DNA of 64,000 bases from Patescibacteria group bacterium (lineage in GTDB: Bacteria > Patescibacteriota > Patescibacteriia > PEXW01): positions 9,206-73,205 of the forward strand of contig JBAYJA010000001.1 in assembly GCA_041665345.1 (NCBI GenBank), written 5' to 3'. How positions within the stretch are numbered: the stretch's first letter is position 1; each line of letters opens with the position of its first letter. Made by a program: the position numbers and the translations under genes. Shown here piece by piece: positions 1-64,000 of this stretch. Under the pieces are notes generated by a model. That model was given only the letters and a program-made list of their open reading frames with translations. It searched no databases and was not told the origin of the DNA.

Positions 1-20
1 TATACCAAGCCGGCTTAGCG

Positions 21-347
21 GTGATTCGAGAAGTGATCCCTGCTTTACCAGCGATGGAGCGGTATGACTTGAGTGATCAACTTCGACGTGCCGCAAAAGC
101 CGCGCCGCGATTAGTAGCAGAAGGTTACGCAAAAAAGCATCAAAAGTTTGGATTCCAAAAGTATCTCGATGACGCAATGGGTGAGTGCAACGAATGTATT
201 GTGTGCCTCGAACAGGCACGGGATTTATACAAAGTGAGTGATTTGACCTGCAAGGATTTAGTAATGATCTATGACAAAAGTGTACGTCAGTTGTACAGAC
301 TTTCTGTAGCATGGACCCAGTTCAAACTCCGCAGCCGCCAACCCTAA
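21..347 (+). CDS. Four-helix-bundle protein of the 23S-rRNA-intervening-sequence type (TIGR02436-like). The frame stays open to the window edge, so it may be truncated at the 5' end.
   Basis: Motifs RYDLSDQLRRAAKA and VAEGYAKK are typical of this family. The ORF starts with GTG at 21 and there is no upstream stop before position 1. Confidence 0.5.
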   Translation: MIREVIPALPAMERYDLSDQLRRAAKAAPRLVAEGYAKKHQKFGFQKYLDDAMGECNECIVCLEQARDLYKVSDLTCKDLVMIYDKSVRQLYRLSVAWTQFKLRSRQP

Positions 348-465
348 CCCTTTATCCATACCTCTATCTAAAACAAAACCCCCAACCTCACACTGATAAT
401 TACTTTATGAGAAAATTCATTATTTTTCACGACCCCTTTCACCGTTAGCCGAACTTGTATCACAT

Positions 466-2433
466 ATGAAATTCCTCCAATACCTGTGTCTCTGTACCAT
501 CATCTTCCAAGTCACATTTCTGGCTCACGCCTCCCCAGCCCCGCACCTCCTCATCAGCGAAATCCAAATCAGTGGCGCGTCTGGGTTCAGCACGGATGAG
601 TTTGTGGAACTGTACAACCCCACGGATGCGGTGATAACCATCACCGGTTGGCAACTGCTGAAGCGAACAGCAACCGGGACAGTTTTCCCACTCGTGGAGC
701 AATTTGAGGCAGCAACTGTACCAGCGCATGGGTATTTCCTCATTGCACATCCAACCGGGTACACCGGTAGCGTTGTACCGGATGCTCGTTATTCCACAGC
801 TAATTCACTTTCATCTGACAACAGCGTGGAGCTCGTGAACCCACTTGGGATTGTTGATCTGGTTGGGTGGGGGACAGCCACGCATATGGAGACTGCACCA
901 GCGCCAACACCGGGGATCGCAAAGAGCATTGAGCGAAAAGCCCTGAGTACCTCCACCAAGGAAACCATGCGGGTGGACGGTGCAGATTCCTTCCGCGGCA
1001 ATGGTGAGGATACTCAAAATAATAGCTTGGATTTTCTGGGCCGAGATGTGCCGCAACCACAAAGCACTACCAACGAGCTGGAATTTGTGACGGCCCCAGC
1101 GCCGGTTGTGCCGTCCGCTCCGCCACCCAGCTCCTCAAACCAGAATACCAATACTGCTCCACCACCAGCGGCACCAATCGTCGCTGCGCCAATCACCGTA
1201 CCCACGCACGAGGTGCTCATCTCCGAACTCCTGCCTGACCCCAAAGGTATAGATCTCCCCGGGGAGTGGATTGAAATCTACAACCGAAGCACCAGCGTTG
1301 TCCCACTGGCCGGTTGGATTTTGGCTGATGCTTCAAAAACCACCTACACGTTTCCCACAAAAGAGTTGAAGCCAGGAAGTTGGCTAGTGGTGCCGCGTAC
1401 CGACAGTGGTATTGCCTTGAATAACACTGGTGGTGAAACCGTGACACTCACGGCACCTGATGGTATGGTCACCTCCACCGTCAAATGGACGGGCGTGGCT
1501 CTTGAAGCGCAGGCGTACGCGTTGGTGGGCGAGGCTTGGATGTGGACCGGGAAAGCTACGCCGGGCGCGGCGAATGTTTTTGCTGATACGAATCAAGCGC
1601 CGCGGGTGGCAATTCGGGAAGTGGAGGCCGAAGTGTGGGTTGGGACAGAGGTAAAATTCACTGCCGACGTGAGTGATCCAGATGGGGATGATGTGGAGTC
1701 CAGCTGGCAATTTAGCGATGGCGGGAAAGCCACCGGCGCCAAAGTAACCCACGTGTTTCCAAAGTCCGGGATTTTCAGCGTGACGGTGACCGCAAAAGAC
1801 ACCAAGGGGAAGGTGGCAACGGCAAAGGTGCAGGTGAAAGTGCGGGACTACCAGCGGAGCGCGGACATACGGATTGTGCGGCTGTTGCCCAATCCCACAG
1901 ACGGGGAAGAGTGGGTGGAAATTGAGAACACTGGGACCAAAGCTGTTGATCTGACGGGCTGGGTGCTGCGTTCAAGCACGCGGCAGCTGAAGTTGCAGCT
2001 GCTGGTGGCCCCCAAGGCGGTGCTGAAGCTCACAGCCGATGACTTACCTTTTGCCTTGCGCAACGATGGCGGCACCCTGGAACTTGTGGATCCGGATGCA
2101 AAGGTGGTCAGCGTTGCTACATACCCCAAAGCCAAACCCGGGGAAGTGCTCACTCGGAATGCGGACGGCGCCTTTGCGTTGGAAGCTGCCGCTACATCCC
2201 CGCTGAATACGGGGATCAACGCAAACCAAGCCGCCACTCCGCGGGTAGCAGGGGAGAGTACGAATGGAAACGTCAATGGTAAACCGGTAAACCTTTCTGG
2301 CGCATCACCGAAAGGTGGCGTTCCGTCCTGGGTCTGGGCAGTCATTGCTGGGGTTGGTGGGGCAGCCTGGCTTGGGTATGAGCTTGTGCGGCTGTACCAG
2401 CGCCGGAAAAAGAGCAAAACCCAGGTTGGTTGA
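466..2433 (+). CDS. Surface protein with three lamin-tail domains and one PKD domain, an N-terminal signal peptide and a C-terminal transmembrane anchor.
   Basis: Repeated LTD signature (ISEI..SG....EFVELYN......TGW.L, three copies). PKD-like segment FTADVSDPDGDDVESSWQFSDGG...HVFPKSGIFSVTVTAKD. Hydrophobic N-terminus, and a C-terminal VWAVIAGVGGAAWLGY followed by RRKK. Confidence 0.65.
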   Translation: MKFLQYLCLCTIIFQVTFLAHASPAPHLLISEIQISGASGFSTDEFVELYNPTDAVITITGWQLLKRTATGTVFPLVEQFEAATVPAHGYFLIAHPTGYTGSVVPDARYSTANSLSSDNSVELVNPLGIVDLVGWGTATHMETAPAPTPGIAKSIERKALSTSTKETMRVDGADSFRGNGEDTQNNSLDFLGRDVPQPQSTTNELEFVTAPAPVVPSAPPPSSSNQNTNTAPPPAAPIVAAPITVPTHEVLISELLPDPKGIDLPGEWIEIYNRSTSVVPLAGWILADASKTTYTFPTKELKPGSWLVVPRTDSGIALNNTGGETVTLTAPDGMVTSTVKWTGVALEAQAYALVGEAWMWTGKATPGAANVFADTNQAPRVAIREVEAEVWVGTEVKFTADVSDPDGDDVESSWQFSDGGKATGAKVTHVFPKSGIFSVTVTAKDTKGKVATAKVQVKVRDYQRSADIRIVRLLPNPTDGEEWVEIENTGTKAVDLTGWVLRSSTRQLKLQLLVAPKAVLKLTADDLPFALRNDGGTLELVDPDAKVVSVATYPKAKPGEVLTRNADGAFALEAAATSPLNTGINANQAATPRVAGESTNGNVNGKPVNLSGASPKGGVPSWVWAVIAGVGGAAWLGYELVRLYQRRKKSKTQVG

Positions 2434-2476
2434 CCAAGTGATTCCTTCCTTCTATCATACTTTTACCCCTTATCTT

Positions 2477-2728
2477 ATGTCCCAAGAGAAGCAACCCATC
2501 ACCCTTGAAGATCTCGCCCGCATGATCAAGATGGAGTTTGACCATAATGGCGAAGAGTTTACTGGTATTCGTCAGCAATTTCATGATCTACATGGTGAAA
2601 TTCAGGAGCTGAAGGACGGTCAGCATGCAATACTGGTTCGATTGGATAATGTTGCCTATCGTTTTGAAGTTACTGAACTGGAGCGCCGGGTGGGTATTTT
2701 GGAAAAGCGAGCCGGCCTCCGGGCGTAG
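2477..2728 (+). CDS. Small hypothetical protein, probably coiled-coil. Start refined to the ATG at 2477, which avoids overlap with the upstream gene.
   Basis: ORF track frame 2315-2728. The internal M gives MSQEKQPITLEDL... and a helical heptad-like sequence. Confidence 0.35.
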   Translation: MSQEKQPITLEDLARMIKMEFDHNGEEFTGIRQQFHDLHGEIQELKDGQHAILVRLDNVAYRFEVTELERRVGILEKRAGLRA

Positions 2729-2767
2729 GTATTTCGGAATCCTTGCGGCATACGGTATAGTTACTGC

Positions 2768-3184
2768 ATGAGCCTTGCTGGATATACCGCGAAGCAAACG
2801 AAGACCAGTCCAATCATTCTGGTGGTGGAGGATGAGCTTTCAGTTGCCACCAGTTTGTCCGAAGCCCTGGAAGACCGCGGCTACCAGGTGGTGAATGCGA
2901 AGGATGGAATTTCCGCGGTTACCACAGCGCGCCAAGTGAAACCCGCGGCGGTGATTTTGGATTTAGGTTTACCCAAGCAGAGCGGGTTGGATGTGCTGGA
3001 CCGCTTCCGCAATGACAAAGCACTCTTTGCGATTCCCGTGATTGTGCTCTCAGAAGTGGAAAGCAGTGTAGTGCTCCAGCGCTGTACAGAATTGGGTATG
3101 TCCTGCTACTTAGCCAAGTCGCACTCCTCCTTACCCAAGGTCTTGGAGAAGCTGGCGAAGATTGTGCCCCCGCCAAAAAAGTAA
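2768..3184 (+). CDS. Standalone response-regulator receiver (CheY-like) domain protein.
   Basis: ILVVEDE...ILDLGLPKQSG...PVIVLS carries the canonical receiver acidic pocket and Asp phospho-acceptor context. No output domain is present. Confidence 0.65.
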   Translation: MSLAGYTAKQTKTSPIILVVEDELSVATSLSEALEDRGYQVVNAKDGISAVTTARQVKPAAVILDLGLPKQSGLDVLDRFRNDKALFAIPVIVLSEVESSVVLQRCTELGMSCYLAKSHSSLPKVLEKLAKIVPPPKK

Positions 3185-3189
3185 TCACC

Positions 3190-3950
3190 ATGCGCCGGTT
3201 TGGCATACTCTGCATCCTCCTCGTTATTGTGGGGTCATTTGGGTTTTCTTTCCTCCGGTACCAGGCGAACCAGGCTGATGCAGATAACTGGTTCAACCTG
3301 CATTGGCGGTCATCATTTGCACAGCACATATGGCTCCAAACGGCTTTTGGTTTGCATCGAGATGGTGACAACCGTGCGGCCTACCTTTCGAACAATCGTC
3401 CAACACTGCACGTCGTTGTGCACGCGTTGCGGGTAAAGCGCTTACCACCCAGACTCAAAATGAACTCGCTTCCGCACTGACGGTAGCAACGCAGAAGTCT
3501 AATGGTGTAACCTTTTCCATTGGGGATGTTGTACCAGCCCAACCCGAAGGTTATTCCCGTGCGCAGATTCGGGCTTTGGCGAGTGTGGAAGGCAACCACG
3601 GAGCCGTGCAGGACGCACCTACCGTGCACGTTTTTCTGCTTAATACTTTTTTTGATTCGCCAACGAACATTGGCATGACTGTACGCGAAGACGGCACTGT
3701 CCTTTTCTTGGACGCTATAGCAGACCTGGCGCGCAATGATCCCTCAACGACAAACGCCTACATCCTCTCCACCCTCCTCCACGAGTTTGGCCACCAGCTA
3801 GGGCTGGAGAATATTACTTCTGCGGACTGCATCATGGCCGCTTCGGTGGAAGAACCCACACCCCTGGAGGGACGTCGCATTGCCACACCCACCGAATATT
3901 GCCAACAGGAATTACAGCTGATAGAGGCAACACGACAGATTGTGAAATAA
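3190..3950 (+). pseudogene. Membrane-anchored zinc metalloprotease (HExxH) interrupted by a +/-1 frameshift. The N-terminal TM segment (3190-3480) and the protease domain (frame open 3369-3950) are in different frames.
   Basis: Frame 1 ORF 3190-3480 has an N-terminal TM helix. Frame 0 is open from 3369 to 3950 with no ATG and contains HEFGHQLGL (an HExxH zincin motif). The two frames overlap at 3369-3480, which is consistent with a frameshift near 3400-3450. Confidence 0.4.
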
Positions 3951-3952
3951 CA

Positions 3953-3979
3953 AAAGCCCCATATGAGAATAGGGGCTTT
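3953..3979. terminator. Bidirectional intrinsic terminator hairpin between convergent genes.
   Basis: AAAGCCCC-loop-GGGGCTTT with T/A runs on both sides. It lies between the stop at 3950 on the plus strand and the stop at 4011 on the minus strand. Confidence 0.5.
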
Positions 3980-4010
3980 AGAATGAAAGGACGAGTGAGC
4001 TTGAGTGTCG

Positions 4011-4478
4011 CTATCGAGCGATAACGTTATCAACTGAGAAACGAGTCGCGCCCACAATATGGGCAAATTTTTTTACGGCTGCTTGCAATCCCTCCGTAAG
4101 TGTTTTGTTGTAGACACGGCATTCAAGTTTTTGCCCCTCTTGAATGCCACGGGAACCCCCGTACACAATAAACTGCAGCCGCGCATGAACCTTTGGAAAA
4201 ATTCCAAAGTGTTTTTCATGCACTGCTACACCCCAGAAAGACCGCAATCCTTCATCATCGACATAAAAATTCGCGGAAGAGCTAAATGGACTAACAAAGC
4301 GGATGATCGCTTTTTTGCCATTTGTGCAAGCAATATGCACGCGTTGCTCTTCGAGGAATCGGTAAAATGCCAAATTTTTCTTTTTGAGTTGTGCAAGATC
4401 AACTCTCGGCTCAATAAACGAGCTGTAGATGAAAAAGATGGAATAAACGAAAGCCGCGAAGAAGAAGATAAAATCCAT
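4011..4478 (-). CDS. Hypothetical protein with an N-terminal transmembrane helix.
   Basis: ORF track 155 aa. Hydrophobic N-terminus FIFFFAAFVYSIFFIY. No recognisable catalytic motif. Confidence 0.4.
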   Translation of the reverse strand: MDFIFFFAAFVYSIFFIYSSFIEPRVDLAQLKKKNLAFYRFLEEQRVHIACTNGKKAIIRFVSPFSSSANFYVDDEGLRSFWGVAVHEKHFGIFPKVHARLQFIVYGGSRGIQEGQKLECRVYNKTLTEGLQAAVKKFAHIVGATRFSVDNVIAR

Positions 4479-4606
4479 ATTTCCTCCTGATGCAATATTT
4501 TAACCACGTATTCTGTTGTAAAAGATGTTCCCCACCTTACTACGTGGGTTCTTGGGTGTCAACCGCAGCGTCGTGCATAGCTTTCTTGTATCTGTAGACA
4601 AAAAAA

Positions 4607-4628
4607 GCTCACTGCACGTGCAGTGAGC
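4607..4628 (-). terminator. Rho-independent terminator for the small zinc-ribbon ORF.
   Basis: Perfect 22-nt palindrome GCTCACTGCACGTGCAGTGAGC preceded on the plus strand by AAAAAAA (4600-4606). On the minus strand this reads as a hairpin followed by a U-tract. Confidence 0.6.
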
Positions 4629-4641
4629 TTGCTCACAGTTA

Positions 4642-4734
4642 CTATTCTGCAACTGCAATCACTGTGCCTCCGCAGCGAGAACATGCCCCATCGATCATGG
4701 GGTGACCACAGTAGTAGCAAAAACTATCTTCCAC
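4642..4734 (-). CDS. Unannotated 30-aa zinc-ribbon mini-protein (CxxC-x8-CxxC).
   Basis: The minus strand reads AAGGAGG-aatt-GTG GAA GAT AGT TTT TGC TAC TAC TGT GGT CAC CCC ATG ATC GAT GGG GCA TGT TCT CGC TGC GGA GGC ACA GTG ATT GCA GTT GCA GAA TAG. Four Cys residues sit in a zinc-ribbon arrangement. A strong RBS precedes it and a terminator follows. It is too short for the ORF track. Confidence 0.4.
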   Translation of the reverse strand: MEDSFCYYCGHPMIDGACSRCGGTVIAVAE

Positions 4735-4840
4735 AATTCCTCCTTGGAAAAGGGTACTATTTTGAATGCCCCCACTTTACCGTAGGCGTTTCATGATGTC
4801 AAACGTTGTCAGTGCAACCTTTCCCAGCTAACCTGTAGGC

Positions 4841-7618
4841 ATGCCCACCCCCACTGTCCTCCTCGTTGACGGCAACGCTATTATCCACCGGAGTTTCCAT
4901 GCCCTACCGCCGCTGACGGCGAAGGATGGCACCATGGTGAACGCCGTGTACGGTTTTGCCACGGCGCTGCTGAAAGCCTTGAAAGACATCAAGCCCACGC
5001 ACGTGGCGGTGGCTTTTGATATGAAGGGGCCCACCTTCCGTGACGCTATGTACGATCAGTACAAAGCTACGCGCGTCCAAGCCGCCCAAGAGCTGTACGA
5101 TCAAATTCCTTTAGCCCATGAGCTCGTGGCGGGTTTTGGTTTTCCCGTTGTGGAAGTCCGAGGCGTGGAAGCGGATGACGTGATTGGCACCCTGAGCCAG
5201 CGCTTGGCAAAGGAGAAGGCAAAGGTTGTTATTCTTACCGGTGATATGGATACGATGCAACTGGTCTCGTCGCACGTCTCGGTCTACAGTCTGCGGAAAG
5301 GTTTGAATGACACCGTGCTGTACACCCCCAAGCAGGTGGTGGAGCGGTACGGTTTTGGACCTGAGCACATCATTGATTACAAAGCGCTACGCGGCGATCC
5401 GTCCGACAACATTCCTGGGGTGAAGGGCGTGGGCGAGAAAACCGCCACGGACCTCATTCTCCGGTTCAAGAATATTGAAGCCATGTACCGGACGTTGGAG
5501 CACACACCACAGCAAGCCGCGGATATGTCGGAGAAGCTCAAGCTGAAGTTGATGCAAGAGAAGGACAATGCGTACCTGAGCAAAAAGTTAGCCACAATTA
5601 AACTAGATGTGTCCATTCCTTTTGATTTGGATAAGGCAAAGATTCACTCAGCTGATGCCACAAAGCTGCACGAACTTTTCGTGCAATGGGGTTTCAAGAG
5701 TTTGGTGGCGAAGATTCCGCAGTTGAGTGGAGAAGGGGAAGCCGTAAGCCTTAAAGCTGTAAGCCGTAGAGACCAAGAGGACGGCGAGGGAAGTCGCCCC
5801 ACACTATTTGGTGAAAAGAGTGATAAACATTCGTACACGCTGGTGGATGATGAGAAAAGTTTCAAGGTATTTTTGGCTGAGTTGGAGCAGCAAAAGAGCT
5901 TTGTCTTTGACACGGAGACCACAAGCTTAAATCCGTACGAAGCAAAACTCCTCGGCATCAGTTTTTCCTGGAAAGCCGGCGCCGCGTCCTATGTTAACGT
6001 GCATAAGCATGCGTCTTGGCTGAAAAAACTCAAACCATTTTTTGCTGATTCGAAAGTAGCGAAGTGGGGTCACAACCTGAAGTACGATTCCCAAATTTTG
6101 GAACTGGCGGGGCAGGTGGTCACGCCCTTGTCCTTTGATTCGATGCTAGCTAGCTACTTGCTCAATTCCAGTTCCCGGAGCCATAACCTGGATACCTTGG
6201 CCTTTGCAGAGTTTGGGCACCAGATGATTCCCATTGAGGAGCTGATTGGGAAGAAGGGGAAGGACCAGGTGACCATGGAGCACGTGGACGTGGAAAAAAT
6301 CGCGGAGTACTCCGGGGAAGATGCAGACTACACGTACCGGCTGGTCAAGAAGTTCCAACCTCAGCTAAAAGTCGCAAAACTGGAAAAGTTGTTTACCGAT
6401 ATTGAAATGCCGCTCATCCCCGTGCTCAGCCGGATGGAATTGGCTGGGGTGAAGTTGGATACCAAAGTCCTGGCCAAGCTTGGGGCAGAGCTGCACACGT
6501 CTATCCGCCGTTTGGAAAAGCAAATACACGGCTACGCAAAGTCAGACTTCAACATTAGTTCCCCGCTGCAGTTGAAGGTTGTCCTGTTTGAAACGCTGAA
6601 ACTGCCCACGGAAGGCATTAAGAAAACCAAGACCGGCATTTCCACGGCTGTGGATGAATTGGAGAAACTTCAGGGCAAACATCCTATCATTGACGCCATT
6701 ATGGAGTACCGGGAAGTGACCAAGTTGCTGAATACGTACGTCGAAGCGCTGCCTGAGCTGGTCCAGAAGCAAACCGGGCGGGTGCATACGGATTTCAACC
6801 AGACCGTGGCAGCCACGGGCCGGCTCTCCAGCAATAATCCAAACTTGCAGAACATTCCCATTCGTACCGAACTGGGCCGAGAAATCCGCAAGGCCTTCAT
6901 TGCGGAAAAAGGTTTTCAGCTAGTCTCCGTGGACTACTCGCAGATTGAGCTCCGGGTTGTGGCTAGCTTAGCAAAAGAAGAGAAGATGATTGACGCATTC
7001 AAGCATGGGGCAGACATTCACCAAGCCACTGCCGCGGATATCTTTAATATACCGGTGGAGCAAGTGACCAAAGACCAGCGCAGCGCTGCCAAGGAAGTGA
7101 ACTTCGGCGTGCTGTACGGCATGGGCGCCTGGGGCTTGGCGAGCCGCAAGAAGATTAGCCGCGAGCAGGCGCAGGACTTCATTGAGCGATACTTTGCCAG
7201 CCGGCCCAAAGTAGCTAAGTACTTGGAAGAGGTTAAGGAGCAGGCGCGGAAAGTGGGCTACGTGGAAACCTTGTTTGGCCGGCGACGGAATTTGCCTGAA
7301 CTAAACTCTTCCAACGGCCAGATTCGCAGCCAGGCAGAGCGCATTGCTGTGAACTTGCCGGTGCAGGGGACGGCGGCGGATATTCTGAAGTTGGCCATGA
7401 TTGCCTGCGATGCGGGTTTACCCAAAGTCAGTCCCAAGGCTCGCATGATTCTCACCGTGCATGACGAACTGGTGTTCGAAGTGCCGGACAAGGATGTGCA
7501 AAAAGTGTCCGCCTTCGTGAAGAAAACTATGGAAGGAGTGTACGATCTGGCCGCCCCACTCGTGGCTGACGTGAAGGTTGGGGATAATTGGGGGGAGATG
7601 GAGGAGGCTAAGTCGTAG
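4841..7618 (+). CDS. polA: DNA polymerase I (5'-3' exonuclease, 3'-5' exonuclease-like and polymerase domains).
   Basis: N-terminal FEN-like LLVDGNAIIHRSFHALP, a central exonuclease region, and C-terminal PolA motifs RRSAKEVNFGVLYG (motif B) and VHDELVFE (motif C). Confidence 0.95.
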   Translation: MPTPTVLLVDGNAIIHRSFHALPPLTAKDGTMVNAVYGFATALLKALKDIKPTHVAVAFDMKGPTFRDAMYDQYKATRVQAAQELYDQIPLAHELVAGFGFPVVEVRGVEADDVIGTLSQRLAKEKAKVVILTGDMDTMQLVSSHVSVYSLRKGLNDTVLYTPKQVVERYGFGPEHIIDYKALRGDPSDNIPGVKGVGEKTATDLILRFKNIEAMYRTLEHTPQQAADMSEKLKLKLMQEKDNAYLSKKLATIKLDVSIPFDLDKAKIHSADATKLHELFVQWGFKSLVAKIPQLSGEGEAVSLKAVSRRDQEDGEGSRPTLFGEKSDKHSYTLVDDEKSFKVFLAELEQQKSFVFDTETTSLNPYEAKLLGISFSWKAGAASYVNVHKHASWLKKLKPFFADSKVAKWGHNLKYDSQILELAGQVVTPLSFDSMLASYLLNSSSRSHNLDTLAFAEFGHQMIPIEELIGKKGKDQVTMEHVDVEKIAEYSGEDADYTYRLVKKFQPQLKVAKLEKLFTDIEMPLIPVLSRMELAGVKLDTKVLAKLGAELHTSIRRLEKQIHGYAKSDFNISSPLQLKVVLFETLKLPTEGIKKTKTGISTAVDELEKLQGKHPIIDAIMEYREVTKLLNTYVEALPELVQKQTGRVHTDFNQTVAATGRLSSNNPNLQNIPIRTELGREIRKAFIAEKGFQLVSVDYSQIELRVVASLAKEEKMIDAFKHGADIHQATAADIFNIPVEQVTKDQRSAAKEVNFGVLYGMGAWGLASRKKISREQAQDFIERYFASRPKVAKYLEEVKEQARKVGYVETLFGRRRNLPELNSSNGQIRSQAERIAVNLPVQGTAADILKLAMIACDAGLPKVSPKARMILTVHDELVFEVPDKDVQKVSAFVKKTMEGVYDLAAPLVADVKVGDNWGEMEEAKS

Positions 7619-7721
7619 GTAGCTCACCAATGTGGCAGAGCACAGCAAGCTGTGCACCTACATTGAATGCAATAAAGGCGAACTGGGTAGCTTCCTCTGG
7701 TTGACTAAATTCTTTGAAGTA

Positions 7722-8354
7722 CTACACTTTCCCTTTACTCGTATTCGCTGACCGGATTTCTTTGTTCGTCACTTTACCATTAACATCCAGGGCGTAGCAG
7801 TGCACTTCGCCGGTACCAATTTCCAGGTCGCAGACCTCATCTTCGGTCATACCTTCAACGTGCTTGGCAAGTGCGCGCAGGGAATTCCCGTGCGCGACGA
7901 TGAGTACGTTGTGCCCAGCCGCGAGTTCCGGGGCAATGTACTCGTCAAAGTACTTTGCCACCCGATCGTACACATCCTTGAGGGTTTCACCCTCAGGAAT
8001 TTTCACGTCCCAGCCGCGCCGAATGTTTTTGAATTGCTCGTCTCCGACTTCCTCCTTGACCTGCCATTTATTCTTACCGGTGTAGATGCCGTAGTGCCGT
8101 TCTTTCAAGGCATGGTGGGAGGTGTGCGGCACATGTTCGATACCCAAAGTTTTCTTCACCTCATGCAGGGTTTGGTGCGCACGGCGTAGATCTGACACGT
8201 GAATCCGGTGAATGACAATATCACGCATGGCTTCCGCAGCGGCACGCGCTTCATCACGTCCCTCTGCAATTAAATCAATATCCGTGTGCCCGGTCCACAA
8301 ACCTTTGGCATTCCATTCAGATTTTCCATGACGGAGGAGAATGAGGTGTGGCAT
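7722..8354 (-). CDS. gpmA: 2,3-bisphosphoglycerate-dependent phosphoglycerate mutase (histidine phosphatase superfamily).
   Basis: N-terminal LILLRHGKSEWN (RHG catalytic motif), and 210 aa, which is typical of dPGM. Confidence 0.8.
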   Translation of the reverse strand: MPHLILLRHGKSEWNAKGLWTGHTDIDLIAEGRDEARAAAEAMRDIVIHRIHVSDLRRAHQTLHEVKKTLGIEHVPHTSHHALKERHYGIYTGKNKWQVKEEVGDEQFKNIRRGWDVKIPEGETLKDVYDRVAKYFDEYIAPELAAGHNVLIVAHGNSLRALAKHVEGMTEDEVCDLEIGTGEVHCYALDVNGKVTNKEIRSANTSKGKV

Positions 8355-8454
8355 AGGAAGTAATCTTTTCGTTGGCAGTACAGTATTGCATAGGAGGGCA
8401 AAAATGCAATCGTCGCAATGTACGTATTATTGGTTAGATCAAAAAAAAGATAGG

Positions 8455-8483
8455 TTGACATCTCATCCATCTGGTGCTAGAGT
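8455..8483 (+). promoter_or_regulatory. Sigma70-like promoter upstream of the 8507 gene.
   Basis: TTGACA, a 17-nt spacer, then TAGAGT. Confidence 0.3.
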
Positions 8484-8506
8484 GATTTGAAATTACACAA
8501 AAAGTT

Positions 8507-9019
8507 TTGGAGGACAGAAAAATGCGAAGATGGATTGCCGTCGTGGTTCTTCTGATCGTCGCGGGGATCACCGTAGGTATCTCCTTTTACAAACCAAACC
8601 CGTTTACGCAGGCGTATGGGACACTCACATTCCCACCTGGAGTGGAAGTTCCCGACACGGAGAAGGCATTTTTTTTGGTTATTGATACGCTACCTAGTCG
8701 ATATTGTGCGGAGCAACAGAGCGTCTTCATTTTACCCTTGGGAGCTTTCATAACCGATATCATTTCTATGTCCCCCAGGTCTGACCCGCCGGCTATTTCT
8801 TGGGCGCAACGAGTAGAAGTGTCTCGGTACCCTGAGGTTCTTCTACCCAGAAATATCGTTTCCCTCATACAGGTGCCTATTATTTCTCGGGTCCAAGAAG
8901 AAGCACTTTTTCAAGGAACGGTGACTTGGTTTATCCAAGCAACCCCGTCGTACAAGGCAGTCCTGATGGCTCTCCATCGCTCGAAGGATTACGAACAAGC
9001 CCTTTCCGCCGACCTGTAA
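8507..9019 (+). CDS. Hypothetical membrane-anchored protein. An alternative start lies at 8522.
   Basis: N-terminal TM helix RRWIAVVVLLIVAGITVGI. No known motif. Confidence 0.4.
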   Translation: MEDRKMRRWIAVVVLLIVAGITVGISFYKPNPFTQAYGTLTFPPGVEVPDTEKAFFLVIDTLPSRYCAEQQSVFILPLGAFITDIISMSPRSDPPAISWAQRVEVSRYPEVLLPRNIVSLIQVPIISRVQEEALFQGTVTWFIQATPSYKAVLMALHRSKDYEQALSADL

Positions 9020-9122
9020 AAAGGTCGGCTTTTGGTAATAAAAAAGGCGAACTGGGTAAGCACTTTTTTGTAATCAATTGACTTGCAAGGCATAGAGCAG
9101 GCTGGTAGGATGCAGCTGCTCT

Positions 9123-9851
9123 TTGAAAGGAGGAAACATGAGCTGGAATCGACCAGCAGAAATAGTGCTCATTCGACATGGGGAATCGTTACGAAATTTG
9201 CTTATGGAAGGGAAGGCCTGCATTCCTAATGAGACTGCGAGGCGGGGACTGGAGGGCTACCATGACCACACTATCCCGCTCACGGCACGTGGGGAAGTGC
9301 AGGCGCGTGATGCTGGACCGAAGATCATTGCGGACATTGGACTGCCAGATTGTGTGTACCACTCTGGGTATGTACGCGCCAAGCGAACGTTGGAGGGCAT
9401 GCTCGAGCATCTCCCTGAGGAGGTTCGATCCAAAATTCGGATCTACTGGAAGTTCGAACTTCGCGAACGAAGTTCCGGCGCACGTTGGCTGATGACGCAG
9501 GAGGAGTATGACAAACACTTCCCCTGGGCTGAAGCTCAGTATCGTACTATTGGGCCGTTTCTCTTTCAACCACCTGGTGGTGGGGAGAGTATCGCCGATT
9601 TGGTTTGCGGGCGCGTCCATAGCGCCGTTGATACGATTTTTCGAGATCGGCCTGGTCAACGCGTGTGGTTGGTGTGCCACGGCCAAGTCATGCGAGCCGC
9701 GCGCGTCCTCTTTGAGCGGACGCCGCTGGAAGCACTTGATGCAGTCATGGCAAGCCATGCACCGAACCTCGGCCTCATCCGCTACGTCTACGAGGAGGGG
9801 AGTGAGACGCCCACGCGTACACACCTCTACAGCACGTACACTGATCTTTAA
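9123..9851 (+). CDS. Histidine phosphatase (phosphoglycerate mutase-like) family protein.
   Basis: EIVLIRHGESLRN contains the RHG motif and the family's N-terminal architecture. Confidence 0.65.
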   Translation: MKGGNMSWNRPAEIVLIRHGESLRNLLMEGKACIPNETARRGLEGYHDHTIPLTARGEVQARDAGPKIIADIGLPDCVYHSGYVRAKRTLEGMLEHLPEEVRSKIRIYWKFELRERSSGARWLMTQEEYDKHFPWAEAQYRTIGPFLFQPPGGGESIADLVCGRVHSAVDTIFRDRPGQRVWLVCHGQVMRAARVLFERTPLEALDAVMASHAPNLGLIRYVYEEGSETPTRTHLYSTYTDL

Positions 9852-9862
9852 GTTCGTTCTAT

Positions 9863-9897
9863 GGGGCGAGTCGTTATGCGATTCGCCCCCTTTTTTT
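9863..9897 (+). terminator. Intrinsic terminator for the 9123-9851 gene.
   Basis: GGGGCGAGTCG-ttat-GCGATTCGCCCC followed by TTTTTTTT. Confidence 0.6.
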
Positions 9898-9904
9898 GTC
9901 GAAA

Positions 9905-9933
9905 GAAAAAAGGCGAACCGGGGTGGGTTCGCC
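9905..9933 (-). terminator. Intrinsic terminator for the minus-strand gene 9944-10549.
   Basis: GGCGAACC-ggggtg-GGTTCGCC preceded by an A-run on the plus strand, which gives a U-tract on the minus strand. Confidence 0.5.
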
Positions 9934-9943
9934 TGACCATGAT

Positions 9944-10549
9944 TCATGCGTGAAGCATGTTCAAAAGCGTATCATTGAAGGAAACTGCCTGATTGATCAC
10001 GGCCTCGCTTAGACGATAGATCTTCAGTACCTTGCCCTGTAAGTCGTTCAATCCAAAGTCAATGCAGATGTGCGCAACTGAGAAATTCTCAGGGATAGAA
10101 GACTCTTTAACGTTTTGTGGATTTGGTAGCTGTAGATGTTTGTAAATGCCTGCAACAATGTGAGTGGCAAATGACTGAGTGCGTTCGCGTCCATCCACTG
10201 GTATTTGAATGACCGCTTCTTCTGTTTGCTCTTTCGAAGTTTGATGAATGCAGTGAAGCCAGTACACCTTCGGGCTAAAATAGGTGTTGTCCAAGAAATT
10301 CTGGCAGAAATCAGTGTAAGCCCAATGTTTCAGGCGGAGGTCTCGCACCTGAATTTGTGCTGCACTTGGATTAAATTTTCCACGTTGGTCCGCAGCTATG
10401 ACAAACCACAGCCACGGAAAATCACGGATTAATTCATTTACATTCGAAGCATAATACATGTTTCCTCCTGCGCGTCCGCGCTTTGATCCGTCCGGATCTG
10501 GAAGGGGTTGTTTGGTTTTTGCCCAGCTATCTAGCGAGGCAGTTGTCAA
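9944..10549 (-). CDS. Hypothetical protein.
   Basis: ORF track 201 aa. No recognisable motif. Confidence 0.35.
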   Translation of the reverse strand: MTTASLDSWAKTKQPLPDPDGSKRGRAGGNMYYASNVNELIRDFPWLWFVIAADQRGKFNPSAAQIQVRDLRLKHWAYTDFCQNFLDNTYFSPKVYWLHCIHQTSKEQTEEAVIQIPVDGRERTQSFATHIVAGIYKHLQLPNPQNVKESSIPENFSVAHICIDFGLNDLQGKVLKIYRLSEAVINQAVSFNDTLLNMLHA

Positions 10550-10703
10550 AGAATAGTCTAGGTTAGTTTACAGCTCAGTATTTGTCAATGATTGAGAGCA
10601 TTGTTTTTCCATTGCGCGGGCACAGAGACCCGCGCTAGGTTCTTTTGTTGGTCATTCGATCTTTCGGCTTTACGGCGTACGGCTCTACGGCTATCCTTCC
10701 CCC

Positions 10704-11720
10704 ATGGACCTCCTGATTCTTCACGGCGATGACACGTTTTCCTCCCGCCAGCGGCTGCGTACCCTGGTGGCTGGCTTTCAGAAGAAGTACGACCCCACGG
10801 GTGGGAACATTGTTCGGTTTTCCCCGCCGTTTGAGCTGGGGCAGATGCGGAACGCCATTGCTCAAGTGGGGATGTTCGCCAAGAAGCGGCTGGTGGTGTT
10901 GAACGATTTCTTACGCACAGCATCAGTCGCGGACAGCACGCAGTTCAACTCGTGGTTTGCAGACCCCACCGCGTTCCCAGATGCCGTGGTGATTTGCTGG
11001 GAGGGGAAAGATTTGGGAAAGCCCACGGTTCCCAAAAAACCAGCAAAACCCAAGAAGGCTACAGCGAAGAAAGCTCCCCCCAAGGCGCCAACGAAAGTCA
11101 GTTGGCCAGAGCACGCCAAGGTGGAACTCTTCTTACCCTTGGCTGAAGCGCAACTGGCTGGGTGGATTCGGAAAGAAGTGCAGCGCTTGGGTGGGCTCAT
11201 TGAGCCCAATGCAGTGCATTTGCTCATGGCCAATGTTGGGGCTGACCTGTGGCGCTTGTCGAACATCATCGCCCAGTTGGTAGCCGCCGCTGGGAAGGCA
11301 CCCATTGACGTGCACCTTATCAACCAGTGGACCCAAGCTCCGCATGATGACAACATGTTTCACTTTACGGATGCGCTGGCAGCCCGGAACTTACCAGCTG
11401 CACTCAAGCTCATGCACGGGCAAATCCTTTTGGGTGTGCATCCGCTCGTCCTGCACGCCATGCTGGTGCGGCAAATCCGGATTCTGCTGATGGTCGCAGA
11501 CTGCGTGGAACGGGGGAGTGCTCCAGGCGCCATTGCCGAAGAAACTGACCTTCACCCATTCGTGGCACAGAAAGCCGTGGCCGCGGTTCGGCAATTCCCC
11601 AAAGGCCGGTTAGCACAGCTCTTCCAAGACGTAGTGCAGCTGGAAGTCGACATGAAAACCGGGAAGGTAGACCCAGAAATTGGTCTGACACACTTTTTGA
11701 CCAAAGTCTGCGCGGGGTAG
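10704..11720 (+). CDS. holA: DNA polymerase III delta subunit, with a lysine/proline-rich insertion.
   Basis: N-terminal LLILHGDDTFSSRQRL and the overall helical C-terminal domain are typical of HolA. There is a PKKPAKPKKATAKKAPPKAP insert. Confidence 0.6.
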   Translation: MDLLILHGDDTFSSRQRLRTLVAGFQKKYDPTGGNIVRFSPPFELGQMRNAIAQVGMFAKKRLVVLNDFLRTASVADSTQFNSWFADPTAFPDAVVICWEGKDLGKPTVPKKPAKPKKATAKKAPPKAPTKVSWPEHAKVELFLPLAEAQLAGWIRKEVQRLGGLIEPNAVHLLMANVGADLWRLSNIIAQLVAAAGKAPIDVHLINQWTQAPHDDNMFHFTDALAARNLPAALKLMHGQILLGVHPLVLHAMLVRQIRILLMVADCVERGSAPGAIAEETDLHPFVAQKAVAAVRQFPKGRLAQLFQDVVQLEVDMKTGKVDPEIGLTHFLTKVCAG

Positions 11721-11788
11721 AGAGATTTCCTTGCATACCACAAACGCACCTTGGAGAAGGTGCGTTTGGAATAGATAAAACAACGTAA

Positions 11789-12049
11789 TTACTTCGCTTT
11801 GTTCAGCGCTTTCATCAACCGGGACTTCTTGCGGCTGGCGGTGTTCTTCTTGATCACACCTTTGCGAGCCGCCTTGTCCAAGAGCTGAATTGCCGCCAGG
11901 ACGCTGGCTTTGGATTCAGCGGTTTTGCCCGTAATAGATTTACGTGCAGACTGGACGGCCTGTTTGGTGGTGCGTTTCACGTTGAGGTTCCGGGCGCCCC
12001 GGGAAATGGTCTGGCGGACGTGCTTGGCTGACGCTTTCTTGATTGGCAT
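11789..12049 (-). CDS. rpsT: 30S ribosomal protein S20.
   Basis: MPIKKASAKHVRQTISRGARNLNVKRTTKQAVQ... matches the S20 N-terminus. Start refined to the internal ATG at 12049. Confidence 0.85.
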   Translation of the reverse strand: MPIKKASAKHVRQTISRGARNLNVKRTTKQAVQSARKSITGKTAESKASVLAAIQLLDKAARKGVIKKNTASRKKSRLMKALNKAK

Positions 12050-12206
12050 ACGAAAGTAAAGTGTAAACGTTGAGGTGACTTTTACGCTACCATGGACAAA
12101 AGCCGGGTGCAAGTCTCCGGCTCAGGAAGGCCTTGCTGGCTCGCATCTGCGGCGTATACTTACAGCATAGTTTACCCCCCGTTCTTTTACCCCAAACAGG
12201 AGGCTG

Positions 12207-12476
12207 GTGATGACAGGAAGTTCTCACCCCACAGTCGCGGAGCGTACATTCGCAGACAAATTCATCACTTGCATAGACTGCAAGGAAGAGTTTGCCTTCA
12301 CCGTATCTGCTCAGGAGTACTTTGCCGAAAAAGGTTTCACAGGAGACCCAAAACGATGCCGCACGTGTTACGCTGCGTACAAACAGCAACACCCGAAGGG
12401 AAGCAGCAAAACAATGAAGGGACCATTCACTGTCCCGCCAGGAGGTGAGCACCTTCTGAACCTCGACTTTGAGTAG
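12207..12476 (+). CDS. Zinc-ribbon protein of the zf-trcl type, with two CxxC motifs.
   Basis: CIDCKEEFAFTVSAQEYFAEKGFTGDPKRCRTCY matches the probable zinc-binding zf-trcl pattern (CxxC...F..EKGF...P.RC..C). Confidence 0.5.
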   Translation: MMTGSSHPTVAERTFADKFITCIDCKEEFAFTVSAQEYFAEKGFTGDPKRCRTCYAAYKQQHPKGSSKTMKGPFTVPPGGEHLLNLDFE

Positions 12477-12633
12477 AAGCCTTCCCCACAGCCTTTTGCC
12501 GAGCATTGAAACCCCGCCTTACCGTGGGGTTTTTCTTATAGCTCAACAGCTTTGACGCAAGAAAACCACAGTGGTAAGCTGGCCGCTCAGAAACAGAAAA
12601 AAAGTAAATTTACAATAGAACAAAGGAGAATAC

Positions 12634-14124
12634 ATGTGTGGCATCCTCTACTTACATGACCCATCAAAAAAGATCCCCGGTTTGGTCATGGCGAAACGTG
12701 CGTTTATGGCCTTGGCCATGCAGCAGCACCGTGGATACCAAGGGGGCGGCGTTGGGTATGTTGCTGGTGTTCAGGGTGATCGGAAGCGGGTTTGGCTGGA
12801 TAAATTTTTTGGTCCTGTGTCATCACAGTACGATACGCATGGCGCAAAAAAAAGTCCGCCTGAACCGTTCTGCGATGGACTTGGGAAGATGGTGCATCGG
12901 AATCCCTATAAAGTCATTGGACATGGGCGTTATGCAACCGCCGGACCAGCAGATGACCTCATTCACTACCAACCAAACTTCGTTGAGGATATCATCGACG
13001 GTCGGGTTATTTATGCGGCGAATGGTGACATCCCTCGTTTGGACTTCTACCGTGAAGCCCTAGAAGAAGTTGCTGACGACGTGCCTTCGCAGAATGATGG
13101 CGACTTTACGCTTCGTCAGATTGCGTACTACCGTCGTAAGGAAGGCTTGTCTTGGGTAGCAGCAATGCAACGTTTTATGCAAGAGATTCCGGGCGCATAC
13201 TCGGGCATTTTGATGACGAAGAAGCGGACATTTTTCATGCGGGATCCGCATGGCATTCGACCTTTCCTCGTCGGTCGTACAGAAGATGGCATGATCGTTG
13301 CCGCCTCCGAGTCTTGCGTTTTTCCCATTCTCAAAGCTTCACTTATCTTCGAAGTAGAACGGGGTTCGATTGTAGAAATTACCGATGATGGCACAATGAC
13401 AGTCCATGCTTATCCCGGGGTACTTCCAAAGCATTCAGCTCATTGCGTTGTCTGCCTCGCGTACTTTGCACGCCCAGATAGCCACGTTTTCATTGACGGT
13501 AAGAACCCTGCTGATGTTCACCAGAAAGGATCGTACGCGTATAGATTTGGAGTGGAGCTTGCAGTTGAACATCCAGTAAAAGCAGACTTTGTTGCATCTA
13601 TTCGAAATTCTGGTGATCTAGCCACGAAGGGCTACTCAAAAAGATCTGGCCTACCAGATAAAGAGTTACTCATTCGGAATTTTTCCATTCCCCGCACCTT
13701 CCTAGCTTCAGAGCAGGAAGAGCGAGAATTTATGGTGATGCTCAAGTTTGGCTTAATGACGGACATGTTTCGGGATGCGGACATGCGTCGGGTTTGCCTG
13801 ATTGATGACACGATAATCCGTGCCACTACCATGCGCGGGATTGTCTCATTACTTCGTGCTGGAGGCGCAGAAGAAGTGCACATTCGGACCGCTTTTCCGC
13901 CAATCACGAATCCTTGTTTCATGGGTATTGCCATGCCTACCCGTGCCGAACTTGTTGCTTCCTCACGAACCATTGAAGAAATTAAAGATTTCATTCAAGC
14001 TGACTCCCTGGGGTACCTTTCGATAGATGGCCTCAGTAGAGCTATGGTAGAACGCAATGATAGTTTGCAGAACTATTGCACCGCCTGCTTCACTGGCCAC
14101 TATCCCATTCCAGTAACTGCGTAG
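12634..14124 (+). CDS. purF: Amidophosphoribosyltransferase (glutamine PRPP amidotransferase).
   Basis: N-terminal MCGI (Ntn Cys1), a PRTase motif (the D-rich sequence CLIDDTIIRATT), and C-terminal CxACFTGHYP. Confidence 0.9.
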   Translation: MCGILYLHDPSKKIPGLVMAKRAFMALAMQQHRGYQGGGVGYVAGVQGDRKRVWLDKFFGPVSSQYDTHGAKKSPPEPFCDGLGKMVHRNPYKVIGHGRYATAGPADDLIHYQPNFVEDIIDGRVIYAANGDIPRLDFYREALEEVADDVPSQNDGDFTLRQIAYYRRKEGLSWVAAMQRFMQEIPGAYSGILMTKKRTFFMRDPHGIRPFLVGRTEDGMIVAASESCVFPILKASLIFEVERGSIVEITDDGTMTVHAYPGVLPKHSAHCVVCLAYFARPDSHVFIDGKNPADVHQKGSYAYRFGVELAVEHPVKADFVASIRNSGDLATKGYSKRSGLPDKELLIRNFSIPRTFLASEQEEREFMVMLKFGLMTDMFRDADMRRVCLIDDTIIRATTMRGIVSLLRAGGAEEVHIRTAFPPITNPCFMGIAMPTRAELVASSRTIEEIKDFIQADSLGYLSIDGLSRAMVERNDSLQNYCTACFTGHYPIPVTA

Positions 14125-14218
14125 TACATTTCCACGGCCTCTCCCTTGAGAGGTCGTTTTGTTGCAAAGAAAAACCCGAGATATGGTATCTCGGGTTCGT
14201 ACAAATACTTTCGTCGAG

Positions 14219-14638
14219 TCAATTTTTGTACGTGTACCAGCGTTTGTACATGTCGGCAAATGTTTTGGTAGCCTGTTCCACATTACTCCAATCGTCCTCG
14301 GCGCCATACTTTTCAAAGTAGTCTCGGCTGGCCTTTGCATCACGTTCCACTTCGTAGCACTGGAGTCGCCCGCCGACTGGCATACTCAGCACGCTTGCCG
14401 CCACCAGGGAAGAGAGCACTTCTTCTAGCTCAGCTGAAATCACATGTTTGCCTGAACAATCGAAAGTAATGCCAGCGAACATTTCCGGCCACGTGCCAAC
14501 GAGTTTCCACAGCGCTTCATGCAGATCACGAATGCCAATGCGCTTGGGTCCAGTTTGCTGCTCAGCCCACAGGGTGAGAATGGCCTGAATGTAGTGATAG
14601 GGAAAGAGCTGCTGGTTTGTGGTTTTTTCTGTGGTCAT
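14219..14638 (-). CDS. Hypothetical protein.
   Basis: ORF track 139 aa. No known motif. Confidence 0.3.
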   Translation of the reverse strand: MTTEKTTNQQLFPYHYIQAILTLWAEQQTGPKRIGIRDLHEALWKLVGTWPEMFAGITFDCSGKHVISAELEEVLSSLVAASVLSMPVGGRLQCYEVERDAKASRDYFEKYGAEDDWSNVEQATKTFADMYKRWYTYKN

Positions 14639-14934
14639 GCAACCTCCTCATGGTTTTTTTATTTCTTTCTACTCGAACCCTAGCTAGGGCTGCGCGTCGT
14701 GTCAACGTTTGCCCAAAAAAAAGAAGGCCCGAGCCCCTTTGAGGTATGTGTTTTTGAAGTGAACACAATGTCTCCGGTGCTGCAGGCCAATCCGTGGCTG
14801 ATCGCTCGCGTGGTACTCAAACGTACGATCTTCCTTTTGATAGCTTCAGCCTAGCATGCTTGCAAAACTCCGCAAGTGCCTTGTGAGTTTCAAAAAAATG
14901 CCACCGGTGGGGTTCGGTGGCATATGAGAAGAGC

Positions 14935-15573
14935 TTAGTCTAGTTGTAAATTTGGGAATACGTGCGCAATGAACACGCACACAAGTTTTGGGTCCAGGCG
15001 TTCACCTGCCAGTTTTCGCAACTGCGTGACGGCATCCTTGGGGGTTAATTTCTTTTGGTACGTACGTTGTGAGGTCATGGCGTCAAAGGTGTCAGCTATT
15101 GCCACAATCCGACCGGCGATGGGAATTTCCTTTCCTGCAAGTCCCCGTGGGTAGCCCTGCATGTTGCCAGCGTGATTACCATCCCATGATTCATGGTGGG
15201 AGAAGACACAGTCGTAAATAATTCTTGGGAACTCCACCCCAGATTTTCGAAGGATTTGTTCGCCCTCGTATGGGTGATCTTCAAGATCTCGAATTTGATC
15301 AGTCGTTAGGAATCGATTTGGATTGTCTAAAGTTGTTTCTCCAACGGTGATCTTCCCAATGTCATGTAGCAAGGCGCCAATTCGAATGAACTCGATGTCT
15401 TCTTTCGATAGCTTGAGTTCTAGCTCTCTGTTTGCCGCTAATGCCAATTTGTAGGCAATGACGCTGATTCGCTGCGAATGTCCCTTGGTGTACGGGTGCA
15501 TTCTTTCTAAGGCCGCTACCAGGACTCCTGCAGCAATGAGGATGTGTTCTAAGACGTAGCGTTTCTTTTTCAA
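14935..15573 (-). CDS. HD-GYP domain protein, a putative cyclic-di-GMP phosphodiesterase.
   Basis: HDIGK ... HHESWDGNHAGNMQGYPRGL carry the HD and GYP signatures. Confidence 0.75.
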   Translation of the reverse strand: MKKKRYVLEHILIAAGVLVAALERMHPYTKGHSQRISVIAYKLALAANRELELKLSKEDIEFIRIGALLHDIGKITVGETTLDNPNRFLTTDQIRDLEDHPYEGEQILRKSGVEFPRIIYDCVFSHHESWDGNHAGNMQGYPRGLAGKEIPIAGRIVAIADTFDAMTSQRTYQKKLTPKDAVTQLRKLAGERLDPKLVCVFIAHVFPNLQLD

Positions 15574-15594
15574 AGTTCCTCCTGTGTTATTGTT

Positions 15595-15631
15595 TTCACA
15601 TCAAAGTAGCACCCAGCTGGGGGAGTGTCAA
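15595..15631 (-). promoter_or_regulatory. Conserved promoter, copy 1, with an embedded palindrome. It lies upstream of the HD-GYP gene.
   Basis: The minus strand reads TTGACA-CTCCCCCAGCTGGGTGC-TACTTT. The CCCAGCTGGG palindrome sits in the spacer. It is near-identical to the copy at 16445-16481. Confidence 0.45.
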
Positions 15632-15703
15632 CCCAGCGTTGGTTTTTGGGAAAAAGAAAAACCGCCCCAGGTGGAGCGGCTAAGAGAACTTGGATTTTTG
15701 GGA

Positions 15704-16405
15704 CTAGATGATGCAGGTTAATTTTTGATCCTTCTGTTTCGCAAGTTGTTGAAGGGCTTCATACAGTGGTGTCAGCTGCAAACACTTGTCCGGAAACGAT
15801 TGTTTCGCAACTTTGCCGTTGATCGTAGCAAGTACCGGCTGTAGTTCTTGTGCGCACTCCTGTTCAAAGTCGGCAAAGAATATTTCTGGCTTCCCGTACT
15901 TCCGAAAAAGGTCAGCGGCGTCTCCTTCGTACCAAACACTCACGCTGATAGTTTCTCCATCAGAAGTTTGCAGCCGCAGGTAGGCATGTTTTTGTACGTC
16001 AAACGGGGATTGAATGTCACTTGTCCACGGAGCAGCAATGAGTGCTTCATACCTACCTAAAGTAAAGGCTTTCGCCGGATCACCGTTTGGTAACACAACC
16101 GCACCATCATATGCCGGCATATATACGAATGATGAAATGCTTAGTCCGATGGCGAGTATGAAGCCGCTACATCCAAAAGCTAGTGTGGCAAGTGAATGAG
16201 ATTCGCCCTTGTCCTCTCGGAGGATGAGCCCTACGACTCCAATCAGGACACCAAGGGCCAAAGGAATTGTCGCCACCATATTCGACACTAACGGCCTGGA
16301 GCCTGGTAGCATGATGAGTGCGGCAATGACGAAACAGAGCGCGGCGAAGGTGTACGTTGGCCAGCGACTTGACCGAAAAAATGAAGCAAGATTGGCAAAG
16401 GACAT
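15704..16405 (-). CDS. Membrane protein with three N-terminal TM helices and a soluble C-terminal domain. It is paralogous to the 38394-39023 protein.
   Basis: Start refined to the ATG at 16405, which follows AGGAGG. It shares the YEKYGNPENF / FRKYGKPEIF C-terminal block with the 38394 protein. Confidence 0.5.
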   Translation of the reverse strand: MSFANLASFFRSSRWPTYTFAALCFVIAALIMLPGSRPLVSNMVATIPLALGVLIGVVGLILREDKGESHSLATLAFGCSGFILAIGLSISSFVYMPAYDGAVVLPNGDPAKAFTLGRYEALIAAPWTSDIQSPFDVQKHAYLRLQTSDGETISVSVWYEGDAADLFRKYGKPEIFFADFEQECAQELQPVLATINGKVAKQSFPDKCLQLTPLYEALQQLAKQKDQKLTCII

Positions 16406-16444
16406 ATTTCCTCCTAATGTTGAGTTTTTGGTTTCATTTTTTAC

Positions 16445-16481
16445 TTTCACGTCAAAGTAGCACCCGGCTGGGGGAGTGTCA
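16445..16481 (-). promoter_or_regulatory. Conserved promoter, copy 2, upstream of the membrane-protein gene.
   Basis: TTGACA-CTCCCCCAGCCGGGTGC-TACTTT on the minus strand, with 35 of 37 positions identical to copy 1. Confidence 0.45.
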
Positions 16482-16498
16482 ATCTTGTAAAGCAGACT

Positions 16499-18505
16499 TT
16501 ACCGTCGGCGTTTGCGCGCCTTTATTTTTGTTGGTGGCTGGTTGCCCTTGAGGAGGGTGATTTGATCCCGCAGGTGCGCGGCTTTTTCAAACTGTAAATT
16601 TTGGGCGGCGATTTCCATTTGCTGCTCCAAATCGCGCAGGAGGTGGGGGAGCTCCTCTTTGGGAATGATGCTGGGGTCAAAGTCAGGCCTCTCCGCCTGC
16701 TCTGCCAGTTTCTTTCCGGCCAAGCGAGATTCCTTTATTGCTTTGATGATTGATTGGGGAGTGATGCCATGCGCTTGGTTGTACGCCTCCTGAATTTTGC
16801 GGCGGCGTTCGGTCTCGGCAATGGCGCGCTGCATGGAGCCGGTCATGCGGTCCGCGTACATTATGACTTGGCCTTCCAGGTGTCGCGCAGCGCGACCCAT
16901 GGTTTGCATCAGGGCAGTTTCAGAACGGAGGTAGCCTTCCTTATCTGCATCCAGAATGGCCACCAGGCTCACCTCAGGTAAGTCCAAGCCTTCGCGGAGC
17001 AAGTTAATACCCACGACCACGTCAAATTCACCTGTTCGCAGGCTCCGCAGAATTTCCAAGCGGTCAAAGGTGTCCACGTCTGAGTGCAGGTACTGGACTT
17101 TTATATCCAAGTCTTTCAGGTAATCCGTCAGGTCTTCAGCAATGCGCTTGGTGAGTGTGGTCACCAGCACGCGTTGGTTCTTCTCCGTGCGGAGTTTGAT
17201 TTGCTCCACTAGGTCATCCACCTGATCCTTGGTGGGCTTCACCGTCACTTTGGGATCCAGCAAGCCCGTGGGCCGGATGAGCTGCTCCGCCACCTGCTTG
17301 CTGTGGGTTTTTTCGTACACGGCTGGGGTGGCAGAAACGTAGATGGCTTGGTTGATTTTTTGCTCGAATTCCGGGAAGGTGAGCGGCCGGTTGTCGTAGG
17401 CCGCGGGGAGGCGGAAGCCATAGTCAATCAACGAGGTCTTCCGGGATTTGTCACCTTCGTACATGCCGCCAATTTGCGGCACGGTCATGTGGGACTCGTC
17501 AATGACCAGGAGGAAATCTTTGGGGAAGAAGTCAATGAGCGTGTACGGCGGGGTGCCGGGTTTGCGACCGTCAAAGTACCGCGAGTAGTTTTCAATGCCG
17601 CTGGTGAAACCCGTGGTGCGGATCATCTCAATGTCAAAGCGGGAGCGTTGCTCCATGCGTTCGGCTTCCAGGGGTTTGTCATGCGCCTTGAACCAGGCCA
17701 CGCGCTCTTTGGCGTCACGTTCCATTTGCTTCAGAGCATCCTCGGTGCCGCTGGGATCGGTCACGTACTGCGTCGCAGGGTAAATGTCCACGGTTTCCAT
17801 CATCGATGCATTTTTGCCGGTGAGCGCGTCCACTTCCTCAATCTTCTCCACGGTATCACCAAAGAAGTGCACGCGGATGAGTCGGTCTTCGCTGAAGGTG
17901 GGGAAGATTTCCAGGGTCTCACCCAGGACGCGGAAGGAGCCGCGCCAGAGGTCCATTTGCTTCCGGTCAAACTGCATTTTGATGAGCTTGTCCAAGATTT
18001 TTTTCCGGGGGAGGTTTTGGCCTTGCCGAATAGTGGTCACCCCGCTCTTGTACGACTCGGGTGAACCCAGGCCGTAGATGCAGGACACCGAGGCGACGAT
18101 AATGACATCACGGCGCGAGAGAATGGCCTGGGTGGAGGCGTGGCGGAGCCGGTCAATTTCCTCGTTGATGTTCGTCTCTTTTTCAATGTACGTGTCGGAC
18201 TTGGCAATGTACGCCTCAGGTTGGTAGTAGTCGTAGTAGGAGACGAAGTAGTGCACGGCGTTCTCCGGGAAGAAGTCCGCAAACTCGCTGGCCAGCTGCG
18301 CGGCCAAAGTTTTGTTATGGGAAATGACCAAGGTGGGCCGCTGCACCTGCTGGATGACGTTGGCTATGGTAAAGGTTTTGCCCGAGCCCGTTACACCCAG
18401 CAGGGTTTGGTCGTGGTAGCCTTTTTCCAAGCCAGCAACCAGCTTTTTTATTGCTGCGGGTTGGTCGCCGGTTGGCTTGAAGGGGGAGCGGAGGGTGAAG
18501 GGCAT
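16499..18505 (-). CDS. uvrB: Excinuclease ABC subunit B.
   Basis: MPFTLRSPFKPTGDQP N-terminus, Walker A GVTGSGKT, helicase motifs, and a C-terminal UvrB/UvrC interaction domain. The ORF track start at 18547 extends a few codons upstream. Confidence 0.95.
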   Translation of the reverse strand: MPFTLRSPFKPTGDQPAAIKKLVAGLEKGYHDQTLLGVTGSGKTFTIANVIQQVQRPTLVISHNKTLAAQLASEFADFFPENAVHYFVSYYDYYQPEAYIAKSDTYIEKETNINEEIDRLRHASTQAILSRRDVIIVASVSCIYGLGSPESYKSGVTTIRQGQNLPRKKILDKLIKMQFDRKQMDLWRGSFRVLGETLEIFPTFSEDRLIRVHFFGDTVEKIEEVDALTGKNASMMETVDIYPATQYVTDPSGTEDALKQMERDAKERVAWFKAHDKPLEAERMEQRSRFDIEMIRTTGFTSGIENYSRYFDGRKPGTPPYTLIDFFPKDFLLVIDESHMTVPQIGGMYEGDKSRKTSLIDYGFRLPAAYDNRPLTFPEFEQKINQAIYVSATPAVYEKTHSKQVAEQLIRPTGLLDPKVTVKPTKDQVDDLVEQIKLRTEKNQRVLVTTLTKRIAEDLTDYLKDLDIKVQYLHSDVDTFDRLEILRSLRTGEFDVVVGINLLREGLDLPEVSLVAILDADKEGYLRSETALMQTMGRAARHLEGQVIMYADRMTGSMQRAIAETERRRKIQEAYNQAHGITPQSIIKAIKESRLAGKKLAEQAERPDFDPSIIPKEELPHLLRDLEQQMEIAAQNLQFEKAAHLRDQITLLKGNQPPTKIKARKRRR

Positions 18506-18551
18506 ATGGAGTTCACTGAGTATACCTGTGACCACCCATTGTCTCAAGCAT

Positions 18552-18578
18552 GAAAAAGCCGCTCACATGGGTGAGCGG
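18552..18578 (-). terminator. Intrinsic terminator ending the GHKL operon.
   Basis: GCCGCTCAC-atgg-GTGAGCGGC with a U-tract on the minus strand. Confidence 0.5.
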
Positions 18579-18591
18579 CTTGAAGGTGCAA

Positions 18592-20208
18592 TTACATAAA
18601 CGGAGTAAAGTACTGCAGGAAAGAATTCTCAAAAACCTTCAGAAAGTGTTCTCGGACATTTGCGTTGTCCTCGGAGAGGGCTGTTAATTCTTTCACAATG
18701 TGCAGTTGGACATACTCCTGGAGCGTCTTCGTACCCGCCGTGTCAGCTCGGATCCAATCTTCATGACTAAGATTGAAAATGAGTATTCCACCCTGAATGC
18801 GGGTTCTCCATTTAAAACCCGTTTTCTCGGTAGCTTCCTCGTACGTAACCGTGAGGCCAAATTGACCTTGGATCAAATGGCGCGGTCGCCCACTTGGATG
18901 CTTCACAGAACTGTGTGGAAGTTTCGTGCGTTCTTGCGTCGGCGACGAGTGCTTTCGATCTTGGTTCTGCGTTTTTCGACGTTCCCGAACTTCTGCAATA
19001 GTGGGCAGGGTTCGGAAGCGTTCGGGGGTTCGTTCACCGGCGCTGGCAGCAGTGTGATTACTGGATACCAGACCGACCAATTGATGGAGCCTACCTTGCA
19101 AGCTAAGCTGTGGGTGCTCTTTGAAGAATTTATCCAGCTGTTCAACAGTGCCACGGATAATGTCCGCATACTTTTTGAACCGACTGGTGTCCTTCAGTTC
19201 TTCCAAGTACAGAATCAGCGATTCCTCTTGGTAGGTAAGAATCGCCTCTGCCAGGGCATCATATAGCTCATCTTCAGCCATGCGTGAACGATCACTCACA
19301 AGGTTCCCCCAATTAATTCGGAAGTACCCTTGGAAGTGTCCGCTGCCAAGAATTGCCCGCGCGTCCTTCCATAAACCTCGCATGTTCTGCAGGTCAAAAG
19401 GCCAGTTGTTGCACTCCACAATGAGTTTTGGACTTTTAACCGGCTGGATTGTTGTGTAGAGTTCGATGTCGACATCCCCAAAGGTTGTCTTGATCGTTTC
19501 CACTTTTTGCTTGGTCCCAGGAAACTCTCGGGCTTTTGCCTGTACACGCTGGGGCTCCTCCCGGTTCGCAGAAAAAAGGATTTGAATCACCACATTTCGT
19601 CTCCGAATCGCTGTGGCAAATTTCTCACCCACTGTATCCGCAATTTCCTGGATATCCTGCAGTTCACGTATGGCGCTGGAACTCAGGCCTTTCAGCAGTA
19701 CTCTGGTTGTCGCCTTGAATTTTACGTACTCATGATTAACACCAAAACCCGGCTCCTCATGAACGAAACCCATCTTTGGTGCTTCATTTTCACGAAGCTC
19801 GGATTTCTTCAGCTTCATGGTGAAGTAGCCACTGCCTTTGATTTTCAACGGCCGAGTGGTGAAGTTGTATTCCTCAGCGATGCTTAGGCCGGCCAGTTTT
19901 GCAATACCTTTCTGACCAATTTTGTCTGCACGTCCACGCTTGGTTGACGTACCTACATTTGACCACAGGTTTTGCATTTCCTGAAAGGTCGTCCCATAAC
20001 CATCATCGAAGGCTAGGAGGGTTTCCTTGGCCTTATTGATGCTGATGAGAATTCGAGTGGCTCCTTCATCCACGGCATTCTGCACCAGTTCAACGATGAC
20101 ATCTTCAGCACTCTTGTGCGCATGCGCCAACTCCCAGAGTACATTGCCGGTATGCACATGGATGCCGAAAGTTCCTGTGCGTTGCTGCGGGTTGGTTTTA
20201 GTTACCAT
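18592..20208 (-). CDS. GHKL (Bergerat-fold) ATPase, MORC/HSP90-like HATPase_c_3-type. It is the last gene of a four-gene operon.
   Basis: N-box ELVQNAVDEGATRI, G1 box FDDGYG, G2-like IGQKGIAKLAGLS. It lacks the MutL DQHA endonuclease motif. A 350-aa C-terminal region is unassigned. Confidence 0.6.
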   Translation of the reverse strand: MVTKTNPQQRTGTFGIHVHTGNVLWELAHAHKSAEDVIVELVQNAVDEGATRILISINKAKETLLAFDDGYGTTFQEMQNLWSNVGTSTKRGRADKIGQKGIAKLAGLSIAEEYNFTTRPLKIKGSGYFTMKLKKSELRENEAPKMGFVHEEPGFGVNHEYVKFKATTRVLLKGLSSSAIRELQDIQEIADTVGEKFATAIRRRNVVIQILFSANREEPQRVQAKAREFPGTKQKVETIKTTFGDVDIELYTTIQPVKSPKLIVECNNWPFDLQNMRGLWKDARAILGSGHFQGYFRINWGNLVSDRSRMAEDELYDALAEAILTYQEESLILYLEELKDTSRFKKYADIIRGTVEQLDKFFKEHPQLSLQGRLHQLVGLVSSNHTAASAGERTPERFRTLPTIAEVRERRKTQNQDRKHSSPTQERTKLPHSSVKHPSGRPRHLIQGQFGLTVTYEEATEKTGFKWRTRIQGGILIFNLSHEDWIRADTAGTKTLQEYVQLHIVKELTALSEDNANVREHFLKVFENSFLQYFTPFM

Positions 20209-20725
20209 GCGTTCCTCCTTGGAGCTTTTCTAGTTCTCCATCTTCAAGGAGTTTCTGCAACGTCGTTTCAGAAGAAAGTGCCCGAGTGGCCACAGAAAGT
20301 TGGAAGAGTTGATCCGATCCAACTTTTTTCCGGATGGCAGCCCGAAGGCGCCCAGCCGGTGACGTGACAATTGCAATGAGATCTGGCAGAATTGCCGGAA
20401 TCAGGTGACCCACCCGATCCGCAGCAACATCCATACTATCTATTTTTCCAGGCTGCTCTTCAATCGGTGAAGCTAGGAGTTTCTGCTTCACTTCCTTGGT
20501 TAAGAAACCTTGGAAAAGTTCATGGGGTATGAGCTTGTAGAGCGCATCCCGGTGCACCATTTTTGACGGTACCGTTATCCCATGCCACCAGTCATACACA
20601 GTGGCTCGCGGGAAACCAAAGCGGGCTGCAAATTCTACCAAAGATGAGATCCCTTTACTTTCCGCGAAGTTTCGAAGGAGTTGGCTGCAGAGTGTGACCC
20701 GCTGCTGCTTCGCTGTCTCTTTCAT
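20198..20725 (-). CDS. Hypothetical protein with an N-terminal XRE-like HTH. Its stop overlaps the GHKL gene start by 11 nt.
   Basis: GISSLVEFAARFGFPRATVYDWWHG resembles an HTH. It is translationally coupled to its neighbours. Confidence 0.4.
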   Translation of the reverse strand: MKETAKQQRVTLCSQLLRNFAESKGISSLVEFAARFGFPRATVYDWWHGITVPSKMVHRDALYKLIPHELFQGFLTKEVKQKLLASPIEEQPGKIDSMDVAADRVGHLIPAILPDLIAIVTSPAGRLRAAIRKKVGSDQLFQLSVATRALSSETTLQKLLEDGELEKLQGGTHGN

Positions 20726-20728
20726 GGC

Positions 20729-21589
20729 CTACCCTCTTTTCTTTAATTGATGTTTTTTGCCCCAGCGGTAAAGACGCGAGAGCTGTGACTGATGCACGTT
20801 CTTTCCCGTTAGCTCAAGAATGACTCTCTGGAGGTCTGGCCAGGAGTACGTTTTCTTGAGTTTCAGAATGAGGTTCGCCAACGTCATGCCGCGTTTTTCC
20901 AGAGTGATGTCGTTTGCGTCTTTGAGTTTACCAGTCGCGAAAGGATATGCTGCAGTTTTGGCGACATCCCTTTTGGAATGGTGGCGTTTCGGTGACTGAT
21001 TGGTGTTGTCAACTGGGATGGATAAAAATTTCATCCAGTTGCTGAGGGTGCGTTGTGCATTCTTGCGTTTCAGCAGCTTTGGGTACTTCCGGCTGAGGGC
21101 CAGCGCGGCTTTTCCCTGGGAACCCTTCTTAGCGTACATGTCCGAAATGATTTTTCGGGCAGCAGCTTCGCCACCAACCGCATCGCAAAACGTTTTCAGA
21201 TTGCCAACGAGCGTTTTGGATTCCTTCGATGGTGCAGGCGGCATGGCCTGTGGGGTAGGCGGTTTCTTGGTTTCTCCCCGTGGGGTCACATCTTGAATGG
21301 GCCAGCCAAAGGTGCGGGCGGAGACAACAATCCAAACGGCAAATTGGCGCGCAGCCTCAATGAGCTTGAGCGCCAGCTCGCCAGTAGTGCCTTTGCCCAG
21401 CTGTTCAGTAACAACTCCTGCGTTCAGACTGAGGATAGCTTTCGTTACCACTCTCGATCGATCAGCTTGCGCTAAGAAACCGAGGAGTTGCGGATGCTTT
21501 TTGAGGTATGCCAGCCACTCGTTGTCGGTGAGCTGTTCATTCTTCACCAGGTGAAGTTGCTGCATTAATAGGGTTACATATTCATTCAT
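20729..21589 (-). CDS. Hypothetical protein with a C-terminal HTH-like segment.
   Basis: C-terminal SWPDLQRVILELTGKNVHQSQLSRLYRWGKK resembles transposase/Psq-type HTH domains. There is a 4-nt gap to the next gene. Confidence 0.35.
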   Translation of the reverse strand: MNEYVTLLMQQLHLVKNEQLTDNEWLAYLKKHPQLLGFLAQADRSRVVTKAILSLNAGVVTEQLGKGTTGELALKLIEAARQFAVWIVVSARTFGWPIQDVTPRGETKKPPTPQAMPPAPSKESKTLVGNLKTFCDAVGGEAAARKIISDMYAKKGSQGKAALALSRKYPKLLKRKNAQRTLSNWMKFLSIPVDNTNQSPKRHHSKRDVAKTAAYPFATGKLKDANDITLEKRGMTLANLILKLKKTYSWPDLQRVILELTGKNVHQSQLSRLYRWGKKHQLKKRG

Positions 21590-21600
21590 GATTCATGTCC

Positions 21601-21834
21601 TTACTTCTTTTGGCAGATAGCGTTGAACGCCTCTACACCGTAATCACGTTTAATGGTCGCCAGCCAGCGAGTGGCTTTGGCGAGCGTGGAATCACCGGTA
21701 ATTTGCTTGGCCAGGTCGAATGCGGCCGTAGGGCTGCTCGTCTCCTGCACAATGCGAACAAGATCATCACGTGCGAGCGCAATGCTTGCCCGTGCTGTGA
21801 GCTCGCCTAAAGGGCGAGGTGGATTTCTCCTCAT
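21601..21834 (-). CDS. Small hypothetical protein (77 aa), the first gene of the operon.
   Basis: ORF track. It has a possible HTH-like segment AAFDLAKQITGDSTLAKATRWLA. Its stop is 11 nt upstream of the next start. Confidence 0.35.
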   Translation of the reverse strand: MRRNPPRPLGELTARASIALARDDLVRIVQETSSPTAAFDLAKQITGDSTLAKATRWLATIKRDYGVEAFNAICQKK

Positions 21835-21921
21835 AGCGTGGGTCTCTCTTTCTCCGTTTTGTCAACGGGCTTGGTTTTCCTATGCTGTTCTCGTTTCGTC
21901 TTTGAGAAACAACATCCAGAC

Positions 21922-21950
21922 ACCTTATGGGAAAACTCTGGGGCTGTCAA
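21922..21950 (-). promoter_or_regulatory. Sigma70-like promoter for the four-gene operon. It overlaps a divergent promoter for 22024.
   Basis: The minus strand reads TTGACA-17 nt-TAAGGT. The plus strand has TTGACA-16 nt-TACGCT nearby. Confidence 0.35.
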
Positions 21951-22023
21951 TGTTGCTTGACAAAGTCCATATTTGTGGTACGCTCACGGACTAAAAATAC
22001 AAACTCAAAACCGCGGAGGATGA

Positions 22024-22668
22024 GTGTTCGATCTCACCGCATATTTGCTCCTTCCAGATTGGCAGTTTGTCATCATCATCAATCAGCTCGTAGAGTTGCC
22101 TTTTTGGAGGATTGTCATGAGCCAGATCCTGGGGGTGCCAGATTGGTGCATCGTGTATCCTGCAGTCGTCCTTCATTCTGGTTTGTGGCTCACATTGAAA
22201 ATTAGCCTCGTGCATGGGGTAACCGTCATTGTGCAAAAGCAGAAGGCACGACGCCAGCATCGGCTTGCAGAAAGCCAAATGGTTGGAGTTTGGCCGCCGA
22301 CCTTACCCCGACGCATTTTTCAGATGTCTGGACGCGCACTCAAATACCTCACTCATCAGATGTATGAGGGTGCTCGGCAAATGGCTCATGGGAAAGTCGT
22401 TACGCCAGTTTTTCTGCTCTGGTTGGCAGCGGTGCCATTTATGCAAAAGGTCGGCATAGCCATTGTGGGGATAAGTTGGATCAGATTTGGTTGGCGTGGC
22501 GCTGTCGCACTTTTCTTTGGAACAGTGTTGCAAGTGGTTCCTTTTTGCTTCCTCTATACCCTCTATGGGAAGGAGACCGCAGAACGGTTCATCATGTGGG
22601 CAATGATTTCTCTGGGCATCATCATGCTGTTTGGCTGGTTGCGGAAGAATGGAAGACGTTCCTTATGA
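22024..22668 (+). CDS. Hypothetical multi-pass membrane protein.
   Basis: Several hydrophobic helices, for example VFLLWLAAVPFM and MISLGIIMLFGWL. Confidence 0.4.
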   Translation: MFDLTAYLLLPDWQFVIIINQLVELPFWRIVMSQILGVPDWCIVYPAVVLHSGLWLTLKISLVHGVTVIVQKQKARRQHRLAESQMVGVWPPTLPRRIFQMSGRALKYLTHQMYEGARQMAHGKVVTPVFLLWLAAVPFMQKVGIAIVGISWIRFGWRGAVALFFGTVLQVVPFCFLYTLYGKETAERFIMWAMISLGIIMLFGWLRKNGRRSL

Positions 22669-22698
22669 AAACCGATACTGTCAAAAGTGTCGGTTTTT
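22669..22698 (+). terminator. Intrinsic terminator after the 22024-22668 gene.
   Basis: AAACCGATAC-tgtcaaaa-GTGTCGGTTTTT. Confidence 0.5.
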
Positions 22699-22703
22699 CA
22701 TAC

Positions 22704-22819
22704 TTACGAATAAAGTTACGAATTACGAAAAGAGACTACAAAATTACGAAATACGAATGAGGATTGAGAGGACAGGGAACGAAGAATAAGGAACCAGAAT
22801 GGTGGCGGGAAATTACGAA
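22704..22819. repeat. Array of TTACGAA heptamer repeats (at least five copies) in a 470-bp noncoding region.
   Basis: TTACGAA occurs at 22704, 22716, 22723, 22744 and 22813, with TACGAAT at 22752. It is followed by hairpins at about 23043-23095. Confidence 0.5.
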
Positions 22820-23139
22820 TGGATGGGTAGAGGTATAGAGGCTTGTTAGGTTAAAAGGTGAGGGCGTGGGTTGAAGAAATGGCGCGCCTTCCTTCTATAC
22901 CGTATACCCTAATGAGCATCCATGTCTTTGCCTCACCCGCATTCGTTCCTCAGATCCCATACATCTACTGCCAACTGAGTACTCTAGTCGTAAGATATAA
23001 AAATCCCCAAAGACCTCTAAAGCTTTACCGCTCTACGGCTTACCCCGACGATCCCGCTGCGGGATGTCGGGGCTCCGACCGCAGCGTCGGAGTAGCTCTA
23101 TACCTTTATACCTTCCTACTTCCCCGCTATACTATTCCC

Positions 23140-23718
23140 ATGATCGCTTTTCTTCGTGGCACGGTTGCAAGTATTACAGTGAAATCTATTGTCCTGGATA
23201 TCCATGGCGTGGGGTATCAAGTTTTTGTGACGCCCAAAGTGTTGGGTCAGGTGGAGGTGGGGCAGGAGCAGACCTTCCACACCTACCACAATGTGCGGGA
23301 GGATGGGGAAGAGCTTTACGGCTTTTTGGCCATGGACGAGCGGGATATGTTTGAGCAGCTTCTACGGGTGAACGGGGTAGGCCCCAAGTCAGCCCTGGGC
23401 GTGCTTTCCCGCGCGACTGTTCAAGATATTCTCCAAGCCATTACGAATGAAGAGACTAGTCTGCTCACCAAAGTCTCGGGCATTGGCGCCAAGACGGCGG
23501 AACGTATTGTGCGCGAACTAGCTGGCAAAGTTGCGGCTCCCACGGTCGCAGGGAAAACCTCGGTGCAGTCTGATGACGCAGATACCCTGGCTGCCTTGGA
23601 GCAACTTGGCTACTCCGCGGCGGAAGCGCGGAAAGCCTTGAGCCAAGTTGAGGCTAGCATTACCAAACCCGCCGAGCGCATTCGGGCCGTGCTCCGCAAT
23701 CGAGGGAGCCGCGTATGA
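23140..23718 (+). CDS. ruvA: Holliday junction DNA helicase subunit RuvA.
   Basis: MIAFLRGTV...LDIHGVGYQVFV...NGVGPKSALGVLS...VSGIGAKTAERI, comprising the OB domain plus two HhH motifs. Start refined to the ATG at 23140. Confidence 0.85.
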   Translation: MIAFLRGTVASITVKSIVLDIHGVGYQVFVTPKVLGQVEVGQEQTFHTYHNVREDGEELYGFLAMDERDMFEQLLRVNGVGPKSALGVLSRATVQDILQAITNEETSLLTKVSGIGAKTAERIVRELAGKVAAPTVAGKTSVQSDDADTLAALEQLGYSAAEARKALSQVEASITKPAERIRAVLRNRGSRV

Positions 23719-24731
23719 CCGTGCAGGAATGGACTGACCAACAATCCTGGGAACAGTTTTTGGACACGCAGCCGCACGCGTCGTTCCAGCAGCGGTGGGC
23801 GTGGGGTGCTTTTCGGGAAAAAATTGGCACCGTCGTTTCCCGATACGCCGCAGTAGAGGGCGACAAGCTCATTGGTGTGGTGCAGGTACTAGCAGACCAG
23901 TGGCGCTTTGGTTTGGTGACGCATACGGTGTTCAGTGGGCCAGTGGCTACTACACCAGAGGCATACCAGAAGTTGCTGGCACATGTGGCGGAGGTCGCGC
24001 AGAAACAACGTGTGCTCTTTGCGCACGTAGAATCGCCGGCCTTGCTCAGTGACCATGCAGCGCAGGACACCGCAACCAAACTTGGTTTCCGTCTGGCAAA
24101 GGCCTTGCAGCCCACGGACACCCAACTCCTTGATCTGACCCATGCCGAAGCGCAGCTGCTCCAGGGCATGCATGAGAAAACTCGGTACAACATTCGCTTA
24201 GCGGAGAAACGGGGAGTCCACGTTACGGTGCACGCTGGTGCTACTGCCCGTGATGCCGCGCAGACCTTTGCGGATATCCAAAAGCAAACCACGACGCGAG
24301 ATCGGTTTTCTGCACATGGCGCGGCATACTACCAAGCCATGGTTGAGTATTTACCAACGGGGATGGTGAAAATCTACGTGGCCATGTACGAAGGGCAGCC
24401 GATAGCCGCAAACCTCATTATCCACTCTGGTGATACCGCCACCTACCTGCACGGGGCCTCTGCAGATGCCCATCGGAATGTGATGGCACCGCACCTCCTG
24501 CAATGGCGGCAGATTGTGGACGCTAAACTGGCTGGACTGCACTGGTATGACTTCTTTGGCATTGAGACCCCGGAACGCCCCCGCCAGAGTCGGGCCGGCG
24601 CCAGTTGGGCTGGGATTACCCGCTTCAAACTGGGGTTTGGTGGACAGACTGTGTCCTCCGCCAACGCGGTGGAGTTGCCAGTTCGAAAAGGTTGGTATAG
24701 GATTCTGAACATTCGCCGCTCATTACGCTAA
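23715..24731 (+). CDS. FemAB-family peptidoglycan bridge aminoacyltransferase, FemX-like.
   Basis: N-terminal FLQ..WAWGAF and the overall FemAB two-GNAT-like architecture, at a typical length of 338 aa. Confidence 0.65.
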   Translation: MTVQEWTDQQSWEQFLDTQPHASFQQRWAWGAFREKIGTVVSRYAAVEGDKLIGVVQVLADQWRFGLVTHTVFSGPVATTPEAYQKLLAHVAEVAQKQRVLFAHVESPALLSDHAAQDTATKLGFRLAKALQPTDTQLLDLTHAEAQLLQGMHEKTRYNIRLAEKRGVHVTVHAGATARDAAQTFADIQKQTTTRDRFSAHGAAYYQAMVEYLPTGMVKIYVAMYEGQPIAANLIIHSGDTATYLHGASADAHRNVMAPHLLQWRQIVDAKLAGLHWYDFFGIETPERPRQSRAGASWAGITRFKLGFGGQTVSSANAVELPVRKGWYRILNIRRSLR

Positions 24732-24736
24732 TCCAT

Positions 24737-25006
24737 ATGGAAGGTGAACCCCAACCGGAGCCAGGCTCATTGCTACGGGTTGAACTCAGTGAAGATAATA
24801 AGATTCTTCACAAGCAGTGTTCGTGTGGTGAGGAATTCAGTACTGCCATCCCTCGAAAGTTTTTCAAGCACCCAAATGATACTTCGCTAGAGCTGGCAAA
24901 GAGTGGTGGTGCAATTTCTGGTTTTCCAAGCATCAGCGCAGATGCCCTCCAAGCGCGGATTGAGAAAGTTGAGTGTGGCGTGAAAGAACGCCACCCCGAA
25001 GCCTAA
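24737..25006 (+). CDS. Small hypothetical protein.
   Basis: ORF track only. Confidence 0.3.
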   Translation: MEGEPQPEPGSLLRVELSEDNKILHKQCSCGEEFSTAIPRKFFKHPNDTSLELAKSGGAISGFPSISADALQARIEKVECGVKERHPEA

Positions 25007-25019
25007 TTATTCTTTTTCT

Positions 25020-25742
25020 ATGATCGACACCGTTGTCATTTCCGCCGCGGGGAAAGGCACCCGCATGAAGGAACTTGCCAAAGACAAACCCAAGCACATG
25101 ATTGAAGTGAATGGGAAACCTTTCCTGTGGTACCTCTTGGAAAACCTCCGTGCGGTTGGGTACGAGAAGATTGTGGTGGTGGTTGGCCACCTGAGCCAGC
25201 ACATTGAGCAATTTGCTGAATCGTACCCGCATCCAATTACCATCGTGAATCAGTATGCGGTCATGGGGGAAGACGTGTACGGTACAGCGGTGCCCGTCCT
25301 CGCTGCGGAAAAAGCGGTGAACGGAAAGCCGTTTTGTGCGCTGTACGGTGATAACCTGTACTCAGTTCGTGACCTCAAGTCTATGATCCATGAGGATGGG
25401 TTCTGCTACGTGGGCGGCCTGCCGCATGATGATTGGCAGAAGTACGGCGTGCTCATTCCCGGGGAAAATGATCAGTTGAAGGAAATTATAGAAAAACCTG
25501 ATCACGATGTTGGCTCTACGCTCATTAACACTGGGCTCTTTACCTTCACGCACGACATTTTTGACGCGTGCCGCCGGGTAAAGCCAACGCCGCCGAAGAA
25601 TGAACTGTACCTCACCGATGCGGTCACGGAGCTGGCCAAGGCGGGCAAGTTCCGCATCCAGCGCATCCAAGACTACTGGAAAGACTTTGGCTCACCAGAA
25701 GATGTGGGCACGGTGAGCTCATTCCTCCAACAACGAACATGA
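25020..25742 (+). CDS. Sugar-phosphate nucleotidyltransferase.
   Basis: N-terminal VISAAGKGTRMK carries the G-x-G-T-R nucleotidyltransferase signature. Confidence 0.7.
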   Translation: MIDTVVISAAGKGTRMKELAKDKPKHMIEVNGKPFLWYLLENLRAVGYEKIVVVVGHLSQHIEQFAESYPHPITIVNQYAVMGEDVYGTAVPVLAAEKAVNGKPFCALYGDNLYSVRDLKSMIHEDGFCYVGGLPHDDWQKYGVLIPGENDQLKEIIEKPDHDVGSTLINTGLFTFTHDIFDACRRVKPTPPKNELYLTDAVTELAKAGKFRIQRIQDYWKDFGSPEDVGTVSSFLQQRT

Positions 25743-27187
25743 GTAGCCTCGTTGAATCATTCTCAGGGATCCGTGGCACGTGGGGTGAGAGCTTCACCCC
25801 AGAGGTCTGTCGGCGGTACGGTTACGCCTTTGGCCAAATGCTTCTGGCCAAACATGCTGATGCAAACGTGGTGATTGGCCGAGATACGCGGCCATCCGGA
25901 CCTGGCGTGTTTGCTGCTTTGGTGCAGGGTTTGGCAGCGGCTGGGGTACGGCGGGTCATTGATCTGGGCATTAGCTCCACACCCATGACCGAGCACGGAG
26001 TACGGCACTTCCGCGCAGCTGGTGGAGTTATCCTCACTGCTTCCCACAACCAGCCAGAAGATAATGGCTTGAAGTTTTTGCAAGCCACGGGTGGCATTCT
26101 CTCTGCCGGTGACGCCGCCATCCTCATCCACGAAGCAGGCAGCGAAGAAGTGCTGGCTGTGAGCGAAGCCATGGAGGGCGCCACAGCCTCCGTTGGGTTG
26201 GAAATTATTGATGGTCAGCAAGAAGCCATGGATGCGTACCTCCAGTTTGTGCTGGATTCGTCTGGCTGTACTCCTGCCCACGTCCAAAAGGCAAAAGTGA
26301 AAGTGCTGCTGGATATCAATGGCGGGGCAAACGGCGAAGTTGCACCAGCGTTGGCCAAGAAACTCGGATTAGATGTTGTCGTGAAAGGTCAGGAGCCAGG
26401 AATTTTTTGGCGTTTGGTGGAACCGAAGGCAGAATCCCTTGCGCCCCTTGCTACCGAGTTACACGAGGGTATGTTCGCCTGTGCGTTTGACTGCGATGCT
26501 GACCGCATGGAAATCGTCCTGCCGACTTCAAGCCAATTTGCCTTACAGTATGGCCCATTGGTCTCTGGCCAGTACGTCGTTGGTCTGGTTGTGCAGGCAA
26601 TCCTCAGTATCGATCCAAAGGCAAAGGAGCATCCGGTGATTACCAATGATGCGACGAGTCAGATGGTGAAGCGCATTGCCGAACATGCTGGGACAACGGT
26701 GGAAGAAGTGGAGGTTGGGGAAACGAATGTTGTGTCCATGATGCACGAGCGGGGGAGCAAGGTCGGTGGTGAAGGATCTAATGGTGGCAGCATTGTGGCT
26801 CCTGGGCAGTGCCGTGACGGCTTGCAGGCGCTCGCTGTTATCATTCGGTATCTGGCTGAGCACCAGACAACTTTGGATGAGACTTTACTCCACTTACCAC
26901 ATTTCCACACCGTGGCGGTCAAGGCGCAATGCCTGGGGAGCCAGCAAGCCCGGGCGCGGCAGGGGATGATCGAGCACTATCGCGTCGCGGGCGCGCGGGT
27001 AACGACCACTGGCGGACAGGACGGCGGGGTGAAGGCATGGGTCCACTCTGATGCTTGGGTTTGGTGGCGTGCCTCCAAGACTGAAGCCGGCGTCTTCCGC
27101 ATCATCGCGGACGCCAAAGACCGGCACACCGCAGAGCAGCTGCTGAAAGAAGCTAATGAGGTCTTTGCTCGGGTGAGTAAAGTGTAG
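25739..27187 (+). CDS. Phosphohexomutase, of the phosphoglucosamine mutase / phosphomannomutase family.
   Basis: Active-site TASHNQPEDNG (phosphoserine loop), a four-domain length of 482 aa, and overlap with the upstream nucleotidyltransferase gene suggesting an operon. Confidence 0.8.
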   Translation: MSSLVESFSGIRGTWGESFTPEVCRRYGYAFGQMLLAKHADANVVIGRDTRPSGPGVFAALVQGLAAAGVRRVIDLGISSTPMTEHGVRHFRAAGGVILTASHNQPEDNGLKFLQATGGILSAGDAAILIHEAGSEEVLAVSEAMEGATASVGLEIIDGQQEAMDAYLQFVLDSSGCTPAHVQKAKVKVLLDINGGANGEVAPALAKKLGLDVVVKGQEPGIFWRLVEPKAESLAPLATELHEGMFACAFDCDADRMEIVLPTSSQFALQYGPLVSGQYVVGLVVQAILSIDPKAKEHPVITNDATSQMVKRIAEHAGTTVEEVEVGETNVVSMMHERGSKVGGEGSNGGSIVAPGQCRDGLQALAVIIRYLAEHQTTLDETLLHLPHFHTVAVKAQCLGSQQARARQGMIEHYRVAGARVTTTGGQDGGVKAWVHSDAWVWWRASKTEAGVFRIIADAKDRHTAEQLLKEANEVFARVSKV

Positions 27188-27400
27188 GAGAAGCCATAGG
27201 CCGTAAAGCCATAAAGCCGTAAGCCAATGCAACTACCCAGAGCGGCCTTTCTAGGCCGCGATATTTGGAGCACGTCTCTCCGATAAGGGTTCCTCCCGCA
27301 CTCCAGAGAACGTGTTGGTCCTGGGTAGAACAAGTATCTTCCACACTCCTTCATCTTGCCCCCAAGCGTGTGCCGTGCTACCTTTTTTGCGCATCTGTTT

Positions 27401-27459
27401 GCGCCCGTAGCTCAATGGATAGAGCGTTGGCCTCCCTCCGGGCCGGAGGCCGAAGCCAA
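27401..27459 (+). pseudogene. Fragment of a tRNA-Arg: acceptor 5' strand, D-arm and anticodon arm only, with a 16-nt palindromic insertion in the anticodon loop. No T-arm or 3' acceptor strand is found.
   Basis: GCGCCCG-TA-GCTCAATGGATAGAGC-G-TTGGC-CT[CCCTCCGGGCCGGAGG]CCGAA-GCCAA. Removing the 16-nt insert restores the loop CTCCGAA with anticodon CCG. No complementary CGGGCGC occurs downstream. Confidence 0.45.
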
Positions 27460-27467
27460 AAATTAGT

Positions 27468-27740
27468 ATGTTTTACGTCTATCTTTTACGAAGTAAGAAG
27501 GATCAGTCATACTATATTGGACAAACTGAAGATGTGGATGCAAGACTGCAACGCCATAACAATGGCTATGTTTCTTCAACACGTAGAAGAGTTCCTTGGG
27601 TACTAGTAGGATTTGAGACATACCCAACTCGATCAGCAGCTCGGTGGAGAGAGTTTGAATTGAAAAACTCTTCAGTGAAAAGAAGGGAGTTTATCAAAAA
27701 CGTTCGAATAGGTCCCCATAGCTCAACGGATAGAGCGTAG
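27468..27740 (+). CDS. GIY-YIG nuclease family protein of the YhbQ/COG2827 type. The ORF reads through into the downstream tRNA.
   Basis: YVYLLRSKKDQSYYIGQTEDVDARLQRHNNG closely matches the small standalone GIY-YIG proteins, as far as recalled from E. coli YhbQ. The last 29 nt overlap tRNA-Arg. Confidence 0.7.
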   Translation: MFYVYLLRSKKDQSYYIGQTEDVDARLQRHNNGYVSSTRRRVPWVLVGFETYPTRSAARWREFELKNSSVKRREFIKNVRIGPHSSTDRA

Positions 27741-27786
27741 GCCTCCGAAGCCTGAGATTGAGGTTCAATTCCTCATGGGGACACCA
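27712..27786 (+). tRNA. tRNA-Arg (anticodon CCG) with a genomically encoded CCA.
   Basis: Manual cloverleaf: acceptor GTCCCCA/TGGGGAC, D-arm GCTC-AACGGATA-GAGC, anticodon arm TAGGC-CTCCGAA-GCCTG, T-arm TGAGG-TTCAATT-CCTCA, discriminator A, CCA. Confidence 0.8.
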
Positions 27787-27841
27787 ATGAGCTTTTGTTT
27801 CCACGTTAGATTTCTAGCCTCCGGAAGATTTTTTTGCGTAT

Positions 27842-27870
27842 AAAAAAAGCTGCCGAAGGGATTCGGCAGC
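27842..27870 (-). terminator. Intrinsic terminator for prs.
   Basis: GCTGCCGAA-ggga-TTCGGCAGC with a U-tract on the minus strand. Confidence 0.55.
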
Positions 27871-27877
27871 TAGATGA

Positions 27878-28810
27878 TTAATCGTCAACGAGCATTTCGT
27901 TAAATTGCTTCACAATAAGCGGTGCCAGAGAAAGCTGCTCGATTTTGTCGGTGCGCTTTTCCCACGGCAGGTAAATGGAGTCAGTCGTGTAGATTTTTGA
28001 TATGATCTCCGCCCGATTGAGCGTCTGAATTGCACCTCCGGCCAGCACGCCATGGGTGGCCATGACGATAATATTCTCTCCGCCAACTTTCCGCACCTCT
28101 CGTTCGGTAGCTGCAATCGTGCCGGCAGTGCTGATTTCATCTTCTCGGATAATTGCGGTAATACCCCGCAAGCTGCCTTGGATACCATGTGACTCCGAAA
28201 TATCATGCTCCGGCCGACTTTTGATCAGCGAGATCATTGGAATGCCTAGAGTTTTGGCAAAAGCTTCAGTGGTTTTCGATCTGCCTTTATCCGGACTCAA
28301 AGCCCGAACGTTGCTGAGGTCTCGATCTCTCAGCACATCCACGAAGAGTGGATTTGCATCAATGACCCAGGTGCGCAAACCTGCATCTTGGAAGTACTGA
28401 ACATTCTTTGGTGAATGCGGGTCGCAGAGCATCACGTCGGTTGCACCAGCAGCTGCAAGTAATTTAGCCACGAGCTCCGCAGTAACTGCTTCGCCACCAT
28501 CCTTGTCTCGCTCCTGCCGTCGGAAACCCATGAAGGGCATGACCGCAATGAGTCGCGAAGGATTGTACCGTTTGACAGCACTAACAATCGCAAAGAGATC
28601 AAAGTACGTCTTCGGAGCGTACTCACCAGTCGATTGCACCACCGCACACGGTTGACCCACTATCACAGCAGGGTGGGTAATCTTGTACCATGGCTCAGAA
28701 TCTGCAAACTCTCGTATACCCACCTCACTGAGGGGTTGTCCAAGTAGTTCACAGACTCCTCGTGCCATTTTATGACTCGCTCGACCGCAAAAAATGAGTG
28801 GTTTTACCAT
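27878..28810 (-). CDS. prs: Ribose-phosphate pyrophosphokinase (PRPP synthetase).
   Basis: Two PRTase-type domains, the PRPP-binding loop ISTAGT, and an N-terminal LIFCGRASHKMARGV, at a typical 310 aa. Confidence 0.85.
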   Translation of the reverse strand: MVKPLIFCGRASHKMARGVCELLGQPLSEVGIREFADSEPWYKITHPAVIVGQPCAVVQSTGEYAPKTYFDLFAIVSAVKRYNPSRLIAVMPFMGFRRQERDKDGGEAVTAELVAKLLAAAGATDVMLCDPHSPKNVQYFQDAGLRTWVIDANPLFVDVLRDRDLSNVRALSPDKGRSKTTEAFAKTLGIPMISLIKSRPEHDISESHGIQGSLRGITAIIREDEISTAGTIAATEREVRKVGGENIIVMATHGVLAGGAIQTLNRAEIISKIYTTDSIYLPWEKRTDKIEQLSLAPLIVKQFNEMLVDD

Positions 28811-28881
28811 TACACTTCTCCTATTTGGAATGTACGTTTCTGTGTTAGCCTCTTACCCTAGCTCCTTCGGGCGGAATTCGT

Positions 28882-28909
28882 CAACCACCCCTTGACGCTC
28901 AGCCGCAGG
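28882..28909 (+). promoter_or_regulatory. Sigma70-like promoter for speH. It is followed by a leader of about 200 nt.
   Basis: TTGACG, a 16-nt spacer, then TATACT. Confidence 0.35.
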
Positions 28910-29108
28910 GCTTTATACTTTACTCTCCGTTTCTTAAAAATTCGCTTTAACGCTTGCTGAGTATTCGGCTGATGCGGTGCGATGCTAACTCCGCCCCCTC
29001 GACTTGCCCTCTCGATTGTCCTCGAGGGCTTCGCTCGGGACGGAGAACCCCGAACCTATGAATCAGGGTCCGTTAGGTTCATCAAGCGCAACAAAGGAGG
29101 GCACGCAC

Positions 29109-29549
29109 ATGCCCCACACGTCTGTCGCCGAAGCCCCAGTGGTTGCTGCCACTGCCGAATCGGCAATTCCCTTCGGTTCGCACCTCACCCTGGATGGGTA
29201 CGGGTGCAGTGAGGAGAAGCTCGCAGACATGGACCTCGTGTTTGAGGTTCTGGAACGCTTGCCTGGGCACCTGGGCATGCACAAGATCATTACGCCGTAC
29301 GTGGTGAAGGCCGCCGGCAACGATAAGAAGGATCCGGGTGGCTACTCAGGGTTCGTCATGATTGCGGAGAGTCACATCTCCATTCATACCTTCCCCAAGA
29401 AGCGGTTCGTCTCCATTGATGTGTACACCTGCCAAGGGGATCTGGACACGGCCAAGGCGAAAGCTTTTTTCCAAGAGGCTTTCCAGATTGAAGAGTTTGA
29501 AGAGCATCGGATTACCCGCGGCACGAAGTACGACATCTACCCACTCTAG
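29109..29549 (+). CDS. speH: S-adenosylmethionine decarboxylase proenzyme, a small bacterial pyruvoyl enzyme of the SpeH/SpeD type.
   Basis: ESHISIHTFPE-like autoprocessing motif (ESHISIHTFPK) and LTLDGYGC. Start refined to the ATG at 29109 after AAGGAGG. Confidence 0.8.
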   Translation: MPHTSVAEAPVVAATAESAIPFGSHLTLDGYGCSEEKLADMDLVFEVLERLPGHLGMHKIITPYVVKAAGNDKKDPGGYSGFVMIAESHISIHTFPKKRFVSIDVYTCQGDLDTAKAKAFFQEAFQIEEFEEHRITRGTKYDIYPL

Positions 29550-29644
29550 TCTGAGTCCAATGCAGCTCCTCAATGGAGCTGTTTTTGGTTGCTGAACTGT
29601 GCCAGACGCGGTACGCTGCAGGTAGCGCATTAACCCCCAAACCT

Positions 29645-29881
29645 ATGCCAACCATCCATAATCACACTGTTGACGGCGACACCGAAGCCCTGCGGGCGTT
29701 TCGGCAGCTTGATGAAGACGAAGCAAAGGTACTTTTGGAATATGTAAAACGACATGACGAAGCGGATTTTGAAACCACGGTGAATGGGAAGCGGATGAAC
29801 TTCAAACTCATCCGGGAGTCAGACGGCACGTACCATGTGGAAAATGAAGGGAAGGAAAAGTCTTCCAGTGGTTGGTTTTAA
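29645..29881 (+). CDS. Small hypothetical protein.
   Basis: ORF track frame with the internal ATG at 29645 chosen as start. No motif. Confidence 0.3.
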   Translation: MPTIHNHTVDGDTEALRAFRQLDEDEAKVLLEYVKRHDEADFETTVNGKRMNFKLIRESDGTYHVENEGKEKSSSGWF

Positions 29882-29884
29882 GGT

Positions 29885-30454
29885 ATGATGCAACGCTTTG
29901 GTCCTTGGACGCGACTTTCATCAAAGGTGAAGTATAAGAATTCTTGGATAAGCATCCAAGAAGATAGAGTTATTCAACCGGATGGCAGTAAAGGAGTCTA
30001 TGCGTATCTGAGAAAAGTTCCTGGAATTTTTGTTGTGGCTTTCACTGGTACGGAAGTCTACCTACTCCGCCAATTCCGATACGTCCTAAGGAAGTCTATT
30101 TATGAAATACCAGCAGGCACTGTAAACTCAAAGAATTTTTTGCAGGTTGCAAAACGAGAATTATTTGAGGAAACTGGAATGCATGCAAAGCAGTGGACTC
30201 GCCTCGGGAAGCACTACATTGCCCCTGGGCATGAGTCGACGTGTATTATCACGTATCTAGCTGAAGGGCTTGATGAAAAATCGGTAAGTATTGATGGGCA
30301 AGAAGGCGACGAAAGCATCCAAGCGGTTATGAAAGTGTCGTTACCAAAGCTCTGGAAAATGATCCATGAGGGGAAAATTGAGTGCGGATTAACCTTAGCT
30401 GCATTGAATTACTTTTTTTCCTACCTCCGTGTCGTCAGAAAGCAAAAAATATGA
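29885..30454 (+). CDS. NUDIX hydrolase, ADP-ribose pyrophosphatase-like.
   Basis: Nudix box AGTVNSKNFLQVAKRELFEETGM (G-x5-E-x7-REuxEExGu). Confidence 0.75.
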   Translation: MMQRFGPWTRLSSKVKYKNSWISIQEDRVIQPDGSKGVYAYLRKVPGIFVVAFTGTEVYLLRQFRYVLRKSIYEIPAGTVNSKNFLQVAKRELFEETGMHAKQWTRLGKHYIAPGHESTCIITYLAEGLDEKSVSIDGQEGDESIQAVMKVSLPKLWKMIHEGKIECGLTLAALNYFFSYLRVVRKQKI

Positions 30455-31017
30455 AATTTTTTACCAAACTCCACAAAGACTTAGCTCGCCAACGTCGTTT
30501 GCGGGAGCAAACCTTTGGCATTACTCGCCAAGCGCAGCAAGCAGCCAAGCTCGCTATCTTCGCCGTGCATCGGGACAACCCCAAAGAAGCGGAAGAGTTT
30601 TTGACCCGTGCCCAGAAGCAACTGGCAGGTGTGCAGCATAATTTGCGCAAAGAACCCCGTGCGCTCAACGACGGAAATCTCCTTGCTGCCTTGGAAGAGT
30701 TTGGCGAAGCCTGGCTCACTTTCATGTTCACCCAGAATAAGAAGTTAGCGTTCCCCAAGAAGCCCGTCCTAGCGGCTGATCAGCAAGTTGGAGCGGCAGC
30801 GGATTTTACTGGCGAGTTAGTCCGGCGCGTTGTGCTGGCCGCGACTGATGGAGACCGGAAAACCGTGGACCGGGCATACAAGACTGTCCGGGAAGTGGTT
30901 GACCATCTGGCCAAGGCTGATCTCACCGGCCACCTGCGCCAAAAGTTTGACGAAGCCAAACGGAACCTGAAGCGCCTGGAAGAAATTCGATACGATTTGA
31001 AAGTGCGGGGGAGATAG
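30451..31017 (+). CDS. Hypothetical, predominantly helical protein.
   Basis: Start refined to MKFFTKLHKD at 30451. No catalytic motif recognised. Confidence 0.35.
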   Translation: MKFFTKLHKDLARQRRLREQTFGITRQAQQAAKLAIFAVHRDNPKEAEEFLTRAQKQLAGVQHNLRKEPRALNDGNLLAALEEFGEAWLTFMFTQNKKLAFPKKPVLAADQQVGAAADFTGELVRRVVLAATDGDRKTVDRAYKTVREVVDHLAKADLTGHLRQKFDEAKRNLKRLEEIRYDLKVRGR

Positions 31018-31172
31018 AAGCAGGGGTGGAGGGTTTTGGTGTGGCGGCGAGTATGGATGGAGGGTGTGGATTGAGGGTAAGAGCAAGAAGTCCGTTTTTT
31101 GTCATTGCGAGCTCCAGCAGGAGCGTGGCAATCCCGCAGTAGTATGGGATCAAGTTTTTTTGCCGATAAAAA

Positions 31173-31198
31173 AACCGGACTCCCTGGGGAATCCGGTT
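31173..31198 (-). terminator. Conserved intrinsic terminator, copy T1, downstream of paralog A1.
   Basis: AACCGGATTCCCCAGGGAGTCCGGTT followed by a U-tract on the minus strand. It is identical to T2 and T4. Confidence 0.6.
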
Positions 31199-31208
31199 GT
31201 CGGTGCTA

Positions 31209-32030
31209 TTACTTTACTACTGCCAGGACGAGGTCGCCATCGCGCTCGATGAGCACGCCGTGCGGGTGCTCGGTCCAGGCATCCCACGGACCATCGTAAA
31301 CGATTTTCTCATCAAGGGTTTGAAAGACTTTACCCTCAAGAGTGATGATTTGCCCTCCCTGCGTAACGAACCAAACCGTTGGAGATGTTGTGCTTTTTTG
31401 TAGCACATTGCTCCCGGTCCATTCCCATAGTCCGTCTGTTTCTGCGGTGTAGAAAACGCACGATTTTGATGTGCGCCAGTGCATCAGTCCGCGTTTTTGC
31501 AAACACCCAGGGAAATGCTTTTGCTGCCCAATAATTTTGAGCATTGTACCACATTGCACAATGCAACCAAGATTATTTACTGACCAGGCATCGAATGGTT
31601 CGTTCACAATGACCTGTTCAGTGGATTTGGTTATTCGGACTATCTCATTTCCATATCGAATGTAGATGGTCTTCCTCCATTCCTGCACTTCAAAGGGGTC
31701 AGTTTTACTGACAGCCGCACGGAGTGGATGCAATGTGCCATTGCACTCGAAAATATTTCGAAGATTATTCATGCTTTTGGCAAAGAGTGCCGTCTGTCCG
31801 AATGGGAAGAAGTTTTCACACGTCCCTGTGAAAACCGGATGTTTCACATTGTCATTCCAGAAGATTTCTCTTCCGCATTGCACCAGGACGCCGTGCAATC
31901 CTGGGACATGCGCATCGGATGCTTCACCTTGGTACAGAATAATGCGGTCACCAGTTTTGGCAGCAGCTAATAAATCTTCGTAGGCCACCTCCCTATTTGC
32001 TTGGGGGTGGTATCTTTTGTAAAGATGCAT
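31209..32030 (-). CDS. Paralog-array protein A1, unknown function, with an internal repeat.
   Basis: Start refined to MHLYK at 32030 after AAGGAGG. It shares C-terminal EHPHGVLIERDGDLVL and FWNDN blocks with the 33213 protein. Its own promoter is TTGACG-17-TAAGGT at 32069-32097. Confidence 0.5.
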   Translation of the reverse strand: MHLYKRYHPQANREVAYEDLLAAAKTGDRIILYQGEASDAHVPGLHGVLVQCGREIFWNDNVKHPVFTGTCENFFPFGQTALFAKSMNNLRNIFECNGTLHPLRAAVSKTDPFEVQEWRKTIYIRYGNEIVRITKSTEQVIVNEPFDAWSVNNLGCIVQCGTMLKIIGQQKHFPGCLQKRGLMHWRTSKSCVFYTAETDGLWEWTGSNVLQKSTTSPTVWFVTQGGQIITLEGKVFQTLDEKIVYDGPWDAWTEHPHGVLIERDGDLVLAVVK

Positions 32031-32105
32031 TCTTTTCCTCCTTGGTTTGTTCATCTGGTTTTCCGCTTACCTTACGGAAATGGCGCTCTGTCGTCAAGTA
32101 TAAAA

Positions 32106-32131
32106 AACCGGACTCCCTGGGGAATCCGGTT
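32106..32131 (-). terminator. Conserved intrinsic terminator, copy T2, downstream of paralog B1.
   Basis: Identical 26-mer hairpin plus a U-tract. Confidence 0.6.
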
Positions 32132-32154
32132 ATATGAACGTTCAATACAACGCG

Positions 32155-33090
32155 CTATGGAATAAGTTGGAAGAGCGTATCACCGGCCTCAATAATTAGG
32201 CCGTAATCATTCTCCTCGAACCTTTCACAGGGACCCGCGTATACATAGCGTATCCCGTTATGGATGCCATCTTCACGCTTGCTATAGCGTGATGGCGATG
32301 ACTCGGTGAAAGGAAAACTTTGCATACGGCCTGAAGATGTATCTACAAGCCAGGATGTTTTTTTGCCCTCATGCGTTTGCGTGAAGGCAATTGTGTTCGT
32401 TCCAACAGTGGAAAAGTTATCACACTTGCCTCCAGGTAGGACGCAGCACTTTTTGCCGTTCAGTAGTAAGTCCTGACCCTGGAAGTCCAACACTCCCAGC
32501 GTTATTGCCAACCAATCATCTGTAGCCTCGAAGGTCCCAATTTCTTGGTGGTGGACGGTCAATGAAAATGGCGCTTTTCCAGAAACAATGTGGCGGCAGA
32601 ATGTATTCCCGCGTCGAGTCAGAATTCCATTTGGAAGTGCCTGCCATCCTTCGATAGTCTGGATGAGGTGTGGCACTTCGCCAGGCAGCGCAGGGCTGCC
32701 GTCTTTTCGAAAGTACAAATCACGGTCAGGATCTTGGTCTTCCGGCTCAGTGAGGATGTACTGGCCATTCTGAATGATTTGGCCATGGTCCACCACCACG
32801 AAACCAAAGTCGTTTGTATGCCAGCTGTCACGTGAATACACAGACTGCCGAAAAACATTTCCACGTTCATCCGTGACCATTGCACCATTGAGAAAGTACC
32901 ATACGTCTTTCTCGAAGTCTGTTCCTTCCACAACGACTCCGCCGGGGAATGCTCTCCAGTCCAACCCTGCTTCGCAGTACTCTGCATTCCCATTAGGATG
33001 AACAGGGATGATGTCTCCACTCCTAGCTTCCTGGAGAAGTTCATGGAATGGACCAATCTTTTTCAACGTACAGAGAAATAAATCGTTCAT
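32155..33090 (-). CDS. Paralog-array protein B1, unknown function, with an internal repeat.
   Basis: N-terminal MNDLFLCTLKKIGPFHELL and C-terminal YGLIIEAGDTLFQL are shared with the 34161 protein. It has repeated [DT]W.AFP.G and NG.xV/LC motifs. Its own promoter is TTGACA-17-TAGGGT. Confidence 0.5.
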   Translation of the reverse strand: MNDLFLCTLKKIGPFHELLQEARSGDIIPVHPNGNAEYCEAGLDWRAFPGGVVVEGTDFEKDVWYFLNGAMVTDERGNVFRQSVYSRDSWHTNDFGFVVVDHGQIIQNGQYILTEPEDQDPDRDLYFRKDGSPALPGEVPHLIQTIEGWQALPNGILTRRGNTFCRHIVSGKAPFSLTVHHQEIGTFEATDDWLAITLGVLDFQGQDLLLNGKKCCVLPGGKCDNFSTVGTNTIAFTQTHEGKKTSWLVDTSSGRMQSFPFTESSPSRYSKREDGIHNGIRYVYAGPCERFEENDYGLIIEAGDTLFQLIP

Positions 33091-33164
33091 TTTTTACCTC
33101 CTCAAGGTATTTTTCGTTTTCACCTGACCCTACCAAAGTGGGTATAAGATGTCAACAAGAAAAA

Positions 33165-33191
33165 AACCGGACTCCCTGGGGGAATCCGGTT
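33165..33191 (-). terminator. Conserved intrinsic terminator, copy T3, downstream of paralog A2.
   Basis: Same hairpin with one extra G in the loop. Confidence 0.6.
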
Positions 33192-33212
33192 GTATTCGGT
33201 CAAAATCTGTCA

Positions 33213-34046
33213 TCACCGAATAATAATGAGCAGTGTCTCTTTCCCGCGGTTAATCAGTACGCCCTTAGGATGTTCCCTTGGCACGTCGCCACATTTTGGG
33301 GAAAAACCATTTAGCAGTAATTCGTCATTCCAGAAGAGATTACTGCCAATGAGATACACGTTTCCTCCAGGCAGGAGGGTATAGTTATCAACCGGTGCTT
33401 CATGAATGATTTGAGAACCATTTTTCAAGACGCGGCCGTCCGGCAAAGAAATTCCTATGCCAGAAGAAAAACGTCGCCAATTTTTCATTTCTCCTTCGTA
33501 TAGTGTGGTAGAAAAGTTCAGTATGAGTCGTTTGTACGCACTGTGCAGTATTCCAGGATACTCCACGACAACACCATCTGGATGCAGATCCCAGTCAATG
33601 CGGACATCACGAACCCCCCGGCTGTTAAGAATATCAAGTTCTACATAATCACCCAGTGGCATTTCAGCTATGGGCACCTCATCATTTAGGAGAAATTGGT
33701 TTCCTCGCCGAATGATAATTTCACCCTCGTACGTTACCTTATAGCTATCGTGAAAATGCAAAAAGGGTACGCGTGTGTCATTCATGAAATAGGAATCCCC
33801 AACAGAAGTTAGGCGCCATCCGCCAAAGCTACGCCGTACGAATCCGGGAATAGGCTGACTTTCGTCACCATTGATTGCCCAGTAAAAATTACGTTCTAGG
33901 CCAATGCAGGTGTATACACCCGCATCTGCTGGGTAAGTACAGGCGCGATATTCCTCGTCGAGGAGAATGCAATCAAACGGCTCAGCTTCCTGAATAGCTC
34001 GTGGGATATCGGCCTTTGCATACTTTTGTACTTTTGCAACGAGCAT
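33213..34046 (-). CDS. Paralog-array protein A2.
   Basis: Homologous to the 31209 protein (EHPKGVLINRGKE, FWNDELLLNGF). Its own promoter is TTGACA-16-TACTGT. Confidence 0.5.
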   Translation of the reverse strand: MLVAKVQKYAKADIPRAIQEAEPFDCILLDEEYRACTYPADAGVYTCIGLERNFYWAINGDESQPIPGFVRRSFGGWRLTSVGDSYFMNDTRVPFLHFHDSYKVTYEGEIIIRRGNQFLLNDEVPIAEMPLGDYVELDILNSRGVRDVRIDWDLHPDGVVVEYPGILHSAYKRLILNFSTTLYEGEMKNWRRFSSGIGISLPDGRVLKNGSQIIHEAPVDNYTLLPGGNVYLIGSNLFWNDELLLNGFSPKCGDVPREHPKGVLINRGKETLLIIIR

Positions 34047-34118
34047 TTTTTTCCTTTCATTTTTAGCATTTTTAACTTTTTACAGTATCAAAAGTAGAGA
34101 TCTTGTCAAGTATAAAAA

Positions 34119-34144
34119 AACCGGACTCCCTGGGGAATCCGGTT
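34119..34144 (-). terminator. Conserved intrinsic terminator, copy T4, downstream of paralog B2.
   Basis: Identical 26-mer hairpin plus a U-tract. Confidence 0.6.
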
Positions 34145-34160
34145 GCATTGAATGAGTGGT

Positions 34161-35090
34161 CTATCGATAGTCAACGAGCTGGAAGATCAATCCGTTTGCC
34201 TCGATGATGAGACCGTAGGCATTTGGTTCGAATCGGACGCATGCTCCGTTGAACACTTTCCGATTACTACAGTAAATACCATCCTCGCGTTGGTCGTACA
34301 GTTGGATGTTTGGTGATTGTTTGTAGACATCGATACTTTTCGTTCTTGCGCTAATGTGCCAATACTCTTTGAGTTCATCGTAACGTCGAGTGAAGCATAC
34401 AGCTACGCCACCATCAGTTCGGAAGTCCCTACACTCACCGTCTGGCAGTACGCATAATCTTTCCCCATTCAGGAAAAGACACCCCTCCCGTACGTCAAGG
34501 ACCCCAAGATCCGTGCCTATCCAATCGTGCGTTACTTCGAATTCCCCCAGAACTTTGTGATCAACCTCTAGTTCATTTGGCCAAGTCCCGACGAACGTGT
34601 GTTGGGTAAAAGTACGGCCTTTTCGGGTTATGAAACCATAGGGGAATGCCTGCCATGCCGGAACAATCCTAATTATTTCCGGCCGCTCACTGGTATCTGG
34701 GGTGCCGTCCTTATGCGTTGCAATTTCAGCATCTGGATCGAAATCTTTGCAGATTACCAGGCCGGCATTTTGAAGTAGTAGCCCACCAATGCAGACGTAG
34801 AAGCCATAGTGATTCGTCCCCCAAGAGTCTATAGTGCCATACATTGTTGGCCTATATGGATTTTCAGGTGACTCGCAAACAAGTTCACCGTTTATGTGGA
34901 ACCAACTATCCTGGTCATCATTCTCCTCCACGACGACCACACCATCATTGAAAGCTTTCCATGTCGGCATATCCACGCTATCGAATTTTGGCGTGGGGAA
35001 GACCGTAATCATATCTCCAGGTTTCGCCTGGGAGATAAGCTCATCAAATGATCCAAATTTTTTCAACGTACTCAACAGTAGATTTGTCAT
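34161..35090 (-). CDS. Paralog-array protein B2.
   Basis: Start refined to MTNLLLSTLKKFGSFDELI at 35090 after GGAGGA. Homologous to the 32155 protein. Its own promoter is TTGACG-17-TACTGT. Confidence 0.5.
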   Translation of the reverse strand: MTNLLLSTLKKFGSFDELISQAKPGDMITVFPTPKFDSVDMPTWKAFNDGVVVVEENDDQDSWFHINGELVCESPENPYRPTMYGTIDSWGTNHYGFYVCIGGLLLQNAGLVICKDFDPDAEIATHKDGTPDTSERPEIIRIVPAWQAFPYGFITRKGRTFTQHTFVGTWPNELEVDHKVLGEFEVTHDWIGTDLGVLDVREGCLFLNGERLCVLPDGECRDFRTDGGVAVCFTRRYDELKEYWHISARTKSIDVYKQSPNIQLYDQREDGIYCSNRKVFNGACVRFEPNAYGLIIEANGLIFQLVDYR

Positions 35091-35200
35091 ATTTCCTCCA
35101 TAGCGTTTGTTTTTGATTTTCACGTGACAGTAGAACATTTCTTGAAATGCGTCAAGCATAAACCGTCTCTACTTGTCAGTCGTGCGTTATTTATCGTCCG

Positions 35201-37261
35201 TTGTTTGCTACACTACTCCTACCTATGTCCACTGTGATTCTCCACCGCCGGCCAGCCAAGGACCTTAAAATTGACTACGCCAAAGAGCTAAATGCTGAGC
35301 AATTTGTCGTGGTGGAAAATGGCGATGGACATGTGCTGGTTTTAGCCGGTGCCGGGTCGGGTAAGACGCGGACCATTGTCTACCGCGTGGCCTGGCTCCT
35401 GGAGCATGGCATTAGCCCAGACCGGATTTTGCTGGTCACGTTTACCAACAAAGCCGCTCGGGAAATGCTCACCCGCATTCAAGAGCGCTTGGGCGGCGTT
35501 CCGAGTCCCATTTGGGGTGGGACGTTCCACCACGTGGCCAACCGGATTCTGCGCCGCTACGCCGACCGGGTGGGCCGCACCCCCAGCTTTAGCATTCTGG
35601 ACCAGGAAGACAGCCGGAGTCTGATCAACGCGTGCATTGCAGATTTAAATATTGATACCAAGCAGCGACGCTTTCCCACGGCGAATGTTTTGAAGAACCT
35701 CATTTCCTTTTCGCGAAACACACGGCAGGATATTGCCGACATTGCTGTAGAGAAACTGCCCAACGCGCATGCAATTGTGGACCAAGTGGTCGGCGTGGCT
35801 CGGCGGTACGCCGAGCGGAAGGCGAAGCAGAACCTCATGGACTTCGATGACCTGCTCGTCCTCATGGTGGAGCTTCTGGCCAACCATGCCGATGTCCGCA
35901 CCAAGCTCCAAGAGCAGTTCCAGTACGTCCTGGTAGACGAATTTCAAGATACGAACTCTTTACAAGGCGAGCTAGTGCGCAATCTTGCCAGCAAGCACGG
36001 GAATTTGCTGGTCGTGGGGGATGACAGCCAGAGCATTTACGCCTTCCGCGGCGCAGACATAAGTAATATTTTGCAGTTCCCCAAGACCTTTCCCGAAACC
36101 AAGCAGTTTCGCCTGGAGTCCAATTACCGTTCCACCCCGCAGATCCTCAAATTGGCCAACGCAGTTATCCGGCACAACCTTGAGCAGTTCCCCAAAGAGC
36201 TCCATGCCATGCGCCCAGCCGGGGATTTGCCGCAGCTCATTCCCTGCCGGGATGATGGGCAGGAAGCCACGTTCATTGCTCAGCGCATTTTAGAATTGCA
36301 AACGAACGGCACTGCGTTTCGCGAGATGGCCGTGCTCGTGCGCGCGATTAGCCACACCCAAGCTTTGGAATTTGAGCTCGCCCAGCGGGACATTCCATAC
36401 ATTGTGCGTGGCGGCTTGCGGTTCTTTGAGCGCGCGCACATCAAGGACGTGCTGGCCTACGTGAAGTTCATTGCCAACCCAGCAGATGAAGTTGCGTGGT
36501 TACGCGCCACCACCTTACACGTCGGTGTTGGACCCAAGACCGCGGGAGAACTTTTCAACCGCGTGCAGAGCTTGGGATCGGATACTGATCTGAAGACCAT
36601 CAATTTTGTGTCGTTGGTGGACAAGCGGGGGATGAAGGGGATAGCCATGTTCCAGGCGGTGATTCGGAAGATGTTGGACACCGGAGTCATGGATGAAAAA
36701 AAGGAAAAAGTAGTGTACCTTCCGCAGGAGCTCATTCGTGTTGTGGCAACCGGGGAGTACATTGATTACCTGCGCACGCAGTACCCAGATGCGGATGAGC
36801 GTTTGCAGGACTTGGAACAGCTGGCCTTGTTTGCCAGCAAGTACAAATCCCTTAGCTCATTTCTGTCCGACGTGAGTTTGCAAGAAGCGTTCAGCGTGGG
36901 TGCGGTGAGCAGCGAGAATGATGACGCCATTGTGCTGTCCACCATCCACCAAGCCAAAGGCTTGGAATGGGAAGCAGTTTTTGTCCCTCGTCTGGTGGAA
37001 GGGAGCTTCCCCAATGGACGCGCCACGGAGGAGCGAAACGGCATTGAAGAAGAGCGACGGCTATTCTACGTGGCCACCACGCGGGCCAAGACCCACTTAG
37101 CGTTGTCCTACCCATTGGTCATCAATCCCACGGGCGCCATGCTCCTCACCCGGCCATCACGTTTCTTGGACGAAATTCCATCCAACGCCCTGGATCGGGT
37201 TGAGCTGCAGGAAGAAGGATTGGGGAATTGGGACGGGAGCGAAAGAATCATTCAGATATAA
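35201..37261 (+). CDS. UvrD/PcrA-family ATP-dependent DNA helicase.
   Basis: Walker A VLAGAGSGKTRT, VDEFQDTN, and a C-terminal UvrD_C motif VLSTIHQAKGLEWEAVFV. Confidence 0.85.
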   Translation: MFATLLLPMSTVILHRRPAKDLKIDYAKELNAEQFVVVENGDGHVLVLAGAGSGKTRTIVYRVAWLLEHGISPDRILLVTFTNKAAREMLTRIQERLGGVPSPIWGGTFHHVANRILRRYADRVGRTPSFSILDQEDSRSLINACIADLNIDTKQRRFPTANVLKNLISFSRNTRQDIADIAVEKLPNAHAIVDQVVGVARRYAERKAKQNLMDFDDLLVLMVELLANHADVRTKLQEQFQYVLVDEFQDTNSLQGELVRNLASKHGNLLVVGDDSQSIYAFRGADISNILQFPKTFPETKQFRLESNYRSTPQILKLANAVIRHNLEQFPKELHAMRPAGDLPQLIPCRDDGQEATFIAQRILELQTNGTAFREMAVLVRAISHTQALEFELAQRDIPYIVRGGLRFFERAHIKDVLAYVKFIANPADEVAWLRATTLHVGVGPKTAGELFNRVQSLGSDTDLKTINFVSLVDKRGMKGIAMFQAVIRKMLDTGVMDEKKEKVVYLPQELIRVVATGEYIDYLRTQYPDADERLQDLEQLALFASKYKSLSSFLSDVSLQEAFSVGAVSSENDDAIVLSTIHQAKGLEWEAVFVPRLVEGSFPNGRATEERNGIEEERRLFYVATTRAKTHLALSYPLVINPTGAMLLTRPSRFLDEIPSNALDRVELQEEGLGNWDGSERIIQI

Positions 37262-37278
37262 CACCAAGTTTGATTTGC

Positions 37279-37869
37279 ATGTCCCTCCCCCGGTTCCACG
37301 AAGATAGCTATGGACATTTTGTAACGACGAAGACCTTCCAAAGTCAGCGGCTATTTACTGATCCAAAAAATTGTCAGATGGTCTTAGATAATTTGGAATT
37401 TTACCGTCAGCAATTACACTTCGACGTGTTGGGGTACTGCCTCATGCCAGACCATTTCCATATGATTGTGTGGTGGGATGTGGATGCACACCCAAAGCTG
37501 ACCATTGGGAAAATTATGCAAGGCATCAAGAGCCACTCGGCGAAGGAGATTGTTACCTACCACCAACTGGGTAGGCGAGGTCCCTTGACCTCGCCTGGTG
37601 GAAAACGCCCGGGTCAAGGGACCCGGGCTACCCACCCAGGGGTATATCCCAAGCGTCGAATGAGTGTACAGACCACCCGCATCTGGCAACCCTCCTTCTA
37701 CGACTTTAACATCCATTCCGATAACAAACTCCGCCAGAAGCTCGCCTACATCCACAATAACCCGGTCACCGCAGGGCTTTGTAAAAACCCTGAAGACTGG
37801 CCGTGGTCATCCTACCGGCAGGTAGAGCTGGGTGAGCAAAGCAAAGAGGTTGCAATCACTACCTGGTAA
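37279..37869 (+). mobile_element. IS200/IS605-family Y1 (HUH) transposase of the RAYT/TnpA-REP type, carrying a 20-25-aa in-frame insertion.
   Basis: HUH motif DHFHMIVW, and a C-terminal NPVTAGLCKNPEDWPWSSY holding the catalytic Tyr region typical of RAYTs. An internal insert GRRGPLTSPGGKRPGQGTRAT is encoded by two hairpins. Confidence 0.7.
37573..37628 (+). repeat. Double-hairpin (REP/MITE-like) element inserted in-frame in the transposase gene.
   Basis: AGGCGAGGTC-CCTT-GACCTCGCCT (10-bp stem), then a 9-nt spacer, then GCCCGGGTC-AAGG-GACCCGGGC (9-bp stem). The two loops are complementary (CCTT and AAGG). Confidence 0.55.
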
Positions 37870-37870
37870 C

Positions 37871-37898
37871 AAAAAAAGACCAGCCTTGGTGGCTGGTC
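37871..37898 (-). terminator. Intrinsic terminator of the ACCAGCC family for the 37907 gene.
   Basis: GACCAGCC-ttggt-GGCTGGTC with a U-tract on the minus strand. Confidence 0.55.
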
Positions 37899-37906
37899 AA
37901 ATAGGC

Positions 37907-38311
37907 TTACTGTACGTACGGTCGAGGGTCTTTTAAGAAACGACCGCTCCTACCCACCGCAATGTACTGCGGGATCTGGGAACCCTGTTCGTAATCACGC
38001 CGCTCGGCCAGAATGACGAAATGCAAGGTGTCCATGGAGTAGCGATAGTACGAGGTGTCCAAGTCGTCCTCCGGGTACATTGCTGGCAAATTTTCGTTCC
38101 AGCGACCTTCCCGGCAAAAGTGACTTTCCTGGTTGATCATGAGTTGCAGCAAGGTGCGTTTGGCGATTCCAGCTTGCTTTTCTTGAAGCGCATTCTCATC
38201 GGAACTTGTAGTTATTCCTATGAGGGAGGCGATCATAATGAACGAGATTGTGAACAGCATGATTTTCATTTTGGTCATTCCTGTCATGTTTCCTCCAAAG
38301 TATGATTTCAT
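37907..38311 (-). CDS. Small secreted or membrane-anchored hypothetical protein.
   Basis: N-terminal signal/TM KIMLFTISFIMIASLIGI. Confidence 0.4.
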   Translation of the reverse strand: MKSYFGGNMTGMTKMKIMLFTISFIMIASLIGITTSSDENALQEKQAGIAKRTLLQLMINQESHFCREGRWNENLPAMYPEDDLDTSYYRYSMDTLHFVILAERRDYEQGSQIPQYIAVGRSGRFLKDPRPYVQ

Positions 38312-38359
38312 TTTCGTGTCACCATAGCCATGGTCAGGGGTATTGTCAAGCGCATAACA

Positions 38360-38386
38360 AAAACCAGCCTCATGGGAGACTGGTCA
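38360..38386 (-). terminator. Intrinsic terminator of the ACCAGCC family.
   Basis: ACCAGCCTC-atggga-GACTGGT, an imperfect stem, with flanking A-runs on the plus strand. Confidence 0.4.
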
Positions 38387-38393
38387 AAAAATT

Positions 38394-39023
38394 CTAAGGA
38401 ACAAATCGCTCGGGTTGCAATCCAGGGAGCCGAGACGTTGCTAAACTGATTGCGTCTAGGCTGCGTTGGAGGTGGTCGTACTCTGGATGTACGCCCTTAC
38501 TTTCATCGTAGGCGAGTGAAAATTCGTGTTGCACGCGTGCGGAGAAGTTTTCTGGATTGCCATACTTTTCGTATAGGGAACTTGCTGGGGAGATCGTTTT
38601 CCAGACAATTGCCGATGGAAAGGTATGCGCCATATCCGGGCACGTGGTGGTGATGCTGTCTGGGTACTCTAGGTAGGAGTCTGAAAAGGGACGGAGGAAG
38701 CTTCGTTCGACAATTTTTCCATTGGCATTTTGAACAAGCATCTTTTCCGGTTTCACCTTCAAGCTTATATACGTTCCGAAAACCAAAAAGAAAAGGAACA
38801 TTGTTAGAGCAAAGGCGTGCGCTCGTAAAGGCGCTGGGTTGGAACTGTTTCTTGCTATGAAGCACACCGCACTCCAAATGAGGATTAGTAGACTCGTGAA
38901 GAGCTGAGTATAGCCAGGAGACGTTCGCCCAATCGAAATTGCCCAGCCGCCAATAAGTAGATTTAGTACACATATGACGAGGAACATCCAAATCGCGTAC
39001 CAGGTCATTTTTTTCAGGTTCAT
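38394..39023 (-). CDS. Membrane protein with three TM helices and a soluble domain, paralogous to 15704-16405.
   Basis: It shares LYEKYGNPENFSARVQHEF with LFRKYGKPEIFFADFEQEC of the other copy. An upstream promoter TTGACA-17-TACGGT lies at about 39058-39086. Confidence 0.5.
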   Translation of the reverse strand: MNLKKMTWYAIWMFLVICVLNLLIGGWAISIGRTSPGYTQLFTSLLILIWSAVCFIARNSSNPAPLRAHAFALTMFLFFLVFGTYISLKVKPEKMLVQNANGKIVERSFLRPFSDSYLEYPDSITTTCPDMAHTFPSAIVWKTISPASSLYEKYGNPENFSARVQHEFSLAYDESKGVHPEYDHLQRSLDAISLATSRLPGLQPERFVP

Positions 39024-39141
39024 TTTTCCTCCAAATTTTCAAGGCTCATTCAATTTCAAGACACCGTAACAAAACAACTAGACAGTGTCAATAGCAAAGC
39101 CCCTCCATTCGTCGTCCGTTGTCTGTTGTCCGTTGTTTACT

Positions 39142-39169
39142 AAAAACCAGCCCTCGGCAGAAGGCTGGT
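39142..39169 (-). terminator. Intrinsic terminator of the ACCAGCC family.
   Basis: ACCAGCC-ctcggcaga-aGGCTGGT preceded by AAAAA on the plus strand. Confidence 0.5.
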
Positions 39170-39177
39170 CATAAGTA

Positions 39178-39675
39178 CTACAGGATCTCGTACCACGATT
39201 TCCCAATTTCTCTTTGGTAGATTGTCAGTTTATCCAGGATAAACGTCTCTTGGAAAGGTTCAGTCTGAAGCTCTGTCATTACCCGTTCTAGCTCGGGATT
39301 CGGAATGCCGCGGGCAATGGAAATATGGAAAACAATTTTTTTCCTTTCCAGTGGCTCACGAAGTTGGGACAGGTCTTCCTTCAACACCCGCAGTAATTCC
39401 TCAAGATCCGGGCTGAAAATTTTCAGGCAGGCGACATTCTCTTTTTGGTTCTGGAAAGAACTGTAGCCCTGGATTTTTATCCGAGCCTCCAACAAAGAGC
39501 CTGCTTGATTTAAGACACTCGCCTTTGTGCTAAAGCCAGGCACCTGAAACGGCGGGACAATGGTGATATGCGGTGGCAGCATTTGCTTCCGAAACTGCCA
39601 CCGAGCTTGCATCATCGCAATGCGGCTTTTCAGCGGCTCTGGGACAAGGCCGACAATCAGGTATTCGTAGATCAT
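39178..39675 (-). CDS. thpR: RNA 2',3'-cyclic phosphodiesterase / 2'-5' RNA ligase (2H phosphoesterase, LigT-like).
   Basis: Two H-x-T/S-x motifs (HITIV and HISIA) at the spacing expected for 2H enzymes. Start refined to MIYEYLIVG at 39675. Confidence 0.7.
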   Translation of the reverse strand: MIYEYLIVGLVPEPLKSRIAMMQARWQFRKQMLPPHITIVPPFQVPGFSTKASVLNQAGSLLEARIKIQGYSSFQNQKENVACLKIFSPDLEELLRVLKEDLSQLREPLERKKIVFHISIARGIPNPELERVMTELQTEPFQETFILDKLTIYQREIGKSWYEIL

Positions 39676-39837
39676 GGCGTATTCCTTATGGGAAGAACAT
39701 TTTTCCAATACATTTTTTAGGTAGTGAGCGTAGCAAATGTGCAGTCGGGGGTCAATGGTACGGCCTACACAAAAATATGTATGTGTTTAAATGAAAAAGC
39801 TCAGCTGCGGTGTTGCAACTGAGCTAAGGGTTCAATT

Positions 39838-40656
39838 TTATTCTTGAGCTTGGAATGCCCAGTGCACCCAGGCAATCGGCACATCTGCTTGTTTTGCTAA
39901 TTCTTCAACACTCATATTGAGTTGCAGACGACACTGGTTTGCCTCGCGTATATCACCGTCATCCCAGCGTCGCTGTACTGGTGATTCGGCGTACGCCCGA
40001 CGGAGCGCGTGGACAGCCCCATTTTGCCAGCCTTGCCTCCGGAGTTCTTCCAAGTCCTCGCGACTAGTCCCTAACCAGTGCAGAAAGCCCGGGATCGTGT
40101 CACGCGCAATGAGGTATCCAACTGTACTTTCAACAGAAAAAGAATCTACTCGTTCCAAGGCTCTTTCATAGCTATGCCGTAAATCGTAGAGGAAGCAAGA
40201 ATCTTCCACCATCTGGAGCTGTGTGAGGGTTGGTTCCAGACCGCCAAACAAGCACCCATCTTTCTGCATGGCTTGTCGGAGTCGTTTCGTTAATGCACGC
40301 GCATCGGAGCAAGCCCACTCGTCACTGTAGTCTAAAGTTTTAAGTGTTTGCCACAGCCGCTGTGCGTCGTATGATTCTGACAGGCAAATGAGCGAGTCAA
40401 CGTGCAGTGAGTCAGGACCGAAACTTTCTCCCAGCATAGTGACTTTTAAGAATCGAAGGGAATCCAGAGCCTGCCGACGAATGAGGTCCTCTTGGTAGCT
40501 TTGTTCCATTGATTGCATTCGACTTGTGTATGCCTGAGAAACCTCACGTTTTTTCTGCGCTACCGGATCCATTTTTTGCTTCTCGCAATACACCAGCAGC
40601 GACGACAAAATGACAATGAACAATAGGCGGACAGCCCAATAATGTCTACTCAACAT
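39838..40656 (-). CDS. Hypothetical secreted protein.
   Basis: N-terminal signal peptide VRLLFIVILSSLLVYC. No motif. Confidence 0.4.
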   Translation of the reverse strand: MLSRHYWAVRLLFIVILSSLLVYCEKQKMDPVAQKKREVSQAYTSRMQSMEQSYQEDLIRRQALDSLRFLKVTMLGESFGPDSLHVDSLICLSESYDAQRLWQTLKTLDYSDEWACSDARALTKRLRQAMQKDGCLFGGLEPTLTQLQMVEDSCFLYDLRHSYERALERVDSFSVESTVGYLIARDTIPGFLHWLGTSREDLEELRRQGWQNGAVHALRRAYAESPVQRRWDDGDIREANQCRLQLNMSVEELAKQADVPIAWVHWAFQAQE

Positions 40657-40802
40657 TTCACCCTCCAGTCAATTTTGAATAAGCTTTTTTAAAATTCACC
40701 CAACCTTACCAACCTGCCCTGAGGTTGTCAAATGGAGTGAAAATGTATTTTTTAATCTCCGGGCATGGCAGCTCAGACCCAGGAGGAGTACAATACCTCC
40801 GC

Positions 40803-42077
40803 ATGCCCAAAGACCTCTTTGACCACAAACTGGAAATGGATGTTGCCCAGCACGCTCCGCTGGCGGATCGTTTGCGTCCCAGTAAATTAGACGACTTTGT
40901 TGGCCAGGAGGAAATCGTGGGTGAAGGGAAGCTGCTTCGCAAAGCCATTGCCAACGATGAGCTCTTCTCCATGATTTTTTGGGGACCGCCGGGCAGTGGG
41001 AAAACCACTCTGGCGCGGATCATCGCCCAGCTCACCAAGTCGTACTTTGTGCAAATGTCCGCGGTGACCAGCGGCATTGCGGATTTACGTAAGGTTGTGG
41101 AATATGCCAAAGAGCGTCGCAAGCTACACGGAACCCGCACTATTTTGTTTGTCGATGAAATTCATCGGTGGAACAAAGCCCAGCAAGATGCGTTCTTGCC
41201 ACACGTAGAAGATGGGACAGTGGTTTTGATTGGCGCTACAACCGAGAATCCTTCCTTTGAAATTATTAGTCCGCTCCTCTCCCGAACACGCGTTTTCGTA
41301 ATGAAACGCTTGGGCATTCCCGAGCTTTCAAAAATTGTGAAGCGCGCACTATCCGATAAAGATCGCGGTTTGGGCAAACACAAAGTTGCGATTGCAGCCA
41401 AGGCTTTGGATTTGCTGCTCAGTGCGGGGAATGGCGACGCACGAACTGTACTCAATGCTTTGGAAATCGCAACGAAAGCAGCCAAGGCGGACAGCAAAGG
41501 GAAGAAGCATGTGGGTCTACCGGACATGGAAGACGCACTCCAACATAAAGCGCTGCAGTACGACAAACATGGGGAGGAGCACTACAATGTCATATCCGCG
41601 TTCATCAAATCCATGCGTGGGTCAGATCCAGATGCCGCGCTCTACTGGTTGCACCGCATGGTGGAAGCCGGTGAGGACCCGGAGTTCATTGCTCGGCGCA
41701 TGGTGGTCTTCGCCTCCGAAGACGTTGGCTTGGCTGACCCAAATGCGCTTACCGTGGCCATTAATGTGATGCAGGCCGTAAAGCTGATTGGTTACCCAGA
41801 GTGTCAGATCAACCTTTCTCACGGCTGTGTGTACTTGGCCAACGCGCCAAAAGATAACTCGACGTACAAGGGTATGCTCGCAGCCAAGCAGGACGTGAAG
41901 GAGAGCATGAACGAGCCAGTGCCGCTGCACTTACGTAATGCGGTTACCGATCTGATGAAAGATTTAGATTATGGGAAGGATTACAAGTACTCGCATGACT
42001 TCGCAGCTGAAGAGGGGAAGCAAGACTATTTGCCCAAGAAGTTGAAGGGGAAGAAGTACTGGGAGAAGAAGGTATAG
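40803..42077 (+). CDS. rarA: Replication-associated recombination protein A (AAA+ ATPase). The ORF track's alternative start at 40725 is less likely.
   Basis: PLADRLRP..LDDFVGQ, Walker A GPPGSGKTT, Walker B VLFVDEIHRWNKAQQD, and C-terminal MgsA domains. Confidence 0.85.
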   Translation: MPKDLFDHKLEMDVAQHAPLADRLRPSKLDDFVGQEEIVGEGKLLRKAIANDELFSMIFWGPPGSGKTTLARIIAQLTKSYFVQMSAVTSGIADLRKVVEYAKERRKLHGTRTILFVDEIHRWNKAQQDAFLPHVEDGTVVLIGATTENPSFEIISPLLSRTRVFVMKRLGIPELSKIVKRALSDKDRGLGKHKVAIAAKALDLLLSAGNGDARTVLNALEIATKAAKADSKGKKHVGLPDMEDALQHKALQYDKHGEEHYNVISAFIKSMRGSDPDAALYWLHRMVEAGEDPEFIARRMVVFASEDVGLADPNALTVAINVMQAVKLIGYPECQINLSHGCVYLANAPKDNSTYKGMLAAKQDVKESMNEPVPLHLRNAVTDLMKDLDYGKDYKYSHDFAAEEGKQDYLPKKLKGKKYWEKKV

Positions 42078-42193
42078 AGCCGCCTGCCCACCGAAGCTTC
42101 TGAGCGAAGGAGGGTAAGGCCATAGAGTCGTAAGTAAATACAATGCACCCAAGCAGCACGTTCTCTAACGTGCGGTGTTTGTTCGTTGTTTAC

Positions 42194-42224
42194 AAAAAAA
42201 CCAGCCTCCGGTGAAAGAGGCTGG
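42194..42224 (-). terminator. Intrinsic terminator of the ACCAGCC family.
   Basis: CCAGCCTC-cggtgaaa-GAGGCTGG preceded by AAAAAAA on the plus strand. Confidence 0.55.
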
Positions 42225-42250
42225 CAGATGAACGTGCTGTATCGTTGCAA

Positions 42251-43015
42251 TTAATGGTGACAGTGCTTAGTTTTTGATGTGAATTCCTGCTTTCGTGGGA
42301 ATGGTCGGATATCATCCTTTTCTGCATAGGTGAGGATGCGTTCGATTTCACCCTCTACCTTTTCTGCAGTTGGGAATGAACAAACCTTCCGTGGAACACC
42401 GATAACCGGGAGCTTGTACTGAGCATGTTTCCTCGCCGCCGCCGCAGTCCGCCGCACGCGCGGGACATGGTACCAGGTTGTGACAACCAGGATGCGCCAA
42501 TGGTCAATTATTTGTCGTAAATCATGGGCACCGTTGAACATATACGGGATTTTGTTGAAAGCTTCAAATTGCGTTTTGGTGTTGGCAGCCCCGCGCTTCC
42601 CACAGTCAAGGAGAATAATATTCGTTGCTGGCCAACCGGTCTGAAGTGTCACTTCAACCATCATTGGCAGCTGCTCGGTCTCACCGTTGAGAATGAGTAG
42701 GTAACCCTCTTCTTGAATCACTTTGGCAGTTATTTGCCGATTTGGTTTGCCCGCTTTACGCAGGTAAGACTTTAGGAGTTGATGGAGGAGCCAAACTGTC
42801 CATTCAACTCGGACGATATTTTCCTCCGTCTTTTCTAGCACTCGTTGCTTTGATCCGACTTCCTGCAGTGGCTTTGGCGGAGCAGAAAGCACCATCGCAG
42901 CTTTAACTGTATCAGAGAGAAGATCAAATTCTTCTTCCGTAAGCGCTTGGTTTTCCACAGCTACAAATTCCTCTAGCAGCACTTCCCGCGTCAACACTCG
43001 TTTTGTCAATGACAA
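42251..43015 (-). CDS. DUF218 (YdcF/SanA/ElyC-like) domain protein.
   Basis: VTTWYHVPR resembles the DUF218 VTSxxHMxRA hallmark, and NTKTQFEAF resembles NTxENA. This is a tentative call. Confidence 0.4.
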   Translation of the reverse strand: MSLTKRVLTREVLLEEFVAVENQALTEEEFDLLSDTVKAAMVLSAPPKPLQEVGSKQRVLEKTEENIVRVEWTVWLLHQLLKSYLRKAGKPNRQITAKVIQEEGYLLILNGETEQLPMMVEVTLQTGWPATNIILLDCGKRGAANTKTQFEAFNKIPYMFNGAHDLRQIIDHWRILVVTTWYHVPRVRRTAAAARKHAQYKLPVIGVPRKVCSFPTAEKVEGEIERILTYAEKDDIRPFPRKQEFTSKTKHCHH

Positions 43016-43126
43016 CCTCCTTCTAGGTTTTGCGTTTTTGTTCCAGCCACCGTATCATGTATCTTGTAGTTCGTCAATTGTGTTAGGGGCGGGCTGCATT
43101 AGACATTAAAAAAATATTAGCACAAT

Positions 43127-43156
43127 AAAAAAACCAGCCTCGGTGAGGAGACTGGT
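43127..43156 (-). terminator. Intrinsic terminator of the ACCAGCC family.
   Basis: ACCAGCCTC-ggtgagg-AGACTGGT preceded by AAAAAAA. Confidence 0.45.
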
Positions 43157-43176
43157 ATAAAGGACAAAATATGTAG

Positions 43177-43905
43177 CTATCCGGTGAAGGTCAGAAGACC
43201 CAGTTCCCGGAGCGCAGCGTAGCCAGTATCCCGGCCACCTGCTTCGTTATCGTACGAATTCGCGAGAAAGATCCAGTACTCAGCGAGCGGCATCAGCACA
43301 GGCTGCAGCTGTTCATTGCTATCCAAATGCATGGAGGTAATGATTGGCTCGTCGTTAGGACCGTACGCGGGGGTGCCAAGGAAGGGGAAGAAACGTTCGG
43401 TACTTTTTCGACCACTCAGACCCAAACCATTCGGGCTGGAGAGGGGAGTAACAGACGTGAGTTGCACGCCGGTTTCCTGTTGGGTTTCCCGCAAGGCACA
43501 GTCTGCCATAGACTCGCCTTTCTCTGGTATGCCCGCGGGTGGGGTGAGGGACACCTGCTCGAAACCGTGTTTGAATTCGCCGGTGAGGAGCACGTAGGAT
43601 TCCTCGGGCGCGCGTAAGAGAATAAACGTACACGCCCAGTTCTTCGCTCTGGTTCGGCACCAAAGGTCAGAACCTCCATCCAGCGTGACCACCTCGATTT
43701 TTGGTGCGTAGGCAAGTTGCTTGCGCTGGTTCGGCAGTAGTTCCTCGGGATTGAGCGTTTCTAGGGGCTGGATATTGGTAACCAGCTTCTGCTGAATGCC
43801 AAGGGTTTGCAGCACCTCGTAAACGTTCGTGGCAGTGACGATGGGGAAGCCCCACCGCATTGGGATTGTAGCTGTTTCCACGGGAAGCAGCCTTTCCACT
43901 AGCAC
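43177..43905 (-). CDS. NUDIX-domain protein with an N-terminal unknown domain; paralog 1.
   Basis: Nudix box GIPEKGESMADCALRETQQETGV. The N-terminal FPIVTATNVYEVLQTLGI block is shared with the 43995 protein. Confidence 0.55.
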   Translation of the reverse strand: MLVERLLPVETATIPMRWGFPIVTATNVYEVLQTLGIQQKLVTNIQPLETLNPEELLPNQRKQLAYAPKIEVVTLDGGSDLWCRTRAKNWACTFILLRAPEESYVLLTGEFKHGFEQVSLTPPAGIPEKGESMADCALRETQQETGVQLTSVTPLSSPNGLGLSGRKSTERFFPFLGTPAYGPNDEPIITSMHLDSNEQLQPVLMPLAEYWIFLANSYDNEAGGRDTGYAALRELGLLTFTG

Positions 43906-43994
43906 GGCTAGTGGCTAACAGGTTAGCGATACCTCTCGAGCTCGTGTTCCCCAACCTAGGGCGAGCACAAGAGTTTGTGAAGTGTTCTACGTGC

Positions 43995-44717
43995 TTATGC
44001 GTGGATGGGCAATCGGTTCAGGTACAGCAGCGCGCGGAGGGTTACCCCAACGGCACACTCTTCGTACGCCTGCCCGTTGCGAATGAGCATCAGCCACTCC
44101 GATACGGGCATGACCACTGCCTTAAGGAGGCCACGTGACTCGAGTTTCGATATCTTGCGCACAATGGGCAGCTTGGGAATACCCAGAAATGGGTAGTACC
44201 CCTGTGTCAGCTGTCGCGTGGAGACCCCAACGAGTTGCTGGCTCAGGGGAATGACGCGCTCGAGCTCAATACCTACTTCCTGGCGCAGAGTTCGTACAGC
44301 GCACGCCGCAAATGGGTCATCGCTTGCACAATCATCTGGAGTCGGTACGCCTGAGGGAGGCGAAATGCTCACCGCTTCAATGCCCTGTTTCCACTCACAC
44401 ACCAGGAGTACCAGATCATCAGTGCCATGGGGATTCGGCAATAGGGTGAAAGTGGTTTGCCAATTCCTCCCCGTCGCCCGGAACGCTACGTAGCGTTGTC
44501 CGTTATTCGGTTTGCAGAAGATGACTGCTTGGCTCTTGGGTGCGAATTGACCTAAGTCACGACGTTCGGCTGCCGAAAGATTTCGTTCGGCGTACTCCGG
44601 CAAGGGGATAGGCCCCTCGACGGTTTTCCATGGCACAATGCCGCTCTCCTGCAGAACTTCGTAGACGTTGTTCGCGCAGACGAGTGGGAACCCGTAGGCC
44701 TGTTCTTGGGGTGTCAA
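43995..44717 (-). CDS. NUDIX-like paralog 2 with a degenerate Nudix box.
   Basis: Homologous N-terminus FPLVCANNVYEVLQESGI. The Nudix box has decayed to AVRTLRQEVGIEL (RE to RT, EE to QE). Confidence 0.45.
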   Translation of the reverse strand: MTPQEQAYGFPLVCANNVYEVLQESGIVPWKTVEGPIPLPEYAERNLSAAERRDLGQFAPKSQAVIFCKPNNGQRYVAFRATGRNWQTTFTLLPNPHGTDDLVLLVCEWKQGIEAVSISPPSGVPTPDDCASDDPFAACAVRTLRQEVGIELERVIPLSQQLVGVSTRQLTQGYYPFLGIPKLPIVRKISKLESRGLLKAVVMPVSEWLMLIRNGQAYEECAVGVTLRALLYLNRLPIHA

Positions 44718-44808
44718 GGTATCTCCTTTTGCCTATTCTTTTTTTGCTTTTTTATTCCAATCACCGTATCATATATTTAGCAATTCGTCAACCCATCAGG
44801 AGGGGACT

Positions 44809-45180
44809 ATGCCCAAACACCCAAAGAAAGTCTTTGAAGAAAAAATGACCGTTGGTGACCGGATTGCCGCAATCATTGCGCGGTTTACCGGTAACATGGC
44901 CTTCGTCTGGTGGCATGCGTTTTTGTTCGTCCTGTGGATTGGGTTGAACATTGCAGCAGGTGAGCTGGCTTGGGATCCGTACCCATTTAACTTTCTCACC
45001 ATGGTGGTTTCGTTGGAAGCAATTTTCCTCTCCACCTTTGTTTTGATTGCGCAAAACCGAGAATCACGGAAAAATGAAATTCGGGAACAGCTGGACTACG
45101 AAGTGAACGTCAAAGCGGAAAAAGAAATCCAAGAAATAAAAAAATTACTGCAACTACTCAGCCGTACCAAGCGCAAGTAA
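44809..45180 (+). CDS. DUF1003 family membrane protein.
   Basis: DRIAAIIARFTG...WDPYPF...LEAIFLSTFVLIAQNR matches the DUF1003 signature. Confidence 0.6.
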   Translation: MPKHPKKVFEEKMTVGDRIAAIIARFTGNMAFVWWHAFLFVLWIGLNIAAGELAWDPYPFNFLTMVVSLEAIFLSTFVLIAQNRESRKNEIREQLDYEVNVKAEKEIQEIKKLLQLLSRTKRK

Positions 45181-45233
45181 GGGATAGCGGCGTGGTTGAC
45201 GGCACAGGTTTTTTCTGCTATACTGCATGCAGA

Positions 45234-46520
45234 ATGGAAAAACAAAAAGCCACACGCACAGTGCTGCTGAGCCTGGGACTTCTCGTCGCCGGGTGGTTTT
45301 TGTTTCACGCACCTGCAGCATTTGCTCTGGACACGGCAGGTGTCTACGCACCAAAAGTTGGCGGTAATGTTCTAGATCAACCTATGCTGGTGGCTGGCAT
45401 TGCGCCGGTGAACAGCACGGTGTTCGTTTTTGTTGACGGGAAACTCTTGGGTGCCACCAAGACTGTGAAACCCAAAACGAAGAAAGCCACGACAGCAGCA
45501 TTCTCCTTTACCTATAAGAAGCGGATTGGCGTAGGGAACCACACGTTGCAAACGCAGGTGGTTCGTGGGAAGGAAAAAAGTGATTGGACTCGGCAAACAT
45601 TTATTGTGCCCAAAAACTGGCCCCGCAAACTTGATGGCATGATGGTGGCCACCCAGTACTGGAACCAGTTGCCCTACGGCATCATGATTGAAAATACTCC
45701 GGCGGCACGACCGCAAGCCGGGATGAGCCAAGCATCCGTGGTGTATGAAACCTTGGCCGAAGGCGGCGTCACGCGTTTCCTGGCAATTTTTCCCCAGGCT
45801 GTGCGGCCGAAGTCCGTTGGTCCTGTACGATCCAGCCGTCCGTACTACGTGGACTGGGCTAAAGAATACGACGCAATCTACATGCATGCAGGCGGCAGCC
45901 GAGATGCCTTAAATGAAATTGGCGCATTGAAAGTTCGCTCCTTTGACGGGTTGACGCGCAAGGGTGCGCCATACGTGACGCGGAAGTGCTACGGTGTGCA
46001 CTGCTTGTTTACTGATGCTTCACGTTTGCTCAAGTTGGTACAGAATAACAAGCTTACGAACGTGAATGCAATTTCTACCGGGAGCTTATTCAAGAGTGAT
46101 TTCACCTTCGCGCAGCGGCCCAATCATAAAAAAACTATTTCTATTGATTTCAATGGCCGAACCTACCGGGTGGACTGGACGTACGACCGCAAGACCAACC
46201 GGTACTACCGAAAGAACGGTGGCGTGGTAGCGAAAGATCGGAATACTGGCAAGCAAATCAACGCCGCAAACATTTTGGTGCAAAGGGTACCCAAGGAAAA
46301 AGTGCTTGATCGCAAGGGTCGCATTAGTTTGAAGTTGACTGGGAAGGGTGATGCGACATTATTCCGTGATGGCCAATCCATTGCTATGCGTTGGGAGAAG
46401 AAGAACGCCAGTGCCAAAACGCGGTTCTTCGTCAAGAGTTCAGGGAAGGAAGTGGAATTCAACCGCGGTGCCACGTGGATTGAGGTTGTGCCTGGCACGC
46501 GGAAGGTAACGTATAAGTAG
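45234..46520 (+). CDS. DUF3048 (YerB-like) secreted or lipoprotein-like protein.
   Basis: IENTPAARPQAGMSQASVVYE is the DUF3048 hallmark. It has an N-terminal TM/signal. Start chosen at MEKQK (45234). Confidence 0.6.
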   Translation: MEKQKATRTVLLSLGLLVAGWFLFHAPAAFALDTAGVYAPKVGGNVLDQPMLVAGIAPVNSTVFVFVDGKLLGATKTVKPKTKKATTAAFSFTYKKRIGVGNHTLQTQVVRGKEKSDWTRQTFIVPKNWPRKLDGMMVATQYWNQLPYGIMIENTPAARPQAGMSQASVVYETLAEGGVTRFLAIFPQAVRPKSVGPVRSSRPYYVDWAKEYDAIYMHAGGSRDALNEIGALKVRSFDGLTRKGAPYVTRKCYGVHCLFTDASRLLKLVQNNKLTNVNAISTGSLFKSDFTFAQRPNHKKTISIDFNGRTYRVDWTYDRKTNRYYRKNGGVVAKDRNTGKQINAANILVQRVPKEKVLDRKGRISLKLTGKGDATLFRDGQSIAMRWEKKNASAKTRFFVKSSGKEVEFNRGATWIEVVPGTRKVTYK

Positions 46521-46521
46521 A

Positions 46522-47394
46522 ATGTTTCAGGTGTTTCCAAAATTGAAGGCAGAACTATTTATTTTTTACGCAACACTATCGATAGCGGCAGCGCTTGATT
46601 TTTTACTTATCAAGTACTTGCATGAGGATACCTCTCTCGGACTAGGAGGTATAGGTGAAGTCATGTTTCTGTTCGTCATCATTTGCCTAGAGGTAGTTGG
46701 CTTTTTGCTCCTCTATCGTAAAAAAATCGGTGGATTTGTATTACTTGTAGTCGCAAATTTATTTCGTGCTTTTGGATTATCAGAAGCTATTCGGTTCCTT
46801 GCAACTGGGTCAACGAAAGGGGAAACCTCAGCTGTGCTCGTGGGGCATGTGGGATCGATAGCCGTTTTTATCCTCATTATTTTGCTTGCCTTATTACTGA
46901 GAGATGAAAATGTCAACAAACCGAAAGACAAAAAACCATTGCATATTCCTCAGCGTTTAGCATTTTCTGCATTTAGCCGACTCACACAAAGGTTCATTGT
47001 CTATACAGGGCTTGTCCTACTGATAATCGACTGTATCCAAGTCTGGTCATTTTTCACTTTTGTTGATCCGCCTGGGTGGAACCCGGCTATCATTTTTGTA
47101 GCAGTAATTTTACAAATAGTTGGCGTACTACTTTTCTTTTATATTCAAGCATACATTGGCCTATCCATACTTGCTATCGGGCACTTTTTTCTACTTTTCT
47201 TCCTTGGCACATCAGCAAACCATGTACTTATTGGTGATCAGTACGCGACAACGCCCGTTGTATCAACCTTTTTTAATCTTGTATGGCTAGCAATACTTAT
47301 CATTATTCCTGTTATCGGAAAGAATTTTTCAAATGAAGCAAGAAAGATTGCTGAAAGCAATGCAAAAGATTCTTCCATGATTGCAAATGTATGA
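46522..47394 (+). CDS. Hypothetical polytopic membrane protein.
   Basis: At least six hydrophobic helices. Confidence 0.4.
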   Translation: MFQVFPKLKAELFIFYATLSIAAALDFLLIKYLHEDTSLGLGGIGEVMFLFVIICLEVVGFLLLYRKKIGGFVLLVVANLFRAFGLSEAIRFLATGSTKGETSAVLVGHVGSIAVFILIILLALLLRDENVNKPKDKKPLHIPQRLAFSAFSRLTQRFIVYTGLVLLIIDCIQVWSFFTFVDPPGWNPAIIFVAVILQIVGVLLFFYIQAYIGLSILAIGHFFLLFFLGTSANHVLIGDQYATTPVVSTFFNLVWLAILIIIPVIGKNFSNEARKIAESNAKDSSMIANV

Positions 47395-47798
47395 AAAAAA
47401 TATTTTTCATCATTCTTCCACTTGTTTTCATTCTCTCCGCCTGCACACTTGGAGATAAAGTGACGAATACGGTGAACGAAGTGGAAAATGATACGGGGAC
47501 GCTCGTCAACAAAGCAACCGGCGTGACCGACCTGGCTACCAAAGCCGCAGCAGATTTGGCGTTTGCCAAAGCCCGGGCAACGCAGTTCTACTCATCTCTG
47601 AAAGCGCAGGGCGAAGACCTTACCAATGGCCCTTGTCTTTCTGATAGCCTGACCACCGGCTGGGTAGCAGATGTGGTGCACAATCCGCGGGAAGCAGTGG
47701 ATGATCTGCCTGCAAACCAGTGCCCAAGCTTTGTGAATGGAACTGCAAAGCACTTTGTGGAATTGGATCTCAACGGGAATTTTGTTCGGGCAAAGTAG
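47391..47798 (+). CDS. Hypothetical lipoprotein.
   Basis: Signal peptide with lipobox LSAC at residues 14-17. It overlaps the upstream gene by 4 nt. Confidence 0.5.
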   Translation: MKKIFFIILPLVFILSACTLGDKVTNTVNEVENDTGTLVNKATGVTDLATKAAADLAFAKARATQFYSSLKAQGEDLTNGPCLSDSLTTGWVADVVHNPREAVDDLPANQCPSFVNGTAKHFVELDLNGNFVRAK

Positions 47799-47955
47799 TT
47801 ATCCACAGTCAGACCTGAGCACCTAATAGTTATGAGGTGTTTCTTTGGCATTTTCTCTTGTGCTTACCGATATAGCTGCTATACTAGAGACATGAAAGAT
47901 CCCTTACGGATCAATTAAAAAAACATTGGTCAGTTAACTAGCCCTTTCGATAAAT

Positions 47956-48603
47956 TTGCGCCCAATCACACATGTGATTGGGCTCTTTCTTTGTGCTAGG
48001 GTTATGGATATGACGTACCACCCCTTAACTATGTTGCGCATTGCCCGCTTTGCTTTTGCAGCGTGGCTGCTGGTGGAAATCCTCAGCTGGGCCGGTATTC
48101 TCCCGTTAACCCTGGAATTTACCTGGCTAGGCTTAGTCCTGACCGCATCCCTGGCGTGGCTGGCATTGGAAGTCATTTCTTGGCGACTGCGGAAGGTTGG
48201 CGCGGGTAACCTCTGGGGTTGGACCTTCCTTGCTGCACTCATCAGCCAGTGCACCGATGCCTTGGGGGACATTCTCCGCTTGTACGGTACACAGGCCTGG
48301 TATGATCAGGCTGCACATTTTGTAGGTGGCGCAGTTGTTGCCTTAGTGTTCTACAACATTTTTCACAACTTGCAGGGACACGGGAGCATGCGTTTGCCAC
48401 CAAGCTGGATGTCTGCTTTTTCCATTTTCAGTGCCATGGCCATTGGCTCACTCTACGAATTGGAAGAGTACGGTGAAGACGTGCTGTTCCATAGCAACCG
48501 GCTAGGCAGTGCCTTTGATACAGGGAACGATATGTTCTTTAATACCATTGGTGCTGTTGTGCTGGTCGTCTGTCTGGTGTACTTCCGGCGAAAACGCGTA
48601 TGA
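47956..48603 (+). CDS. Hypothetical membrane protein.
   Basis: Multiple TM helices. Its stop overlaps the Mur ligase start. Confidence 0.4.
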   Translation: MRPITHVIGLFLCARVMDMTYHPLTMLRIARFAFAAWLLVEILSWAGILPLTLEFTWLGLVLTASLAWLALEVISWRLRKVGAGNLWGWTFLAALISQCTDALGDILRLYGTQAWYDQAAHFVGGAVVALVFYNIFHNLQGHGSMRLPPSWMSAFSIFSAMAIGSLYELEEYGEDVLFHSNRLGSAFDTGNDMFFNTIGAVVLVVCLVYFRRKRV

Positions 48604-49931
48604 GAATGCAGATGCTCAAAAACTTTGTTCCCTCACGAGCAGTGATTGTCTACCATAGCCTCATTGCCAGAGTTGCAGCAGTGCGCGCTGGCCGACCGTC
48701 CAGAAAATTGCTGGTCATTGGAGTGACTGGGACGAAAGGGAAGTCCACAACCGTGGCCATGCTGGCGCACACGCTCACCGTGCTTGGGGAGCGAGTGGCT
48801 TTTTCTTCCACTGTGCAGTGGGGGATGCTGGGGAAGACCTGGCCCAACCGAAGCAAGATGACCATGCCGGGTCGGGGCGAGCTCCAGCGGTTCTTGCAAC
48901 GTGCAGTGCGGGCAGGGTGCACGGCCGTGGTGCTGGAAGTTTCTTCCGAGGGTTTGCGCCAAGGCCGGCACCTTGGCATTGCGTTTGATGGCGCGGTATT
49001 TCTCAACCTCACACCCGAGCACATTGAAGCGCATGGCAGTTTTCGAAACTACCGCCATGCCAAAGAGCGCGTCTTCGCCAGCCTGAACCGCTCCTGGCGA
49101 AAAAAGCTTAATGGGAAATCAATTCCCACGGTCATCGCCGCTAATGTAGACGACCCAAACGCCTTTCACTTCCTGCGGCACGCTGCTGATCAGTACGTCG
49201 CGTGGTCTGTGCAGGGGACGGATGTGCGTACCCTGCCACGTCTCCAGGTGATGCAGGCAACCGATGTCATTGCTGATGCGCAGGGTTGTTCATTCCATTG
49301 CGGGGCTGCCGTAGTTCGCTTCCCTTTGCTGGGTATGCACAATGTGAGTAATGCCATGGGAGTTGTCAGCATCCTGCAGGGTTTTGGGTACGATATCAGC
49401 GCAATAGGAAAAGCACTTTCCTCTTTCACTGGTGTGCCTGGCCGTATGGAAGAAGTCCAGCTGAATGCGCCCTTCCGTGTGTTTGTTGATTACGCGCATG
49501 AGCCAGCGAGTTTGCAAGCTGCGTACGCGGCGGCACGACTTTTACAACCGAAGCGATTACTCGTCCTCCTTGGAAGCCAGGGTGGGGGACGAGACGTTGC
49601 GAAGCGGAGTGTGATGGGTGCGCTGGCCGCAGAACATGCTGACGTCGTCGTGGTTACGAATGAAGATCCGTACGATGAGCAACCGGAAAAAATAATTGCC
49701 GATGTTGCTGATGCCGCAGCGTCCGTTGGCAAAGCAATTGTGTACCGCATCACTGATCGTCGAGAAGCAATTCTTCGTATGCTCCAACTAGCAAAACCCG
49801 GTGACGTACTCCTCCTCACGGGCAAAGGTGGGGAAGAAGTGATGGCTGTCGCTGGTGGGAAACTGGTTCCCTGGGATGACCGAAGGGTAATACACGAAGA
49901 GTTTGAGAATCTAGCAAAACGCGCAAATTGA
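48600..49931 (+). CDS. Mur ligase family protein, MurE-like UDP-N-acetylmuramoyl-tripeptide synthetase.
   Basis: ATP-binding IGVTGTKGKSTT, a central Mur ligase domain, and a C-terminal DvvvvTNEDPY...LLTGKGGE typical of MurE. The N-terminal domain is short. Confidence 0.65.
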   Translation: MRMQMLKNFVPSRAVIVYHSLIARVAAVRAGRPSRKLLVIGVTGTKGKSTTVAMLAHTLTVLGERVAFSSTVQWGMLGKTWPNRSKMTMPGRGELQRFLQRAVRAGCTAVVLEVSSEGLRQGRHLGIAFDGAVFLNLTPEHIEAHGSFRNYRHAKERVFASLNRSWRKKLNGKSIPTVIAANVDDPNAFHFLRHAADQYVAWSVQGTDVRTLPRLQVMQATDVIADAQGCSFHCGAAVVRFPLLGMHNVSNAMGVVSILQGFGYDISAIGKALSSFTGVPGRMEEVQLNAPFRVFVDYAHEPASLQAAYAAARLLQPKRLLVLLGSQGGGRDVAKRSVMGALAAEHADVVVVTNEDPYDEQPEKIIADVADAAASVGKAIVYRITDRREAILRMLQLAKPGDVLLLTGKGGEEVMAVAGGKLVPWDDRRVIHEEFENLAKRAN

Positions 49932-50303
49932 ACCTAGGAATCTTCGCAAAGACCCTATAAATACAGGGGAATATCTTTGTCGGAAGTTATCCACACCCTC
50001 GTCCACACCCCCACCCTTGACAAGCAAGGGGTTTTTCTCGTACATTCCATTTATCCACATCTTGCTCTCCCCACACTTTTGTGTTGGGGGTATTGAGCCG
50101 CCCCCCAGATAATGACGGGGCAGAAGAAGCCACCAATGGCGCAATCATAAAAAACGTCGTAACGGATATAGCTTTCCGGAATTCGCATTGAACGGAAAGG
50201 CATTTTTGTAGTCTGCTCCGGCACCGCTTGACGGCCCTTGCATTCTCCGCATCCCTTCCTTCCACTTTTTCGTTTTTTCTTCCCAACGTTTCCCCCCACA
50301 CGT

Positions 50304-53300
50304 ATGTCGAAGAAGCGCCACTACATTCGCCACGAAGGTTCACAGACCCATGCCAACCGGCAGACCTTCACCGACCTCCACGCCGCCATTGCGCTGCCGG
50401 ATCTCATTGAGATTCAGAAGCGGAGTTACCAATGGTTCTTTGAGGAAGGTCTGAAGGAGCTGTTTGATGAAATTTCGCCCATCCGCGATTTCATCGGCCG
50501 GGATTTGGAACTTTCCTTCCAGAGTTACTACCTGGATGAGCCGCGTTTCGACGAGCTCACCGCCAAGGCGAAGAATGTCACCTTTGAATCACCGCTCCGC
50601 GTTTCCACCAAGCTGATTAACAAGAAGACCGGGGAAATTAAAGAGCAGGAAATTTACCTGGGTGACTTTCCGCTGATGACCGAGCGGGGGACGTTCATCA
50701 TTAACGGCATTGAGCGCGTGGTGGTAAGCCAGCTGATTCGTTCCGCCGGTGTGTTCTTCACGTCCGAGTTTATCCGCGGCCGCCGCTACTACGGGGCGAA
50801 GATCATTCCCAACCGTGGCGCCTGGCTGGAATTTGAAACGGATGCCCAGGATGTCATGTGGGTGAAAATTGACCGCAAGCGCAAAGCGCCCGTCACCGCC
50901 CTGCTGCGCGCGTTTGGCTTTGGGATGAACGAAGAGCTTATTGACTTGTTCAAGGATATTGATACGAACCCTGACCATCGCTTCTTGGACGCCACCATTA
51001 CCAAAGATCCCAGTCGCACAGAAGCAGATGGGTTGAAGGAAGTGTACAAGCGCATTCGCCCAGGCGATTTGGCTACCACGGACAACGCCCGGGAACTCAT
51101 TACCAAGATGTTTTTCAGCTTTGACCGGTACGACTTTGGTCGGGTGGGGCGCTACAAGCTGAACCAGCGCTTCAACTTCAACTTTGCGAATGATAAGGAG
51201 CACCGCGTGCTGCAGAAGGATGACCTGGTGGCTATCCTCCGCGAAATCATTCACCTGAACAATACCCAGAAGGATGCGGACGACATTGACCACCTGGGCA
51301 ATCGCCGCGTCCGGGCGATTGGCGAACTCGTCCAGAATAAATTCCGCGTGGGGCTGTCCCGCATGGAGCGTATTATCAAAGATCGCATGTCCACCTTGGA
51401 CATTACGACCATTACCCCAAACCAGCTGATCAATGCGCGGCCGATCATTGGGTCCATTAAAGAATTCTTCATGTCCTCGCAGCTCTCGCAGTTCATGGAC
51501 CAGACCAATCCGCTGGCAGAACTGGAGCACAAGCGTCGGCTCTCCGCCATGGGGCCCGGTGGGTTGTCCCGCGAGCGTGCCGGGTTTGACGTTCGCGACG
51601 TGCACCGCACACACTATGGCCGCATTTGCCCCATTGCCACCCCCGAAGGTCCAAACATTGGTTTGGTCGGCCACCTCTCCAGCTACGCGCGGGTGAATGA
51701 CTTTGGTTTCATTGAAACCCCATTCCGCAAAGTCATTAACACCGTTCCCAATGATGGGAAGGCAGCCGTGGGTGAAATTGCCCGTGAAGCGGTAGAAGGC
51801 ATTGTGAAAGCCGGCGACAAGATTTCTGACACGCAGGCAAAAGCTCTGGCGAAGACCACAGCGGAAACCATTTTGGTGAAAGGCCGGGTAACCAAAGACG
51901 TACAGTACTTGGATGCCTTTACCGAAGAGCGACACGTCACCGCTGCAGCCACCACGCCCATTGGCGAAGATGGCTACTTCCTGACCGAGCGCACGGAAAT
52001 CCGCATGCACGGTGAACCGACCACCGGGTCAACGGACAAGATTGACTACCTGGATGTGGCGCCAAACCAAATTATTTCCATTGCCACTTCCCTCATTCCG
52101 TTCGTGGAGCATGATGACGCGGCTCGCGCCTTGATGGGCACGAACATGCAACGCCAGTCCGTTTCCTTGGTGAAGCCCTCCGCGCCTTTCGTGGGCACCG
52201 GCGTGGAAGCCCGCGCTGCTCAAGACTCCGGTCAGGTGGTGCTGGCCAAGCAGGCAGGTGTGGTGACCGCTGTGGATGCCAACCATGTGGAAGTCCTGGA
52301 AGATGATGGCACGCTTCGCTCGTACCGGTTGGGCAAGTTCGTCCGGTCCAATGCTTCAACTTCCATGAACCAGAAGCCCATTGTGGACAAGCACCAGAAG
52401 GTAGCAGCTGGCGATGTGCTGGCAGACGGTGCAGCCACGGACCGCGGTGAATTGGCCTTGGGGCAGAATATGGTGGTGGCCTTCATTCCGTGGGAAGGTG
52501 GCAACTACGAAGACGCTGTGCTCATTTCCGAGCGCGTGGTGCAGCAGGATCGGTACACCTCCATTCACATTGAAGACTTTGTCATTGACGTGCGCGACAC
52601 CAAGCTGGGGCCTGAAGTGGTAACCCGCGACATTCCCAACATTGGGGAAGAGAAGTTGCGGAACTTGGATGAAGAGGGGATTGTCCGCATTGGCGCGCAA
52701 GTGTCATCCGGTGATATCCTGGTGGGCAAAATTACGCCCAAAGGTGAAACCGAACTCTCTGCAGAAGAGAAGTTGCTTCGCGCCATCTTCGGCGAAAAAG
52801 CCAAAGACGTGAAGGACAGCTCCCTCTACCTGGAGCATGGCGAGCACGGCAAAGTGGTGGACATTAAAATTTTCTCCCGCGAGAAGGGTGACAAGCTCCC
52901 CTCCGGCGTCATTAAGAGCATCCAAGTGTCGGTGGCACAGCTCCGCAAAATCCAGGTGGGTGACAAGATGGCCGGACGGCACGGGAACAAGGGCGTCATT
53001 TCCCGCATCGTGGCCGTGGAAGATATGCCTGCCTTGCCGGATGGCACACCCGTTGACATTATTCTCAACCCGCTGGGTGTGGCCTCTCGTATGAACATTG
53101 GCCAGATTATGGAAGTACACTTGGGGATGGCCGCCAAGACCTTAGGCTACCGCGTGGTCAGCCCGCCCTTGGATGGTGTACCCGAAGATGTCATTCGCCA
53201 GCAGCTGACCAAAGCTGGGTTGCCCACCACCGGCAAAGTCCGTTTAGTGGACGGCCGCACGGGTGAAGAGTTTGAACAAGCCGTGACCGTGGGCGTGATG

Positions 53301-53717
53301 TACATGATGAAGCTCATCCACATGGTGGAAGACAAAATCCACCAGCGTTCCATTGGGCCATACTCCTTGGTGACGCAGCAGCCATTGGGCGGCAAAGCCC
53401 AGTTTGGTGGCCAGCGCTTTGGAGAAATGGAAGTGTGGGCACTGCAAGCCTACGGTGCTGCACACATGCTGCAGGAAATGCTCACCATCAAGTCTGATGA
53501 CGTGGTGGGTCGCAGCAAAGCCTACGAGTCCATTATCAAAGGTGAGCCTATTCAGAAGCTGAACATTCCCGAAGCCTTCAATGTGCTGGTGCGGGAACTC
53601 AAAGGTCTGTGCTTGGACGTGGAACTTCTGGGTGCGCAAACTGCGCCCTTGGAAGAAGCCGTGCCTGTGCTACCTGATCCCACGCTCGTCCCGCCGCCAA
53701 CGTCTCCGGACGCCTAA
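50304..53717 (+). CDS. rpoB: DNA-directed RNA polymerase subunit beta.
   Basis: Start refined to ATG 50304 (MSKKRHYIRHEGS). Conserved rpoB blocks are present throughout, including GDKMAGRHGNKGV and NIGQIMEVHLG. Confidence 0.95.
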   Translation: MSKKRHYIRHEGSQTHANRQTFTDLHAAIALPDLIEIQKRSYQWFFEEGLKELFDEISPIRDFIGRDLELSFQSYYLDEPRFDELTAKAKNVTFESPLRVSTKLINKKTGEIKEQEIYLGDFPLMTERGTFIINGIERVVVSQLIRSAGVFFTSEFIRGRRYYGAKIIPNRGAWLEFETDAQDVMWVKIDRKRKAPVTALLRAFGFGMNEELIDLFKDIDTNPDHRFLDATITKDPSRTEADGLKEVYKRIRPGDLATTDNARELITKMFFSFDRYDFGRVGRYKLNQRFNFNFANDKEHRVLQKDDLVAILREIIHLNNTQKDADDIDHLGNRRVRAIGELVQNKFRVGLSRMERIIKDRMSTLDITTITPNQLINARPIIGSIKEFFMSSQLSQFMDQTNPLAELEHKRRLSAMGPGGLSRERAGFDVRDVHRTHYGRICPIATPEGPNIGLVGHLSSYARVNDFGFIETPFRKVINTVPNDGKAAVGEIAREAVEGIVKAGDKISDTQAKALAKTTAETILVKGRVTKDVQYLDAFTEERHVTAAATTPIGEDGYFLTERTEIRMHGEPTTGSTDKIDYLDVAPNQIISIATSLIPFVEHDDAARALMGTNMQRQSVSLVKPSAPFVGTGVEARAAQDSGQVVLAKQAGVVTAVDANHVEVLEDDGTLRSYRLGKFVRSNASTSMNQKPIVDKHQKVAAGDVLADGAATDRGELALGQNMVVAFIPWEGGNYEDAVLISERVVQQDRYTSIHIEDFVIDVRDTKLGPEVVTRDIPNIGEEKLRNLDEEGIVRIGAQVSSGDILVGKITPKGETELSAEEKLLRAIFGEKAKDVKDSSLYLEHGEHGKVVDIKIFSREKGDKLPSGVIKSIQVSVAQLRKIQVGDKMAGRHGNKGVISRIVAVEDMPALPDGTPVDIILNPLGVASRMNIGQIMEVHLGMAAKTLGYRVVSPPLDGVPEDVIRQQLTKAGLPTTGKVRLVDGRTGEEFEQAVTVGVMYMMKLIHMVEDKIHQRSIGPYSLVTQQPLGGKAQFGGQRFGEMEVWALQAYGAAHMLQEMLTIKSDDVVGRSKAYESIIKGEPIQKLNIPEAFNVLVRELKGLCLDVELLGAQTAPLEEAVPVLPDPTLVPPPTSPDA

Positions 53718-53728
53718 CCGCCACGACC

Positions 53729-56700
53729 ATGCCCGAAGACACACTCACCCTCAAAGATTTTTCCGCCATTCGCCTGCGCTTAGCATCGCCCGATGCGATT
53801 AAGCGTTGGTCGTACGGCGAGGTGACCAAGCCAGAAACCATTAACTACCGCACGCAAAAGCCGGAGAAGTCCGGGCTGTTTGCGGAAGAAATTTTTGGCC
53901 CCACCAAGGACTGGGAATGCTACTGCGGCAAGTACAAGCGCATTCGATACAAAGGTATTGTCTGCGACAAGTGCGGCGTGGAAGTGACGCGCGCCTTAGT
54001 CCGCCGTGAGCGCATGGGTCACATTGAGCTGGCTGCTCCGGTTTCCCACATCTGGTTCCTGCGCGGCGTGCCGTCCAAGATTGGCCTGTGCTTAGACCTG
54101 TCTGTCCAGGATTTGGAAAAGGTCATGTACTTTGCGGCATTTGTGATTACCGCGGTGGACGAACCCCTGCGCGTGGACACGCTGGCGCAAATTGAAGCCG
54201 AACTGGAAACCAAGCGAAAGATGATTGAGAGTGAAGCCCAGCGCGTGGCCGCCGACATTCAAGCCAAGAAAGCCCGGGATCTGGAAGCCGCCAAAGCCAA
54301 TGCTGACAAAATTGCCAAAGCCGAAGCCGCGGCAACGGATGCGCTGGCTGCCAATGCCGCCCGTAAGGCTGAGCGGCAGGATGCCTTGGACAACGCCGCA
54401 ACCGTGGCGAAGAAAGAGCTGCAGACCCTGCACCCCAAGCAGATTATTTCTGAACAGCAGTACCATGATCTGAGCTTGAAGTACGGCCACGTGTTTGAAG
54501 CGGGGATTGGTGCGGAAGCCATTCGGCTCCTGCTCCAGCAAATGCGCTTGGAAGATGTAATTAAAGCCTTGCAGGAAGAGCACGCCACCGGTTCGGAAGC
54601 CAAGCAGCGCAAAGCGATTCGTCGCTTGAAAGTCCTGAAGAGCATGCTGGTGAACCAGCTCCGGCCTGAGTGGATGATTCTCACCTCGCTGCCCGTCATT
54701 CCACCTGACCTGCGCCCAATGGTGCAGCTGGACGGTGGCCGGTTTGCCGCGTCAGATTTGAACGACCTGTACCGTCGCGTCATCAACCGGAACAACCGCC
54801 TGAAGCGCTTGCTGGAACTCAATGCTCCAGAAGTGATTACCCGCAACGAGAAGCGCATGTTGCAAGAAGCAGTGGACGCGCTCATTGATAACGGCGCTCG
54901 CCACGGCAAGACCGTGACTGCAGCCACAGGCCAGAAGCGCCAGCTGAAGTCCATTGCGGACATGCTGAAGGGGAAGCAGGGCCGGTTCCGCCAGAACCTG
55001 CTGGGCAAACGCGTGGACTACTCTGGCCGCTCGGTCATTGTGGTGGGTTCGCATTTGCACTTGCACCAGTGCGGTCTGCCCAAGCGCATGGCCTTGGAGC
55101 TCTTCAAACCTTTTGTTATTGCCCAGCTCATTAAGCGGGAGTACGTGCACAACGTGCGCAGCGCCAACCGCTTCATTGAGAGTGACCGCAGTGAAGTCTG
55201 GGACATTCTGGAAGAAATCACCAAGAACTCCCACGTACTGCTGAACCGCGCACCAACCCTGCACCGCTTGGGTATTCAGGCCTTCCAACCCGTGCTCATC
55301 GAAGGCAAAGCTATCCAGCTTCACCCTATGGTGTGTACGGCGTTCAACGCTGACTTCGACGGTGACCAAATGGCTGTGCACGTGCCGTTGACCGAAGCTG
55401 CGAAGAAGGAAGCTGCTGAGCTCATGCTCTCCACTAAGAACTTGCTGAAACCAGCAACCGGCACGCCGGTGGTCACGCCATCCCAGGACATTGTGCTGGG
55501 CTGCTTCTACCTCACCATGTTGCGCCCGCAGGAGAAACCCAAGAATTTCATGTCTCCGGATGAAGCCTACCTGGCTTTTGGGAATGGGCGCATTCCGCTG
55601 CAGGAAGAGATTCACGTCCGCATGGGTGCTGAGCGCATTGCCACCACCGTCGGCCGGCTCATTTTCAACGGCGTGATGCCCGAAGGTTGGCCGTACGTGA
55701 ACCAGCACTTGGATAAGAAGCGCTTGTCCATCATGGTTGGTGAATTCATTCAGAAGGCAGGCATGGAGCGCACGGTCCGCGTCATTGATGAATTGAAGAA
55801 CCTGGCTTTCACCCACCTGACCAAATCCGGCATTAGCTGGGGCATGGACGATCTCACCATTCCAAAAGAGAAAGCCGAAATTCTGAAGGTTGCGGACGAA
55901 AAAGTATTAGAACTCACACAGCACTACGAAATGGGTTTGCTGACGGATGATGAACGGCATAACCGCATTATTGAAGTGTGGGACCAGGCCAAGGGTCAAA
56001 TTCAGAAAGCCTGTAAGGCAACGTTGGATAGCTTTGGTCCAGTCTTCAGCATGATTGAATCTGGCGCGCGTGGCTCTTGGGGTCAGACCACCCAGATGAT
56101 GGGTATGAAAGGTTTGGTGACCAACCCAGCCGGTGACATTATTGAACTGCCAGTGCGCGGGAGCTTCAAAGAAGGCTTTGACGTGCTGGAGTACTTCATC
56201 TCCACCCACGGTGCGCGTAAGGGTTTGTCTGACACCGCCCTCCGCACGGCCAACGCTGGCTACCTCACCCGTCGTCTCATTGACGTCGCCCAGGACATTG
56301 TCATTGCCGAGGACCAGTGTGAAGACGAGGACGGCATGGTGCTGTACAAGGCTGACTCCGATGTGCTGGGTGAAACCGTGGCACAGCGCGCCTTGGGTCG
56401 CACCAGCTTGCAACGCGTGTCTGATCCGGAAACACGAAAAGTGATTGTGCAGAAGAACGCCTTGATCACTGAAGACATTCTCCCAGTGCTGGAGAAGCTA
56501 GATTTGGCTGAACTCCGCATTCGCTCCGTGCTCACCTGCAAAGCCAAGCGCGGCTTGTGCGCTGCATGCTACGGGTATGACCTGGGGTACAACCGCTTGG
56601 TGGCCAAGGGGATTGCCGTGGGGATCATTGCCGCCCAGTCCATTGGTGAACCTGGCACCCAGCTGACCATGCGGACCTTCCACACTGGGGGTGTAGCCGG

Positions 56701-57592
56701 GCATGACATTACCCAAGGTCTGCCACGCGTGGAAGAACTCTTTGAAGCTCGGCCGGTGAAGAAGCCCGCAATTTTGGCAGGCATCGCCGGAACGCTTTCC
56801 ATTGCCGAGGGTGAAAAAGGTGAAAAGATTTTGCGGATTCATGGTCGCGGTCAAGCTGCAGACACCTACCCACTGAAGCGCGGCTTCAAAGCCGTGGTGG
56901 CGGACGGTGCAACCGTGGAAGCCGGGGCTACCTTGGCAGAATCGAAGGGCAAGGATCCAGTTGTTGCCACGGACGGTGGCATTGTGAAGCTGGGCGGTGC
57001 AACCGTGGTGAACATTCACCGGGAGAAGGACACCGTGGAAGAGAGCGTGGTGCTTCCTGGCGATACGATCCTGGTGAAAGATGGTGACTTGGTGAACCCA
57101 GGCCAGCAACTCACCGAAGGCAGCTTGGACATCCACCAGCTCTTCCGCCTGCAAGGTGAACGCGCGGTGCAGGACTACCTCATTAAGGAAACCCAGTTCA
57201 TCTACTCGTCCCAAGGGCAGAAATTGAATGCCAAGCACATTGAAGTCATTGTGCGGCAAATGTTCTCCCGCGTGGCCGTGGCTGACGCTGGTTCCACCGA
57301 GCTCATTGCCGGGGAAATTATTGAGCGCAACCAGTTTGACGCCGCCAATGTGAAAGCCACGGCGAAGAATAAGACTTTGGCCAAGGGCGAAGTGCTGCTG
57401 TACGGCATCACCAAAGCCTCGCTTTCCATTGATAGCTTCCTCTCCGCCGCGTCCTTCCAAGAAACTGCCCGCGTGCTCATTGACGCCGCAGTTTCCGGGA
57501 AGATTGACAAGCTCCGCGGTCTGAAGGAGAACGTCATCATCGGTAAGCTCATCCCCGCTGGAACCGGGTTCCGGCCGGACGATGTTCGCTAA
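53729..57592 (+). CDS. rpoC: DNA-directed RNA polymerase subunit beta'.
   Basis: Zn finger CYCGKYKRIRYKGIVCDKCGVEV, the catalytic NADFDGDQM, and a trigger-loop region. Confidence 0.95.
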   Translation: MPEDTLTLKDFSAIRLRLASPDAIKRWSYGEVTKPETINYRTQKPEKSGLFAEEIFGPTKDWECYCGKYKRIRYKGIVCDKCGVEVTRALVRRERMGHIELAAPVSHIWFLRGVPSKIGLCLDLSVQDLEKVMYFAAFVITAVDEPLRVDTLAQIEAELETKRKMIESEAQRVAADIQAKKARDLEAAKANADKIAKAEAAATDALAANAARKAERQDALDNAATVAKKELQTLHPKQIISEQQYHDLSLKYGHVFEAGIGAEAIRLLLQQMRLEDVIKALQEEHATGSEAKQRKAIRRLKVLKSMLVNQLRPEWMILTSLPVIPPDLRPMVQLDGGRFAASDLNDLYRRVINRNNRLKRLLELNAPEVITRNEKRMLQEAVDALIDNGARHGKTVTAATGQKRQLKSIADMLKGKQGRFRQNLLGKRVDYSGRSVIVVGSHLHLHQCGLPKRMALELFKPFVIAQLIKREYVHNVRSANRFIESDRSEVWDILEEITKNSHVLLNRAPTLHRLGIQAFQPVLIEGKAIQLHPMVCTAFNADFDGDQMAVHVPLTEAAKKEAAELMLSTKNLLKPATGTPVVTPSQDIVLGCFYLTMLRPQEKPKNFMSPDEAYLAFGNGRIPLQEEIHVRMGAERIATTVGRLIFNGVMPEGWPYVNQHLDKKRLSIMVGEFIQKAGMERTVRVIDELKNLAFTHLTKSGISWGMDDLTIPKEKAEILKVADEKVLELTQHYEMGLLTDDERHNRIIEVWDQAKGQIQKACKATLDSFGPVFSMIESGARGSWGQTTQMMGMKGLVTNPAGDIIELPVRGSFKEGFDVLEYFISTHGARKGLSDTALRTANAGYLTRRLIDVAQDIVIAEDQCEDEDGMVLYKADSDVLGETVAQRALGRTSLQRVSDPETRKVIVQKNALITEDILPVLEKLDLAELRIRSVLTCKAKRGLCAACYGYDLGYNRLVAKGIAVGIIAAQSIGEPGTQLTMRTFHTGGVAGHDITQGLPRVEELFEARPVKKPAILAGIAGTLSIAEGEKGEKILRIHGRGQAADTYPLKRGFKAVVADGATVEAGATLAESKGKDPVVATDGGIVKLGGATVVNIHREKDTVEESVVLPGDTILVKDGDLVNPGQQLTEGSLDIHQLFRLQGERAVQDYLIKETQFIYSSQGQKLNAKHIEVIVRQMFSRVAVADAGSTELIAGEIIERNQFDAANVKATAKNKTLAKGEVLLYGITKASLSIDSFLSAASFQETARVLIDAAVSGKIDKLRGLKENVIIGKLIPAGTGFRPDDVR

Positions 57593-57618
57593 AGCCTATT
57601 CAAAAAAGTAGACTCCCA

Positions 57619-57646
57619 AGCCCCGGCTCTCTAGCCGGGGCTTTTG
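57619..57646 (+). terminator. Intrinsic terminator after rpoC.
   Basis: AGCCCCGGCT-ctct-AGCCGGGGCTTTT. Confidence 0.6.
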
Positions 57647-57850
57647 GATACGACGGAGTTACGCATTTGACAAATCCTGCCCTCGCGCTAAAGTAAGGCA
57701 TTCTTTGACAAACATTTGAGCGGAGCTTGAAGTGCCTGAATGTGGGCATTGCAAACTCTTCTCAAATCATCACATTCACGAGAAGCGTCTCCGGCCACGA
57801 GCAGTGGCAACAAATCTCAGTTTCGGGCTTTCAGCCTGAAAGGAGTGACA

Positions 57851-58732
57851 ATGAGTAAGTATGGAAAGTACAGGGGGAATGACATTGAAGCGGTCTTCAA
57901 CATGCTCGGCGGTGAAGCAGTTGTTGACGCTATGCTGCAAGGTACAAAGCAGGCAAGGATTGAAGATGTCATTCTGACGCTCTTCGATAGGCATGGTCGC
58001 GGCATTCCAAGGGGTCTGCAATCATCGGTCTGCGACGAAAGTCGGTTATTCCATTTGCAGATACCAGGGATGGATTTTGGAAAATTATTGGAACGCCTGA
58101 CCGCTGTGTTCCCGGAAGGTACCGTCTTCTCTACTGTGCAGGAACTTCAAGATGAAGTCCAAGAGATTCTGGCGATCATTACTACTGATCCACAATTGAA
58201 GAATTGCCTAGGTCGTACATGGTTTCCGTTGACTCTACCAAAGATTGAGGCTGGTGATTACGGCACGATATTGGAAACAACTTTTGTCGCCGCGGTTGAG
58301 AAGGCGTACCTCAAGGCATTTCCCGACCGGTCATTCATAAACCATTGCAAGGGCGAGCTTGGTGATCAAGTGAGCATTGTGCATCCAAGTCACAAGTGCT
58401 TGGTGGCAAAAATGCAAAAAGGGCCAGTAGCCGGCATCTTTCTCCCGAATTCTTTGCAGGGGTTTTCCATTCCGGCAGATAGAGAGTTTGCCGATCAGCT
58501 ACCAGAAATTTTCCATCTTGCTGGCGGCTACGATTTCTGCACTGCCATGGCCGGGTACCCTGAGGTTCTTGCTCGGAATTTTTTTGTTCCAGGTTATGAT
58601 ATGGCAGGGGTTAAGTGGCAGTCCGAGGGCTATTCGCTGTATCTCGGAGCCAGCGATGACGGTCTTGGGTTCGGCGGCAAATTTCTGGGCGCCTGTGTTC
58701 AAGACTCGGGTGGGCTATTCATTGCCCGGTAG
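57851..58732 (+). CDS. Hypothetical protein (293 aa) downstream of rpoBC.
   Basis: Start refined to the ATG at 57851 after AGGAGTGACA. No recognisable motif. A leader of about 170 nt follows a TTGACA-16-TAAAGT promoter. Confidence 0.4.
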   Translation: MSKYGKYRGNDIEAVFNMLGGEAVVDAMLQGTKQARIEDVILTLFDRHGRGIPRGLQSSVCDESRLFHLQIPGMDFGKLLERLTAVFPEGTVFSTVQELQDEVQEILAIITTDPQLKNCLGRTWFPLTLPKIEAGDYGTILETTFVAAVEKAYLKAFPDRSFINHCKGELGDQVSIVHPSHKCLVAKMQKGPVAGIFLPNSLQGFSIPADREFADQLPEIFHLAGGYDFCTAMAGYPEVLARNFFVPGYDMAGVKWQSEGYSLYLGASDDGLGFGGKFLGACVQDSGGLFIAR

Positions 58733-58846
58733 AGATTTCTCATTGCACCTTCAATACTCCCAAGGTGGCGTACATCCGTATGCCACCTTTTTTCATACTC
58801 AAAACTCGTCAAAAAGCCAGAAAAATGGTAAACTTCCATTTACGAT

Positions 58847-61156
58847 ATGGCGCAACGACCGAAATCATCAGACCACGCTGCCCGTCCGGATGCGGAGGAG
58901 CAGGAAGCTTTGGCTCCTGTCCGAACCCAGCGGCAAAATAGCGGAACCAGGAATCGTTCTGCCCGGGTGGAGCGGCAGACCCACGCACCCTTGAAGCCAG
59001 AGACGCGGCAAGGAGTGGCAATCACCATTCTCATCGCGGTTGGCGCGCTGAGTGTTCTGAGTCTCTTTGGCATTGCTGGGGGTTTTGGGAAAGGCTTTGA
59101 TAGCATCCTCCGCTGGCTCTTTGGCTGGGCGCGGTTTGCATTCCCGGTGGTCTTGGGTGTGTGGGTCAGCTTTTTGTTCCGGCCACAGAAGTTTTCACTT
59201 CGCCCGGCGAATTACGTTGGGCTGGTCGTGGCGTGGTTTGGGTTTGCCGGTTTGCTGCAGCTCACTATCCCAGTGGTGGAAATGGGGGAGCGAATTGGCG
59301 ACGGCAGCGGTGGCGGGGCTTTTGGTCTGGCACTGGCCTGGCCATTGGTTTCTGCCATGGGGATTTTTGCCAGCGCCATCGTCCTCCTCGCCCTTCTGCT
59401 CGTTGGGCTCTTGGTCATGCTCGATGTGTCTTTGAACACCCTGGCAGAGCGCGGGAATATTTTCCGCCGGCTGCGCTACCAGTGGCTGGCTATGACGCAC
59501 AATCTTCGGGCTGCACAGCGCGTGGAAGAGGTAGCGCCCCCGCCAATGGAAACCGCTGACGAAGATGAAGAAGAGATTCCCCCGGAAGAGGATTTGGGCT
59601 TTTCCTCACGCGACGTTGGTGCAGCGGATGCACCGGCGCCTGCTGAACCCAAGAAACCCCGCGTTCGCCGGCACATCACCTTCCCCATAGATTTGCTTGA
59701 TGCCACGCCCAGCAAGCCCACCAGTGGCGACATTCGGACGAACACAGAGCGCATTCAAAAAACCTTTGCCAACTTTGGCATTGCGGTGGAAATGGGTGAT
59801 GTGAACGTTGGTCCAACCGTCACGCAGTTCACCATGAAGCCCGCTGACGGCGTGAAGCTCACCTCCATTACTTCACTCTCGAACGACTTAGCCCTGGCTT
59901 TGGCCGCTCATCCCATACGCATTGAGGCGCCCATTCCTGGCAAGTCCTTGGTAGGCATTGAAGTGCCAAACCAATCCTCGGCCATTGTCCGCTTGCACGA
60001 TCTCCTGAACTCCAAAGCCTATAGCCAGCGGCAGTCACCGTTGAGCGTCGCTATTGGGAAGAGCGTGAACGGCGATTCGTTCATTGCGGACGTGGATAAG
60101 ATGCCCCACCTACTCATCGCTGGTGCCACGGGGTCTGGAAAATCCGTCTGCATCAACACTGTCCTCCTCTCTTTGCTCTACGCCAACGGACCCGATGACC
60201 TGAAGCTCATCCTGGTTGACCCCAAGCGGGTGGAGCTCACCAACTACAATGGCATTCCGCATCTCCTAACCCCGGTCATTACCGAAGTGCCCAAGACGAT
60301 CAATGCCTTGCGCTGGGTGGTGGGGGAAATGGATCGGCGTTTCCAGTTGCTCTCCACGGTGGGCAAGCGCAACATTCAAGCGTACAATGCGCAAAACCCT
60401 GACCCCCTGCCATATCTGGTGGTGGTCATTGATGAGCTAGCAGACCTTATGGCCGTGGCTGCACGGGAAGTGGAAGCGGCCATCATCCGCCTGGCGCAAA
60501 TGGCCCGCGCCGTGGGTATTCACCTTATCGTGGCGACCCAGCGTCCTTCGGTGGATGTCATCACTGGGTTAATTAAAGCGAACATTACCAACCGCATTGC
60601 CTTCACCGTTGCATCAGCCATTGACTCCCGCACTATTCTGGACTCACCTGGAGCTGAAAAATTACTGGGTCGTGGTGACATGCTCTTCAGCTCGCCAGAG
60701 CTGAGCAAACCCAAGCGTTTGCAAGGTTGCTTTGTGGCGGATGTGGAAATTGAACGGGTGGTGAAAGCGCTGAAAGTGCAAGCGCAACCTGAGTACAATG
60801 CAGATATTGTGGAAAAACCCCATGGTCTCATTGGGGGCAGCAATGGCATGGCCGCACCTGAGGATGAAGCAGACGGGAGCGATGATGAATTACTGGAAGA
60901 AGCGAAGGCGGTTATCATCCGCGCGCAGAAAGCTTCTGCCTCCTTGCTCCAGCGCCGTTTGCGCGTTGGGTATGCCCGCGCTGCCCGCTTGCTGGACTTG
61001 CTGGAAGAGCAGGGTGTGATTGGCCCGGGTGAAGGTGCCAAGCCCCGTGAGGTACGCGTGCAGGCGGATCCCAACGAAGGTATTCCCATTCCAGACAACG
61101 ATCTGGAGGATGACCACGATGTGCTTCCGCCGCAGAATCAGCCACCGGTGGCATGA
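58847..61156 (+). CDS. ftsK: DNA translocase FtsK/SpoIIIE.
   Basis: N-terminal TM helices, a motor domain with Walker A GATGSGKSV and Walker B VVVIDELADL, and a C-terminal gamma domain resembling a winged helix. Confidence 0.9.
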   Translation: MAQRPKSSDHAARPDAEEQEALAPVRTQRQNSGTRNRSARVERQTHAPLKPETRQGVAITILIAVGALSVLSLFGIAGGFGKGFDSILRWLFGWARFAFPVVLGVWVSFLFRPQKFSLRPANYVGLVVAWFGFAGLLQLTIPVVEMGERIGDGSGGGAFGLALAWPLVSAMGIFASAIVLLALLLVGLLVMLDVSLNTLAERGNIFRRLRYQWLAMTHNLRAAQRVEEVAPPPMETADEDEEEIPPEEDLGFSSRDVGAADAPAPAEPKKPRVRRHITFPIDLLDATPSKPTSGDIRTNTERIQKTFANFGIAVEMGDVNVGPTVTQFTMKPADGVKLTSITSLSNDLALALAAHPIRIEAPIPGKSLVGIEVPNQSSAIVRLHDLLNSKAYSQRQSPLSVAIGKSVNGDSFIADVDKMPHLLIAGATGSGKSVCINTVLLSLLYANGPDDLKLILVDPKRVELTNYNGIPHLLTPVITEVPKTINALRWVVGEMDRRFQLLSTVGKRNIQAYNAQNPDPLPYLVVVIDELADLMAVAAREVEAAIIRLAQMARAVGIHLIVATQRPSVDVITGLIKANITNRIAFTVASAIDSRTILDSPGAEKLLGRGDMLFSSPELSKPKRLQGCFVADVEIERVVKALKVQAQPEYNADIVEKPHGLIGGSNGMAAPEDEADGSDDELLEEAKAVIIRAQKASASLLQRRLRVGYARAARLLDLLEEQGVIGPGEGAKPREVRVQADPNEGIPIPDNDLEDDHDVLPPQNQPPVA

Positions 61157-61884
61157 GTGACACGCAGCCGCAAGGGAGCAGTGGGAAGCAGAAATCGTTT
61201 CACCGGCGTGCGTTACCCAATGACACCTTAGGTGAAGCACTCCGCAGCGTCCGGGAGGACGCGGGTTTGAGCGTGGAAGCACTTGGCCAGCAGGCAGGAG
61301 TCCAAGCCAAGTACATTGTGGCTATTGAGGCCGGACGGTACGATCAAACGCCTGGACCTGTGTACCTTCGTGGTTTCTTACGACAGATTGCGGCGGCACT
61401 GGATGTTTCGGTGGAAAGTGTGTTGGCTCGTTTTGAAGCTGAACCGCGCGGGTACGTGCCCACCGCACAGTCTGCAGCCAAAGGCTTTGCCCAGCAACAG
61501 GCCGCCACTGATGCGCAAACGCAGCGTATGCATCCACGGTCTGCCCGTTGGCTCATCGCTGGTGGAATCTTAGTCCTGGCTGTGGTGTACTTTGCCATTT
61601 CTATCCTGGGCATTGTATTGCCCCCACCCCTGACCGTCACTGAGCCAAGTGCAGACATCATTGTGAACTCTCCGCAGGTTACTGTGGTGGGACAGAGCGC
61701 CGCAGAAGTGACCGTGGAAGTGAATGGGAAGCCAGTGTCCGTGGATGCGCGCGGCGGTTTTCGGGAAGCTGTGGATTTGCAGGCCGGGGTGAATACCTTG
61801 ACCATTACCGCCCGAAAAAAGCGCAGCCGTCCGGCCACAGTGACCCGCCGTATTCTCGTCCAGGTTCCGGCTGTGGTACAATAG
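61153..61884 (+). CDS. RodZ-like protein with an XRE-type HTH, a TM segment and a C-terminal domain.
   Basis: LGEALRSVREDAGLSVEALGQQAGVQAKYIVAIEAGRYD...VYLRGFLRQIAAALDV, then the TM segment WLIAGGILVLAVVYFAISILGIVL. Confidence 0.55.
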   Translation: MSDTQPQGSSGKQKSFHRRALPNDTLGEALRSVREDAGLSVEALGQQAGVQAKYIVAIEAGRYDQTPGPVYLRGFLRQIAAALDVSVESVLARFEAEPRGYVPTAQSAAKGFAQQQAATDAQTQRMHPRSARWLIAGGILVLAVVYFAISILGIVLPPPLTVTEPSADIIVNSPQVTVVGQSAAEVTVEVNGKPVSVDARGGFREAVDLQAGVNTLTITARKKRSRPATVTRRILVQVPAVVQ

Positions 61885-61947
61885 GCGAGCTCCGGAAACG
61901 GGGCCTGACAGGGCGAATCTCACCATTTATTGAGTTATTTTTCTCCT

Positions 61948-63003
61948 ATGGCAAAAGCAAAAAACACTACTCCAGCAGCCCCGTCTCTGGATGCCCGGCA
62001 CAAGGCCGCGCAGGAAGCAATTAGCCAGATTCAGGACCGTTTTGGCGAGGGCTCCATTATGACCCTGGCCAAGCAAACCGTGCAGCGTGTGGAAGCCATT
62101 CCCACTGGCTGCTTGTCCTTGGACCTCGCCCTGGGCGTGGGCGGCGTGCCCCGCGGTCGGGTCATTGAAATTTTCGGTCCGGAAGCTTCCGGGAAAACCA
62201 CCCTCACCCTGCACATCATTGCCGAAGTGCAGAAGGAGAAGGGGATTGCCGCATTCGTGGACGCAGAGCATGCTCTGGACCCGGACTACGCACGCAAGGT
62301 TGGTGTGAATGTGGATGAGCTGCTCATCTCCCAGCCAGACAACGGCGAGCAAGCTTTGGAAATTGTGGAAACCCTGGTTCGCAGCAATGGCGTGGACGTC
62401 ATTGTGGTGGACTCGGTGGCGGCGCTCACCCCCAAGGCGGAAATTGAAGGCGAGATGGGGGACAGCCACATGGGTTTGCAAGCCCGGCTCATGAGCCAGG
62501 CCCTGCGGAAGCTCACCGCCATTATTGCCAAGACGAAGACCGTGGTCATCTTCATCAACCAGACCCGCATGAAGATCGGCATCATGTTCGGCAACCCGGA
62601 GACAACTACCGGCGGCATGGCCTTGAAGTTCTACTCCTCGGTACGCATTGACGTGCGCCGCATTGCCCAGCTGAAGAGCGGGGAAGCCATTGTGGGCAAC
62701 CGCGTGAAGTCCAAGATCGTCAAGAACAAAGTTGCTCCGCCCTTCCGCGTGGCCGAGTTTGACATTATGTACGCCGAAGGTATTTCCGCCAGCGGTGACC
62801 TCATTGACCTGGGCCTGGCTCAAGGTGTACTAGAGAAGTCCGGCAACACCGTGAGTTTTGGCGAGCAGAAGCTGGGCGTGGGTCGCGAACAGAGTAAGAC
62901 TTTCCTCCGGGAAAACCCCAAAGTTGCTGCAGACCTCCGCGCCGCAATCCTCAAGCGGGTGAAAGAGAAGGAAGCGGAAGAGAAGGTAGGGAAGCCGAGT
63001 TAA
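61948..63003 (+). CDS. recA: Recombinase A.
   Basis: Walker [10 protein letters not shown], the L1/L2 loop regions, and [23 protein letters not shown]. Start chosen at ATG 61948. Confidence 0.95.
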
Positions 63004-63068
63004 GAACTTTGAAAGAGGAACTGAGAACCAGAAGAGCTCCGCAGGTGCGGGGCTTTTTGGCACTATGC

Positions 63069-63097
63069 TTGACATATTTTCGATTATTTGTTACATT
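63069..63097 (+). promoter_or_regulatory. Sigma70-like promoter for the 63181 gene.
   Basis: TTGACA, a 17-nt spacer, then TACATT. Confidence 0.35.
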
Positions 63098-63180
63098 TCT
63101 TGGTCAAGAAATAGTAGAAATATTTTAACTCAAAATGTGGATCCAACCTTGATCGTTGGATAAGAAATTGGAGGAAAACT

Positions 63181-63807
63181 TTGAAAGATTTGGATCATGC
63201 CATCATCGTGAAGTTAAATGGCAGAGAAACTGACACGTTGGTGACCGAAGCACAAATACGTGAAGCAGGTGAAAAAATTCGTGCTGAGCTTGTAAAATTA
63301 TCCCTGCCAAGCTGGTACATTGAAAAGCTTATTACGATTAATGCAAAAAAGGTTGCTCAAAGCCTCGATGAGGTATTCCAGGGTTGCGTTGGGATGTTTA
63401 ATGAAGTTATCGTCCGAAAGGTGAAGGTAGATCGGAACCGCACTTCAGAACAGGTGTTGGCAGCCACTGGTAAGCGAGTTACGATTGCTGGCAATATGCC
63501 AAATGGCGCAGGAGAAGAAGTTGATGTTTTTTTCTTCCCCATAACTAAAAGTCCTGACAAATATACTATTTATTGGGGTCTGAAGCTACATGGTCTGAAA
63601 GCTGATCCCTATGCAGTAGCTCAAGTCAATATCGACGATCCAGAATTTGCCACCACGCATCCCAATGGAACTCTCTGGGAACGCAATCCAAATAGCGGTA
63701 GCAATTCAGACTGGAGCCACCTACAAGTAACGGCTGAATTCGTTGAAGTCAGCATCAGCTGGCAACGTTGGCACGGTGAATGGTGGATCGGTGGTGTCCT
63801 CGCCTAA
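63181..63807 (+). CDS. Hypothetical protein in a locally AT-rich segment.
   Basis: TTG start after GGAGGA. No motif. The flanks are AT-rich relative to the rest of the window. Confidence 0.35.
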   Translation: MKDLDHAIIVKLNGRETDTLVTEAQIREAGEKIRAELVKLSLPSWYIEKLITINAKKVAQSLDEVFQGCVGMFNEVIVRKVKVDRNRTSEQVLAATGKRVTIAGNMPNGAGEEVDVFFFPITKSPDKYTIYWGLKLHGLKADPYAVAQVNIDDPEFATTHPNGTLWERNPNSGSNSDWSHLQVTAEFVEVSISWQRWHGEWWIGGVLA

Positions 63808-64000
63808 TGCTCATTCAATTTGACGGTAGTAAAGTCCCCGCATCATCACTGGTGCGGGGCTCTTCTGTATCCACGATGTAGATTAACGCGATGCTGAGGT
63901 AACGTGCTTTACGTCTGCATCATCAAGCACGTGCTTTGTATGGAGAACGTCCATGAGCATCTCAATCTTGCGATCTGGTCTGCGGTTCAGTACAACCAGG

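Follow-up and report, generated by a model that had tools for sequence, protein, structure and literature searches.

The window, a 64-kb stretch of a 1.07-Mb genome, contains a RAYT gene that begins just past the stop of a UvrD-like gene, and two GTAG-footed hairpins in inverted orientation lie inside its reading frame. The features of the locus are listed below.

37279 to 37869, plus strand: RAYT (TnpA_REP) gene, 196 amino acids, intact ORF
37453 to 37461, plus strand: codons of the HUH motif, H59-F60-H61, aligned to PEHMHCI of 4ER8
37568 to 37634, no strand: whole inverted REP doublet (REPIN-like, "double foot"), delimited by the inverted repeat, the DNA fold, and the same architecture in relatives
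37571 to 37596, plus strand: REP unit 1, GTAG foot at 37571 to 37574 and hairpin 1
37576 to 37668, plus strand: translated insert, codons 100 to 130, a low-confidence or disordered loop in the AF2 model
37597 to 37606, no strand: spacer between the units, GGTGGAAAAC, not conserved
37607 to 37631, minus strand: REP unit 2, GTAG foot (complement of 37628 to 37631) and hairpin 2
37684 to 37689, plus strand: codons W136-Q137, aligned to W94 and Q95 of Escherichia coli TnpA_REP (4ER8)
37747 to 37761, plus strand: catalytic Tyr motif Y157-I-H-N-N161 (YIHNNP), from the alignment to 4ER8

The RAYT gene and its product

The gene product matched the NCBIfam profile REP_Tyr_transpos (NF047646) with 106.8 bits against a cutoff of 80, covering profile positions 4 to 146 of 146, and its Pfam match was Y1_Tnp. 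It is 100% identical to a protein annotated at its source as a Patescibacteria transposase (P0001). The gene was originally predicted to overlap the uvrD-like gene; however, the UvrD-like ORF stops at 37261, and the ATG of the RAYT gene lies 17 nt past that stop, at 37279. An overlap arises only for an unnecessary TTG-extended ORF from 37228, while all homologues begin with M-x-LPRF and gene callers chose 37279. The gene lies within conserved chromosomal synteny, with RarA, UvrD, and ComM as conserved neighbors, and it diverges faster than neighboring genes: compared with the related locus L003, the RAYT protein is 85% identical and UvrD and RarA are 95 to 96% identical.

The predicted HUH motif was recovered as H59-F60-H61, corresponding to H59/M60/H61 of E. 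coli TnpA_REP (Messing et al. 2012, PMC3479197). In contrast, the segment PEDWPWSSY, initially taken for the catalytic-Tyr region, is a conserved C-terminal motif, and the nucleophile is Y157 in AYIHNNP; its counterpart in 4ER8 is Y115, and that of N161 is N119. Neither this correction nor that of the uvrD overlap affects the main reading. W136 and Q137 were invariant in both RAYT protein alignments (A1 and A2). Quentin et al. place their E. coli counterparts, W94 and Q95, among the residues that interact with GTAG, the role of W94 being unclear, and Q95 contacts DNA near the foot in 4ER8. An AF2 model of the protein (pLDDT, 81.9) had 4er8_A as its best Foldseek match (E = 2.2e-8; TM, 0.69 normalized on the target). 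With HUH, Y157, and N161 present and 4ER8 as the top fold match, the enzyme looks active. Identity as an IS200/IS605 TnpA was considered and rejected: the transpos_IS200 profile scored 27.5 bits, under its cutoff of 55; the residue at Y+4 is N161 and not the Q of the Y-x-x-x-Q motif; neither flanking hairpins nor inverted repeats were found in the 64-kb window; and the chromosomal synteny around the gene is conserved.

An inverted REP doublet within the reading frame

The two perfect hairpins that drew attention to this gene were confirmed within the intact ORF. Hairpin 1 has fully (100%) complementary 10-bp arms at 37573 to 37582 and 37587 to 37596 (AGGCGAGGTC/GACCTCGCCT) and the loop CCTT at 37583 to 37586, and hairpin 2 has 9-bp arms at 37607 to 37615 and 37620 to 37628 (GCCCGGGTC/GACCCGGGC), with a loop that reads AAGG on the plus strand and CCTT on the minus strand. 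The whole doublet spans 67 nt in the order TGGGTAG, hairpin 1, 10-nt spacer, hairpin 2, CTACCCA, and the hairpins also fall within a longer imperfect inverted repeat (37568 to 37590 with 37612 to 37634; 23-nt arms, 87% complementary). As single-stranded DNA, the region from 37560 to 37642 folds with −30.4 kcal/mol (z = −5.66), and none of 200 shuffles folded as well. Perfect hairpins with stems of 9 bp or more number 13 in the window, compared with about 1.9 in Markov-simulated windows, and the RAYT hairpins are the sole adjacent pair among them and lie inside a confirmed coding sequence. Judged by their positions in the ORF list and not individually checked, the remaining 11 mostly seem to stand at gene ends, as terminators do.

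GTAG stands directly at the foot of each hairpin, with one unit per strand and the feet facing outward. Quentin et al. define a REP as GTAG or GTGG lying 0 to 2 nt 5′ of a stem that is paired throughout, measures 7 bp or more, and closes a loop of 2 to 5 nt; here, GTAG is found at 37571 (plus strand) and 37631 (minus strand), with stems of 8 to 10 bp and loops of 4 nt. The two units are inverted, on opposite strands, and separated by 10 nt, as in a REPIN. A GTAG-footed pair of this kind is what defines an inverted REP doublet (REPIN, or double foot), although REPs and REPINs are described as extragenic and this one lies within codons 97 to 119 of the RAYT ORF.

Three readings of the shape of the element were set aside. 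The complementary "kissing" loops CCTT and AAGG are no special feature, because they follow from two like units standing in inverted orientation. A single long hairpin is disfavored as the selected form, since the units differ at the stem base, each compensating within itself, and since the GT[AG]G foot is retained without a partner in single, direct, and tail-to-tail arrangements among relatives. A T-shaped structure like an AAV ITR and a rolling-circle origin are analogies that nothing supports.

The ORF runs intact through the hairpin segment, which is translated in frame as GRRGPLTSPGGKRPGQGTRATH between the HUH motif and the catalytic Tyr, in line with the original prediction. In the AF2 model, residues 100 to 124 and 127 to 130 have pLDDT values below 50, while most others are at or above 90 (124 of 196 residues). 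The insert follows helix 76 to 96 (αC) and precedes strand 141 to 145 (β4), and this low-confidence part of the model suggests a surface loop between αC and β4. Against insert-less RAYTs, the alignment opened a gap of some 40 residues precisely at the insert. Both the alignment and the structure prediction proposed as checks agreed with an inserted loop.

Conservation of the palindrome across the clade

GT[AG]G-footed hairpins were found at the same protein position in 18 of 18 relatives with readable DNA, with unrelated stem sequences; the element is present at this position throughout the Patescibacteria/Chloroflexi-like RAYT clade. As a positive control, the same detector recovered the classical GTAG hairpins on the flanks of RAYT genes from outside the CPR (L062, L071, L078, L044, and L059). 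Scans of genome and metagenome contigs gave, among the matches listed, mostly insert-less Acidobacteria-type RAYTs, which are useful as controls, and viral contigs held one distant RAYT relative without the insert.

In an alignment of 29 units (A3), 99.5% of cells were Watson-Crick paired, compared with 61% in shuffles and 36 to 46% with slid partners, the observed percentage being somewhat inflated because the units were located partly via the hairpin search. All seven stem pairs (7/7) covaried with both sides changing, compensatory cells numbered 88 (25.9 ± 5.1 in shuffles), and 2 of 203 cells were G-U. Compensatory changes also occurred within the window's own type, C:G to T:A in hairpin 2 of L163 and G:C to A:T in hairpin 1 of L179. 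Loops with nonpalindromic DNA in homologues had been named as counting against a REP-like element, and the outcome was the opposite: the homologues' loops are palindromic.

Synonymous sites within the hairpins are frozen. Compared with L003, synonymous differences numbered 0/16 in the hairpin codons and 56/146 in the rest of the gene; compared with L163, the values were 1/15 and 55/98. The spacer differed from that of L003 at 4 of 9 aligned codon nucleotides, while both hairpins were identical. Furthermore, about 14 proteins with overall identities of only 57 to 85% shared the peptide GRRGPLTS[PS] without change. Units of one gene resembled each other, with 6.7 of the 8 apical nucleotides identical versus 2.8 of 8 between loci (permutation p < 1e-4); they differed at the stem base, each difference being compensated within its unit. 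At least seven distinct stem/loop types were found, and the encoded peptides differed by type (GRRGPLTSP, GRRKPSLSP, GSRGVSAST, GRQGFYALP, and GRLEPLLQP), with DNA pairing always preserved. Amino acid changes tracked codon complementarity, as in the change from G/T (GGT/ACC) to K/L (AAG/CTT). In an extra segment of type A, YPxRRMSEQ, conservation was at the protein level and synonymous change was free.

The arrangement of the units varied: tail-to-tail in L177, direct in L175, a single unit in L178, and one palindrome in L083. Such variety is as compatible with turnover or reinsertion as with conservation. Every architecture retained the GT[AG]G foot, even the single unit of L178, where the foot lacks a pairing partner. 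Internal units were degenerate in L084 and L085, with further copies of this kind in L174, and tandem expansions at the insert site were seen in L174, P0044, P0116, and P0122. A palindrome test on peptides was positive for 81 of 113 insert-bearing proteins (23.7 ± 4.7 with shuffled inserts), but this test is crude, since 65 of the same proteins were also positive in their longer remainder, and we give it little weight.

Two further ideas about the history of the insert were rejected. Precise excision restoring a canonical ORF does not fit foot-to-foot distances of 61, 58, 60, 55, and 58 nt in five lineages, which are not consistently multiples of 3, nor a 3′ reading frame that varies by type. 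Short Y1_Tnp ORFs in L165 are not supported as cleavage footprints at the element: the ORF at 11855 to 12220 is a full-length paralogue with a CAG-to-TAG nonsense change, and that at 9638 to 9994 is a mosaic N-terminal copy. These ORFs are suggestive of recombination at REP units, but ambiguously so.

Copies outside the gene

When each hairpin was searched with up to three mismatches, the whole 64-kb window yielded self-matches alone. A REP-unit covariance model applied to the window matched unit 1 (37568 to 37597; 39 bits, E = 2.5e-6) and unit 2 (37605 to 37634, minus strand; 35.9 bits, E = 1.1e-5), and elsewhere in the window it scored no more than 13 bits, apart from opposite-strand echoes of the same locus. 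In agreement with the original prediction, no flanking copy was thus detected in the window, where no REPtron arrangement with a unit outside the RAYT ORF is present and where the doublet is single rather than repetitive; the search covered 64 kb of the 1.07-Mb genome and, for relatives, ±10 kb around the gene. Seven other lineages likewise showed no copy outside the RAYT gene within ±10 kb. An Rfam search of the sequence returned a tRNA as its single match and none to the hairpins.

In contrast, REPs flank the gene, as in a REPtron, in L173, L083 to L086, L177, and L178. About 200 nt upstream of its gene, L173 carries a copy with 98% identity over 60 nt, its internal and flanking copies differing at 1 nt in 60; copies lie just beyond the gene in L083, L084, L085, L086, L094, L177, and L178; and L175 has a pair of copies 5.3 kb away. 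Near-identical copies flanking the gene in several relatives identify the internal element as the cognate REP. Collectively, the GTAG feet, the palindromic homologues, and these flanking copies support the original suggestion of a REP-like pair inside a RAYT, whether self-targeted or domesticated.

Interpretation and alternative explanations

We favor the explanation, at a probability of roughly 55%, that the doublet is the RAYT's own kind of substrate, carried in frame, held by selection at the DNA level, and most likely serving as a cis-acting site. When the region becomes single stranded, on the lagging-strand template or in a transcription bubble, each unit would fold as a DNA hairpin. The RAYT could then bind a unit as E. 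coli TnpA_REP binds GTAG and a hairpin, through the region of W136/Q137 and the HUH/Y157 site, and if it does, the gene carries putative sites at which its own product would bind and possibly cleave. The conservation at the sequence level implies that the element is kept by selection on DNA and not on the peptide. Its likeliest role would be that of a cis-acting site for autoregulation or for loading of the enzyme in cis; alternatively, one REP substrate may have been retained in a streamlined genome without room for extragenic copies. Either function is inferred. A dispersed REP population may also keep overwriting the internal copy by conversion.

A bolder version, which we hold only tentatively and judge to have the odds against it, is that the internal doublet is the sole REP left in streamlined Patescibacteria, selected because the RAYT needs at least one cognate hairpin in cis for self-regulation or loading or for a host-beneficial task at replication forks beside its conserved neighbors RarA, UvrD, and ComM. 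If so, RAYT and REPIN would be fused into one heritable unit, and REPs embedded in ORFs would form a natural one-to-one catalogue of enzymes and substrates that could be used to decipher the REP recognition code.

The most serious alternative, although an unlikely one, is that the doublet, although a REP pair all the same, has no function and is a selfish or neutral passenger that came to lie in a RAYT loop tolerant of insertions. It would stay palindromic by mutational mechanisms, either quasi-palindrome correction through template switching or gene conversion from other REP copies, and would persist since nothing short of an exact in-frame deletion could eliminate it. Quentin et al. 2018 (PMC6006769) saw the insertions of their subclass 2.4 as probably neutral peripheral extensions of little impact, and many unrelated genes contain intragenic REP dimers (Di Nocera et al. 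2013, PMC3733652). The disorder of the loop agrees with this, the variable architectures and copy numbers with tandem expansions suggest turnover, and the single difference between the two L173 copies suggests recent copying. However, correction by template switching preserves the complementarity of the arms without slowing divergence, whereas the hairpins have changed less than synonymous sites and than the rest of the protein, as the invariant GRRGPLTS illustrates. Conversion would call for a donor, and neither the 64-kb window nor the ±10 kb searched in the seven other lineages yielded one. Nor does a passenger account for a GT[AG]G foot kept in all architectures, including the partnerless unit of L178.

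It is improbable that the hairpins act in the mRNA, where they would slow ribosomes, alter mRNA stability, or attract RNase and so keep the level of transposase low, with recognition by the RAYT being irrelevant. Both hairpins are transcribed and very stable, and low expression is typical of transposases. REPs elsewhere stabilize mRNA and affect termination, according to Messing et al. (PMC3479197). On the other hand, nearly pure Watson-Crick covariation is what a strand-symmetric DNA palindrome should show, a conserved RNA helix would seldom show it, and no Rfam family matched. Action in the mRNA would also leave unexplained the conserved GT[AG]G foot of unit 2 on the opposite strand and the identical copies in flanks that are nontranscribed or differently oriented. 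That the insert is instead a protein feature, a Gly/Arg/Pro-rich flexible arm aiding DNA binding with incidental palindromic DNA, is scarcely credible: it is basic, it adjoins the W-Q strand, whose 4ER8 equivalent contacts the GTAG foot, and YPxRRMSEQ does behave as protein, but the covariation already largely refutes this idea, as the hairpin peptide differs completely by type with DNA pairing always intact, synonymous sites are frozen, and pLDDT is below 50.

This clade bears on what RAYTs do for their hosts and on how each RAYT recognizes its own REP. With each enzyme gene carrying its own substrate in the ORF, the clade offers ready-made pairs of enzyme and hairpin, and covariation between protein residues and hairpins can be analyzed without a prior hunt for dispersed repeats. 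The strong constraint at the nucleotide level questions the published view of such insertions as neutral decoration and suggests that genomes with almost no intergenic space still keep one REP doublet. For annotation, the Gly/Arg/Pro/Ser-rich inserts in such Patescibacteria "transposases" are translated DNA palindromes and not protein domains.

Comparison with known systems

In-frame REP insertions in tnpA_REP genes were described for TnpA_Y1 subclass 2.4, equivalent to RAYT Group 4, by Quentin, Siguier, Chandler, and Fichant (BMC Genomics 19:475, 2018; PMC6006769), and comparisons here are with the available text of that paper. As in subclass 2.4, the tnpA_REP gene carries an in-frame REP in the stretch that separates HuH from Y, and YIxNNP (here YIHNNP), WQ, and a median length of about 194 amino acids fit the present protein. 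In contrast, the variable insertion of subclass 2.4 lies between β3 and αC, as it does in the relatives P0131, P0143, P0144, and P0148, whereas here it lies between αC and β4. The HuH motif of that subclass is NH[IFV]H and here is DHFH, although some clade members have NH[LV]H. A C-terminal SS motif, said to be missing from subclass 2.4, is present, while the flanking REPs also described for subclass 2.4 genes are absent from the 64-kb window. The host is a member of the Patescibacteria, outside the phyla named there. Finally, that text reports neither covariation nor constraint at synonymous sites, and both were found here.

The doublet resembles REPIN-RAYT systems, including that of E. coli TnpA_REP (4ER8; Bertels and Rainey 2011, PMC3116915; Messing et al. 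2012, PMC3479197), in having two inverted REPs with a short spacer and an HUH/Y1 enzyme of the same fold with aligned catalytic residues. It also shares with them the GTAG foot, which is required for binding and cleavage in those systems (PMC3116915, PMC3479197). Classical REPINs, however, are extragenic elements that flank the RAYT gene and occur in tens to hundreds of copies, whereas the present doublet lies inside the ORF and is the only one found in 64 kb. Intragenic GTAG REP dimers (Di Nocera et al. 2013, PMC3733652) and the Rickettsia palindromic elements cited there are likewise in-frame palindromes, mostly head-to-head dimers, that add 20 to 30 residues to functional proteins, but they belong to abundant families and occupy unrelated host genes (uvrA, recB, dnaE, and others). 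Unlike those elements, the one described here sits in the gene of the enzyme presumed to recognize it, and the insertion is common to a whole clade.

Genes for rolling-circle Rep proteins, such as phiX174 gene A and pT181 repC, are HUH nuclease coding sequences that hold their own hairpin or nick site. Those sites are origins of small replicons, whereas the present RAYT gene is embedded in conserved chromosomal synteny and shows no sign of replication initiation or of an excisable replicon. REPs inside RAYT genes have been known since 2018; the present case differs in its Patescibacteria host, in the loop concerned, in a palindrome that is kept clade-wide, and in having no second copy in the 64-kb window.

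Identification of a REP doublet within the RAYT gene

A repeat search recovered both hairpins of the original prediction, with the stems and loops as described, together with a longer imperfect inverted repeat, inside the gene for a REP-associated tyrosine transposase (RAYT).

37279-37869 (+): RAYT gene, 196 aa
37573-37582 / 37587-37596: hairpin 1, perfect 10-bp inverted repeat, loop CCTT
37607-37615 / 37620-37628: hairpin 2, perfect 9-bp inverted repeat, loop AAGG
37568-37590 / 37612-37634: longer imperfect inverted repeat, 23 nt, 87% complementary

The window reads CCACCAACTGGGTAGGCGAGGTCCCTTGACCTCGCCTGGTGGAAAACGCCCGGGTCAAGGGACCCGGGCTACCCACCCAG at positions 37560-37640. As had been proposed, the segment is translated in frame: the ORF is uninterrupted across it and encodes GRRGPLTSPGGKRPGQGTRATH there. 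Folded as single-stranded DNA, the region reached -30.4 kcal/mol (z = -5.66), which was equalled by 0 of 200 shuffles. GTAG stands directly 5' of each hairpin on that hairpin's own strand; the plus strand carries TGGGTAG and then hairpin 1, and the minus strand carries TGGGTAG and then hairpin 2 (on the plus strand, hairpin 2 followed by CTACCCA). Quentin et al. 2018 (PMC6006769) define a REP operationally as a stem of at least 7 bp, fully paired and closed by a short loop, with GTAG or GTGG as its foot at a distance of 0-2 nt. E. coli TnpA_REP depends on GTAG both to bind and to cleave (Messing et al. 2012, PMC3479197), and a pair of units with feet outward is the predominant "head-to-head" dimer, or REPIN (Di Nocera et al. 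2013, PMC3733652).

The hairpin pair is a real, well-defined feature. The window has 13 perfect hairpins with stems of 9 bp or more, compared with ~1.9 in simulated sequence, and the RAYT pair, located inside a confirmed coding sequence, is the only adjacent one. Judged only by position in the ORF list, the remaining long hairpins appear mostly to lie at gene ends, in the manner of terminators. Seven of 10-12 bp with 3-4-nt loops (4605-4630, 11741-11768, 14173-14197, 18556-18581, 27848-27871, 47960-47983 and 57618-57643) all lack a GTAG foot, and most appear from that list to lie at or near ORF ends; they are probably ordinary terminators and explain most of the long-hairpin excess.

The RAYT protein and its neighborhood

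The 196-aa product scored 106.8 bits with the NCBIfam profile REP_Tyr_transpos (cut-off, 80) and only 27.5 bits with transpos_IS200 (cut-off, 55), and was assigned to Y1_Tnp in Pfam; a 100% identical protein, encoded on a 1.07-Mb contig, carries a source annotation as a Patescibacteria transposase. The sole match among solved structures was E. coli TnpA_REP with a REP hairpin (4ER8), in which W94-Q95, catalytic Y115 and N119 align with W136-Q137, Y157 and N161. The HUH motif was retained, as expected, as H59-F-H61, and by these alignments the catalytic core is intact. The earlier interpretation of a REP-like hairpin pair within a RAYT coding sequence was correct apart from two side errors. Since Y157 aligns with the catalytic tyrosine, PEDWPWSSY had been mis-assigned as the catalytic-Tyr region; its counterpart in E. 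coli TnpA_REP is DWPFSTF, in the C-terminal region. Nor does the gene overlap the 3' end of the uvrD-like gene, which stops at 37261; the RAYT start at 37279 is backed by the homologues, which all begin M-x-LPRF, and by the gene callers' choice.

AlphaFold modelling from 41 homologues gave a mean pLDDT of 81.9, with 124 of 196 residues at 90 or above, and the model's best PDB match was again 4ER8. Residues 100-124 and 127-130 fell below a pLDDT of 50, and the model placed this low-confidence stretch between helix 76-96 and strand 141-145. Right after the RAYT stop codon, at 37871-37898, an A-run precedes the hairpin GACCAGCC-ttggt-GGCTGGTC; on the minus strand this is a hairpin followed by a T-run, and it resembles an intrinsic terminator serving the convergent gene 37907-38311 (-). 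The RAYT gene has no terminator of its own.

Conserved synteny links the RAYT gene to replication and repair genes. Positions 35201-42077 of the window encode a UvrD-like helicase, the RAYT, a LigT-like 2'-5' RNA ligase and RarA/MgsA, and the order UvrD-RAYT-(LigT)-RarA is shared with the relative's locus L003, at identities of 95-96% for UvrD and RarA and 85% for the RAYT. RarA is immediately upstream of the RAYT in L165, L168, L169 and L171 (in L171 it overlaps the RAYT start by 4 nt), and ComM is upstream in L163. This synteny agrees with reports that RAYTs are inherited vertically, much like housekeeping genes. Despite these identities to the Patescibacteria-labelled window, L003 (CAZBMC010000003.1) is labelled uncultured Gammaproteobacteria bacterium; one of the two labels is probably wrong.

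Conservation of the insert among relatives

The insert is common to the close homologues at the protein level (about P0001-P0076), and alignment located it between HUH and WQ, which are 52-145 residues apart with the insert and 33-35 in insert-less RAYTs. Its peptides form discrete types (GRRGPLTSP..GQGTRAT, GRRKPSLSP..SEGSRLP, GSRGVSAST..QGTKAL, GRQGFYALP..GIKA, GRLEPLLQP..RGSHLP and others), and the differences between types track codon complementarity. Relatives keeping the loop without palindromic DNA would have counted against the prediction; the opposite was seen, with GT[AG]G-footed hairpins of differing stems at the same protein position in 18 of 18 loci for which DNA was read.

Examples of hairpin stems and loops at the insert site in loci of relatives
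L165: hairpin 1, GCGAAAGC, loop cctc; hairpin 2, CTGCGAGC, loop cctc
L168: hairpin 1, TCGAGGC, loop gtttct; hairpin 2, CAAGGC, loop ctttgt
L169: hairpin 1, ACGGGGC, loop ttttat; hairpin 2, CAAGGC, loop tttcat
L173: hairpin 1, GTTGGAGC, loop ctct; hairpin 2, ATGAGAGC, loop ctct
L004 (labelled Dehalococcoidia): hairpin 1, CTCGGAGC, loop atcc; hairpin 2, GTGAGAGC, loop atct

The two most divergent insert-bearing relatives, L175 and L178, lie among ilv/leu and pyr/carAB operons. Because such amino-acid and pyrimidine biosynthesis operons are usually missing in Patescibacteria, the ORF-embedded REP probably extends beyond this phylum. In L094 (10130-10560) a frameshift or a sequencing error divides the RAYT over two reading frames at the HUH motif, and the perfect double-foot palindrome is still present.

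Copies and architectures of the element

When the 64-kb window was scanned with a covariance model of the unit, the two internal units were the sole finds (39 and 35.9 bits); no other locus exceeded 13.3 bits, apart from opposite-strand echoes of the internal hairpins (17.4 and 13.7 bits), which bears out the earlier remark that flanking copies are absent from the window. Likewise, no copies outside the gene were found within +/-10 kb in L003, L163, L179, L168, L169, L171 or L004. A simple GTAG-hairpin detector, applied to 2.0 Mb of relatives' loci, recovered as a positive control the classical REP arrays flanking non-CPR RAYT genes (L062 Stenotrophomonas, L071 Dolichospermum, L078, L044, L059 and L028), and in relatives of the window's gene it located the pair inside the gene. 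Several relatives carry outside copies as well.

Copies outside the RAYT gene in loci of relatives
L173: 60 nt, 98% identical, ~200 nt upstream
L083: one copy, upstream
L084, L085: upstream and downstream
L086: 87% identical, just 3' of the stop codon
L177, L094: upstream
L178: four units, upstream
L175: a pair, 5.3 kb away

Given these outside copies, the internal element is a REPtron's cognate REP; the core Patescibacteria lineages seem to have lost their flanking copies. Site architectures vary, with tail-to-tail units in L177, direct units with GTGG feet in L175, a single unit in L178, one perfect "double-foot" palindrome (GGGTAGGCTGGCCGAC|GTCGGCCAGCCTACCC) in L083 and L094, and tandem expansions in L174, P0044, P0116 and P0122. 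The foot is retained in every arrangement and is therefore a property of the unit, not merely outer stem. In the multiplied inserts (L174:10290-10564, P0044, P0045, P0048, P0116 and P0122) the frame stays open over 90-145 residues of repeated SEGSHLP-like or SRRQEPPLL-like peptides. L165 (9590-12450) holds three RAYT copies within 3 kb: a mosaic N-terminal fragment (9638-9994) carrying a different REP type, that of L168, a full gene (10001-10597), and a paralogue of 87% identity whose REP doublet is closely followed by a CAG>TAG nonsense codon. There, CTACCC-ACGGGATTYGAT..ATG follows a REP unit (9592-9621) and recurs 3' of the fragment's doublet, as though REP feet had been the points at which segments were joined.

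Evidence for selection on the palindromes, and a proposed role

The analysis shows the anatomy of the element, its occurrence across the clade, a constraint at the nucleotide level, cognate copies flanking the gene in relatives, an intact catalytic core and a disordered, low-confidence encoded loop. The element's role is most likely that of a cis site (for autoregulation or cis-loading), or of the single substrate that a compact genome has retained. Both units would fold in single-stranded DNA and be bound by the gene's own product, by analogy with 4ER8, and selection acting on DNA would keep the element.

The chief alternative, less likely but still plausible, is that the doublet is a neutral passenger which template-switch correction or conversion keeps palindromic. 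It is weakened by the excess conservation of the hairpin sequence over both the surrounding protein and synonymous sites, and by the lack of donor copies nearby, in the 64-kb window and within +/-10 kb in seven other lineages. Synonymous differences in hairpin codons numbered 0/16, 1/15 and 1/11 against L003, L163 and L179, compared with 56/146, 55/98 and 44/94 in the rest of the gene. The 10-nt spacer between the hairpins changes freely; in the insert's downstream portion (YPxRRMSEQ in the window's type), the protein is conserved and synonymous change is free. For the residues encoded by the hairpins, any role at the protein level can be essentially excluded.

An mRNA-level role of the hairpins is possible; however, it leaves unexplained the minus-strand foot and the near-absence of G-U pairs. 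When 29 distinct units, located partly via their hairpins, were aligned without gaps, leaving out a few degenerate internal units (L084/L085, and extra L174 copies), 99.5% of cells were paired, compared with 61.3 +/- 2.4% when shuffled and 36-46% with slid partners. Both sides had changed at 7 of 7 stem pairs, with 88 compensatory cells (25.9 +/- 5.1 in shuffles) and G-U in only 2 of 203 cells. Compensatory changes also occur within the window's own type (hairpin 2 C:G>T:A in L163; hairpin 1 G:C>A:T in L179). Such Watson-Crick-only covariation favours a strand-symmetric DNA palindrome over an RNA helix. The apical 8 nt were more alike between one gene's two units (6.7/8 identical) than between loci (2.8/8; P < 1e-4), and stem bases differed between the two units, each compensated internally, which argues that selection targets each of the two hairpins, alike in specificity, rather than a single long hairpin.

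Comparison with known systems

GTAG REP dimers have been catalogued inside other genes (Di Nocera et al. 2013, PMC3733652). Quentin et al. 2018 (PMC6006769) described in-frame REP insertions in tnpA_REP genes of subclass 2.4, together with "double foot" REPs, and regarded the variable region as a peripheral extension of probably little impact; the in-frame REP of a RAYT gene is therefore a kind of feature already known. A literature search of incomplete coverage returned no report of a RAYT-embedded REP in Patescibacteria, nor of covariation or synonymous constraint. The window's RAYT resembles TnpA_Y1 subclass 2.4 of Quentin et al. in WQ, YIxNNP and a length near the subclass median (194 aa), but differs in its HUH motif (DHFH versus NH[IFV]H; some clade members have NH[LV]H), its C-terminal SS motif, the absence of flanking REPs in the 64-kb window, and the loop that bears the insertion (alphaC-beta4 versus beta3-alphaC). 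RAYTs 40-46% identical to it (P0131, P0143, P0144, P0148 and P0162) carry repetitive inserts after the HUH strand and before helix alphaC, at the beta3-alphaC site published for subclass 2.4; two loops of this enzyme family therefore accept repeats. New features are the host phylum, the loop in which the insert lies, the apparent lack of outside copies, and the quantitative evidence for selection on the palindromes.
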